DNA of 64,000 nt from NCBI GenBank assembly GCA_051294375.1, contig CM119264.1:14720682-14784681 (forward strand). The letters are read 5' to 3'. The notes under the pieces are model-generated. The model made no database searches. It worked only from the letters and a program-made list of their open reading frames with translations, and was not told where the DNA came from. This DNA is from Paraspadella gotoi (lineage: Eukaryota; Animalia; Chaetognatha). Both the position numbers and the translations under genes were made by a program. Shown here piece by piece: positions 1 to 64,000 of this stretch (its first letter is position 1; each line of letters starts with the position of its first letter).

Positions 1-1049
1 AAAATAACAGGTTCTATTACTTCAAATAAATTTTTTAACAAAAAGTTCAGAAAGAGTTTGAAAACCCGGTTATTCCATACCCAGATCAAAATCAAGGCCA
101 AATAGTAAAAGTTCCACACTTTGTCTTTGTTCATGACGTAATTGAAATAAAAGTTAGAATCATTTTTCCTTCTTTGTTCACAAGTAAAATTGGCTTCGCT
201 TTTGTTATTCATCACTTTCGTTATCTGTGGTAAAAAAAGTTTTCTTTTTCGTTTCTTGCTATTATTTTTGATAAAGGAGCAACGTGAACCCAGACGCCTC
301 CTACCGAAAGATTGATGTCGCCCATGTAGTAAAACCAAAAGACGAGATAACTTCCGGCGATAATCGCAAACAAAAAACCCAAAAATGTCAAGAATCCGTC
401 GATTCTCGTGGCGAAGTAAAGAAGCGTCTCGCGTCGTCGGTTGTGCTTTCTGGGTCTCGGGTGGGTTTCCTTCGGGGGAGGAGAGAGGGGGAGGAGAGAG
501 AGAGAGTAGAGAGAGAGAGAGAGAGAGTCTGAAACTTCCTTTCATATTTGAGTTGCTCGTTGTAGTAAGGGAGTTCAATATTTCCATACGTTAAATATAT
601 CGATGGTGCGTATTTCATTGATGTTGACGTCTCGATCGTAAGCCAACTCGTAGCCTCGTTCTTCGGTATTCGTGACCCTGGTGGGCTGAGAGATAACATA
701 GACTAATCTATAATCTATTGATCGCTGTTGCGCAAATTCTTTCAAATGTTCACCCTCGAAAACAAGGTAGCGGGAGAGGACTTCATGTCGAGTACGATCA
801 AGAAGCTTGAATTCAACGTTTTATTAGAGATGAGATTGAGTCGTCAAAAATGTCAACGGCACCGGCTTAAAGTTAAAAAAAAAATTATTTGTCAGTTGAT
901 GATAGAGGCCAGGAAAATCAATCATTAATATTTATTTTGTCTTCCTTTTGTTCCATGACTTTCACCACCTCATCGCTCTCTCTAAGTTTCTCTCATCATT
1001 ATGGTCTAATTATCATCCTCACCAATGCTTTCATTCCTCCTCTTTTCAG

Positions 1050-1395
1050 GACCTCCGCACGGAGTTGTTGAGCCGTCGTCGAGAAAAGATCGACGTCGTC
1101 GACGATCGACTGCGTAGTCTGCGTCTCGTGGCGCCGGAAGAGAGCGCCGGCGACAAATCAGCGCCGGTCGAGGCTTTGAGGAACCGATTCCAGGCGGCTC
1201 TGTCCGGCGTTCAGTCAGCAATAGCAACGTTGGAACGGGGTACTGCTCAATCTTATTATTTAAGATTATTCTGTGGCTCGCTAAAATACTATAGAGTAAA
1301 GAAAAATCTTAATCGGAATTTTTACAAAAAAATATTTTAATTAAAGTCGCAGAAGGACTGTTGGTGACTGATGGAGAAAAAGAGCAGAAAAAGTG

Positions 1396-1466
<71 letters not shown>

Positions 1467-4145
1467 AGAGAGAGAGAGAGAAGATTTAAATTTAAAGATT
1501 TAAATTTCGCCTAATCCACCCTTCTAGACGCTTCTCGCTCGGGCGCGACTACGACTCCGCCTATGAAGACGCCGTGTCTTGGTTGGAGACGATGAACCGG
1601 AAGTTGACGACGAATCGCGACGCGAAGGGAAGCCTCGTCTCGGTGACGGAGAGATTGAGGAATCTCCAGGATCTCCATCGCGGCGTCGTCCAAGGGCGGG
1701 AGAAGTTTGACCGGTTGAGTTAAGTTATCGAAGACTTTGAAGAGTTGAACTGTTTGCTGCCATAAACTGATTTAGCTGATTTTAATAAATTTCAATTAAA
1801 AGTGATTAAATGTCGCGGAGAAGATTCAAATTGACAATTATCTTTCCAGCGTTTTTGCTTTGGGTGAAACCGTTCGGTCCCCGACGACTTCTGCACGGGA
1901 AGTCGTTCGTCAACAACTCGGGACGCTGAAGAGAGAGTGGGACAAACTCGTTGCTAATGTCACTTCCGCGTCATCGGGTCTCGAAGCCTGTTTAGAGAAG
2001 TGAGTTTTAAATGACGAAGAGAAGCGTTGATAAATATCAAAATTTAAGAATTACGTGTACAGGGAGGTCTAGCTCTTTTGGGCCTAACTTAAAAACATTG
2101 TTTGGACGGGTAAAAGTTTTTAATGACAACACAATCAATTAAAAATACTCACCTTTGTCAACCATGACCTTCTTCAAGTGTCCAGAGAGTGCGGCATATG
2201 GATTTGCGAGTACGCCTATGTGCAATGCTATAATTTCTATCACTATTTTTGTTGTCAGAAAGTTGATAGTTCTAGAGAGGATGTCTAACAGAGGGATGTC
2301 TCTATATGTAAATGGTTACTCTGATTATACATGACATCGGTTAATATAGGTTCAGTGGATATTTAATTAGTAACTTGCTTAATGGTTTGAAGGCTACTTG
2401 GACATTCTGCTTCTCTATCTTACATTGCAGTCAGAAAAATTGCTAAATTTTTAAAAAAATTATTTAAGAAGCGCCGCAAATAAATTTTATATTTTATACA
2501 AAAATCTGTTGGATTTTCCAGACGTTTTTGATATTGATCAAACGGAAATTTAACTTAGTTTCCAAAAATGGTCTCTTTTTTCTTTTATCATTAACCGTTT
2601 TTGTGCTGTAAGCACTTGCGTTAGTCCCATAAAAGCTGGACCTCCCTGTATAATATAAAATAATCATTAATCAACTTGATTTTACTAATATTCTTAATAT
2701 TTTTTTCGCAGATGGTCTGACTACGAAGAAGCCTACAGTAGCTTCATGACATGGATGGCTGAGATCGAAGCCAAAGTGGGCGTCAACCCGGAACCGGAAA
2801 TGGACGCCGAAAGACGTTTGACACAAAAGGACAAATTCAAGGTGAGACTGAAGAAAGACGTACAGGTGACTCAAATTGTTCTATTGAAGTGAGTATTTTA
2901 TTTTCTTGCGAGATTATTTTAATTTGACCCTCTTGATTTTTCACTGATTTTTGCGCTAATTAATTCGCTCGCGCTTTGACTTTTGCTCAGCACCTGCAAC
3001 GTGACATCGAGCGCCACGCGACGCACCTGACCGACGTTGAGTCGAAAGCGCGAACTCTGTTAGAAATCAGCAAAAATACAGAGGTCATTGAATCTCTGCC
3101 AAGAATCAGGGAGGAGTTTGGGCAACTGCAGACCAAAGTGAGCGCAAAAATGATGAATATTCCAATTATTTATTTATTAGGTAAAATCAATAAATACTCG
3201 ATAGACCAAAAATTAAATAAATGTTTATTGTCCTTATCTAATTATGTTGACTAGATGATTTTCTTAATTTTATCTTTTTTTCACACCTTGATTCCCTCTC
3301 TACTTAGGTGGGCATTCTGCTGGGTCGTCTCGAAGGATGGCTACAGGGCCACGAGTCTTATCAAGCCGCCCTTCAAGGGGCAGAAAATTGGTTGCTGCAA
3401 ACATCCTTTCTTCTCATGTCGCGACACAATCAGACGCGCGACACCGTATCTGGACGCCACGCCCTTCCGGTGATGCCCTCCGGAAAATCCGGTTCCATTA
3501 CGGTGCCGGGCGAGAGGGGCGCCGGTCTCCTGCCCGCCACCAAGGAGTTGGCCAAAAAGACTCTAGAGAAGCACATGGCGAGTATTCCTTTAATATGAAA
3601 CTGGAACTAGACATTTTGAATATATATTTGTGACGGTTTTCTTTTTTCAGGACTTGCTGAGAGAGATCGATACATTTCAAGCAAAGTTGGAAAGTGTTCA
3701 GGTGAGCCGAATTAAAACAAGAGCGGTATTTCCAATGTGTTGCGCCGCAGTGACTTTATTTTCACGTGTATGTTCCTTAGATCACGTGATATGACATGAC
3801 ATGATTAAAAAGTATACTATAAGTACACAATTTTTAAACGAAAATTGAATTGAGAAACTTAATTTGAACCTCAAAGGAACACAATTTTTAAACGAAAATT
3901 GAATTGAGAAACTTATTCAGGCCAAGGGTCGTCAGTTCATCGAATCTAAAAGAAACAACGAAAAAGTTCGTCTATTGGTCACCTCGCAACTTGCCAATCT
4001 GGAGGACAGTTACCTCAGCCTTCAGGTTTGAGAACGATGTTTTAATAAATAAATATTGTTTTAAAAAAATTATTTTCGTTTTCTACAGGCTACGTCGCAG
4101 CAAATCAAAGTTCTCCTGGATTATCACGACTTACAATACTTTTAA
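1050..4145 (+). CDS. Nesprin-1/MSP-300-like spectrin-repeat protein, partial (internal exons)
   Basis: Exons ~1050-1239, 1528-1712, 1850-1999, 2712-2841, 2991-3137, 3308-3577, 3651-3701, 3921-4025, 4089-(4109/4145). They translate to spectrin repeats (RDYDSAYEDAVSWLETMNRKL, LKREWDKL, WSDYEEAYSSFMTWMAEIEAK). The segment WLLQTSFLLM...LLREIDTFQAKLESVQAKG...QLANLEDSYLSLQATSQQIK resembles nesprin-1/MSP-300 as I recall it. The first junction is phase-ambiguous; the others are phase-consistent. Confidence 0.85.
2060..2648. mobile_element. MITE family A (Tc1/mariner-like, TA-flanked) in nesprin intron
   Basis: TA|CAGGGAGGTCTAGCTCTTTTGGGCCTAAC ... GTTAGTCCCATAAAAGCTGGACCTCCCTG|TA: imperfect ~29-bp TIRs with TA on both sides and no ORF. 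Confidence 0.85.
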
Positions 4146-5143
4146 AAAAACTTGTTCATTCATGTATGATGGAGTTTTTAACAGATATCGCAAACCTCTT
4201 TAACACAATTCCTATAACAAACTTCAATTATTTAATTATAAAAGAATGCTATTTATTTTTAAAAATCTTTAAATCCTTCAATTTTGTAGAAAAAATAGAT
4301 CTTTGTATTTTCAAATGGATACAATATTAACAACTACCATTAGAATTAGGTTCTAATAATTAATTCTCTTTTAAACCCTTAAAAACTATGTTCCATAGAC
4401 TTCCCGTTGAAAAACATGTATCACTGCCAATATGATAAAGTAATAACCGATATGATAACTGATATCATAACATCACCCTGTAATTGATTTCAATGAAATG
4501 CAATGAATACAAACTAAAATCGTATTTTCGATTATTTATTCACGGTTATTATGATGAATCTAAAAATGATTTCTCATGATTATGTCCCTAGTCAATAAGT
4601 TAATTCTTGATATAAGACATGCATAAGCCCATGAGTCTTGGGTCTTGGGCTTGAATGTTTTCCAGGCCCTCAAGGCGGGTTTGGCCATCCTTCAGCTTTT
4701 CGCAAGGTAGGTACCATTGGGGATGGATCCCGGTCCCTCCTGGTCATGAGCTGAGGGTATTTCGTAATGAGTTATCGACTGAAGGTGACATGTTAATAGG
4801 CGGGGTGAACAGCATTTTGACATTGGTTGACCATTTAAACTTTAGTTGAAAAGGAATTCATCTGTTTATATTATCTCCAACCATAACAAAAACGCTCTTT
4901 GATTTGGTAAAAGCAAAATGAGGATTTCAATCACGCGATGACGTGACATCGGATCGGCATGTTAGAGCGACCGAACACCAACAATTTTTGAGATTCAGTT
5001 TTAAAATAAAAATATATATCTGATTATTCAACAATGTACATGATGATAACAAGAATAAAATCCTTAAAATAAAGATTCAATCAAATTCAAACGGGCAAGC
5101 AAGTATTTTTAAGTCTGGAATTTTTTTTTGTAATAATACTTTA

Positions 5144-5246
5144 TATGATAATCTAAAAACACTGAAGAAGGCTTGAATACCAAAGCCGAAACATGTCTGT
5201 TTAATAAAAACAAATTCGTTGAAAACTAACAAAAACTTTGTTTTTC
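5144..5246 (+). mobile_element. 5'-truncated Penelope-like element end carrying a hammerhead, 15-bp TSD
   Basis: Direct repeat TGTAATAATACTTTA at 5129-5143 and 5247-5261 flanks ~103 bp containing the hammerhead and an AATAAA...AAAACTTTGTTTTTC tail. Confidence 0.75.
5157..5202 (+). ncRNA. Minimal type I hammerhead ribozyme (PLE type)
   Basis: AAACA-CTGAAGA-A-GGCTT(gaatacca)AAGCC-GAAA-CATGTC-TGTTT: core boxes, 5-bp stem II, 5-bp stem I, palindromic ACATGT stem III, GUC cleavage triplet at 5195-5197. Confidence 0.85.
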
Positions 5247-5838
5247 TGTAATAATACTTTAATTTACTGTAATTTGTTACACCCTAACGCTACATTTAGC
5301 AACCGCGATTTTTGTTTCTTTTGCAAAATTTTTTTTTAACTGTTAATTCGTCAGTGCAACTGTAAATGATTCTACAGATGATTTGCAAGAACATTAAAAA
5401 TATTTAATTTTAACTTATGTTAGAAGCAGAAAATGAGACGGCGAGCAAGAATTGCCTTCGGGTGTTAAAGTACAGCAACTGCGAGCATCTTCGATTGCGC
5501 GTAAGACTAAAGCAGGCGATCGGAAGCAAAGTAAGCCTTCGTGTCGGAATCTCTCAGCGACAGCCCGATTTTTTTTTACAATGACGTCACTTATTCACAA
5601 AAAATCGAAGCCGGAACGGCAGTTGTCTTCGTTCCCTTGTCAAGTCAAAATTATTTACTCGAAAGTCACCGCATCAGTTTAAAACAGGATGAAATATTTT
5701 ACAAGCTAAATAAGCTATTTTCGAATATTAATAGCGAATAATGGGACTTCGTCGCTATTTTGTGTTTTCTCTATTATCGCCATAGAACAACCCATTTTGA
5801 CATCTCCCATTTCTGAGAAGTGACGCTCCTTCGTTGCC

Positions 5839-8394
5839 ATGGCTCCGACTTTGACTGACGAAGAGTTGGCGGCGCTTTTGACTCCGGGACACGATACGCC
5901 GACGGGATTTGATGGTGCCGCTTCGCTGTGGTTGATAGGAATTGCTATCAATGTCATTGGTGAGTATTGTGAGCGTTTGTGTGCATAAGAAATAATGAAA
6001 ATGAAATTAAACTATGAGACAAAAGATAGGCACTTTTCCTTCCTTTATTAAACCGCTTCTATACCGATCATCCAAACTCTAAACGTCACCATGGTTGATG
6101 ACAAAAACATAAACGCACCTGAGTCAAAACTCGACCCCAATTGCAGCACATCGAAAGATAATGAGGCCGCCCACTCGAAAATTGACGGAAACCTCAACTG
6201 GACTCCTGAAGAGGAGCTGCGCGGAATGCCGAGTGCGGGCGCGGGGAGCCGAGTCATTGGATCAGAAGCGGGCAAATCGTCAAAATTGGGCGCCAACCAG
6301 ACATTGAATCTGGACCAGAATAAAGGGCAAAAACTCGTCCCGCACTCAGTTCAGCTATCGAATACGAACAAAGCCAAAGTGACCAATATGTCCAATGTGC
6401 AAGTGTCCATTACTAGTCATGGGGAAAAGAGTAAAACGTCGACATTAGACCCGAGCAGAGCCAAGTCCAGTAAGGACAAAATAGCTTCGAGACTCGGCCA
6501 CGGTAAAGATGAAAGCAGACGAGACGCCTCAAAGGGATCTCGATTGGATCCAAGCAAAGCGACCAAGTCCGAAGCGTCCATCACGAAAAACGAAAACAAA
6601 CCTCGAGACGAAAGATCCGACTATTCCCAAGCTCTGACCGCGCCAGGCAACGACGACGGGAAAGATAGAGTGCGTGAGAGAAGCAATCAAGACCAGAAGA
6701 GCGCTCAGAGTCAGAAAACCGATTCGAAGAATTGGGAGATGGTTCACGGCACGGCCGCGACCTCTGGTGGTTCGTCGATTCCAAGTATGACGACGAAAGG
6801 CACCATCTTCAATCAGGCCGCTGGCGATAATGAAGGAGAAGAAGGTGATTTATGATATTCAGAACACGCCTTAATGATTGAAACTCTTAGCATTTTAATT
6901 CGTAGCTACATCATAGCTTTATGATTATCACAGATTGCTTTACAGGGGTGGGACCCTATATCGAGACAAAATTTAAAATCTGAATAAATATTGGTATAAT
7001 ACTCTCTCTTAGCTTTTAGACGATATATTAATTGTTTTGAAATTCTTTGTTATTATGCTTTTTTCGATGCAGCTTTTTTCGGTTTTCTTCCCGCGGTTTG
7101 GAAAAAAAATGTTTGAATGCTTATTGTTAAATCTCATTCTAATTTCTATTATATTACAGGGAAAAATATTTTTGGAAGTACTTATTTTTAGAATAATAAT
7201 TTTTCTGTCCCACCCCTGTAGACTTCTGCGCGAGTTTTAATTTTATCTCCTACATTATTAAATTCAATTATATTAATCGCGCCAAAAACCCCAGCTGTCA
7301 TTGTCGATGTCCAAGAAGAGCAGGATGACGACACTTGCTTTAAGGTACAACTACAACAAGGGTCTCATGATATGAAATTGACATTGTGTAAATCTCTCTT
7401 TTCGTTGTATTATTGCATTTAGCGAAAAATGTTAGTTTTTATTGGCTTTAACAACGATTTTATTAAACATAATATAAAACGGACATGTTTTGACTCTTGT
7501 TTTCGAGTTCTTCCATTTCACTTTCACTTATATCTCACAAGTTAAATTATTTATCTCATTTTTATTAGCTAATGTTAAGTTTCCTAAATTATTCCTATCT
7601 TTGTTGTACATTGCCAAATGTAATGATTTTTCTCTCTTTCACCCGTTTCAAATTCACTTACTTTTTCTCCTTCCCTGTCCTCCCCTTCACCTGTCCTCAT
7701 ATCAGACCAGTGACCACTATCCTTTTCTAAATTCTTTGTTGGAAACTCCCTCTCTCACCAACTCAATGTTTGTGAACTAAAGACTTAGCTAACCAAAACA
7801 CTGATGAAGACTCGAAAACAAGAGTCGAAACATGTCCGTTCTATATAATGTTAAATAAAATCGTTGTTAAAGCCAATAAAAAAAACAATCATTTTTCGCT
7901 AGATATGAAATGATAAAAATACGTAAAATGATCCATTTGTCAAATAAATAAGCTATCTTGCCCTTGACTGGTGGTTTAAGGTCTCCATCATATATTTCAT
8001 TTAAATATTTTATATACGTATAATCTAACTATTGTATCAGATCTTCAATGAACCATACGCATTTTCCAAGTTCTGTAAAAATTCTTGTCCTAAACTAATT
8101 TGGTATGATTGAAATTCAGATCGGTGCGGTAGTTTCCGTTATCGTCGCTTTTGTCTTGGGAATCATCATGGAACATTATCTGAAGTTCTTTACCCTTTTG
8201 GTGGAAGGAGGTGCTAACACTTTTTGCTCTCTCTCTGTCTCTGTCTCTTTCTCTGCCAATAAAAGAAATGCACTTTCAAACATTATAGACTATTCATTTA
8301 TTTATATCTACCAGACAAAGAGAAGGAAGAAAAAGAAGAATTGCCGAACTCGAAACCGGAGAGCGAGAGCGAAAACAGTCGTCTTCTCAAATAA
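5839..8394 (+). CDS. Small orphan two-TM membrane protein (~113 aa)
   Basis: Exons 5839-5959, 7295-7344, 8120-8210, 8315-8394, all GT-AG and phase-consistent: MAPTLTDEELAALLTPGHDTPTGFDGAASLWLIGIAINVI-AVIVDVQEEQDDDTCFK-IGAVVSVIVAFVLGIIMEHYLKFFTLLVEG-DKEKEEKEELPNSKPESESENSRLLK*. Confidence 0.6.
6091..6855 (+). CDS. 254-aa hydrophilic S/K/D-rich ORF: alternative first exon or retroelement ORF1-like fragment
   Basis: Uninterrupted, non-microsatellite ORF with exon-like GC content. A phase-1 donor after 6844 is compatible with the exon at 7295. DYSQAL and WEMV are loosely reminiscent of LINE ORF1 N-termini. Confidence 0.45.
   Translation: MVDDKNINAPESKLDPNCSTSKDNEAAHSKIDGNLNWTPEEELRGMPSAGAGSRVIGSEAGKSSKLGANQTLNLDQNKGQKLVPHSVQLSNTNKAKVTNMSNVQVSITSHGEKSKTSTLDPSRAKSSKDKIASRLGHGKDESRRDASKGSRLDPSKATKSEASITKNENKPRDERSDYSQALTAPGNDDGKDRVRERSNQDQKSAQSQKTDSKNWEMVHGTAATSGGSSIPSMTTKGTIFNQAAGDNEGEEGDL
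6943..7218. mobile_element. MITE family B (TA-flanked)
   Basis: TA|CAGGGGTGGGAC ... GTCCCACCCCTG|TA perfect 12-bp TIR; a second homologous copy starts at 26577. Confidence 0.88.
7420..7901 (+). mobile_element. Penelope-like element remnant with inverted partial pLTR
   Basis: 7420-7508 is a ~90-bp inverted copy of ~7810-7901. The right arm follows a full hammerhead core, while the left arm is truncated inside it. GATATGAAAT occurs on both sides (7369 and 7902), a possible TSD. Confidence 0.75.
7797..7840 (+). ncRNA. Minimal hammerhead ribozyme (PLE type)
   Basis: AACA-CTGATGA-A-GACTC(gaaaacaa)GAGTC-GAAA-CATGTC-CGTT; stem I has a mismatch next to the core. Confidence 0.85.
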
Positions 8395-9319
8395 GCTAAT
8401 TTCTTTTTAATGTGCGGGTTTTTTTTAAAATGAAAACATTTGATTGTTTCGAAGCGAATAAAGTAAAATGTTTTTCGACATTCGATTTCTGCGGTTTTTA
8501 CGGCGACTCCGCTCTTCAGAAGACTTCATTGAAATTTGAACTTTCTTTTCCTTGAGACAGCACAGAGACCGGGGCGTAAAAATTCGGCGTCGTCTGCAAA
8601 TATTTCTGAAAATAACAAAATATTTATTCAAATACGGCTATTTTTTAAAAGGGATTTAATCGTTAGAATTCGATTGTGATATTTCAGAAAATTTAAAAAA
8701 TCAAAACCAAGTCCCTCATTGACTAAAGTGTGGCTTGTGTTATATTATAAAAACGCCTAGGTAGATTCAATCACTACTAAATGAATTTTTTAAAGGTTGA
8801 TTAGTTGTTTATATCGTTTAAAATTAATGGAAGGCGTCCCACTATTTAATTAAGATAGTCGTAATAAAATAAACTGTTCAATGTACAAGGCACAGGCAAG
8901 TTAGAATAAAAAATCTTAAAAGCATAAGGATTCGTCACAATCGCAAAAAAAAACAAAAAAAACTGGACCCATGACAAACTTTGATATAGGAAAACTAAGT
9001 TTTATACCAAACAAACTTGGCTTAATATAACAAAAAAATGAATGAATAAAATGAAATTAAATGAATTGAATGAAATAAATTGAATAAAATGAATTGAATG
9101 AAAAAAATTGAATGAAATAAATTAAATGAATGAATTAAATTTAAATTTGTTTAATTTAAATAAAAGAATGAAAATAAATAAATTGCATTAAATAAATTGA
9201 ACGAATTTAATTAATTTAATTTAATCCAAAAAAAAATCACGAGTTTGAAGCTGAAAAAATTTTTTTATGGAATGAAAGTATAGAATTAAAGTATGGAATG
9301 AATTAATAAATTAAAGTAT

Positions 9320-9500
9320 GGAAGTAAGGACCTTGATGATGAGCATATATATCTAAATTTTCAGCTTCATACAAATACAAGTAACATAAAAAAGATTATT
9401 TATAATTTGAAACGCAGATAACGACGATGACAACAACGACATTTATGGGGACTATCGTCCCATAATCGTCGCTCAGGCAAGCGATTGTGACGATAAAAAT
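9320..9500 (+). mobile_element. Probable Helitron/Helentron-associated non-autonomous repeat
   Basis: AAATTTTCAGCTT motif, short (ACG/ACA)n tract, and a 3' imperfect hairpin (ATCGTCGCT...AGCGATTGTGACGAT) followed by an A-run. The layout resembles HINE/DINE-like elements. Confidence 0.35.
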
Positions 9501-9775
9501 TTAGCTTTTAAGTTATCAGCGACGAGTAACACCCATAAGAAAAAACTAGACAAATTTGTGCAAAATAAAATTTTTAAAAGTGAAAACACGATCAGTCTAA
9601 AGTGTCGGAAACGAATGGGTAACACTTACCCTCATCAAAAAGTGACAGCGCAATATTTTAGAGAGATTATGAAAGAATTAAAGACAAAGAGAGAGCGAGT
9701 GGCAGATGTGCCGATAAAAAGAGATAGAAAAAGAAGCAAGAGGAGACATAGCAAGACAGAGGAGAGTAGAATTCT

Positions 9776-12700
9776 CTAGAAAACGGCGTCAAAAGCGGAA
9801 GTTTCTTTGCCCTCCAACAACGCTGTCACAGGGGCCAAAGCGTTCGCCGACGTCATCAAGTAATTCTGCACCGGAAACGAAAAAAGCCTTCGCGTCATTT
9901 CGCGTCATCGAGGGACCGTCTTTGCGCCACGAGTGCGCAACGACGGACGGTGACGAAAAATGGAGCGTTCACCAACGATTAAACATTTAAAGTTAAAACT
10001 AAGTCGATACGATCGAGTGAGAAAAAAAAGGTAATAAATAATAAACAATACAACTACATGTACCCAAGTTTTCGTCGTAAACAAGATTTAACGAGTTAAA
10101 GATGTGTTCCGATTTTCTAAATATTTCAATCGCTAAAAATACCGACTAACTCGTTAAATGCGGGGTTTCGACAACAAAAAAGGATGTAGTGTTTTAAGGA
10201 AATATTTTTTTTTCCGTCGCGCCGCGTTGTGTACGCAGCGAGGAAGTGCGCTACTTTAGTCTAGTCTATTTCAGAGGTTCGTAACTTACGTGGGCGTACG
10301 ACATCGCCGACTTGCGTTCAGTCGAGGAAGCGTCTTTCCCGATCCAAACGAAGCACTCGTTCATCCCGTCGATGATGAACACGTCCTTTACGATGGAAAG
10401 AAAAAAAAAAGATACAGTATATGGATAATAAAAAGTAGGGACTGTTATTGAAAACAGGTCCAGGCAAGAGCCCGTCATAAAAATCCTCAATACGTCGCAC
10501 CTTAGAATCGAGCATGGATTTGTTGAGGTCGCCTTCGGCGACCTTGTCGAATGACATTGTCCCGGTGGCGTCGGAAAGTTTGAAGAGAGAGGGCGTGCCT
10601 TTCTGCAACGGAACGTCGTCGTCATCGTCGTCCACTTCATCTGCCAAGCGAATCGGAAAAAAATCTACAAATCTAATTTTCAATCCCATTTACTCATTTA
10701 GATAATATTTCGACTATAATTTTTTTTTAAATTTTGGTCGACCCACTTCGCTCTTTCTTCACATCTGTAGATCCGTGACTAATCGTCATCCGATCTCATC
10801 CACCGGAGATAAAGACTCACCCTCGACGGCGAACTTGGAGGTGAAGTCTTCGTCTTCCTGTCCATCCTCGACAAACTCGACCTTCATTCGGCCCAAGCGA
10901 CGGTTCTTCAGATCGTTCATGTATTGCATCGCCTTGAACCTGCGATCGAATTAATCCAATCAAACACGATTGAGTTATCTAATCAAACCTAATTAATACA
11001 ATCGATAAATCCAATCAATAAGTTTTTTTTTTGAAAGAAAACAGAGGAAACAAATAATTACGGGAATGGTTGGAAAAATATCTTATGTCAACAATAAACG
11101 TGAACAAAAAAGGAAAATAAAAAAAAGGGAAAATAAAAAAAAAAGAGATCAGGGGACAAAGTCAAGCAAATCCGTCCACATGAGACGGCAACTCAATCAC
11201 GGGACTCCGGGAAGCAAGCAGGTCCCCGTTCTCGCGCTGAAGGCAGACAGAAAGTCTCTCAAAAAAGTGCGTTGACGTTTTGCCGATATTAATATCAATT
11301 CATAAATAAATTCAACTAACTTTTCATCTTTGTTCGCCTTAGAACCAGTCCACTGGAAGGCTTCAAGGCCAAGATCGAGGATAAAGACGTCGTCGCTAGT
11401 CAAGGCCGATCGGCGAAGCGGGACTTGTTTCACCTAAACGTTTATAAAGTTGAAAGTAGTTTTAAAATTTCGCCCACTACACTCATTATATACAGAAACA
11501 TTGATTGCTGATTATTTAGAGAGGCCTTTCGACATGCAAATTTAGGAATAGGAGGCTTCGCTCGAACAAAGCATTAATCACCGCGCGGCTTAGCACATTA
11601 AAAACAAAAAAAAACATACCGTGCATCTTTTTGACTTAGCAAGAATAGAATCAAATTGAAAAAAAAAAAAAATGGGGAAAAACATGAACAATGTTCATTG
11701 AACATCAATTGAGAAATTAAATTCTCGCGTTATTTTTGGTCACATAGGAAACTAATTCCTCGATTGGCATGAAACTTTCGATGACAACTCTGTCCCACTG
11801 GAACATTTATCAAAAGCCACTAACATAAGACTTAAAAGACTCAACAAGTAAATAACCTAGATAAGAGGAAGGGATCTTAATTCAGCGTCGATACAAAGAA
11901 TAAGACCTAATTCCTGCGACCCTTTTCGCGTCGATCAAACCGGTGACGCCCCACCGAGGACTCCGAACTTTTTTTTATTTTTTATTCTCAAAGTAATTAC
12001 CCCCCGTCAGATTAAGTCTTCTTTGAAGAATCGTGAAAGTTTATACTGAACTGTTCCAATCCAAAGTCGATCCCCGTGGACACGATTTTTTTTAAGAGTT
12101 TTGATCGGTGTTTCTGTTGACACCAAGCTTTTTACCTTTACACGGGTGCGGTCCCCATGAAAGTGCATGAGTCGAGCCTTGTACTCCTGTGGTTTGACTT
12201 GGCGAAAGCCCGTATCCGCGCCGCCCGCGAGATATTCCATAACTGGAAAGTAACTCTTGAAAAGGCCGCTCTCGTGGCTGAATAGATCAAAGTGGGTAAT
12301 CTTAATGGTTAAGATTTCAATCGTCTCGGGGAGATAGTACCGGGGGGTCCAGTTCTAATGGGACGGTTTAGAGTGCTAATGACAATATAAATGGAACTAA
12401 CGAGGCGAGTTCTGGTCACAAAAAAAGGTACCTCATTTTATAATATGAAGCCTTCTGTATATTTGGAAACTAGGTTAAATTATCTTTTGATCGATATCAA
12501 AAACGTCTGGAAAATCCAACACCAACTACTGTAATAAAAACATTTTGCATAACATATCATAATTTTTCAATCCCCCTGATTGATGAAAATGTAGGATACA
12601 GAAGCAGAATGTCCCACGCATCCCCTCATGTGTCGACCTTCTGACAGCAACAATAATGACACAAATGATAGCATTCCCAACGGTATTGTCATTATAGCTT

Positions 12701-13809
12701 TTTACAAGTATACTAATTTTCATTCAATTTTTTTTTGTTTTCCCGTCCAAAAGATTTTTTTAGGTTAGTCCCAAAAGAGCTGGTCCTCCCTGTAGATGAG
12801 GAAATTGCTAGATTTGCATCAATACTTACCCTTGGACTTCTCTGTGTTGAACGGGCTTGTCATCGAGTAAAGTGTCCAGCTCAACGGTTTTGTAGGCAGC
12901 CGTGCCGTACTCGTCTTGAGTCGAATATTGCCCGATCCAAAAGTGGACATCGTATTCCAAATCTTGCTCCCCGGGTTTTTGATAAGTCTGAAAAGTAAAA
13001 CGGCCCAGTTAAAAAAACAAAAAAACAAAAAAACAAAAAAAAAACGAGACACTTCCTAACTTTAAATTCCAGACGCTCTATAAAAATAATTTAAAAAATC
13101 ATATAAAAAACTGTCAATGCGCTGATGAAGGCTTGCACGTCAAAAGCCGAAACATGTACGAATTAAAAACTGTCGTTGTTATAAATAATTCGAATATTTA
13201 CTTACCTCTTGTAATAAAACAATATTTTTTTAGATGAAGTAATGTGTATAAATTTTATTACAATCAGTCTCATGGTTTAAAAGATATTATTTTTTAATCT
13301 CGAGTATTCCGCTAATTCAAACGCAACAAATGAAAGTAAAACAATGCCGGGAAATATTTAGCATTTACTGATTTGGACAACTGATTAAAACATTGTATCC
13401 CGTTTACATTAAGAATGATGTAGGAGTCTCCAGAGTAGAATTCGCCATACTGTTCCTTGGGCCAAGAGACGATTTTGAACTGAACCACGCGCCAGATTTG
13501 AAGTCCAATCTAAGTAGTTAGATGTTAAAATAAAGTCATTAATGGCATTATATCGCCGTCGATGAAATGTTATATTATTTTGTTATCTCGTGGCCGACTC
13601 GTTTTATGTGGTGACTTTCACCAACTGCACGAAATGTGCTGCTCCCTCGTATCCCCCGTTTACCAAAGCCTTACCTTCGTCCCCGCGCCCTTCCAAGCCG
13701 GCTCCGTCTCTGCCGAGTTTTTTTTCACGTTTTTTTCCAAATCTGACCCAAAGAGCGCCATGTTGCTGTCCTTCCAGTCGTATTTCTTGGCCTTTCGAAG
13801 TCCAGCCAT
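9776..13809 (-). CDS. Gelsolin-like actin-severing protein (three-domain, severin/fragmin type)
   Basis: Nine GT-AG exons: 13809-13675, 13509-13408, 12987-12830, 12277-12136, 11433-11321, 10939-10821, 10640-10501, ~10386-10291, ~9865-9776. Translation: [39 protein letters not shown]...[10 protein letters not shown]...[11 protein letters not shown]...[25 protein letters not shown]...QHREVQGHES...DDVFILDLG...[20 protein letters not shown]...FDAVF*. Confidence 0.95.
12340..12792. mobile_element. MITE family A, second copy, in gelsolin intron 3
   Basis: TA|CCGGGGGGTCCAGTTCTAATGGGAC ... GTCCCAAAAGAGCTGGTCCTCCCTG|TA. Internal AAACGTCTGGAAAATCCAACA is the reverse complement of the ~2508-2528 segment of the first copy. 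Confidence 0.8.
13116..13164 (+). ncRNA. Minimal hammerhead ribozyme (PLE type), antisense in gelsolin intron 2
   Basis: CTGATGA-A-GGCTT(gcacgtcaa)AAGCC-GAAA-CATGTA with imperfect stem I (AATGCG/CGAATT). The downstream TCGTTGTTA tail is shared with the 7801 copy. Confidence 0.8.
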
Positions 13810-14217
13810 TTTGGATTTTTGTTTTCTGGTCAGGAAAAGTCAGTGAATTCCAACTCGTTATCTGATCTGAAGCAAAAAGGAAACAGTTGGGGTCAATTTT
13901 AGCGAAGCTTTCTTTCGCAAATCAATTCGATCGGAATGACGAATTCGATCAATAAATGATGAATTGCAGTTTAACGTGGCGAGCTTTTAAAGCTGATTGA
14001 ATTAGAGAAAGGGAACTAGTACAGCAAGTTATCTTCATGCAAAAAATAAATAACTCAACAGATCAGAGAAGAAGAAAACAAAGAAAAGCAGTAAAAGAGT
14101 AAACGAACGTACAAAAAATTGACGCTGGAGATTTGCTTAAAGAAAACTTTGGTAGCATTCTGATTGTTCCACCACGAATCTTGAACGATCTTCCCTCTTT
14201 CTCTCAAACATGTCTCT

Positions 14218-14495
14218 GTGGCGGTATACTCACACCGCCTCACGTCCACCATCGTTCAGCCAAATCCATTGGCTCAGAGGGTGAACACACCATCCCAGGC
14301 GTAGTGTTCCATCCACAGTCCTAACGACTTCCCTCTGCGTTGGCAAAGCGAGACCGTCCTAGGGTAACCGCGCCAGTGACTGGAGGCGTCACTGAGAGTC
14401 GGAAGCCCCCAAAGCCAACAGTGAGATGCCCCATCCCAATGGGCATCATAGGCAACCCGGCTGTTGCCATATCTCCACCTTAAAGTGACTTTAAA
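14218..14495. other. GC-rich multi-hairpin element (candidate ncRNA or TE terminal structure)
   Basis: At least eight short perfect stems in nested arrangement, with GC content clearly above the flanks and no ORF support. Confidence 0.5.
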
Positions 14496-15163
14496 TTCGC
14501 TGCGATAAGTTTTGAGATGTCGACGCGGATTTTTTTATTTATATTAAAATTTATATTATTGAATACGACTGAAAATGTCCTTTTTATTTGCGTGGCAAAA
14601 CCCGAAATATTCGTAAAATGTTTTGGGTAGATCGATTTCTATCTTCGCATCTTGATCGTGTTTTAAATCGAAAATTAAAGCGCATTTCATGTTCCCAACG
14701 TCAAGTTTTATGAGAATGTCTCAGCATGACAAAACGGCCCGCCAGCGGTAGACCAACGAGTAGACCAACTTGTCTTCCGAGAAGATCTTTAGCAGATTTA
14801 AGTAATTAATATTTAGTTAATTCTCAACTTTTAAACACAATTCATTATCTGGCCACAAAATTTTAATGACGTCTAAAAACCGGGAGAACCTGAAAGCGTC
14901 CCTTTCTCGGGCGAATCTCAAGATTGTCGAAGAGTCAATCGGTTTTATTTGTTTAACAATCAAAGCAAAATTATTTATTTGAAGCCCAGAAGTTGTCGAT
15001 TTCTACAATTTTTTTGAAAAGTGTGTTTTTTTTCTGTGACAATTACTTTTATTGTTCAAGAAAGGCTAAAGGATTAATTGAGTTAAAAATTGTCATTCGA
15101 AAATTCAGAAGTAGACGATTGTGTTTTGAAGTGCTGCTTTCCGCGGAGTAAAAAATAAAAAAA

Positions 15164-15167
<4 letters not shown>

Positions 15168-15259
<92 letters not shown>

Positions 15260-15302
15260 GTCCTACTTTAAATGCTACCCGGTGTCAAGCTGATCTTTTG
15301 GG

Positions 15303-15373
<71 letters not shown>
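15168..15373. repeat. Opposed (GA)n and (TC)n microsatellites forming an inverted repeat
   Basis: (GA)n 15168-15255, ~50-nt spacer, (TC)n 15305-15373. Confidence 0.9.
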
Positions 15374-15381
<8 letters not shown>

Positions 15382-16759
15382 TTTATCTTTTCCCCCAATT
15401 ATCACTCGCATGTTTAGTTCCAAGTTTTTGGCAACTAAACACATTCGGTGTTATTTTTGAGGCAAAAATTGTTACTATGTATTAAAACATATATGTAATT
15501 ATTTATTCATGACGGACAAAATTGTGTTTGCTCTGGAGTCTATTCACACAATTCGTATTATTGTCTATGAAATATATAAGAAAAAGAAAGAGTTAATTGA
15601 AATTTAAAAGACTTGGAAAACAAAAGAGCGATGTCGCTTTGCATTCGCAGCCTCTTTTTTTTTTCATTAAAAAAAAGTCGCGAGAGAAAATCGATTGCCG
15701 GTGTTCGTGTTCCGCTAAAACCTCGAAGGGGATTTTGCCACATAAGCCGTTCGTCATTGTTGGCTGTTGTTGTCGTCAAACAGCTCCGACAGACTCGTCG
15801 ATATATATCCTCTGTTAACGCGACGAAATGAATAAAACCCTTTTCTCTTCGTTCGAAGAGCCCGAGTTCGATCCCAAGACCTTAAGGTCTTCTTCAACCT
15901 CCTTGTTAAATGTTATCGCTTTCGAGAAGAGAAAGAAATGAGTCCGATTGATTCAACGCCCAACGCCCACGGATTCGAAGTGTCGAACAAAACACGAGAC
16001 ATGTCGTTTGTTGTGATCGTTATCTCTCTCGCCTTTTTTGACTAGTGATTGTTTTTTGTTTTGTTTTTTGGTTTTGTTATTCATTTCTTTTTTTATGTTG
16101 ACTGAACGTTTTGGGTACGGTGCGAATTTTGATAACAAGCGTATGCTGATTAGTGATTAGTGATTACGGATTTATAGATTAATTCAGTTATTTTCTAAAG
16201 AGGCAATGAATGAATTGCCATATTATTCGATATCATATTAAGCTTAAAAACGCTTCTCGAGGAGCGAGTGGCGCGATTCGAAAACCTCGAAAAAACCACA
16301 GAGTAAAAAAACTAAAAATACGTTTATAAGACAGAAAAGAATCGCTGATAGGGAAGGGAGGTGGAGAAGAAATTTTTGTTCACTCTCTTCCATTCGAAAG
16401 GCTGGGCAGCAACTTTGTTTGCAGAGTGGAGTCGGCGTTGGAAACCGAGTCGCAAAATTTGCGAAAAGCAGCGCAAAAAAAAGTAGATAAAGAAAAACTG
16501 CATGAAGGAACGAATGACAAATTTAGCTCGAGTGCATTAGTCATGAATAATACTTACCACTTGTGATCCACGTACATGTCAACTATACCTTGGGCTAAGC
16601 AGATTATTTGGAGGTTTTTGTCCTTTTTTCTTTCGTTGTTCTTTTTTTTTCACTTTTCCTTCCCGATTTTTCTGAGCTCATTCGCAAAACTTTTCGTTGT
16701 GACTATTAATGTAAATTATTTTAGTTTTTTTAATTATTTCAACTTATTTGACTTTTTAG

Positions 16760-18513
<1,754 letters not shown>

Positions 18514-18514
18514 T

Positions 18515-18775
18515 GAAATGAAATTGGTACAACCAATATAAAATTTATCCACCCATTTAATAAACAAGCCATCTTGCCCCCGACTTTGGACAGGCCCTGG
18601 TGGTTTAAGGCCTCCATCACTCTTACAAGATAATGACATAGCAGGTCCCTGCAAGCTCTCAATCAAGACTCTCTCACAATCTCGCCCATTCACTCCCAGA
18701 GCACCTGGCCTCCCCACCAATGAAGTGGAAAATATTTCAAAGAATGTTTCAATTGTATGAAAAGACCACTCCCTT
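18515..18775. repeat. Dispersed repeat family C
   Basis: ATGAAATTGGTACAACCAATATAA and ATCTTGCCC...TGGTGGTTTAAGG.CTCCATCA segments recur at ~7902-7990, ~26755-26780 and reverse-complemented at ~51250-51276. Confidence 0.6.
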
Positions 18776-20530
18776 AAGTATTAGATCGGGGAATACTTAT
18801 TGTACTCCGCACTATATATTCGTCCTTTTCGCGTCAAGATAATCTTTTATTGGAGAAATATTCCCTGGCAACGTCGCAGCGCATGGAGAAGAATTTAAAT
18901 TTGCTGTTCGAATGAGAGCGGGAGAGCGACGCCGAAAGAAGAGTGGAAGAGAGAGATAAACTTATCCCTCCTCCTTTATTCTTTGATCTCTCGTGAAAAT
19001 CAAACGTTGCATAAGAATGAAAGCAAATAAAGGACTGATTTGGAATATTTAATTCCTTGAAAGTGGTGGTGGAATCTTTAGTTTCAAAGCTTTCAGGGAG
19101 TTACAACGATTGAGATAATGGACGAGTTTTAGTCATTTAACTTATGAAAAAAAAATGTTTGTTTTTATTTTTTATAAAGACTATAAAAGTCGAAGTTCAT
19201 TATTTGAAATCCGTTTATCATTCCAGACAGGGCCAAACAAAACGGCAATCAAATCGCGCCGCGCGAAGAACCCTCCATCTCTGTAGCGCCGCGGCGGATC
19301 AGCGAATCGCGTCCAAAATCTGGGAAGAAGGGAAACATGGACGCCATTTTCACAGTCTCAAATGGAATCACAAGTTTGTGACCGTTTTTGAGTCATATAT
19401 TGAACCCTTTCCAGTATCAGGAACTGATGAGGTTGTAAGTTATGTGCAAAAATTATTCGCTTAAAATTCTTTTTTTGCAGATGGTGGTACCGCAGCAGAG
19501 GGTGCAGTATTTATCGGAAAGCCTTTGCCAAATCCGTAATTCGTCCAATCAGTAATAATAATGTAGTTTGTATGATGTAAAATATTTATCGCAATAAAAC
19601 CCGTCCACCTGGGTTTTCCGATGCCCAGTTGTTTCGGTACATTTGGTTTTAGCGCCGCCGTTGAGACACCAGTGAAAAAACAAAAGGGATTTTATCAAGT
19701 CGCAGATTCTATCATTTCCTGGTGAGTAAAAACCTTTGTTGAAAAATTGTGAATGATTATGATTTTTATTTAGTTAATTTATCATTTTTTACTTTAATTT
19801 TTTCAGAAGAAACGGTTAAAAAAGAACGATTTTAGAAGTCATTACGTCAAAATCTATATTCATTTATTTGACACGCTTCAGTGACTCACCCATGACTAGC
19901 AATTCGGACTCGGAATCGCAATTGGGAAGGGGGCGTCGTCTTCAAGCCTGGAAGGCGCAGGTTCATCGCAATCCGCTCGCCACCGGTTGATGTCATAGCA
20001 GTAACGACTTTCAACAACCCTCGTCATTGGACGCTTAACAGTATCTGCGCAGTATTTTTACGCGTGAACTCGTGTTTTTAAAATACAACAATTACAATCA
20101 TATTCATAATGCTCTGATTGTAAATGTCGCATTAAAATTAAATTCAAGGCGATGTTTTTCGATTAGGAAATTCATTATATCAATATATAGTATATACATA
20201 GTAAAGATACCCTTGCTGTTTGTGAAAATAATTTCTCCTCCGGAAAACAATATTTCGTAAGTAAAGTTTTTAATTTATTAATATCAATATGTTTTTCCTC
20301 GCCCATGTCTCAAGCTTCATTTAAATAACCAGTTTATTAATTGTCAAGTAATAACTTTAATATCAAAATTCGAGCATACATATTACATAATGTATGACGG
20401 TAGAACGATGGAAATTAACAAAATAGTAAGAGGCGGAGGTGTTTAGTCTCAAACACAATTGTGATTGCCCGATTCCCCTATAAACCAATAGAATATGTAT
20501 CATCGTCTCCATTCACATTGATTGTTCTTT

Positions 20531-21619
20531 TTAATCTCCAATCGATCTTTCGTCTCTTGACGCCACGCCCACTTTTTTTGCGGCAATGAGTTTTTCGGTC
20601 GATCGAGTTATCGTAGTCGTCGTCGTCGCAGTCGCCGACGCGGCTGCAGCGGAACTTACACTGTTCCACCGCCGCTTCAGCCGCCGTTCGACGACGCAGA
20701 GAAACGTTCCTGGAAATTCCGCCGAGAAGACGCCGACGAAGTCAGAATCGTGAAGGATGGAGGGAAGAAAGAATGAGCGACGCCAGACTCGGTCGGCGTC
20801 GGCGGAAGTTCTTCCCTTTTCGCTCCGCGGGCCTTTCGTCAAGTTCCGACGCCCCGAGTTTGAGATCCTCCCCAAAACGTCGACGATGATTGGTGCTCCG
20901 CTGTCCTCGAACATGACTATCCTGCTCCCGTCTCTCCTACCCCAACCCATCTTCGACGTCTTCAACGTCCTGCGCATCGACTTTGGGTCCCCGACGACCA
21001 CGCGCGCCTCGGAGCCGGCGCCAGAAAGGCGGTAGACGAAGTGGGGACGCACCGCGCGGAACGATTCGAAGTCGAGCCCGTCCAAAACGCGGAAGAGGCC
21101 TTCGAGATCGTCGGCGAAGACTCCCAGGCGCCGGACCGAAGTCAACAGGCGACGAAGGCTGAGCGAGGGTAGATGCCTGGCCGAAGAATTAGCATTGGCG
21201 CTCAGGTTGACGGAGGAGTTAAGGTAAGACGCCAAAAGTCCGAGGCCGCCGCCGCCGATGTCATCGTCGCTTCCTTCGCTCTCGTCCAAAGCGTCCTCCG
21301 TCAACACGAGCGTAAGTCCCGCGGCGTGACACCGACGCACCACCGCCGTCCACGATTTAGCCCGCCGGTGGTGAAGGAGAGCCACGCCCAGGCTCTTCAA
21401 CTCGGCGGAGACAAGTCCCAAATCCGAATTCAGTTTTTGGAGGGAGGCGTGGTTGCGTTGCGCGGCGACGACGTACAAGACGCTGACGAAGACGAAGATG
21501 ATGACGACGAGGAGACTGCGTCGGAGAAGCGAGGAGGCCGTCGAGGACGAAGCGACGAGGATTTCCGGGGAAGGCTCCGCCTCCGCCTCCAACAGCGGAT
21601 CCTCCTTCCCATTCAGCAT
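20531..21619 (-). CDS. Intronless type II membrane protein (362 aa), possibly a degenerate LicD/fukutin-related protein
   Basis: Long GC-rich ORF with an N-terminal TM (LLVVIIFVFVSVLYVVAA) and a coiled stem. Later segments loosely parallel LicD/FKRP (RCHAAGLTLVL, LGVFADD, IIVDVL, FFLP..DFVG....FP....VVER....W). Family assignment is tentative. Confidence 0.7.
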   Translation of the reverse strand: MLNGKEDPLLEAEAEPSPEILVASSSTASSLLRRSLLVVIIFVFVSVLYVVAAQRNHASLQKLNSDLGLVSAELKSLGVALLHHRRAKSWTAVVRRCHAAGLTLVLTEDALDESEGSDDDIGGGGLGLLASYLNSSVNLSANANSSARHLPSLSLRRLLTSVRRLGVFADDLEGLFRVLDGLDFESFRAVRPHFVYRLSGAGSEARVVVGDPKSMRRTLKTSKMGWGRRDGSRIVMFEDSGAPIIVDVLGRISNSGRRNLTKGPRSEKGRTSADADRVWRRSFFLPSILHDSDFVGVFSAEFPGTFLCVVERRLKRRWNSVSSAAAASATATTTTTITRSTEKLIAAKKVGVASRDERSIGD

Positions 21620-22649
21620 TTCGCGTTTTTATCGACGACTTTTTTGTTATTTTTTTCATTTATTAGTTCCTTCCTTTTTTTTTTTTTTTGTTGCTAAAGC
21701 TTTTTTCAATCGCTTTCAAGTTTTATCGGTAAAGGTTTTCTCTGAGGGTTGTCAGTTGATAAAGGTTCAATCAGGATCTCCGATAATTGGGTTCTTAATT
21801 AGATGAAAAATAATAGCACGAACGGCATTGTTTCGACACTGTTGCGATCGTGTTTTGCGGTAGTGATAAGTTTAAGTTTTAGAAGTTTAGGAATTAAAAA
21901 AAAATTATATTTAAAATTCGTCATTAAAAAAATATACCATGAAACAAAATTAATTTATAAAATTGAAAGTACGTAAAATCTAGAGTAAGCGAACATTTAT
22001 GATTTATTATTAAATTCTTATCGAACGCGAAGAACAAACATCGGGACATAGTCGGCAAAGTCTCTTCTGCCAAAATCTTAGAACTTGGTTTCGAGTCAAA
22101 GTTTTGGTTGAAACACATTCGAGCAGAAGACGTCGTTTTGAACTCTTTCCCCCGCCTAATTTCTTTGTTGAGGCGACTCATCGGTTTTAACTTATTTGCA
22201 ATTACAGCCGCGTCCCTGATATTCCGAACCGATGTTAAGTCATAGAACTTCGTTTCAGGTTAATCGAGAGGTTCTTTGGAATAGAAGCAGCGTCGCTGCA
22301 GCCCGACAGCCACCGCTGCGTCAGAACCAGCGGCAGCAGCGACGGGGGAAAGGAATTGGTAGGTAGGTTCGACGCGGGAGAGATAAAAAAAAACAAAAAA
22401 AAAACCAAGTTTTGAATGTTTGTCCTCGGAGCGAAGAGAGATTTTAAATTATTGAAGTCAATTGAGAACGAGACGCTCCATTTGAATTGTGGATGAAGAG
22501 GAGGCCATTGATTTTTGAGTTTAATCGGAACCGCGACTTTGACGCTAATTTGAAAGATGTGTTGCAAATGAGAAGCGAAGAATTTTGACAGCGAAAGGGA
22601 ATGATGGCTCAATCAATCAACCAATCGTTTTCCGCATAAAAATATAGAA

Positions 22650-22743
<94 letters not shown>

Positions 22744-22934
22744 CTCTCTCTCTCTCTCTCAGATAAGTAATCAAGAATAATTCTCAAATGTCCCCAGAGC
22801 ATATAATATCTTAAGTACTAAATTTTTTTTCTCTCTTCTTGAAGCAAAATTCTGGACGTTTATTTATTAAAGTAAAGAAACTTTTTTAATGATCATAAAA
22901 TTTCCTTTTCAATAAAAAACTATTAAACTATTAA

Positions 22935-23145
22935 CTGACTGAGAGGAGAGAGGGTCGCCAAGTCACTCTGTGAGTCTGGTAGATTTTTCCGTCATTTGCC
23001 TTGATTTCCGTCGGAAGGCTTGCTACCTGTGGTTTAACCGGCCCGTCACTCATTTTGCAAGGAATATTCCGACCAGGGATAGAACCCGAGACCATTGGAG
23101 CGTTAGCCCAGTGCACTGTTATGGCGCTGATGGAAGGAACCGTCG
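22935..23145 (-). mobile_element. tRNA-derived SINE-like element
   Basis: The minus strand has a degenerate tRNA-like head with B-box GGTTCTATCCC (plus-strand 23076-23086) in a T-arm context, followed by a GC-richer body. Confidence 0.55.
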
Positions 23146-23690
23146 TATCCAACGGGTAATGATATTTCATCACTACAAAATCATTATATATTTATTACTC
23201 ATTATTACTCAAAAGTATTGAAATTCATATACAGTCAAGATCATTCTCAAGATAACATTTTTTTTGAATTGGAAAAAAAAATATTAAGATTTGCAAATTT
23301 AAAAAAAATGAGAAAAATCATTACTCAAAAATTACCAAATGTTACGAGAAATCAGAAACGCCATTGACTATTATTTAGGATTTTTTTTTCAAACATTCGT
23401 TATTTGAGTCAGCGCAATTGGTATTGCCCGACGTCTTCAATTTACCTTTGCCACAACACGTTGACCTCGAAATCATTTCCTCTTCTCGTTACGACGTTAA
23501 GCGAAAGTAATCGATCGATCCATTTGAGCGCGAAAGAAACTCACAAATGTGACTCCCGCACATCTCGCAAAGTCTTTTCTGCATTCGTCGCTCGCAAAGT
23601 CGCCACTTTTGTCTCAGTGACGCAAGTTGGTCCAAATTCGCTTCTCATTTTCGCAAACGAGAGAGTTTTACGATTGCCCAGCGCCCACAG

Positions 23691-23817
23691 TGACGTCAGC
23701 GTGAGAAAGAAAAGGACATTATGTGTTTTGGATAGTATTTATATCGTTTGGTTAAAAAAAAACAAAGTTATTAAAATCGATAATATTATAAAAAAATTTT
23801 AAGATTTCTTATAAAAG
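23691..23817 (+). promoter_or_regulatory. CRE (TGACGTCA) and TATA-like box upstream of the peptide precursor
   Basis: Palindromic TGACGTCA at 23691-23698, TGACGCAA near 23618, and TATAAAAG at 23810-23817. Confidence 0.4.
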
Positions 23818-23996
23818 CAAAAAAGCGGATTATGTCTATTGTCTATACATGATGCTATTGATCGAAGCACTGTGCCGAATCACGTCAAAAAAGGGGTCTA
23901 CAAAAGGCGCGTCTGGCGAAGAATGGCTTCAAATCGTTGGTGTTTTCTGCCGCGAAAAGTCGAGACGAGCTTCAGATCTTCTACTTCAGAACCTCA

Positions 23997-24551
23997 ATGA
24001 AAATGACGCGCATCTCCGCTTCTATGAGCGTCGTCATCGCCGTCGTCCTCGCGCTTTTTATGACGTCAATGGCGGATTCCAGAAAATTCGAAATCAGCGA
24101 TCGACAGGTCATTGAAAGATTGAAGAATCATAAAGAAATTAATAAGAAAACTTATTAACTTATTTAGCTTTGATTCCTTTTATTTTCGATATCATGAGTA
24201 TGTTTTGGAAAGTCGTAATTTCAACCTTTTTTTTTTTTGAGTAGGACGAATCAAAATCAAATCGAAAAAAAAAATTAACGAACCTATTCAAAATTTATTT
24301 TGAATATTAAATTATAATTATAATTATATTAAATCTGTTCGACCTTTAGCTGCAACACGCAATAAACATCTTGGTTCGTTTGTTGTCACAAGAAGCTCCA
24401 CTGAATGCGCCTTTGCCGGCAGAGCGTCAACCTTCTCTTCCGTTTCTGTTCAACCAACGATTTAGAGAAGAACTTCCCAGGTAAAACTTATGGGTTTCCA
24501 TCTCATCAATTTCATGTCGTTTCGGTTGAAAGTTTAAAGAATCGATGGATG

Positions 24552-24582
<31 letters not shown>

Positions 24583-25262
24583 CTTGTAGTTTAAATACGC
24601 TGTGTTAACATATAAAGACTTTCATATCTACGCCGTATTATTCATTTGAGAATCAGCAAAAAAACAAGAACAAAAACAAAAGGACATCTTCCTTCCGATC
24701 TTTTCATCTTTACTGCCACGCCCTCTTCGAGTTTTTTTTTTTTTTTTTTTTTTTCAAAACCGCCCACTTGCAACTAATTTTCTGTCACTTTGACGAAAAA
24801 ACCTTTTTCGCCTTCAGAACCTTTTAGTTCTACACTGCGGCCACTTTTTCACATATATAGAAAAACAATCTTTTATCATCAGTCAGAAAAAAGTATCATC
24901 AACATAACCTCAAAAATCACCTTTTCCCAATTCCGTTTTCAGACTTTAAAGTATTGCTGTATTCAACTGCCTGAACAATTTTTTTTTTCACCAATCGATA
25001 GATTTTTTAAAAAGCTATACTTTTTATAAATATTTTCTCAAAATTAAAAAAGAAATAGTGGGGTATTTAAAGCTAACAAGCTAACAAGCTAACAAGCATT
25101 GTATTCCAAATCAATCCTCCCTTTTCTATTCCTTTTCATAGACGCGCCCCCTCGAAACGCGTTCTCGGCTCCGGAAATCTCGACTTCCTCAACGACGGCG
25201 ACGGCGACGCCCAAATTCCAGTTCCATCGCCGGAATCTCGCGGTCTCGGCAATCTCGGTTAA
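23997..25262 (+). CDS. Secreted prepropeptide, candidate amidated neuropeptide precursor (120 aa)
   Basis: Exons 23997-24107, 24350-24480, 25142-25262 (GT-AG, phases 0 and 2): MKMTRISASMSVVIAVVLALFMTSMADS-RK-FEISDRQLQHAINILVRLLSQEAPLNAPLPAERQPSLPFLFNQRFREELP-RR-APS-KR-VLGSGNLDFLNDGDGDAQIPVPSPESRGLGNL-G*. Confidence 0.75.
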
Positions 25263-25702
25263 CGAGCCGGAGGGATTTGTTAAGGGAAAGACGAACTGAC
25301 CCGATGGACGTATATGTGAACTGGCAAAGGATTCGATTGATGACGAAACGACGTAAATTATGTATCTCTTCGCTTTAAAATGCGATATTCGTGTTTTTGC
25401 AATAATCTTTATACGAGGTTTTTATTAAGATATACGAAATAATTACGAAAGAAATAAATCCATTACGTTTGAAGCTCGTTTTTTAGCAATTGTCAAAATT
25501 GCGGTTATGACTTTTATTTTTACGTGTCTAAAAGTAAATAAATAAGAATCGACTGATCTCAACTTAAAAATCATTGAATAATAGTTTATTCGTCGATAAC
25601 GTTAGCAAACCCTCTCATCTTCAATGCGATGCAATGCGATACTAATTATTTTTACTGTTCATTATGTTGTACTCAACCGTCCGTATTTATTTTGATTATA
25701 CT

Positions 25703-25819
25703 TTAAGGGAGAAAACAAAGTTTTTACAAGCAACGTGTTTTAATGACAATTGGACAATGGACATGTTTCGACTCTCACATTGCGCTGTAAACGAAAACCA
25801 ACTTTGTTTTCTCTCTTAA
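25703..25819 (-). mobile_element. Short PLE-end remnant with half hammerhead and inverted tail
   Basis: Minus strand GAGTCGAAACATGTCC (25759-25774) is identical to the 3' half of the 7801 hammerhead. It is flanked by the inverted repeat TTAAGGGAGAAAACAAAGTT / AACTTTGTTTTCTCTCTTAA. Confidence 0.65.
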
Positions 25820-26330
25820 TTTTAAACGCAACGACTTTAAAGTTATACGCATTGTATTATGTAAATTATGTGAATTATACACAATGAATATGCTTTATAA
25901 TAAAAGCAATCATGAATTAAACAAACGCTTTACTTATTGAAATATTAGTGACAATTCATTATCCATATGTAATCCGGTTTAGTGAGCACAAAACAGTAAT
26001 TTAGATCAATCGAACAGAAAAAAAACAGGAAAAACAAAAAATATCCCCAACGGAACAAGAAGATGAAAAGAAGAATGACCCTGAAAGCTTCAATCAATTT
26101 TCTTTTGTCCAGCGATGGAAACGGATGGACCGACGGACAGTGGAAACAAATGGACAGCGACGACGAACATCCGTTGGACGGAGGAGAAAAAAAAAATATT
26201 TTTTTTCTCAACCGTCTGGGGTGGAGACTGGAGAGGTCAGAGAGGTCTGGGCTTGACACAAAAAAAAGAGCTGGTTTCTGTGAGGACTGCTCGAACAATT
26301 AGCTGGTTGTACTTACGACCCATAAAAAGT

Positions 26331-26394
26331 AATTTAGGAGTCGCGATTAGTAATCGATAATTAGTAATCGATTAGTAATCGCGACTCCTAAATT
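26331..26394. repeat. Perfect hairpin with internal tandem units
   Basis: AATTTAGGAGTCGCGATTA ... TAATCGCGACTCCTAAATT (19-bp arms) enclosing repeats of TAGTAATCG. Confidence 0.85.
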
Positions 26395-26576
26395 TACGTC
26401 GATTACTTTAGCGGCGCAAACAGACGTAAACAAATGAAAACAGCAACACAAAGTTCGAAGGAGCTTCTGAGCTTACGTAAGTTAGGAGCTCCCGATCTTT
26501 TTTTTACGTGGAATCATATACACTTTATACACTTTATACACTTTACTTTTTTACGTGGAATCATATACACTTTATA

Positions 26577-26830
26577 CAGGGGTGGGACCATCTATCGAGT
26601 CAAAATTTTAAAAATCATGACTCTAAAACCCTTAATGATTTTTAAAATATGAATAAATATTTGTATAATACGCTCTCTCCGCTTTTAGACGAAATTCTTT
26701 AATATAATGCTTTTTTTGATGCAGAAAAATGTTGTTTAGTCTCATTCTAAGATACATGAAATTGGTACAACCAATATAACAGTTAAAAATATTTTTGGAA
26801 GTACTTATTTATGGTATAATAATTTTTCTG
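26577..26830. mobile_element. MITE family B, second copy, right TIR lost
   Basis: TACAGGGGTGGGACC start and colinear similarity to 6943-7207 (e.g. AAAATATTTTTGGAAGTACTTATTT). Confidence 0.75.
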
Positions 26831-27297
26831 GAAAGGTGTACTTTAAATTTTATTTAATCATAATTTAAGTTGTAATTCACAAGAAAGGCAATGACAACAA
26901 CGACAACAAGGGGAGTTACTGAAGAGACTCTCCGTTCGTCGCGAGGGAAAACCGGAAAACGTGAGCGAATCCCACGAGGAAAGAAATGCATTATCTAAAA
27001 AAGATGACAACAATAACAAAATATCATTGGACGCTTTGAAGACAACAATGCCTTCGAGGTGCGAGAAAAGAGCAGAGAAGAATGAAACAAAACATCTATG
27101 TTACAATGCGATATCTCAAGTTTTGTTTAATATTTTAATGAACTAACAATGCAACTTCTATGCTGTGTTGCTTTGTGTATCTTTGATGGATTTAAAAACA
27201 ATTACTGAGATTTAAGAGTATTCTACCAGCGGAGTGTTTTTATTATATGTAAAAGGAAAAAAGTGGACAGAAAAAAAGGAAGACAGAAAGATGAAAT

Positions 27298-27389
<92 letters not shown>

Positions 27390-27711
27390 AAAAAATGAAA
27401 AAAGAAAAAAAGAAAAAAAGAAAGAAAAGAAAATGAAGGAAAAAAAAGAAAAGAACCATGAAAGGAAATGAATAAGCGGGAAAGCAAACGAAGGCGAATA
27501 GGGAAAGGGAGACAAGAGAGACAAGAGAGAAAGGCAAATAGAAAAGTAGCAATTTCCTGCACTCGGACAATCTCTTGTGACAAAAACAAATCACGGCTTG
27601 TGGGTGTGGCCTCGAGGAGGAGCCCGGCTGTTGCCCGCCCAACCGTCGCTCCCGATTAATCCAAGAAAACACCCTCCTTCAACGGGGAAGGGACCTTTTG
27701 GTTAAATCACT

Positions 27712-27752
<41 letters not shown>

Positions 27753-28380
27753 TCGTTTATTGATTTCGGTATTTTTTTTCTCTCTTAGCGCAAACTCGAG
27801 ACTTTCAATCGTTGTCGCCGGTCGTGGATCCCGATGCCAAACGCAAACCGATTCGGGTCTCGAACTCGCGACTTCTGCCTCCACTCTCCTCGGCTACGCC
27901 CCGTCGCCCCGGGACCTTTCCGTTTCCGCCATCTTCTTTCCTTCCTCTTCTTCCCACTTTTTTTCTCTCTTGTTTATGAACAAAAGGATCTCGACGTCTG
28001 AGAATTTATCTGGGATTTGTTTTTGGCGCGTGCGTTCCAGAAGAGGCGCCACGAGCGCGTCGATCACGCGGGCCGGCGCAACGCCGACGCGCCCGTTAGC
28101 GGCGCTGGTGTCGTGGGGGACGGAATGGAACGCTCGTTTGTTTCGAAACAAAAACAGTTGCTTTGTGAAAAAAAAAGGAAACAGAAACGGAAACAAGTCT
28201 TGAAATGATTGGTTTGTGAGTTGCGTTTCTCTTCCCGCTCCTGGAAAAGCGTTACCGCCATTTCGGGAACAACAACAACGACAACGGCTCAGTCGTTCCG
28301 ACGCCTTGGTGACGACGACGACGACGACAACAACAAAGATAACCTCGTGAATAATTATATAAAGAGAAATATCAATGAGG

Positions 28381-28469
<89 letters not shown>

Positions 28470-29099
28470 GAGGGTTAATCTGTCATTCTCTCTCGCTCCA
28501 AATAGATTGAGAAAAAACTTGATAACAATGAGAGAAATTTCATCTCTCATATTCTGAGCTTCATCTTCCTCCTCATCCTCGTCCTCATCCTCATCTTCAT
28601 CCTCATCTTCATCTTCATCCTCATTCTCATCCTCCGCCCCTTGGGACGAGAATCCAAATGTTAATCCGGCATCAGTGTGGATCGAGGCGACCTCTCTCGG
28701 GAGGCGTTGATAGGAAATAACATGAAATGGGAAAGAATGGAAGGAAAAACCCATGACGGTCGAGGCAGAGGCGAATGAAGGGAGAGGAAGGTATAAAGAT
28801 AATCTGGGCGATGATAGCAAGTATAAGTATAAAAGGCTAAAATGAACTTCTACTAACAAAGATATTTAGCGATTTTATGCGCAAAACATCTTTTCAATAA
28901 GAACGGTAATTCGAATCCTGAGTTGCGCGGCGTTCGATACGGACAACAACGGAATTCCTTATTTATTTTGTAATTTTTACGATTTTCGTAAAAACAAAAG
29001 TTAGCGAAAATAACAAAATAGCAACCAAATTTAAGCCGTATCAAATTTGGCGTCATGTGATCGCTTTTAGGGTGATCACGTGACTTCACAAATATTATA

Positions 29100-29275
29100 T
29101 ATATGCATGTTTAAGGTCTTATGTTATCTTACTTTCGTACCAAATATGAACTAAATTGATGAAGCATTATCAGAGTTATGAACATTTTTAACATATGTGA
29201 AACAGACCGACCGACCGAGAGACCGACCAACCGAAAAAAACTAAAACTGATACTAGAAATTTGTATTAGTCATTT
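29100..29275 (+). mobile_element. HINE/DINE-like repeat with (GACC)n tract
   Basis: TTTTAACATA followed by a (CCGA/CAGA)n tract; related copies at ~47720-47845 and ~55585-55685. Confidence 0.5.
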
Positions 29276-30065
29276 TAAGATACAGGGGGTGCTTTTTATT
29301 TTCATAAACTTACCCACCCATTTAATACAACCTATTCTAATACATTCCTTGATCGATATTCTATAATGTATATATTACTCTGTAACGGTTTGTCCCCTTC
29401 AGCCCTAACCCAACTTCATGTATCGTTCGTCGTCGATTGATTGAATTCAAAATAGGCGATAAACGAGCGAATTCGTCATTTTAAAACTGGCGAAAGCGAC
29501 GGCCAATATGAATTGGAACTAATTGAAAAGAAATAAAATCAAATATACGATAAAAATACGTGGCAAAAGTTCGACAAAAGCGAAGCGAAAAGTAAGTGAA
29601 AGGTTAGAGAAAGGAGCGTCAAAAGCGCGTAGAAAGGCGCGGAGAAGGGCGCGGGGAAAGGCGCTTGAAAACCAATTGGACTACGACGTGCGGAAAAAAA
29701 GGTATTTCACTCGGAGTCTCGCTTCGCTCATGGAAAGTAATACAAGTGGAAACAAAGTCAGACGAGAATGGCGCCAAGGAAGGTCTTTTTTTCGTCTGGC
29801 GCAGGGGAAGCTTTGTATCGTGGGCCAAAAACGGAAGGATGCTCAATTGCTCATTCAAGAGACAAAAGCTTTGGTAACAGTTTAAAAAATATTAAAATTG
29901 CAAAACCTTATCTCTGATTTTTGCAAGTTTGCAATTTTTTTGACAGTTCGTCGCGATTAACAATAGACCCGTTGTGAACTTGTGATCGAAGGGAGCAGAT
30001 GTTTAGTTCACAAATGTTAGGACAAAAAAATTTGTAAACTAAAAACTGGGACAACAATCGGCAAG

Positions 30066-33000
30066 ATGAAGATGAAAATTCCAGTCTTGATCGTCATTGC
30101 GGTGCTGTTTAACGAGTCGGTAAGTGCTTTTCAGATAGCTTTGCGTCAATTACAACATTTACGTTCTCAAATTATATTAAACGAATGTGTCTAATTCGCA
30201 TTTTTATTTAGAATTCTTGTTATTTTTCTTGACTGCTGATGGTTTTAAAACCTTGCATTAAGACCTCAAATAAAATTACTAGAAATTTTGTGTAATACTT
30301 CCTCATTATTTAACCAATAAATTTCAATAACTACTACTTTGTCTTTGCTTTGGACTTCATATTTTCATTCGTTGCCTTTTCATAAGATTTTCCAAATTTG
30401 AAAAAAATAATGGGTTCATGACCTGGCATATTCCTGCTATGTCTATCTATTAGCATATATATAATTCATTAACTTTAACTTCCTTTCAGTTGGCGCAAAG
30501 CCGAGAGATTTTCGGCGCAGACGGCCCAAACTTGATTGGACCGTCGGCAGCAGAGATTCTCGCTTCTGATTGGTCGAACCAAAATGACGACATCGATGAC
30601 GGTTTAACCATGGACGAGAGCGTCGGCGCGCGGGTACAAGCAGGTTAAGACTGGTTTAGTGGATGAATCCCGACAACTTGATAGACTTGAAACGCCTTCA
30701 TCAAATTCATTAAAAAATAACTCATTATCCGATTTAATTGGCAACGGCGGGCGATTTAAGCTAGGAATAAAAAAAAATTTTCACCCATAAAAGCTGGAGC
30801 CGATTTTCCCGTAACGACGTGAAATGCGTATTTCCCCGCTGGCGAAAGAAAATTCCACGGTCGACCGATGGCGCTGCTCATCCCTTTTCATCGGAATCGA
30901 GCGCTCAATAAATGGCCTTCCAATTACGGAATAAACGTTTTCCCCCGGGGAGATGAAAATAATTCATCGAACGTCTAACGATCCTTGGTATTCCTCTCCG
31001 TCGGGGGGGAGAATCTCCGCTTTTAGTTCTTAATGTTGTGACACCAAGGATTTTTTACTGCATTTCGCTGAGGGAATACTATTTTTTGTTAGATAGGAGC
31101 ATGGCGTTCTCTGGAAGTTGTTTTACTTCAAGCTGGATATCTTTGAGAAGAGTGCTAACAAGGGTTAAAGAAAGTCCAATAGTGTCTAAAAGCCTTTTAA
31201 TATCTTGGTCAAACTAACAATATTCGCATCTTCTTTGTCCGTCGTTTTCCTTTTTATTTTGGCCGCAAGAGTGCTCCCTCTCTCTCTCTAAGAGTCACTT
31301 TGATGTTTTAGATCAGTTTTCCCACTTTGCGGCTTGGGTGTGCTCCAACTGCTCCATCCCAAAAGGGTCACTTCGCCTCTGAAAGGAGTTTTTAAACTAG
31401 ACACTTCGTGGGCGCCCCTATGTCCCTTCCCTCGGAAAATTCTTCACGTCTTAAACCGAGTCGACCCAGAGGCCCGATGGGTAATGGAGAGAGAAAGTCG
31501 TAACGACGACGACGACAAGTTTAACTTCTCTCGATATTTTCGCTCGTTTTCGACGGAGGAGAAATAACTGGGACATTTTTTCTAGAAGAGTCATGTCGTA
31601 AAAAGATCTTCGTACTGAAGGATGAATGACAGGAGAAAACGATGACGACGTTAGATTGCAAATCGACTTTTGAAAAAAAACAAAAAAACCCCGAGTTCAT
31701 AAAACCGAACTCAACGAGTTTCTCACCTCACCTCAGTCCCAGACTTACTTGCCAGTTTTTTTTATTATCGCTATAAACTCCTTACTTTTCCCATTATTTT
31801 CTTATCTTTTTCGTTTTTTCTTCTCTTTCTTCCTTCGGCTTCTCTCTTTCCTTTTTCTTCTCTCCGCCATTCCCATAATTTAGCTTTATTTTTTTTCCTT
31901 TTTACCTCTTTCTCCTTTCCCATCCTCCACCAGCGGTGAGCTTTTAGAAATCGCGGATTGCCCACTAAAACCTTTGATCCTCTTTCTATCTCAGAAGCGG
32001 CTCTGACCGAGGACGGCCAAATTCTCCTCCAAGGGGACATGAAGTTGGACCCAACGCAACTGCGACGGTTTTACGAGAGAAACGCGGGACTTTCCGGGGC
32101 GGCTGTGAACGAGGATGAGAGGTGAAGATTGATGGTGGATAAAAGTGGCGTCCACAAATCACACTGTGAAGGGTGTTATGGTGTTAAGTCTTCCTAACAT
32201 CGACAAGTTTTGTTTTTTCAAATAAAAAAAATCGGCTTTAATTTAAAATTTAGGATTAACAATTTTAATTTTTAATTTAATCGTTTAGTATTCCAAAGAT
32301 CCTTATCTGTCACAAATACTTCCAGGTGGCCACATGGCGTTATCCCCTATTCCATCGACCCCGCGTTGGACGGTGAACCGGCGCGCGTTGTTCTCGGCGC
32401 CATGAGAGAGTGGATGGAACGCACGTGCGTCCGGTTCGAGCCCGTCGGAGGCGCGGGCGCGCGCGGGGCCGGACACGATAACTCTATTCAAATAGTGGAC
32501 GGAGGTGCCCGCGTAGGGTGGTGTGGGTTATGGGGAAATGCTTGAAAGAAAAGGTCTGCGTAGGCGTAAAAGAGATAAAAGCATAAAGGAAACGAAAGGA
32601 TAATGAGAGCCGATGTTCATCTTTGTGTGTGTTCGAATCGCGATAAAACCTCGAGTTTTTGACAAAAGGTTTTTGTTATAAAAAGCAGGTTCGTGGATTA
32701 TCTAATACGCGTTATCTTATTAAATTTGCGAAAACGCAAACAATATTAGCGAGAAAATTTTAATTTTTTTTTTGAATTTCATAAATGTTTTTTTTTGGTG
32801 GAAATTACGAATATCGTTTTGAATAAAATCGGATTTTAAATTCATTAATTTTTTCGAACGAATATTTTTAAAAACCTTTTAAATAGGCTTGAAAACTTGG
32901 GAATCTATTGGGCAAAATTTCAATCATTTCACTGTATTGGTTATGTTTGTTGCTTTGTTAATTCACTTTTTAATCGTCAATATTTACTTTTTTTGTCCCT

Positions 33001-33930
33001 TTTCCGCCTTCTGTTCGTTTCACCTCACCCCACCCAAAAGCGGGATGTCGTTCTGGCATCGGCTACCGCGGAAAAAGTTACACAGTCTCGCTATCGAAGA
33101 AGAGTTGCACTCGACATAAAAGTCACCTTCACGAACTGGGTCACGCCATCGGTCTACACCATGAACAATGTCGCCCGGAGCGTGACCGGTAATTCGCTCG
33201 ATGAATTAATTGGCGATTCACCAGCTCATTGTAATATCGTTGTTCAAGTGCCATCCAGATCGTCTGGGACAACATCAGCATGATGGGCTCACTGCAGTAT
33301 GTCAAAGAGGAGGCCACGGCCAACTTCTCCATCCCGTACGACTTCTGCTCCATCATGCACTACGGACCCAAATACTTCTCCAGCAACAGGTGAGCAACAG
33401 CGTTCTATGTCGGTAATCGCGCGACGTTCTTTTGTTTTGCAGTTGATCTGTCAGTTGTGGATATTAGAGTGAAATGAATTGGAGCAAAATGATGTGAGTC
33501 GTAGAAAAAAAGTGGCGTCGTTTCTCTCAAGGTGACAGATTTTATAAAAATATGTCCGTTCGCTATTTTGTTTTGTTTTTTTGGGTCGGTCAATGGCCGC
33601 CGCAGTACTTTACCATTGGCGATGCCATTTAAAGGCCATTGGCGAGAGAAAGAGAGAGAAAGAGGAGAGAGAATGAGAATAAAAGAAAGAGAGAGAGAGA
33701 AAGGATAGAAAAGGACGGTGAAGGGCAAAAAAGGGGAAAAAAAATCGGATAGAAGGAGAGATATAGAGGCCGTTGGTTAAAGGGACGAATTAAATTTGCT
33801 CCGAGAATTTATGTCTTCCGCCATAAAAAGAATCGGATGAAAGGTGGTCGCCATCGTTCAACGACGTCTTGTTTATTTGTTATTTTACGAGAGGCAATTA
33901 ATTTTGGTTTATAGTCCGGGAGTGGGTGGA

Positions 33931-34021
<91 letters not shown>

Positions 34022-34893
34022 AATTATGACGAATCGGTTTCACTCCAGGAAATTCACAATGCTCGCCGCCGACCAATCCTACCAGTGGACGATGGGTTCG
34101 GCGCAGCATTCTTTCCTTCAACGAGCGAAGATTGTTAATCTGATGTACGAATGCAACAAAAGTTGCGGAAAAAGCGATAAGTAAGTACTTCATTTAACAA
34201 TAATAATAAATACTTAACAATAGTAACCTGTAGAAAAGTAAATGTTCCTCACTNNNNNNNNNNNNNNNNNNNNNNNNNTATGAAAAGGGAAAAAAAACCT
34301 TCTAACTCCCCAAAACGAGGGATATCTGATAAAACGTCCTTTGCCTCTTGTTGCCAATTATTTTACTTGAAAATGGATTATTTCTGTTACGCAAGTTATT
34401 ATCTTTTCCGTTGCTCGCTGCTTGCTGTAACCTACATTTTTTTTTTCATCAAAGCTTTGAAGAAAAATTTCTATCCAATGCGCTAAAACTCGTGCCTGTC
34501 ACCTTCGTCAGGCGTTTTATCTGTTGTTTTACCCATATTTATTTCAAGTTCGCAGCGATGGGACGGAAGAAGGAAAGAAATTAATCAAATCCCGTTTGTT
34601 AGATCTGGCTTTACGCTCGCGCGACCGCTTTCAATTCTAAATGATAAAACCTAACGAGTTTTTTTTTTTTTTACTTTTTGAAAGAAAAAAAAATGTGACG
34701 AGGGAAGAAGGTTGACGCGTGACGGTCAGGGAGTTAACGGAGCGGACGATCTTGACGTCTCGCGGCGCATTACCACGGTGGTCCTTTTGGCTAACCGGAA
34801 GTGGTCGCCATCGTTCAACGACGTCTGTTTATTTGTTATTTACGAGACGGCAATTAATTTTGGTTTATACGTCCGGGAGTGGTGGATGGAGAG

Positions 34894-34989
<96 letters not shown>

Positions 34990-35996
34990 TAATTATGACG
35001 AATCGGTTTCACTCCAGGAAATTCACATGCTCGCCCGCGACCAATCCTACCAGTGGGACGATGGGTTCGGCGCAGGCATCTTTTCCTTCAACGACGCGAA
35101 GATTGTTAATCTGATGTACGAATGCACAAAAGTTGCGGAAAAAGCGATATAGTAAGTACTTCATTTAACAATAATAATAAACTTAACAATAGTAACCTGT
35201 AGAAAAGTAAATGTTCCTCACTGTTCGCTGTCCAGATCGTCGTGCAAGAGTCCCTGTTACGTCAACCACAAATGTCGTATGCGAATGCGACGAGAATCCA
35301 TGCGAAAAGATTCCTGCGAAAAAAAAGTAAATATTAACAAAAAAGATAATAAATAAATTATTTTTTAAAAATTAGTTAAATTTATTTCGACAACGATATT
35401 TTTATTTACAATAAAAGAACAGACAATTAAAATTTTAAAAAAAATTCCTTTCAGGAGTTCCAGACGAGATTGCGAGGAAGCCAAAAGAATTTTGAAATAC
35501 GGACGTTGAAAAAACTATATTTGCGGTGAACCTGCATGTATATATAAAAACTGGTACATAATATTTCAATTAATAAATGATTGAAATCGTTAAAGAAGAT
35601 TCCTACAAGATTAAAAACAATGATCTTTGGAGGCGATGACTCTTCCATAGTCCTAAGCCTGACACCCATGACCCTTCCTTCCTTCCTTCTTCCTTGACCC
35701 TTCCTTGACCCTTCCTTCTTCCCCCATCTCCCATGGCCCGCGGTCTCCCCTCCCACCGCCGTCCGCTATCTACGCGATTCTCATGCATTAATCGTACAAT
35801 CTGCGCAAAAATATTTCGCGTTGTTGTTTTATTTATATGCTTATTTATGAGGGCGTAGCGGTGGAACCAAAAAAGAGTTGCCAATCATTTATAACTGGAT
35901 AAGTTTGGAAAAAGGTCCGAAAATATATTAAAGAAAGAAAGAAAGAATAAAGAAAAAGAAAAAAAAAAGGAGGAGAACGAAGGAAGAAAGAAAGAA

Positions 35997-36044
<48 letters not shown>

Positions 36045-36808
36045 GAAAGAAAGAAAGAAAGAAAAGAAACAAAGAAGAAAGAAAAGAAAGAAAGAAACAA
36101 AGAAAGAAAGAAAGAAATAGAAGGATAGAAAAAGAAAAAAGATAGTAAAGAGAAAAAACAGGACATTCATAGTAACATTAAAGAAAAAGTTAGTTGAAAA
36201 AATAGAATATTTTTTAAGAATAAGTGAATAAAAGGTTTTTTTTTGTATTCCGTTTGCGATTTAGAATCACTTTTTTTTCCCTGCGTTTTCCCAACCACGA
36301 GTTTCATCCCGCATGGGCGAGTCAATTCATTCTGGCAGAAAACAACCTCTCTTTCCAGCCCCCGGGTCTTCCCCCCCCACCTTTCCAGAAAAAAAGTTCC
36401 TTGAAAAACTAATTTCCGAGGTGTCTCCAGAAAAACGCCCCCTATTTCGGATTCTCTTGGATTTTCTGACTCTTTCTTCTTTTTATCTCCTCTCTTTTTT
36501 TTGTTCGCTGTCCAGACTCGTCGTGCAAGAGTCCCTGTTACGTCAACCACAAATGTCGATGCGAATGCGACGAGAATCCATGCGAAAAGATTCCTTGCGA
36601 AAAAAAGTAAATATTAACAAAAAAGATAATAAATAAATTATATTAAAAAATTAGTTAAAATTTATTTCGACAATGATATTTTATTTACAATAAAAGAAAC
36701 AGACAATTAAAATTTAAAAAAAAATTCCTTTCAGGAGTTCCAGACGAGATTGCGAGGAAGCCAAAAGAATTTTGAAATACGGACGTTGAAAAAACGATAT
36801 TCTGCGGT
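30066..36808 (+). CDS. Astacin-family zinc metalloprotease (M12A) with Cys-rich C-terminal extension
   Basis: Exons 30066-30119 (signal), 30490-30643, 31995-32121 (LQGDM prodomain), 32326-32504 (WPHGVIPY..WMERTCVRF), 33041-33188 (HELGHAIGLHHEQCRPERD), 33249-33389 (YDFCSIMHY Met-turn), 34049-~34180 (LSFNDAKIVNLMYEC, with indels). Further Cys-rich exons at ~35236/36516 and ~35455/36735 are duplicated and indel-ridden. The 3' end is uncertain. Confidence 0.93.
33839..35222. repeat. Near-identical duplication across the N gap (likely assembly overlap)
   Basis: 33839-34253 is repeated at ~34797-35222, differing mostly by 1-bp indels; the gap is at 34254-34278. Confidence 0.85.
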
Positions 36809-37252
36809 GAAACTGCATGTATATAATAAAACTGGTACAATAATATTCAATTAATAAATGATTGAAATCGTTAAAGAAGATTCCTACAAGATTAAAACAA
36901 TGATCTTTGGAGCCGATGACTCTTCCATAGTCCTAAGCCTGACACCCATGACCCTTCCTTCCTTCCTTCCTTCCTTGACCCTTCCTTGACCCTTCCTTCC
37001 TTCCCCCATCTCCCATGGCCCCGCGGTCTCCCCTCCCACCGCCGTCCGCTACTACGCGATTCTCATGCATTAATCGTAAATCTGCGCAAAAATATTTCGC
37101 GTTTGTTGTTTTATTTATTGCTTATTTATGGGGCGTAGCGGTGGACCAAAAAAGAGTTGCCAATCATTTATACTGGATAAGTTTGGAAAAAAGGTCCGAA
37201 AAATATTAAAGAAAGAAAGAAAGAATGAAAGAAAAAAAGAGAGAACGAAGGA

Positions 37253-37284
<32 letters not shown>

Positions 37285-37357
37285 GAAGAAGAAAGAAAGA
37301 AAGGATAAGAAAGAAAGAAAGAAAGATAAGAAAAAGAAAGAAAAAGAAAGAAAAGCA

Positions 37358-37392
<35 letters not shown>

Positions 37393-37770
37393 GAAAGAAA
37401 TAGAAGCATAAAGAAAAGAGAATAAAAGATATAGTAAAGAGAAAAAACAGGACATTCATGTAACATTAAAGAAAAAGTTAGGTTGAAAAAATAGAATATT
37501 TTTAAGAATCAAGTGAATAAAAGGTTTTTTTTTTTATTCCGTTTGCGATTTTAGAATCACTTTTTTTTCCCTGCGTTTTCCCAACCGAGTTTCATCCCGC
37601 ATGGCCGATCAATTCATTCTGGCAGAAAACAACCTCTCTTTCCAGCCCCCCGGGTCTTCCCCCCCACCTTTCCAGAAAAAAAGTTCCTTGAAAACTAATT
37701 CCGAAGGTGTCTCCAGAAAAACGCCCCCTATTCGGATTCTCTTGGATTTTCTTACTCTTTTCTTCTTTTT
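35223..37770. repeat. ~1.28-kb tandem duplication (likely assembly artefact)
   Basis: 35223-~36500 is repeated at ~36503-37770, with mostly homopolymer and microsatellite indel differences. Confidence 0.85.
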
Positions 37771-38840
37771 CTCTTCATTAACTTTTTAATTCTCTCTTAA
37801 TACACACTCTTAACATTTTTCCTTCACTCAATCTCCATCTCCATTCTTTTCAAGTTTTTTCCTTTATAATTTTCTTTCTTCAGACTTTAAGCGAACACCC
37901 AAATTCCCTTCCTCCTTCTTCCTTCATTCATCCTTTGATTTTCTTTCTTTCTTCTCTCCATCCTCTTCAATTTAATCCGTTCTCACCCGAACCTCACTCT
38001 TTCTCACCCTTTTCGTTCAACCACCTCGATTCTACTCATCCCTTTATTTTTGTTTACTCTTCGTTCGCTCGCTGAATCGAGCGGTTGATTAACCTACGAA
38101 TTTCCAACTTTTTACAAACACCAACAAGGCGCACTTTGTGCCTGGCATTTAAAACTATTTAAAAAGATAAAACTCTATTTTCATGCATATATTTAATCTC
38201 TCCTCATAACTTTTTTTTTCTTAAAACTTTTTTTAAGTTCCTTCCGTGACTTTTCCCCTCGCTTTCTTCTGGTTTCTTTCGGCTCAATGCTTACATCTAA
38301 TCCCTTTCCATTTTTCGCCATTTTGTCCTAAAACCGGCAAATTCGTCTTCTCGACATTCCTTTCTGTTTTCTCCTCCAATTTCATCCCAGATCCTGGCTT
38401 TTTCCTCTGCGTTTTAACAACCCTCTCATGTTTCTCCTCGACCCTCCCTCCCTCTTCGTTCTCTTCCCCTTCTCTTCCTCCTTTTCCTCATTCTCCTCTT
38501 TCCTCCCCTTCCGCCTCTTCCTCCAGTAATTTCCGGTCCCGCCCATCTCACGTCTCCAGAGTGGAACAGGCGGACTTACGCCTTAAATCCATTTGTAAAT
38601 GATAATTTATTGTCGGCGCGCGGCCGATCGGAAAAATAGTGCGAGACTTGGGTGGCGCCAGAGAGGAGAAGCGAAAGAGGTGGTTGTCCAAATTCCCGGC
38701 GAAGGCGAAGCCGTTTTACCTGCTAAAGAATCATCCAGGAGTTGCATGCGAAATGATTAGTACTTCCGAAAAGATTAGTTCTGAAAACAATTAATTAATT
38801 AATTAATTTAATTAATTAATTAAATTTAGAGAGAGAAGAG

Positions 38841-38890
<50 letters not shown>

Positions 38891-41800
38891 AGAGAAGAGA
38901 GAGGAGAGGAGAGAAGAGAGAGAGAAGAGAGTCAGCCTCGTTTCCGTTCACCTCGCAGATTCTTCCGTCGCTAATTTTCTCCCATCAAACGGTTTTATTC
39001 TTCTTCCTCCGTCGGGTCTTCCTCAGTTTTGGCTTCTCCCACTTGTCCCGAAATGACCCCACGCGATCCGAATCGACCCTTAATGACCCCGAATGTACTC
39101 GGACTTTGAAGACTGTCTCTTCGAAGACGGTAAAGCTTGGACCTGCGGTACGTTGTCGGTCGGTCGGTCCGTCATTCTGTTACTCTGTATGATCTACTAT
39201 ACTACCTAATCCCTCATACTCATTCGCTCTAACCTCGGACAGACAGAAAACTTCTTACCCACGTCCTTCGCTTTTAAAAGTTTTGTAATGCCATCGGGAA
39301 GAATTTTAGATTGTATCGTTTGCACGCACGCACCTTTGAACGTGCTCACATTTTCGTACTGCACATTGAAAAATTCGACGCCATAAGTCGATTACTCGCT
39401 TTCTTCGCTTTGTCACCAGCGTCAACAAAAAGAGCATGGAGCCCGAACCAGTTTTGACGCGAGTGAGGCGTAACAACGAGCATTTTCTCTTCCCACCGAG
39501 CAATCTTGGGTCTGCGCCCCTTTGGTGTCAATGCTAGCGAGCGGGACGGGACGTCTAACCCACTAATAGGACCGTACTACAGCCAGATCCTAATTTCTGA
39601 AGCTTGCAAATAACAAGCGGTAATTTTGTCCTGTCAGTGTGGCACTAACGAGTGGAACATCTACGTCTCCATCTCCGACTTAAAATCTCCGAGTCCGCTC
39701 TTTGAACTCGCTTCCTCCGACCCAACCAAGAATAAACAAATTCCGGATTCCGGATTCCAGCCTCGGCCATTTTTACAGTTTTCTGAAGACGGGAACATCA
39801 TAAAACCTTCGCGATTTGTGAAAAGAGGGCGTTTGACGAAAACGGCGAGATTCTCATGGAAATAGCCGGGTTCGTCATTCAGCAGGCAATCACCATAACA
39901 CCGACGCCAATAACATCAACAACAGCAACAAGGCCGACGAAGCAAACGGCATTAAAACCCTGAATAGTGATTATTATGATGAAAGGTGTTTGGTAGTGGG
40001 GTTGTGAGGTGAGAGGCAGTGAGGCAGCTAGAATATAAGCGTCTGGCTTCAAGGTACAAAGATCACCTTGATTGGCTGATCATAAATCGGTTGAGAAGTC
40101 AATGGAACAACTGAGACGCGGAAAAGGGTAAGGGTTCTTGACAAAACGGAGAACGGAGGTAAGGAAAGGGGAAACTGGGTTTGTTTCTACCGCTTTCAGT
40201 CAAAAACAACTCGTGAACTCGTGAACTCGTGAGGCTGCGTAGGCTTTTTGCCTTTGCCATTTACGATTCGTTTCGTGCCAGTTGTTGCGAATGTTTATTT
40301 CTTTGACTCTGTCATTTCGCTTCTCGTCCCGGAATCGTCATTATCGCCCTCGTTTTTAGGATTCAAACCGAATCGTTTGTCGAAACTTTCATTAGGAGGA
40401 AAGAGAAAGACCTCGGGAAGAAAGAGACCCAGTTCCGGACAACCCAGAAACAAAAGTCGCCGCCGTCGTCTTCTTCTTCGTCTCCTTCCTCCCGAAGTCA
40501 TAATTTACGATCTTCGCACGTGAGCAATTTTCTTTCGTCTCGGCTCGTTTATTTCATTTAATAAGAATAAGAAAACGGGGTAAACGAAACAGCGTAAAGA
40601 AGCAGACGATTGCGACGAAACAGTAGCATGGGATGAGATTGGGGGGGGGGCGAGTGGGTTTGCGCTCTGTCGCGTCGCGCAGAGATTTTTGCGTTTTAAC
40701 GTTTTTAACGTCGGGAAACAAAATCCTCTCGAAATCCACTCGAACGGAAAAAGATGGAAAACGAAATTGCTTTTGGCTCTTGTCTCGCGATGAGAAATAG
40801 AAAGATTTATTGGGATGAACTCGAGGACTGGGCCATAATCGTCAAACGCTGAGATATTGGAAGGGCAAGAAGAGTGAATGAGCTAACCCTTTGCCGCCAG
40901 AGGTCACCATGGACAATCCGTCTCTGTCCACGTCTTTTGTTTTATTTCTTTTCCTTGGATCAAGTCTTTGTTTCTATTTTGTCTTTTATGATTAATTTGG
41001 GTTTCGTCTTGGTTTGCGGCGAATGTTCGCCACCTGAGCCTCGGATGACGAACTTTGTAGAATTAGGAATCATGCAACATCGAAATAGGAAATTATATTA
41101 TTGCTTTTCTTTGCTTTATTTGTTATATATTTGTAAAATCTAAAAATATTCACAGCAGGGAGCTCGAAAATATTTTTCTTTGCCGGAAAAGAGAAAATTT
41201 CAAAAAATGTAAATTCAAAGGCGAAACTAAATCTTAAAAAAAGGAAAAAAGTAGCTAAAATGAGAAGATTATTGAATATTTTTTAAACATTTTGTCGAAA
41301 TGGAAAAGAAAAAGAAAATGGAAACTAGCAAATGAAAGTGTAATCAAAACCAAGTCACGCAATCAAGAGAGAGAGAGGAAGAAGGAAATTGTGAGAGGGA
41401 GAGAGAGAAGAGGAAATATGGTGAGGCGAGGAGAAAGAAAATTAATTTTTATTTCTCTCACGGGAAACAGAAAAAAGCACCAATTTGGGAATTCGGACTT
41501 TTGGGTTGTAGTCGGGGTAAGAGTGAAAGGAGGAATAGGAGTAAAGAAAAGAAAGAAAAAGAGAGATAGAGTGAAGGAAAAGAAAGGAAGCAGCATAGTG
41601 AAAAAAAATTTAAAAGGGTGATATTGCGTGAGAAGTTAAATCAACTTAAAAATGAGATTATAGCAAGACAAGGTAGTAAAGGATTTTAAATTAGTCCGCT
41701 ACAGAAATTTAGTTGTACTCTTCTATTGAGAACTATTCCCTTTATTATTTGCTATCAAATAATTGTAAATGATTCCTCTTTTTTTTAACATTTTTTTTCT

Positions 41801-44160
41801 CGGTTTCGCACCCTTAATTTAAAAAAAAATCGATTAAAAGAAAAGACATCCACCTGAGACAGGGATTCGATTCAATTAATTATTTTCCTTCTCCTAAGCA
41901 AAAATAGGTTATATATCGGGCTGAGGGGGCGGGGGAAACCCCGGAGGAAGAGCTTTACAACGAAGCGTTTCAAATTGCGCAGTTTGTATAATGTAAATGT
42001 TTCATGGGATTTTTAGAGTAGGTACAGTTGGAGGAGTTTGTATACGTATAAGTTGTTTTTTTTTTAAACTTATTTACAACGAAATTTAACTGATAACAAT
42101 TCCTTTTGGCGAGGAAAAAAAAATTTTAAAAATTAAAATTTTGAAATCTCCTAGGTATAAAAATTATTCTGAAACGTTTCTTTTACAACGTAATAGGTTT
42201 TAACTTTTAAATATTAAGTGTAAATGTTTTTTCTACTTTCCTTATCGGAGCGACTAAATTGTATTTTAAGCTTCTAAATTATTTTTTCATTACTTTTAAT
42301 GATTAGTTTTATTTCCCGAGAAATTTGTAAAAAAAAAACCTAAAGACGATGATTTTTTTTTTCATTTTGAATGTGTTTTTTTTTTTTTTATAAAAACTCC
42401 CGACGAACTTTCTCGCCGAAACGAAAGAGTGCGAAAGCACTGGTGAGACGATTACATAACTCGCTAGACTCATGTCATTTTAATTTTTAAGTTATTACGA
42501 GAACTTAACAGTGAGCTACATAAAAGTAACCGGCCTTGTCTGAACGTAACATTTAAGTTATTTAATTAGTCCTTTGTTTTTGTTTATGACTGACATAAAT
42601 TAGATCATTGGCGTGGAAGTGATGTTCCCTCATCAAGAGTTCGTTCGTCCTGACATTGAAATCGAAATCATCTCCCCTCCTTGCCCTCAGATTTTTTGTC
42701 GTCCCCCCCACCCATCTTTCCCCCAATCTAGAACCAACCACCTTCGTCCCAACACCTTCGGCCCAACCACGATGAGGGGAAAGAGATAAAGATCGACTCG
42801 CTGATTTATTTCTCTAGGGTGAATCAAGGGTGTGGCACTTGGTGTAGGGCGCGGATATATCCCGGTCTTTTCTAATAATGTTACGATCGACATTTTTTAA
42901 AATTGTAAATGAATAATAAAAAATAAGTAATATACTAAGTTACGACACTTCTATAAAAAAAATAATCAAGTGAATTCAAAACAATCGTTAACGTTAATTA
43001 AAGTTAAGATTAAAGTTAAAGATTAAAGTTAAGATTAAAAACCAAAACGTGGTCATTAACATCTTTTCAGAGGATGACACAATTTTTGTCCGAAGGAAAA
43101 ATCCCTTTGCTTTAACTTGAAACATTTTGAGGGGATTTTCGTCTCTACGAAAACGATGCGAGGCAGAACTAAAAACCGTCAATCAAGAGAAAAGATTAAC
43201 TTTTTCTGGTTTTTTTTTCCTGTCGAACGGGTGACGTCACTCTCGCATATTACGACATCCTGGATCGAAGGAAGTTGGTTTACACTCGGGACGAACTATT
43301 TGGTGACTAAAAATATCAGCGACCGGAACTCGTGGATTCGCTTTCCAGAATGTTCCGGCGACAAGACGGCAAGTGATTGTTAAATTTCCCTCGAAATTAA
43401 GAACTAAAAAAACCTAATAATAATAACATGGTGAACTTTAAATAAAACCTATCCTCGAATTAATCGCGATCGAACAAAACCGCGGAAAAAAGCCTCCATT
43501 TCGATCTCCTTGAACGATCCTCGCACTCGGTTTTAAAGATCGCGATTTGATCGATATTGTAGGAGAATTTCAATCGTCACGGGAATTTCACTTTGAAAAC
43601 AACGATTTCAAGGAGATGCATCGCGAAGAAACGCAGGTAATGTTGGTTTTTTGTTTTTGTTGGCTTGTTTTTTTGATTGTTTTTTTTTCTAGTTTTTTTG
43701 TTGTATTTTCTTATCAATCGTTTTATACATCGCTTCGCTCGATATGACTTTGCCATATCCGTGAGTTAACATCTACGAAAAGAAATAAACATAAAAAAAA
43801 AAAAAAGGAATAACTGCATGACATTAATTGGGTTCATCGACCTTCGTGATGTAGCCTCCACGACCTCCTCAGGATACGGTGTGTCGGTTTATACGGTTTA
43901 ACCTCTTCTTTTTTTTTCGGTGTAAATTTTCTTTCACTTTAAAGTTTAATTTACATTTACGCGAGAATGTCACGCTCGATACAGGATAAGTCAATAAGTG
44001 TAAAAATCTCACTTTGATCAATGTTATCAATTCAGAATTATAATTTTCTTCGAATATTTTTTACCTAAATATTTCAAATTTAGTATGGTCTCTTAAAATT
44101 TTTAAATTTTTGTACCGAATTTAAAAAAAAAATGATTATGTTTACTTCAGAAATCTACTC

Positions 44161-46069
44161 ATGGCTGAATTTGACGCTCACGATCCTTTCATCGTCGACT
44201 CTCCCAGCGCCATCTTTCTCAGAAATATTTTTCTGTCTCGTTTTCTCGACGCAAAACTGACGCCGCGCGGCACCGTCGCCGCTCAAGGAATCTCCGTCGC
44301 CCAATCAAATTCCGGCGCCGACGGAGCAGAAAACGCCGGATCGAAGACGGACGGTGCCGAGAGTCTCGACGACGAGGAAAGCGTTCCGTCGTCGTCAAAG
44401 ACGCCGGGATTGTCTACGTCTCTCTGGTCGACGTCGGCGTCTTCGGCGTTCGTGTCGATAAACTGGGATCGTAAATCGATTTACGGAAGAGAAACTTGGA
44501 AAGAATCTTCGAATGTCTCGTCCGACTCTTCCCCTTCTTCTTCCCTTTCCCCCTCTCCCTCACTCCTATCCTCTCTCTCCCTCCGCGCCTTTATCGCCGG
44601 CGCGGTCGCCGGCGTCGTCTCCAGAACGGCCACCGCGCCGTTGGATCGGGTCAAGGTCATCCTTCAAGCGGAAACCGGCGCCTCTGCGACGGCGACGCTG
44701 GCGTCGTTACGCGGCGTCCTCGCTCGCGAAGGCGTGTTCGCTCTGTGGCGCGGCAACGGCGTCAACGTGCTCAAGATCGCGCCGGAAACCGCCATCAAGT
44801 TTGCGGCGTTCGAGGAAGCGAAAGCGGCGCTGCGGCGTCGTCGAGGCGGCGCCCAAACTCTCGGCGTCGGAGAGAGATTCTTGGCCGGCGCCTCCGCTGG
44901 CGCCATCGCACAAACATGTACTTATATATGTTTTTAATAAATTAAATTAATTTAAATAATTTTCCAACAAAAGCCGTGAATCAGTGTTTGTGTCCGTCTG
45001 TGTGTTTTGTTCTCTCTTCATGTCAGTCTGTCTGACCCTCTTGATTTAAAAACAACGAAAAAAATAGACCAGTTATACAATCAACTAGAAGAGAGAAGGG
45101 AGAAAAAGATTTCATTACACCGACATACCATAATAAAATATATATATTTAAAAATATAATATATATAATAAAATATCATTAGATATCTAGAGAACTTTCA
45201 CAACAAAGGCGAATCGACTGAAAAGAAAGAAAATCGATTTTTTATCTTTTTTCCCTTCGGCTTCGCAACGAAACGGATTGAAATTAAATATAGGTTTTTT
45301 CAGGCCAAATGTATTATTAACATCGGCGCTGATGATTTAATAAAAACATTTTTTTGTAATCGAGAAGACTTTATGAAACATTATTGGCCGAATTATTCTT
45401 TTATCCAAACCTAAGGCATCTACCCGCTGGAAATCCTGAAGACACGCTTGATCGTCTCAACCTCCAGCGACTTTTCGGGCATCGTCAGCTGCGCTCGGCA
45501 CTGTTTCCGGTCCGGAGGCGTCAGGTAAATGACGGCGTCATAAATGTACCGTGCCGATAATTTAAAACGATAGTGAAAAAAAGTATTAAATGTTTATTCT
45601 CAGATGCTTTTTCCGTGGCTACGTGCCTAACATCCTCGGCATTATCCCTTACGCGGGAATCGATCTCACCGTCTACGAGTTTTTGAAGGAAGAATTGAGC
45701 GATCGATTTCGGGATCCCTCAACGATATCTCCGGAAGCCTCCGATCGAGACTCCACGCCCATTTCCGGGTCGAAACCGCCTCCTTGCGTCGCCTGCCTTC
45801 TCGTGTGCGGCGTTGTGTCATCCTCGTGCGGCCAGATCGCCTCGTATCCGCTTGCGCTCGTGCGCGTGCGTATGCAAGCCGGAAGCGACGGCGCACGCGC
45901 GACCATGACGTCGATCGCTAGAGGGATTTGGGAGGCAAGCGGCTTGAGGGGATTCTATCGCGGGTTGGGTCCGAATCTCTTGAAGGTGGCGCCGGCTTTC
46001 GCCATCTCTTATGCCGTCTATGAGAACGTCAAGGCGAGGCTGGGTGGCGTGAGTGAGAGGAGTAAATAA
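44161..46069 (+). CDS. Mitochondrial carrier, SCaMC/ATP-Mg:Pi type (SLC25A23/24/25/41-like)
   Basis: Exons 44161-44917, 45416-45524, 45604-46069. Three Px[DE]xx[KR]-type signatures (APLDRVKV, YPLEILKTR, YPLALVRVRMQA), plus SCaMC-typical WRGNGVNVLKIAPETAIKF and GYVPNILGIIPYAGIDLTVYE. Confidence 0.93.
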
Positions 46070-47719
46070 AAAGAAGTCAATTCACTAAAAGAGTGAGGTT
46101 GATTGCAAAATCACGATTGTTTAATGATGTTTGAAATTAAATATATACATGTACCTGTTTAAAGACCAAAACCAATCAGATCTCAGATTTTGTTGTTTCC
46201 CGCAGTTCAATAGTCATGTTATTTTCGTGTCATTTGTCATCGAAAAGGCTGAAATTTGTCATGTTCATTGACTTTTTTGCCTTTTTTTTTGACGGTTTAT
46301 AATTTTCGTCTTAAATTTTTAATCATCGCATTAAAATTCAATTTTTGTTTTGTGTTCCCCTTCTTTTTTTTATTACCTATAGAATAAAAAATTACGTTTA
46401 TTCACAAATTCTTTGTTTGAATGACGGCAACGTGAAAGACTGGAGAGTTAATCGCGTTGGTCATTAGTTTTCAACTTCGTGAATGCAAAGATTATGAGTA
46501 ACCAGTTTTCGCTCGCTGGCTCAAATTCACCCGTTGATTCGCCAATCTTATATAAAAAGCGCGTATTCAGACTGGCTAATTAATTAAGAAAAGCCCTTTG
46601 AACAATTTTTTTTCTCACGTCCCGCTAGAATCAAATTTTTGAAGGCGATTGAGTCTCGTCAATTCGTGCTTATCAAGACAACATCAAAGAAATAAAAAAA
46701 AAGATGAAACCCTCCTGTGCCCTATTTAAGTAATCACAAAGAGAACGAAACTAATACAACGCCAAGGGAGCAATTAGAACGGAAATAACAAAACGAAATG
46801 AACGCAGTTTGCATAACAACTCGATTCACCACCGCCGATCGTTAACAACGCGAGGCTACCTCGCCGGCGGCCCGCTCGTATTCGCGACTCGACAGTGTTC
46901 GACACTGTGCGACATTGTTCGACACTGTTCGAACTTCGAACAAACAATCAACAATGAATAAACAATCAACAAACAACAGTCCAACTTCTGTTTGTTCGAG
47001 GTAAAGACATTGATCTATTTGAACAAATTAAAAAGCGGAGAATTACTTCTTTCGAAAAAACTTATGAAGGCAACAGAGTTTATTCGTTTTTCCCGTTAAG
47101 AGCGCTGAGTTGCAAAAAAAACAAAACAGGCGCAGTTGTGAAAATCATTTCAAATGTATAAATTAATAACTAGATTTCACAACTATCTTTATTTTCGCCG
47201 ACCAAATAAGTTAAATAAGCATAAGCAAAAGCATAAGTAATAAGCATTCATGACGTACTAAAAAATTTAGATAATGATAGAAAGAAAGAAGAAAGAAAGA
47301 AAGAAAAAAGAAAGAAAGAAATGAAAAGATAGAAAGAAAAAAGAAAGGAAGAAAGAAAGATAGAAATAAGTAAAAAAAGAAAGAAACAAAGAAACAAAGA
47401 AAGAAAGAAAGAGAAAAAGATATAAAAAAAGAAAGAAACAAAGAAAGAAAGAAAACAAGGAATGGTTATTTCAAGGTGTTGCATAACTTTATTTTTACTT
47501 TTTTATCCCTTGGATTTCCGTATATATACCGCACGCTCTGCATCGTAATCACGTCTTTTATTCCTTATATATTATATATATACTATATATATATACTATA
47601 CTATACTATACTTATACTATACTAGTTATAGTTTATAAGATTTTTAAAAAAAACAATAGACGGCGCTAGTAGTCGCTTAGATTTGAGGTTTTTTCCTGTT
47701 TTAACAAATGAGCAACAAA

Positions 47720-47845
47720 ATATAGGCAAGTTATAAGCGTTTTCAACATAAGTTGGACAGACCGACTGACAGACATACCGACCGACAGATCGACGGACCG
47801 ACAGACCGACCGAAAAGTTACTCGTACTCTCGGCACAACTAAAAA
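47720..47845 (+). mobile_element. HINE/DINE-like repeat copy
   Basis: TTTTCAACATAAGTTGGACAGACCGACTGACAGACATACCGACCGAC...ACTAAAAA, closely similar to 55585-55685. Confidence 0.55.
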
Positions 47846-50462
47846 ACCAAGAAAGAAATTCCGTGGACATACAAACAGGCGGACAAATAAATCATAATTG
47901 ACTTGAATGAACAATACAACTCTTTACAACTCGAAGTGAACCTCTCCCCCCCCCAAAAAAAAAAAACGAGGAATGATGAGAGAAACAGTTTCCACTGCAG
48001 GGAAAAAACAATGAGAAGAATTCAAAAGGAAAAAAGTCAAGTTTGACATGTTTTCAAAAAAAAAAAAAAAACACATGCTAGAGACGGGTACAAAAAGCAA
48101 AAAGGTCTTCCAAGGAGTTTTTAAAAATGGTATTTTACGGTTTAGCATTCGCTTGTAATAGTATTGTATCTCAAAGTTATTTATAGTGATTTAGTTACCA
48201 TTTGGTACTATCAAGAAAATCTTTTATATAGTATACACTATACATAGTTGGATTCTCTAACTTTATTTGTATAGAAGCACTCTTTTTTCACTCTTTTCTA
48301 TGATTTAATTTTTCACAAAGAAGATAAACGATGTGAAGGATTCGAAAACCGTTCAAGGAACGCCGTTAACCTTTCACTTGGCAAAGGCCAAAAGGGAAAT
48401 TTCAAAGCCCATATTTTATGGAACTATTATTTTTGAAGGTAGGTTTGCCTCGATTAATGAATTAATTAAACTAAAGAGAAACGAGACATTTTAACCTGCT
48501 TGTCTTCACTGTAGGGAAAGTTACAAAGAACCAGAAGAGAAGAAAGAGAAGACGAAAAAGGAGTTTCATATGTAAGAGAAGAGAGAAGAGAGAGAGAGAG
48601 AGAGAGAGAAGAGAGAGAGAGAAGAGAGAAGAGAGAGAGAGAGAGAAGAAAGAGAGAAAAAAGAAAGAAAAACAGAGAAGGGAGAGAGAGAGAAAGAGAC
48701 ATAACCGTGGGATCTAAAAAGTAGCATGGGGAAGTAGCGAACCGACGCTTAAGGAGGCCTCGCTTCATTAGTACCAGCGCTCCTCACGGCCCAAGATAAA
48801 ATCTCAGAGAAACAAAAGACAAATTGTCCGCGATGAGGCAGAGTTTACGAGGAAGAGTCCCGAGTGCCGAGGCTCGAATCCCTTGTTTGACAAAGACGAG
48901 AATCTTTGTCGCTCGAATTTTAAAATGAACTTTAAAAGGTTTTAAATAATCGATGTAGAAAAAAAGAATAATTAAATTTAGCTTAATGGTTAAACGCCGA
49001 TCCATATTTAGAAAATTAAATTTACTAGCTCATAATGGAGAAACCTTTTGTCTCCATAAAACTCTGATCGCTGATTTTTTTTCCCCTTTTATTCTTTTCT
49101 TTTCATCCTTGGCATCATTGTATCTCTTCTTTTTTTTTACTTTGCTGTGTGAAATTGTTTTATCCTCCTTCAGAAACTTTCCCGTCGCAAAATTTCACTG
49201 GCTTCTTTGTTGTGCTTTTGTTTTGATTTTTACATCGCCATATATTTTGTTCCACCTTGGAATCGAACCAGAGATCGCCTTCTCCCCGCTCCCCCCACTT
49301 CCTGTCTCTTCCTTTCTCGAATCTCATCATTCTCCATTTTTCGCGCGTGAGGAAACTCATCCATTTAACCGGCCTCATTTCGACGAGGAACCAAACCATT
49401 TTATTTCTTATCTAACCACTGATGTCCTTTCCGTTAGCATTACTAGATGTCAGTCCATTCTCCTCTCTTAGTACAACACCAGTAGTCACCTACTATTGTA
49501 AAGCGGTCTGATTAAACATAAACAAAATTCTTTCAAACATTTTAACTTTTACGATGAAGAGCTTAAAGTATCAAACGCTCTTCTCCCCTCACCACCCTTT
49601 ACGGGTAGCCCCAACATGTTGAACGTTTTGAATTGAGAGCGAGTTGGCCTTTTCGCTCTCCCAATACCAATTCCCCTTCATCTATCGATCCCCCGACGGG
49701 AAACGAATATAAACATTGACATTAAAAGGGAAATTGGAGAGAACCGAGGAAAGACAGGCTCCTACACTCTGGCCCATTAGTTGTTTACGGGATTTATTGC
49801 TTTGTTAGTGAGGCGATTGTTATGTTTCACTTACTCTTTTAGTTTTGAAATCACGACGAGTTCATTTTTGCCGTTGAAGAAGACTCATCTTTAAACGTAA
49901 TTGATTCTTTAGAATCTCCGCGTAACTTTTTTCTTTTTTTAAGTTATATATTTTACTACAAACCTGAAAAAATGTTTTGAAAAAAAATCAGCAAGTTCAA
50001 GGCTGAAAGCTCAAAAACCAGTAAATTGTAAACAAAAAAGATAAATACTTGTAAAGCAATTCCGTCTACAAGGTCGTTCAATATCTTTCAGTTTGTCGTG
50101 GGAAATAAAAGGGAAAGTGAAGGTAAAACTGGTAACAGTCTTCCCTGTCTATCGGTCGGTCGGTCCAAAATATGGTACGAATACTACGGAATACCTAATA
50201 TAATAATTTAATATCTTTAAAGTAAACGGATTTCTTAAAACCCGACCACCTCTTTGATTCTCCCCTCACATTCACTAGAAGCCCGAAATTCTTCGTCAGC
50301 GCGTATGATCGCTTCAGAAAAGAGCGATTATCGCTGAGAAGCGAAGCGATTATCGCAGTGGCGGAATGCGATTTATCCCTGTGAAGCGTGAGACAATAGC
50401 GGGATTGCGATAAATCCGTAATAAGGCTCTCTTCTCTCTCTCTCTCTCTCTCTCTCCCTTAT

Positions 50463-50544
<82 letters not shown>

Positions 50545-50640
50545 TTCTCTCTCTCTCTCTCTCTCTCTCTTGGACTTGTCCTGGCGACGCAAAGACGAAG
50601 GGCGTAGACGGGGCGCGTGAGAGGGAGGAGTTCGTCGAAC

Positions 50641-50695
<55 letters not shown>

Positions 50696-52419
50696 AGGGT
50701 AACAATCTCAAAGCCTGTCACGCAAGCAAGGCATTAGCCTTACGATAAAAAACTTTAAACATAAGCCACGGAACTGAAACTACCATAAAGGGAATCCTGT
50801 GGTTGAGAGAAAATGAGGCAGACTTCAGCTCTCTATTTTATTACAAAATTCTTTAACATGGCATAAATGTACACAACTAGTTATTTTTTTCTTGGATCTT
50901 TTGCGCTTGCCGATTTTTTTATTAATTTTTTCTGTTCTCTCATGTTTTTTTTGGCTTTCCTTAGATTTTTTGGCATACGACGAAGATAGAGTAAGTGGAG
51001 TTTGAGAAAGAGATAAACAACAGAAATTAAAAAACCAAAATGAAAAACTGAAACAAAAAATTTGAACTATGTATGAAAAAAAGTTTAGGCTGACATAAAA
51101 CTTTTAAGTACAATTTATTTTTCATTGTTATTTTTTTTTAATTAAATTTTTAATAATTAACAGAATTCACTAGTATTTAGTTTTAGTTTGAAACGTGATA
51201 ATTTTTCTAATGTATTTTTTAAATATATTATGTACAATATTAAACGATTTTTATATTGGTTGTACTAATTTCATCATAAAATTAATGGATTATAAGACTA
51301 CGCGAATTAAATATGAAATAAAAGAAACGGTCAGAATTTGTAAGAAAAAGAGAAAGTGAAAATAAGGCAATGATAAAAAGGAGAGAAAGGCAGTAAAAGT
51401 GATTGAAAGAGGGAAGGGGCAAAAAAAATACAGGAGAGAATAGGAAGATTTACGTATAGGGGGAAAGAGAAATGAATATCAAAAGACAAAGGAAAAGAGA
51501 GAAAAAGAAAGAAAAAGACTAAGAATGTTGTAAAGACTGGAAATGCAAAGTTGGGCAGAGACAAAGGTAAAAGGACAAAGAGGAAAGATCAGGGAAAAGA
51601 TGGAAATTGAAAGGAAAATTTGGGAGAAGAGAAACGATAAAAAGAAAAGACGAGAAATTAGTCAATAAAACTAAGATATTGGGAATTAAAAAGTAGTTAA
51701 AACTCCCCGAGCGCCTTTCAGCTGCTTCTCATATAAGAATTTATTTTGTTCCACTGGCTAATTGGTTTGTATTCCAATTTAAGACAATATTTTACAATTA
51801 CAAATAACAAATGAAATACAAATAAAGGAAAGCTTAAAATATTTTTTTGTTATTTTCAGTGTCAAGGCTAAGATTGTTTTATTTCTAATATCGATTCTAT
51901 TTTTAGAAACAAAAAAATCCAAATTATACAAAACATACAAACCTCATAAATAAGGACAAATCGTGCCATCCTTTAAACTGCTTAAACTTGCGATGAAATT
52001 TAATGACATTTGGATCTTCTTTTCTTTAATCTCCCATCTCCCCATCTCTCTCGGATTCTCTGTTTCTCTTTATCATTCGCTTCGCTAAGTTGAAATTGGT
52101 GATCTTTTCACGCGTTTTTTGGTCGGTCGGTCCTTAGGCTTAAATCCGCCCGCATGATAAAAATTCATTCAATATTAAATATAAGTACAATAATTTAAAT
52201 ATAATGTATTTTAATGATATGTATCATTTCTAAAAAGCCGATAAAATGATTTAGAATTAAAATATTAAAGTTAATATCGTTAACCATATAATTTTAATTT
52301 ATTATTTTTTTTTTTAAATTCAATAAATAACTAAACCGCGGCTTCGACTTCGCTTCGTTCTTCATTCTTACAAAATAAGAAACTCTTTCCAAATTCTGTC
52401 TTCGACCATTAGAATTCTG

Positions 52420-52930
52420 GACTCACCGCGAAAGACTCTCTTTTTCTCTTTCCGAATTACACTCCGTGATGTTGTCGGCGTATTTCCACCAATCGGAATT
52501 CGGCATAGTAAACTCTTTTAACCAATAAAAGCGCGAGAAGACCGCGGGGAGACGGAAGCGTCACGTGATGGGTTGACTTTTCACCTTGGGGAGGCGGAGC
52601 TCCCCTCTCGCTCGTGGAGGAGCCGACTTTTTTTTTTTTTTTTCAAGCGGAACTAAATGGGCGCGGCTCTTTTTTTTAAGATCTAAATCTTAAACGGGGT
52701 AAAAGAGCAGGGCGATGGAGTGGGGTCCTGGATAGGTTATGCGGCAGCCGGGGAGGCTAAACATTAAGCTTCCTCTCTTCCTCCCATCGTTTACCAAAAA
52801 CTAAACTGTTTTAGAAAACAATAAATACTAAATGGACCTCTTTTTCTCTGCGCAAATGGTTCCTTGACGCCCGGAAGAGCGGGAGTTGATTGGGCAACGG
52901 CGTCGGAACCATCGCCTCGGCCGAGTGACT
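52420..52930. promoter_or_regulatory. CpG-rich promoter-like region
   Basis: Clustered CCAAT boxes (both orientations), E-box TCACGTGA, GC-box GGGAGGCGGAGC and ETS CGGAAG. There is a minus-strand donor (ACTCACC) at ~52421-52427. Confidence 0.45.
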
Positions 52931-54830
52931 GATGTCGGCCTTTTTTAGGTCTTTACGATCTCGTCCTTCCTTTACTCTTCGATCCATATTTTATTAGAGA
53001 AATGCGAAAATATAAAAGCGTTTTTTAAAAGCGTTGGGTGAAAAAAAAAATCTCCTTCAACCGTTGCTAATTCTCCGAGTGAATTTTTTATCCTTATCCC
53101 TTTCTGCTTCGTTAATGAAGTCATTTTAGGGCGCATATGGGCGCCAAGTGTCGGAGAAAAGAGGTTGTGCGTATCTGCCTTTTCGTCTTTCAAATTTAAT
53201 TCATTTTCTTGCAATTTTTTAAGTTAATTAGTTTTCTCGGTTTTTTATTGGTTTAGAAAGATCTATGTAAATTACTTAAAACTTTGCGGTGATGTTTTGT
53301 TTATTATACGCAATGTGTCCAATCATCGATCAATTTCTGAAGCATTTAAAATATTTTTAAATATCTGAAGATTCGTCTTAGCTTTTTCAAATCAAAACTT
53401 GTCCGCTACTCGGTCAACTTTTTCAGCTCGTTTTCCTGTTCACAACCAGTTTTCAAATAACATTTTTTTCTGTCTAAATATATCAGAATCGGATTCGAAA
53501 ACATTTTGTAAAACCTCATTTTCAAATTTTTTTTCATATCTCCCTTACAATCGTCCGACAAAATTCTACTCTTGATTTCTGCTACGTATATACGTCAGCC
53601 GCGAATTACCGCTGTTATTTGTGACATTTTACTTCAGACATTTCTCATTCGAGCCACTGTTGATATGCACCATGTGTCTTTTTTTCTCTCTCTTTTTAAT
53701 ATCCTCACTTTTTTGCTTCATTTATCACTTTATCTCTTTCTTTTCAGATTTAATTATTCTCATTCTCATAGAGTTCGCGACCCCTTTCCCGGTTATTTCC
53801 TTTTTCCCTTCTCCATTCTTTTTCCCTAGACTCTATTTCACTTTCTATCTAGGAGGTTAATCCCACGACAATCCTCAACTTTTATTCCTAGTGTCCGTCT
53901 GTCTCTCGATTTCTCGCAATCTCCGTCTCAGCACGCTTGCTCTCCGCTTTTGAAATTCTTCCTTCTTTGATTGAATTTTAACTTTCCCTTGTCACCTCTC
54001 AGTTCTTACTTTTCTTTCAATTTAATCCCTAAGGCAAAAGGAAAATCCTATATCTCTGTTGCCCTTTCATCTCTCCTTCCTTCCTGACCATATTCTACGC
54101 TTATTTTTCTTATCTACTACTTACTTTGTAAAATTTATTTCGCGTAAAAAAATCTTCCGTTCATTTAAATACATTAGTTTAAAATTTTTTTTTTTAAATT
54201 ACGGATTCGAATACTGTGCTTGTCTTAACCCTCTGGTTATTTTTTTGGTAAGTGTGTTTGTGATGGTGTTCGTTAAAAAATAATTTCCTTTTTTTTCTCT
54301 CAATCCAAACTAGACATTAATATTCTCAGCGAAACTCTCTCGTCTTAAGAAAGAATATCTCCTCTGCTCTCCTTTCTTTTGTTCTTTTCCCCATTCTTTT
54401 CTCTTTTTTAAATTTGTTCTTTTCTTTTTTAAATCCTTGCGCGACCTAATCCTGTTTGCGAACAGCGTTGTCGTCGCGCTCGTCTGGTGGCGCCTTTCTT
54501 TCCTTCTGTCTCTTCATCTAATTTTTTTTTCCTTCTTCCTCGGTCTCCACCTTTATGTTCATTTTCTTTTCTTGTCTTTGCGAGAATCTACATACTAATA
54601 ATATAATATTTCGTATTCGTTTTCAATTCTTTCTCAACTCTTTCTTTTCCCTCCCCGCAAGTCGCGCGTTTACTGAAAAGAAATTAGTTGGCGGAAATTG
54701 AGAATTTAAAACTGGAAGCAAGATTTAAAAACTAGGAGGGAAAAATCGAGATTGAAGGTAAGAACCTTCTTTTGAAAGTTTTAACCAGGTTGTTAATTTT
54801 CTTTTAAATTTTGTATGTTTTTTCAGTAGG

Positions 54831-54865
<35 letters not shown>

Positions 54866-54876
54866 TCTCCTCTCTC

Positions 54877-54938
<62 letters not shown>

Positions 54939-55584
54939 CCCCTAAATTCGTTTACCGATCTCTGCCGTGAAGGGTGGCGGATGAATGAGCATGCTTCCCT
55001 TTAAGTGCCCGGAAAAAAGTTGTAAAGACAAGGATTTCCCATTCGAACGATACGGAGACTACGGCTATTATTTACAGCGCGTTTTGAGTATCACTCGAAT
55101 AGTTTTATGTATTGTGGACGAGACAATATATATATAATCTAATATATTCTATAATCTAGCATAATGAGTTTTTACTAGCAAACATAGCTTCGTACATCTA
55201 CGAATTAAATTTTATTAATAAATAAAAAAATAAGTACGTACAATATTTTCCTGCTCGTATTTTATAATTGCAATACAGAAATACATCGTAGTGGAAGTTT
55301 TTTTTTTTAAATTTTTCTCGATGATGGTCGAAGGAGGAAATAAGGTTGAAGTACGAAGGATAATAACAAGAACGGTGATTCCAATGTGTTACGCCGCAGT
55401 GAATATATTTTCACGTGTATTTCCCTTTAATCACATTAATGACATGATATTACTAAAAAACTTACTTCGCCCTTGTATTTATGACATACACTGCATCGAA
55501 ATTCCGTCTTTTATTCCTTATAGTTTGAGGATTTCCTGAACGCGGCGCTAGCAGTCCCTTCGATTTGTCTTAATTAACAAGCGA

Positions 55585-55685
55585 TGGGCGAATTATATAC
55601 ATTTTTAACATAAGTGGGACCGACTGACGGACAGACATACCGACCGACCGACCAAAAAGTGACGAAAAGTTGCTACGCGACTAAA
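55585..55685 (+). mobile_element. HINE/DINE-like repeat copy
   Basis: TTTTAACATAAGTGGGACCGACTGACGGACAGACATACCGACCGACC...GCGACTAAAAA. Confidence 0.55.
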
Positions 55686-58489
55686 AAAAAGGAAAAACGT
55701 AGAAAACTTGAAGAAAACAAATGAGGAAAGAAGAAAAGAAAGATAAGGGCGAGAGTCCGAGGAACGAAAATATAAGACAAGGGTTAAATCATAAGTGAAA
55801 GTATAAAGATAGAGGGACAGAGAGGAAGCGAAAACAGAGAGAGGAGAAAAGTAGAACCGATAAGAAAGTTTGGGGCAGGGAATGACAAATGCCTCTGCCT
55901 CATACTAAATTTATCGTTGCTGCCAGAAATAAAAAAAGGCGCTTTTTGGAGCTTTCAGATTTTTTTTGGGGGGGGGGGTTTGGAGGGGGGCGGAACCTGA
56001 TGGAAATTTAAAAGTGGCCAAAATGGAAAAAAAATGCCTTTTATTTTCCATTTTTAAGCGACTGAAGTTTTTCTAAGCGACGTCTTAAAGAAGATGTACA
56101 AAGACGAAGGCTGAAAAGGAAAAGTTTAACGATATATTTTTTTGAATAAATAACAGAATTTAAGTTTAACTGAGAATCACAAAGCGAGAATCTTAGAAAA
56201 AGAACGAGGCGGTGGCGTCTATGGCCGAGTTTGGATTCGAAACGACTTTTTATGATTTTTCATGATAAATTTTGATCGTCATTTGCAAATTAGTTCCGAT
56301 CCTCGCCCGGTCCACCCACCCACGCCGCCTCCTTTTCTTCTTCCTCTCATTGTTCCTCCTCTTCTTGTTTCTCCCCTCGCTCCTCCTCTTCCGTTTCCTC
56401 CTCCTCCTCGTCCTCCTATGGACGTTTCTTTCCGTTTCTCGACCGCGACAAAAACTCAAAAGACGCCTCCCTCTGGTTTTTTTCTCGTTCGGAAAAACCC
56501 GGACTTTTGCTCGGGAGTGCGTACAATCTGGTTTCCTTGATAGATCTAGAGAGACTCCTAATCAGAGTTTCAGCGGTCGAAGGAAGTAAAAACTTCAATC
56601 TGAAACTACTCGTACTTACATCCTCGAGCTGAGGCAATGGTTGCTTCGCCCCTACTGTGGAGCGTGGACGCCAATGTTCCCTTCATCCCGCATAAAGGAG
56701 CGCCTCTGTCCCTCTGTCCATCTCCTGCGATTCTCCTTTCACTCGCATCTTAATCCTCTTAAATGAGTTCGTCCGTTAATCATTCGTTATGCGTCCAACC
56801 GCTCATCCTTTTTCACATAAAGATGAAAAAAAAAAAAAGAAGGGAGAATCTGTGACTCGTTCTCGCTCTGCAAAATATAATCGTTGTGCCGAGTTTCTGC
56901 CATGGAGCAGAGACTGATGAAAAAATTTATAAAATCACTCTTTGAAAAAAAATTGTATAATATTTTTTTTTCCTCTGCGGTAAAAGAGTTTTTGGAATAT
57001 GCTGCAATTATCGTAATAGAAAAGATATGCAATATTATTTTACTATGTACAATGGCGATTACGCACTTGTTCACTTTTTTTAGTCGCGGCCATCATGTTT
57101 ATTCACTTTCGTTCCTCAATTGAATGTCCTTCAACCGTAACTGGATCGTTCATCTCCTTTCCGCGCATCCAAGCCCCCGGCTGTTTTGCCAACGAGTCAA
57201 TCGTTCGAAAAATTTGCACAAAAGGATTTTTTTATTGCGAAATTTCGACGGACGAAGCGAGTGACTCCAAGCGATACCAAAAGAAAATTTCCATTTCCAC
57301 GCATATGGATTCTCATGAAAAAAGTTTAGATTTAAGGAAACCTTCCTTGTTCTCCGATAAAGAAATAAAAAAATGGTATTTATACAGGGACTTCGATCTG
57401 GTCTAATAGGAAAAAAACTTGTAATATAATCGAAGTGAAGAGCATTCGCCATTCGGGTTATAAAATTTTTTCATACTAATAGAAAAATACTTGACTTTTT
57501 TTCCCAACAAATTCGTAACATTCTAGCTAGGATAGTTGCTAATTTATAAACATTTTCTGAATTATGAATTTCTGAAGAAACATTTTTTACTTTGAAATTT
57601 TTACTTTGAAAGTGGATCTTACTATCAATCCTTCAGTTACCATTAAAACAATAAAAAAATTGTTATGCTTCATTTTTCTTATTGATACTGTAGTATATGT
57701 ATCACGAACCAGAATTTTAAAAAATTGTATAATATAAGTAATACTTGATAATAATCATTACTTTTCTTTTTAAAATCTATTAAAAATAAAAATTTCAGCT
57801 TGGGGGAAAAAAATTACGAAAGACGACTTTGTTGATAAATAATAGTTACCATAGTAAATAAGTTAGGTTTTACATGAAATTTTTTTTATAATAACAAATC
57901 ACCAAACTTACTTTTTCTCACCAAAATTTTTTATTTTTATGTAAGATAACTTTACAATCAGCATTAAAAACTGTTAAAATTTGGACGAAAAAAAAATGAA
58001 GAAAAGTGACTCCGCGCTTGAGAGCCACTGTGATAATACTATTAAGAAATTTTAACATTTTTTACATCAACATAAACGTCAAGTAGTTTTTTAACTAATA
58101 TATTATAAAAATAATATACAGTGAAAGAATTACGAGTTTAATAAAATCTTTCCGCATCGGTCCAGATTGAAGTTCCTGTACATAAAGACTCTCATGCAAA
58201 ACGCAAATCTCGGATGTTTTTGTTATTATCCTATTTTTATAAAGATTCGGTTTGGAATGGAAACCAACATCGTCTTCCGCGCGCAATAGAATTTTTTTTC
58301 GGGTTTTCGGTTTTATATCGATTTTTGCGCTTTCTTTTCTTTTTCCCCGCGACGCTGAGTTCGTTCTTTCTACCCTAATCAAAATTTCTCAGTCACGTGT
58401 GTCCTGTGTTCGCTTATTTTTTTTATTTTCGTTTCACCAATTTTTTTCTCTCTATATTCCTACCTTCCTCCCTTCCTTATATATATCCT

Positions 58490-58835
58490 TCGCTTCCTTC
58501 CTTCCTTCCTTCCTTCCTTCCTTCCTTCTTTCCTTCCCTTCCTTACTTCCTTAGATTCCTTGATCCTTCCGTCCTTCTTTTCTCTGTTTTCCTTCCTGCT
58601 TTTCTTATTGCCTTCCTTTTTTCTTCCTCCCTTTCTCCTCCCTCCCTTCCATCCTTCCTTCCTTCCTTCCTTCCTTCCTTCCTTCCTTCCTTCCTTCCTT
58701 CCTTCCTTCCTTCCTTCCTTCCTTCCTTACTTCTTTCCTTTCTTCCTTCCTTCCTTGATTCCTTTTTTCCTTTTCTCCTCTCCTTCCTTCCCTTCCTTTT
58801 TCCTTCCTTCCTTCTTTTTTTCTTTCCTTCCTTCT
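58490..58835. repeat. (CCTT)n microsatellite
   Basis: Long degenerate CCTT array. Confidence 0.9.
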
Positions 58836-59799
58836 TTTCATTCCCCCATCCTTTCAATCCTTACTTATTTGCCTTTTTTTTTCTTTCCACTCCATCGTTC
58901 CCACTTTTTAATATCCAGATTTCTCACTCGTCCTAATCCTCTTCTCTCGCTGTTGCAGTCTTCGGTTGTGACCTTTTAAGGTTAAGTCTCGTCATGAAAA
59001 GGGAAAAAATGTTGTCGCCTTTTCGCATCTTTCGTCACTCAAAAACTCCAACCTTGAATTTTTTGGGGTTATTTTTTTTTTTAGTTCCGACATATAAAAA
59101 TATTTAAAAAAATTATGACCTGTCAGCAATGTCTAACAGTCTGCAATTAGTAACTTGTCCGAACGTCGAATTTTGATGTCGGCAAAAATAACAAAAAGTT
59201 TACAGTCGATTCGAAAAAAAAAAAAAGAAATTAGAAAGCTGTGAAGTTTTTCAAGATTTCACCCTTGTAAGATTTGAAAGAATTTTCCTTTTGGTATCTT
59301 CTTCGCGAAATTCGAGAAAAAAGATTCTCTTCGCAAGACGCGGATTTCCCAAGATCATCAATCCTCATTTACAAGAATTTAAATAACGGATTAGGGTGAA
59401 ACTTTCGGCCTTTCGTTCTGTCAGTCAGTATGTGCTTACTGCTTAATATTAGATATTAGTATTAGATATCGGAGATCGGAGATCTAAAAATTACCATAGA
59501 ATGTAACAGTTTGGTTTAATCTGGGAAAGATAGTGAGATTATTATTTTATGGAAGTAATAGTAGATGTAATCTTCCTTTCTCTGGTCAGTTCTAAACGCA
59601 AATGAAGAAAAATGGCGAAGAATCAGAAAAAACAGTAGAAAAATGGAACAAGGAAACTTTGTCTCATTAAAGTTCATTGGAATTCATCAGCCAGCGCGGA
59701 AGGAAGAGAATGTTTATTCTCAACCTCAAGAGATGGACGACAAAATTAAATCGAGAAACTCTTAATAGTATATCATTATGAGGATAATAAGAAGATAAC

Positions 59800-59873
<74 letters not shown>

Positions 59874-61977
59874 AAGAAAAAATTTACGTCTAAATATGTG
59901 ACTTCACCCACATTTTCTTAGTTTTCAAAAGCTCCGTTCTTTTAGGTCCGCGTTCTTTTCAACTTTTTTTTTACTTTGACACGGCACCCGAACTTGGCAC
60001 CCAGAGTGGCGCACTGAGTGGAACCGAGAGGAGGTGTCCGAATTGGGGCAATTATCGGCGCCCTGCGGCGTCAGGTCCCTTGTCCGTGGCGTCACACTTT
60101 AGTCCCCCGTCGCGTCAACTGAAAATTGAATTCGGAAAAAGATGGTGAAACGTTTTCGCTGAGAACCTTTCGACAAACTCTTTGACGATTACACTTTTTA
60201 AACTTTCTCGTTTTAACAAACTCAAAGTCAAACTTGGTATTTTCTTTTCTTTAAAGTTTAATCTCATCCAACTTTCATGAGATTCGCTCTTTTCCATTTT
60301 TCCATTTTTCCTTTCTTCGATTTTCCGATTCCATTATCAATACTCGGTTCTCTCCGGCGCCACGATTGAGTTATGAACTTTCCTTGCCTTTTATAGAGTA
60401 AATAATGGAAAAGAAACACAAAGTAGGTCCAACTGGAAAGAGCAAAAATATTCCTGTACCATTTCCCCCCCCCCTTTTTTTCCCTTTTTGTACTTTAATG
60501 TCATGATTTTCATGAACGTTGTAAACTTTAAGGACAAATAAATCTGAGATTTTACTTATCCCACCGCTCAGCCTTTTCCAACTGGGAAGATTTTCCGCTT
60601 TTCGTAAATTATGAGAATAACTTTAGCTTTTCGTGGGAGGAATGAAATTTAAAATCCCACTGAAGATCTCGTGCTTCCCACTGTCAATGACAGTCGGAAA
60701 GAAATCTAGCTCATTCTTTGAATATGTTTTTTTTTATAATTTTTGTATTCTTTATTTAATGTATTATTTGTTTAACTGTAATTGCAGATAAAAATTTCTA
60801 CAACCCTTTACCGTATCATGTTGTAATGGATCCCCTCGAACAATCAACAATCAACAATCGACGGTTTGCAACAATCACGGCCTTCTAATGCATATATAAA
60901 TATATAAATGAAAGACCTAAGACTGATATAATAATTGCTAAGTAGTACGTTTACTGAACTAAACAAAGTGAAATTAGCACTCTGTGAATCGCTTCTACTA
61001 CCACTAAATTTCGTTTCATCAGTGCAAAATTAAAACCTCTTCGACGGCGCGCCATCTTCCAGCAGACCTCGGAAATGGCCGAACCTCGAAGCCGATTCGT
61101 TGCGCAAAGACTCGGGGCTGAAAATATGGGGAACAGAAAACATGACTTGAGATATCGGAGATCGGCAATCATTGCGAGATCCGCGCGCGAGGTGAATCCA
61201 AACTCGTTTTTCCGATCTAGATCGATCGGCGAATAAATATCGGTCATTGTAATCAATGTAATCAATGTACTGGCCGACCTAAAGAAAAGAGGCTTTTTGC
61301 TTTCGAAGATCTGCTCGCGACCGTGTGGAGGTTAACAAATTTATTGATATAAAAGAAAAATACGGTTGACTGATAAGATTTTTAATTATGAATCCCTGGT
61401 TTCATGACCTTAATATTCACGGCTCGTCGCCTCGTCTCCTCGCAGATGTTCGTCCTCGCAATCATGGATAAACCGAAACTCTGTCAGAATTAAGAAAGTT
61501 TGAACAAAGTTTAAACAAATGAACTCTGAACCAACTTATACTACAAAGATTTTTAAAAGGAAATAAGGAAAAAGAAAAAAAAAACAGCGGCAGAAAAAAA
61601 AATGGAAGAACAATCGCAAGAACGGCAGCCCTCTATCGGAACGAATCGACACAGGAGTAAATGAAAAAAAAACAAAACAAAAACAAACTCAAACGCAGAT
61701 AAAACAAAAAGGAAACCACTAATAAAAAAAAAAGCCATGGAAGATTTTTTCGATGCGAGCGAAGAAACCTTAGACCTTCCATCGACTTCCCCTTCCTCCC
61801 TTTCCTCCGTCAGGTCTTCCCTTTCCTCCTCCCATTCCTCCCTTTCCTCTTCTCCTTCTGAGGCCAATTTCCCCTTCCAAACTCCCTCCTCTCCCCTCCC
61901 TTCTTTCAATGCTTCCTCTACTCTCTTCTCTTTCTATTTATTGGGTGAGTAGAAGGTTGAGTGAGAGAGCGTTAGTC

Positions 61978-62033
<56 letters not shown>

Positions 62034-62116
62034 AGAAAAATCGAGAAGAGAAGAAAGCGCGTCAGTCGGTTAGTCATAAAAGAGAGAGAGACTGAGAGAG
62101 AGAGAGAAGAGAGAGG

Positions 62117-62154
<38 letters not shown>

Positions 62155-62227
62155 AGAGGAAGAGAGAGAGAGAGAGAGAGAAGCGAGAGAGGAGACAGAG
62201 AGAGAGAGATAGCAGAGGGAGAGAAGA

Positions 62228-62267
<40 letters not shown>

Positions 62268-62590
62268 CCGCAACGGGCAATAATTATCGCCAGCCAAAAG
62301 TAGTCACAGAATAAAGAGGAACAAACAAAGAGACAGAAAAAAGAAACAGAGCTAAGAAAAGGGCAAGAACGACTAATGGAGGCTCAACGAAAAAGAAAGC
62401 AGAAGAGAGGTCATTGGTTGGGATGAGATTGAACAAAAGAAACGGGTCCAAGTGGGATAGGCAAGAAGGGGAGAATTTGCCGAGTGGGAACTGAGATGAG
62501 GTGATAAAAGGTTTGAGCAAGAGGATGCGTTAAAAGTGAATGAGTCATGCAAATCGTCTTGAAGGGAAGATTGAAAGATGGAGGAGTGCA

Positions 62591-62924
62591 TCGGTCCGCG
62601 GTCGGTCGCCGGTCGGTCGGTCGGGATCGTTCGGTCGGTCGGTCGGTCCGGTCGGTTCGGTCGGTGATCGGTCGGTCGGTCGGTCGTCGGTGGTCGTCGT
62701 CGTGGTCGGTCGGTCGGGTCGGTCGCGTCGAGGGTCGGTCGGTCGTCGTCGGGGTGGCGGTCGGTCGGTCGGTCGGTCGGTCGGTCGGTCCGGTCGGTCC
62801 GGTCGTGGTCGGTCGGTCGGTCGTCGGTCCGTCGGTCGGTCGGTCGGTCGGTCGTTCGGCGGTGTCGGTCGCTGCGCGGCTGGGGGTGCGATCGGTCGGT
62901 CGGTCGGTCGGTTCGGCGATCGGT
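62591..62924. repeat. (GGTC)n microsatellite
   Basis: ~330-bp degenerate GGTC array, with the same unit as the tracts in the HINE-like repeats. Confidence 0.9.
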
Positions 62925-64000
62925 AGAAATCCTGGGGATTTTCGAATTTCAGCTCCGGAATGAGATTGGGCTCCGAGAAGACGCGTCTCTCGACCATCTG
63001 TTTAAGTCGTCGCCTCCGCGGGGTCGGAGGACGAGTTGTCGTCGTCGTCGTCGATGCGTCGTTGTTGTCGATGCAACAAGCCGGGAAATCGGTTTTACTT
63101 TCGGAAGATGTTTACGCAATCGTTGTTTTTTTTCCGCCTTTATTTTGTGATCCTTGAATTCAATATTTTGTTGGTATTCTATTCTTTATTAACTTTTCCA
63201 CTTATCACCGCTACTGTCGTTTTGCGGTTTGCCCTCTCAAAAGCTATTCTGGTTTTGAAATCGAAAAAAAATTTCGATTAAATTTTCGACAAAGAAGATC
63301 GCAAGAAAAAAAGAGCAGCGCGGGAAAGAATAGAAGATAAACGAGTATGCAAATGAGAATTCATTCCGAGGTCCTTTCTAACTTTTTGACAAGTTCCCTC
63401 AGATTTTACAGTACGTGGAAGTAATAAAATTGTCCTAACAAAACCTAAGGTTGAAACGGATCCAACGATGACACGAAAACCGACAAATCCAGAGATAAAA
63501 CTGACAAAAAATATAGAAAAATATCGCGATGATTTTAAAGACGACAAGAAGACGGAAAAATCGATGACGGAAAAGTGAGAAAAAACCTACAGGAAAAGCG
63601 AAATCATTACTACGACATTAGTAATATTAATATCATCAGAATTTTTTGCCAATTTCTAAACAAAAATATATCACAAGTAAGAAGAAGAGGTGACAGATAC
63701 CTGAAAGGCTTTAAATGAGCCTAAATGTAATGTAACAATATATTCTCTATGTGAGTCTTAGACTAAAAATTTATCAAAATCTAAAGGTATAAAAAAGAGA
63801 GAAGCAATCATATATATTAATAGGAAGAGATCGTCTCATAGATAAGAATCGAGGCGAACGAGATATGACGTCAGCGATAAGATTTGTGGCGTCGAGGTTA
63901 TGACGGCGTGGGGAGCCGGGTCTAAAAAACTAAGAGTAGTAAGCGGGCGTTGGTAAGTTGACCGCGAAAACGATGAGAGCCCTTGGCAAGATGAAAAACT

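What the first reader, a model, noticed from the sequence alone, without database searches (positions are those of the whole stretch)
23997..25262. Unannotated three-exon precursor for a candidate novel C-terminally amidated neuropeptide
Seen: the exons splice in phase to a 120-aa protein with a hydrophobic signal peptide, RK/RR/KR dibasic sites and a terminal Gly directly before the stop. Established: KR cleavage plus a terminal Gly is the prohormone convertase/PAM amidation signature. Inference: the product is a 32-aa VLGSGNLDFLNDGDGDAQIPVPSPESRGLGNL-amide, or GLGNL-amide if the single Arg is cut, with GNL occurring twice. I do not recognise the family; the layout (helical propeptide, one C-terminal peptide) loosely recalls PDF or DH31/calcitonin precursors. 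A full CRE lies ~300 bp upstream.
Basis: partly seen in the sequence, partly recalled or inferred. Interest (0 to 1): 0.8.

Follow-up and report, generated by a model that had tools for sequence, protein, structure and literature searches.

The report
Stretched PDF-like neuropeptide gene, arrow worm
A small spliced gene, probably from an arrow worm, encodes a predicted secreted precursor that would release one amidated 32-residue peptide, likely a stretched and much-diverged form of the clock-and-arousal neuropeptide PDF rather than a new family.

Summary
The gene is real. The three exons give a 120-aa frame. An RNA contig joins exons 2 and 3 exactly at the predicted intron, and only the proposed frame is open across it. 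The exon 1 link, secretion, cleavage and amidation are inferred. No homologue was found by search.

Read by eye against 25 published spiralian PDF/cerebrin precursors, it has three family blocks in order: the propeptide helix, G-x-hydrophobic-D-x-L after KR, and L-x-x-hydrophobic-Gly at the end. Motifs I loosened after seeing the sequence were met together in 0 of 300,000 shuffles. The first coding exon is 111 bp, as in tardigrade pdf genes.

Strict membership fails: 32 residues against 16-18, no central LPDL block, no basic residue after Gly. Calcitonin/DH31 is not met.

Verdict: most likely a diverged PDF-type neuropeptide (0.55); lineage-specific peptide 0.25. The arrow-worm host comes from unchecked earlier notes. 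The scan had not noted this DNA elsewhere; one PDF-like candidate exists in another genome.

The parts
23615..23626 (+). CRE-like site in the same flanking context as the full CRE
   Evidence: 2 matches of the shared 12-mer pattern in the window; the pattern was drawn from these two sites, so the count is no test; function untested
23691..23698 (+). Perfect CRE (TGACGTCA), 306 nt before the ATG and about 100-120 nt before the TATA-like boxes
   Evidence: function inferred
23787..23816 (+). Two TATA-like boxes (TATAAAA at 23787 and 23810)
   Evidence: the transcription start is not known
23973..23989 (+). Pyrimidine-rich acceptor-like site 7 nt before the ATG; possible trans-splice or leader-intron acceptor. 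Four upstream ATGs lie between the TATA boxes and it
   Evidence: inference only
23997..24107 (+). Coding exon 1 (37 codons): predicted signal peptide (cut after residue 26 or 28), RK site, start of the propeptide
   Evidence: link to exon 2 inferred
24108..24349 (+). Intron 1, 242 nt, phase 0, GC 0.22; weak donor (CAG|GTCATT)
   Evidence: inferred
24350..24480 (+). Coding exon 2: amphipathic propeptide helix, Pro-rich linker, second short helix
   Evidence: (helix 2-13, pLDDT about 90 over the first 10 residues); 24378-24480 covered by RNA
24481..25141 (+). Intron 2, 661 nt, phase 2
   Evidence: spliced out in an RNA contig
25142..25262 (+). Coding exon 3: RR, 3-residue spacer, KR, predicted mature peptide, Gly, stop
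   Evidence: covered by RNA to 25208
25161..25256 (+). Predicted 32-residue amidated peptide (net charge -4; monoisotopic [M+H]+ 3222.60)
   Evidence: processing inferred
25257..25259 (+). Terminal Gly, predicted amide donor
25453..25542 (+). Candidate polyadenylation signals (AATAAA at 25453 and 25537)
   Evidence: use not shown

Best explanation
This is a transcribed, spliced gene for a predicted secreted prohormone that would release one amidated 32-residue peptide, most likely a lengthened, diverged PDF/cerebrin-type neuropeptide that would act on a secretin-class (class B) receptor. Shown: transcription of exons 2-3, the intron 2 splice, and the single open frame. Inferred from established pathways: the signal peptide takes the precursor into the secretory route; the amphipathic propeptide helix likely helps sorting into dense-core vesicles (recalled); a prohormone convertase cuts after KR87 and probably RR82; PAM turns the terminal Gly into an amide, with no carboxypeptidase trimming needed there. 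By analogy with tardigrade PDFs (PMC11879619) the peptide would raise cAMP through the PDF receptor and so set locomotor, feeding or daily activity states. The upstream CRE would let cAMP signalling drive the gene.
For: Gene. A codon model trained on neighbouring genes scores the proposed frame best of the three forward frames in all exons. Family, counted by eye on 25 spiralian PDF/cerebrin precursors visible in the supplement of PMC8557429: (1) propeptide helix [EDN]-[IV]-x6-[ILM]-x-[RK]-[ILV] in 20 of 25; ours fits the spacing with Q-L at the first two places; (2) G-x-[ILVA]-D-x-[LVMI] just after the dibasic site in 20 of 25; ours is G-N-L-D-F-L; (3) [LF]-x-x-[ILVA]-Gly in 24 of 25; ours is L-G-N-L-G, and two molluscan rows end L-G-D-I-G and L-G-D-V-G; (4) the precursor ends at the amidation signal in 25 of 25. 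Shuffle rates for the loosened motifs are 0.016, 0.011 and 0.049; blocks 2 and 3 together 0.00043; all three 0 of 300,000; blocks 2 and 3 in 2 of 44,052 unrelated 32-mers. The first coding exon is 111 or 117 bp in 5 of 5 tardigrade pdf genes whose structure is given; ours is 111 bp. Echinoderm PDF-type peptides are 29-35 residues.
Against: Strict motifs fail. The peptide is 32 residues against 16-18 in all 25 spiralian examples. The central [LMI]-[PQR]-[DSNE]-[LF] block (25 of 25) is missing. Phe stands where a small residue usually does. No basic residue follows the Gly (present in 25 of 25). There are two extra N-terminal residues. The motifs were loosened after I saw the sequence and I looked at about ten families, so the shuffle rates overstate significance. 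No Pfam match and no true homologue in three searches, all run on single exons of 40-44 aa. The peptide model has no stable helix and low confidence (pLDDT 56). The DH31 propeptides and the iPTH N-terminus seen resemble the same helix. The first intron of the sea cucumber PDF gene is phase 2, not 0. The tardigrade intron position could not be aligned. The exon 1-2 link rests on inference.
Confidence: 0.55

Rival explanations
1. A lineage-specific neuropeptide family unrelated to PDF, built on a twice-repeated G-x-G-N-L unit, processed the same way and acting on an unknown receptor.
For: No homologue found. Strict PDF motifs fail. A gapped repeat of this form arises in only 1.4% of shuffles. 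Phylum-specific peptides are common in spiralians (PMC8557429 section 5).
Against: Three PDF blocks in the right order and places, a PDF-like precursor end, and the 111-bp first exon would all be coincidence. The searches used 40-44 aa fragments and are weak.
Confidence: 0.25
2. Another class B receptor ligand: iPTH/QSGamide-like (in which case the segment after RK could be the active one) or DH31-like.
For: iPTH peptides start with Ser-Asp near a dibasic site (PMC7224569), and ours has S-D-R-Q after RK. A loosened iPTH end motif G-x-G-x-hydrophobic-D-x4-G is present (0.4% of shuffles). DH31 propeptides have a similar helix. A phase-2 intron before the last KR also occurs in sea cucumber calcitonin.
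Against: The iPTH motif lacks its Pro, is not followed by basic residues and is cut off from the helix by RR and KR. The complete iPTH precursors seen nearly all run on after the amide, and ours does not. There is no Cys pair and no Pro-amide.
Confidence: 0.1
3. A secreted, amidated peptide of gland or epidermal cells (adhesion, defence, prey handling), not a neurotransmitter.
For: A Gly directly before the stop is typical of venom and antimicrobial precursors (recalled). The propeptide has a strongly amphipathic helix (hydrophobic moment 0.75). The site of expression is unknown.
Against: The amidated peptide is acidic (-4) and rich in Gly and Pro, unlike membrane-active peptides (recalled). 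No look-alike copy was noticed in the window. The CRE/TATA layout and PDF-like blocks fit a neuropeptide.
Confidence: 0.07
4. Exons 2-3 belong to a transcript with another 5' end, so the product lacks this signal peptide.
For: The exon 1 donor is weak compared with the 8 RNA-verified gelsolin donors.
Against: Exon 1 has coding-like codon use and GC 0.50 that drops to 0.22 at the donor. It supplies an ATG and hydrophobic core in phase with the only usable acceptor.
Confidence: 0.03

Closest known systems
Spiralian PDF/cerebrin precursors (Platynereis pdf, molluscan cerebrin, nemertean, brachiopod, phoronid; supplement of PMC8557429)
   Same: Signal peptide, amphipathic propeptide helix, KR, one C-terminal amidated peptide that ends the precursor; G-x-hydrophobic-D-x-L start; L-x-x-hydrophobic-Gly end.
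   Different: Peptide of 32 against 16-18 residues; no LPDL-type block; no basic tail; longer Pro-rich propeptide with extra RK and RR sites.
Echinoderm PDF-type precursors (Asterias ArPDFP, PMC4772807; Apostichopus AjPDFP1b, PMC6586643)
   Same: Peptides of 29-35 residues. AjPDFP1b has the layout signal peptide, KR, non-amidated peptide starting I-S-D, KR, short spacer, KR, amidated peptide ending L-G-x-x-Gly, with a phase-2 intron 7 codons before the last KR (ours 5). ArPDF1 shares L-G, D-F and D-A-Q at the same D-F to D-A-Q spacing.
   Different: The first intron is phase 2 there and phase 0 here. Their peptides have basic middles; ours is acidic and rich in Gly and Pro. D-A-Q is not in the sea cucumber peptides, so it may be chance. 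Their own link to protostome PDF is questioned (PMC7235175).
Tardigrade pdf genes (PMC11879619)
   Same: First coding exon of 111 or 117 bp, so a phase-0 first intron after codon 37 or 39 (phase derived by me from the exon lengths).
iPTH / QSGamide / PXXXamide (PMC7224569; PMC8557429)
   Same: Ser-Asp near the start of a helix after a basic pair; a G-x-G-x-hydrophobic-D motif.
   Different: No Pro at -4, no Gly plus basic residues after the motif, no C-terminal extension; helix and motif are separated by cleavage sites.
Calcitonin / DH31 (PMC12638048)
   Same: Length of about 32 residues, helical propeptide, phase-2 intron before the last KR.
   Different: No Cys pair, no C-terminal Pro-amide.

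Membership tests
Amidated peptide prohormone (general) | Spliced transcript with one open frame | tested here: met
   for exons 2-3; exon 1 link inferred
Amidated peptide prohormone (general) | N-terminal signal peptide | tested here: met
   hydropathy and -3/-1 rule only; SignalP not available
Amidated peptide prohormone (general) | Dibasic site and terminal Gly present | tested here: met
Amidated peptide prohormone (general) | Actual cleavage, amidation and neuronal expression | not testable with these tools
   needs peptidomics and in situ data
Spiralian PDF/cerebrin | One amidated peptide at the very end of the precursor, after a dibasic site | tested here: met
   25 of 25 published rows; ours
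Spiralian PDF/cerebrin | Propeptide helix [EDN]-[IV]-x6-[ILM]-x-[RK]-[ILV] | tested here: inconclusive
   strict form not met; met with Q and L allowed, 1.6% of shuffles; helix predicted
Spiralian PDF/cerebrin | G-x-hydrophobic-D-small-hydrophobic-aromatic start of the peptide | tested here: inconclusive
   G, hydrophobic, D and L met (1.1% of shuffles); small and aromatic positions not met
Spiralian PDF/cerebrin | [LF]-x-x-hydrophobic-amide end | tested here: met
   4.9% of shuffles
Spiralian PDF/cerebrin | Central L-P-D-L type block next to the end | tested here: not met
Spiralian PDF/cerebrin | Mature length 16-18 residues; basic residue(s) after Gly | tested here: not met
   32 residues, Gly then stop
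PDF (bilaterian) | Shared intron position | tested here: inconclusive
   first exon 111 bp as in tardigrades; sea cucumber first intron differs, last intron agrees in phase but so does calcitonin
PDF (bilaterian) | Pfam match for any exon (a Pfam model of arthropod PDF/PDH is recalled, not seen in a call) | tested here: not met
   0 families for the three exons
PDF (bilaterian) | Activates the PDF receptor | not testable with these tools
   receptor not in the window; no whole genome held
Calcitonin / DH31 | N-terminal Cys pair (calcitonin) and C-terminal Pro-amide | tested here: not met
iPTH / QSGamide | Ser-Asp near the start of the mature peptide | tested here: inconclusive
   S-D present after RK, but not in the amidated segment
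iPTH / QSGamide | P-x-x-x-Gly plus basic residues, then a C-terminal extension | tested here: not met
Allatostatin A / buccalin | Many short copies ending aromatic-x-G-x-L-amide | tested here: not met
   single copy, no aromatic residue in place

The most novel reading that the evidence does not exclude
A protostome PDF of the long, two-peptide kind so far described in echinoderms: both the 50-residue segment after RK and the 32-residue amide are released and act on the PDF receptor. An arrow worm would then link the short protostome PDFs to the disputed long echinoderm ones, and suggest that the long form is ancestral.
Probability: 0.15. Interest if true: 0.7.

Novelty: new variant of a known kind. 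Interest (0 to 1): 0.47.

Why it matters
Arrow worms and their gnathiferan relatives were named in 2021 as unsampled for neuropeptide signalling (PMC8557429 section 17), and my searches listed no later survey. A PDF about twice the usual spiralian length and without the core LPDL block would show how far this ligand can drift. It gives a defined peptide to test on the receptor and a marker for candidate clock or arousal neurons in a phylum where many species migrate vertically each day (recalled). It would also bear on whether the long echinoderm peptides are true PDFs. If it is only a lineage-specific peptide it is a useful catalogue entry of a common kind.

Tried and rejected
No whole genome is held, so paralogues, a canonical pdf gene and the receptor could not be sought. 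The run search listed one run, not on record as an RNA holder; its contigs do not cover exon 1, intron 1 or the stop codon, which is no evidence either way. Contig depth (2.3 here, about 1,500 on gelsolin) cannot rank genes and is not used. Word-indexed searches with exon 3 and exon 2 against longer proteins: 17 candidates each, 0 hits. HMMER search of 1.84 billion representatives with exon 3: 2 hits, both rejected as summed weak matches in repeat proteins: a leafhopper 55-aa repeat protein at 21.6 bits per copy and a cadherin-like protein. Pfam and PDB sequence searches: nothing. The protein atlas gave no result. Fold search of the exon 2 model: 0 matches; the exon 3 model was too poor to search. 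Rfam: 0 matches in the window. A search with a neighbouring carrier gene gave only 41-57% identical relatives in the 120 rows listed and did not fix the host lineage. Earlier scan notes held no look-alike. All searches used single exons, so the power of a full-length query is untested. No BLAST or HMM score against real PDF precursors was computed, so the family comparison is by eye plus motif shuffles. A recalled likeness of the segment after RK to vertebrate PTH was not tested. The phase-2 intron test was set aside because calcitonin shares it. No complex was predicted, as no receptor was in hand. Supplements not seen that may bear on the claims: the tardigrade gene sequences, those of the Spadella atlas preprint, and the alignment figures of PMC4772807 and PMC6586643.

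Full report
Observation. Exons 23997-24107, 24350-24480 and 25142-25262 are bounded by GT..AG and give 120 codons and a stop. Exon GC is 0.50, 0.47 and 0.61 against 0.22 and 0.31 in the introns. A codon model trained on the neighbouring gelsolin and carrier genes scores the proposed frame best of the three forward frames in each exon (0.56, 0.03, 0.80); exon 2 is weak, and one reverse frame of exon 2 scores only slightly lower. The protein has a hydrophobic core at residues 12-22, possible signal cuts after 26 or 28, dibasic sites RK 29-30, RR 81-82 and KR 86-87, no Cys, and a terminal Gly.

Transcription. One public run was listed (X1). A 170-nt contig of it lies on 24378-24478 and 25140-25208 with no mismatch and skips the 661-nt intron 2. 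X1 is RNA of this species: it splices eight introns of the gelsolin gene nearby. Intron 1 is inferred. Of 36 donor/acceptor pairs with a stop-free first exon, 5 reach the proposed end, all through acceptor 24349, and four of these cut inside the hydrophobic core.

What chance allows. An acceptor followed by KR and Gly-stop occurs 5 times on the two strands of this window, this gene included, so that signature needs the other evidence. A repeated 3-mer arises in 19% of shuffles of the peptide; the actual repeat, G-x-G-N-L twice, is of a form seen in 1.4%. Perfect CREs number 5 in the window against 0.58 expected. One lies about 100-120 nt before two TATA-like boxes. Four upstream ATGs and an acceptor-like site at 23989 leave the 5' end open; about half of genes are trans-spliced in one arrow worm (PMC12460157, passages).

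Host. Two unchecked earlier notes call this genome an arrow worm, one of them on the same piece of the assembly. I could not test this. My own check shows only an animal with no close annotated relative.

Searches. Pfam, PDB, two word-indexed searches and one full HMMER search found no true relative. The two HMMER hits were repeat proteins whose weak matches add up. All queries were single exons of 37-44 aa, so the blanks are weak.

Comparison with published families. I read parts 20 and 26 and search passages of the supplement of PMC8557429 and counted by eye on the 25 complete PDF/cerebrin precursors visible there (14 from nemerteans, brachiopods and phoronids, 11 annelid and mollusc references; 19 of the last 23 mentions were shown). 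A propeptide helix [EDN]-[IV]-x6-[ILM]-x-[RK]-[ILV] is in 20 of 25; ours has the same spacing with Q-L at the start, across the inferred exon 1-2 junction, and exon 2 is modelled as a helix there. G-x-[ILVA]-D-x-[LVMI] follows the dibasic site in 20 of 25; ours reads G-N-L-D-F-L, and Platynereis G-T-L-D. The end [LF]-x-x-[ILVA]-Gly is in 24 of 25; ours is L-G-N-L-G. All 25 end at the amidation signal, as ours does. The loosened motifs are met by 1.6%, 1.1% and 4.9% of shuffles, blocks 2 and 3 together by 0.043%, and all three by 0 of 300,000 pooled shuffles. I loosened them after seeing the sequence and looked at about ten families, so these rates are optimistic.

Against membership. The strict forms of the first two motifs fail, the central L-P-D-L type block (25 of 25) is absent, the peptide is 32 residues against 16-18, and no basic residue follows the Gly. 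The peptide model is low-confidence and without a stable helix. I therefore file it as PDF-like, not as a shown member.

Gene structure. Five of five tardigrade pdf genes whose structure is given have a first coding exon of 111 or 117 bp (PMC11879619 section 2.1); ours is 111 bp. I could not align the positions. The sea cucumber PDF gene has a phase-2 last intron 7 codons before the last KR (ours 5) but a phase-2 first intron (PMC6586643 supplement rows); its calcitonin gene also has phase-2 introns there, so that test does not discriminate. Echinoderm PDF-type peptides are 29-35 residues and come two to a precursor (PMC4772807 and PMC6586643, passages). Their link to protostome PDF is questioned in PMC7235175 (passage).

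Other families. Calcitonin and DH31 need a Cys pair or a Pro-amide (PMC12638048, passages): not met. iPTH/QSGamide shares an early Ser-Asp and a loosely similar Gly motif (0.4% of shuffles), but the Pro, the basic tail and the C-terminal extension are missing (PMC7224569, passages). Allatostatin A/buccalin needs many copies and an aromatic residue: not met.

How it likely works. Shown: a spliced message with one frame over exons 2-3. Inferred: entry to the secretory route, convertase cuts at KR87 and probably RR82, amidation of the terminal Gly by PAM, and release of a 32-residue amide. The single Arg before GLGNL lacks an upstream basic residue, so the pentapeptide is less likely (rule recalled). 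By analogy, the peptide would act on the class B PDF receptor and raise cAMP, as tardigrade PDFs do; PDF-type peptides control daily activity, locomotion and feeding arousal in other animals. I put this at 0.55, a lineage-specific neuropeptide at 0.25, another class B ligand at 0.10, a non-neural secretion at 0.07 and a wrong 5' end at 0.03.

Novelty. PMC8557429 (section 17) names chaetognaths as unsampled. Searches for chaetognath + neuropeptide (30 of 44 listed), rotifer + Gnathifera + neuropeptide + precursor (11 of 11) and arrow worm + pigment dispersing (3 of 5) listed no survey and no arrow-worm PDF; one search was uninformative (15 of 1,774). The genome paper's main text has no mention of neuropeptides, and two passages of its third supplementary file mention loss of some neuropeptide-signalling genes. 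The Spadella atlas preprint uses the word neuropeptide once, for an FMRFamide receptor (passages). PMC11521371 (passages) added nothing. The library lacks most subscription journals. Verdict: a real gene, most likely a new and unusually long variant of a known neuropeptide kind; interest 0.47.

Noticed in passing
window 14179-14660: A non-coding stretch just upstream of the gelsolin gene carries very high contig depth in run X1 (about 27,000 and 9,600 in two bins), as for a much-repeated or much-transcribed element. Rfam gave no real match. Earlier notes describe twister-bearing miniature LTR elements in this genome; identity with them is untested.
   Followed up: partly
window about 9630-13800, minus strand: Gelsolin/villin-family gene of about 360 codons; 8 introns verified by RNA.
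   Followed up: yes
window about 16760-18100, plus strand: Pieces that read by eye like a rhodopsin-type peptide receptor (ERY motif at about 17205, hydrophobic segments), with an in-frame TAG at 17897 beside a short tandem duplication; pseudogene, assembly error or unseen intron. No Pfam or PDB support.
   Followed up: partly
window about 30060-35300, plus strand: Astacin metalloprotease gene (Pfam hits on two exons). One exon region appears twice, on both sides of the N gap at about 34255-34279, with indel differences; likely an assembly artefact.
   Followed up: partly
window 44125-46069, plus strand: SLC25A23/24/25-type mitochondrial carrier; best relatives only about 50-57% identical.
   Followed up: yes
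window 20531-21628, minus strand: Single 365-codon open frame with an N-terminal hydrophobic segment, like a type II membrane protein; no Pfam match.
   Followed up: no
window 23923-24000: An upstream ORF of 25 codons ends with a TGA that overlaps the main ATG; a second one from 23849 overlaps exon 1 in another frame. Either the start of transcription is downstream or the leader is replaced by splicing at 23989.
   Followed up: partly
window 26331-26394: Inverted repeat with 28-nt arms, 96% complementary, 8 nt apart.
   Followed up: no
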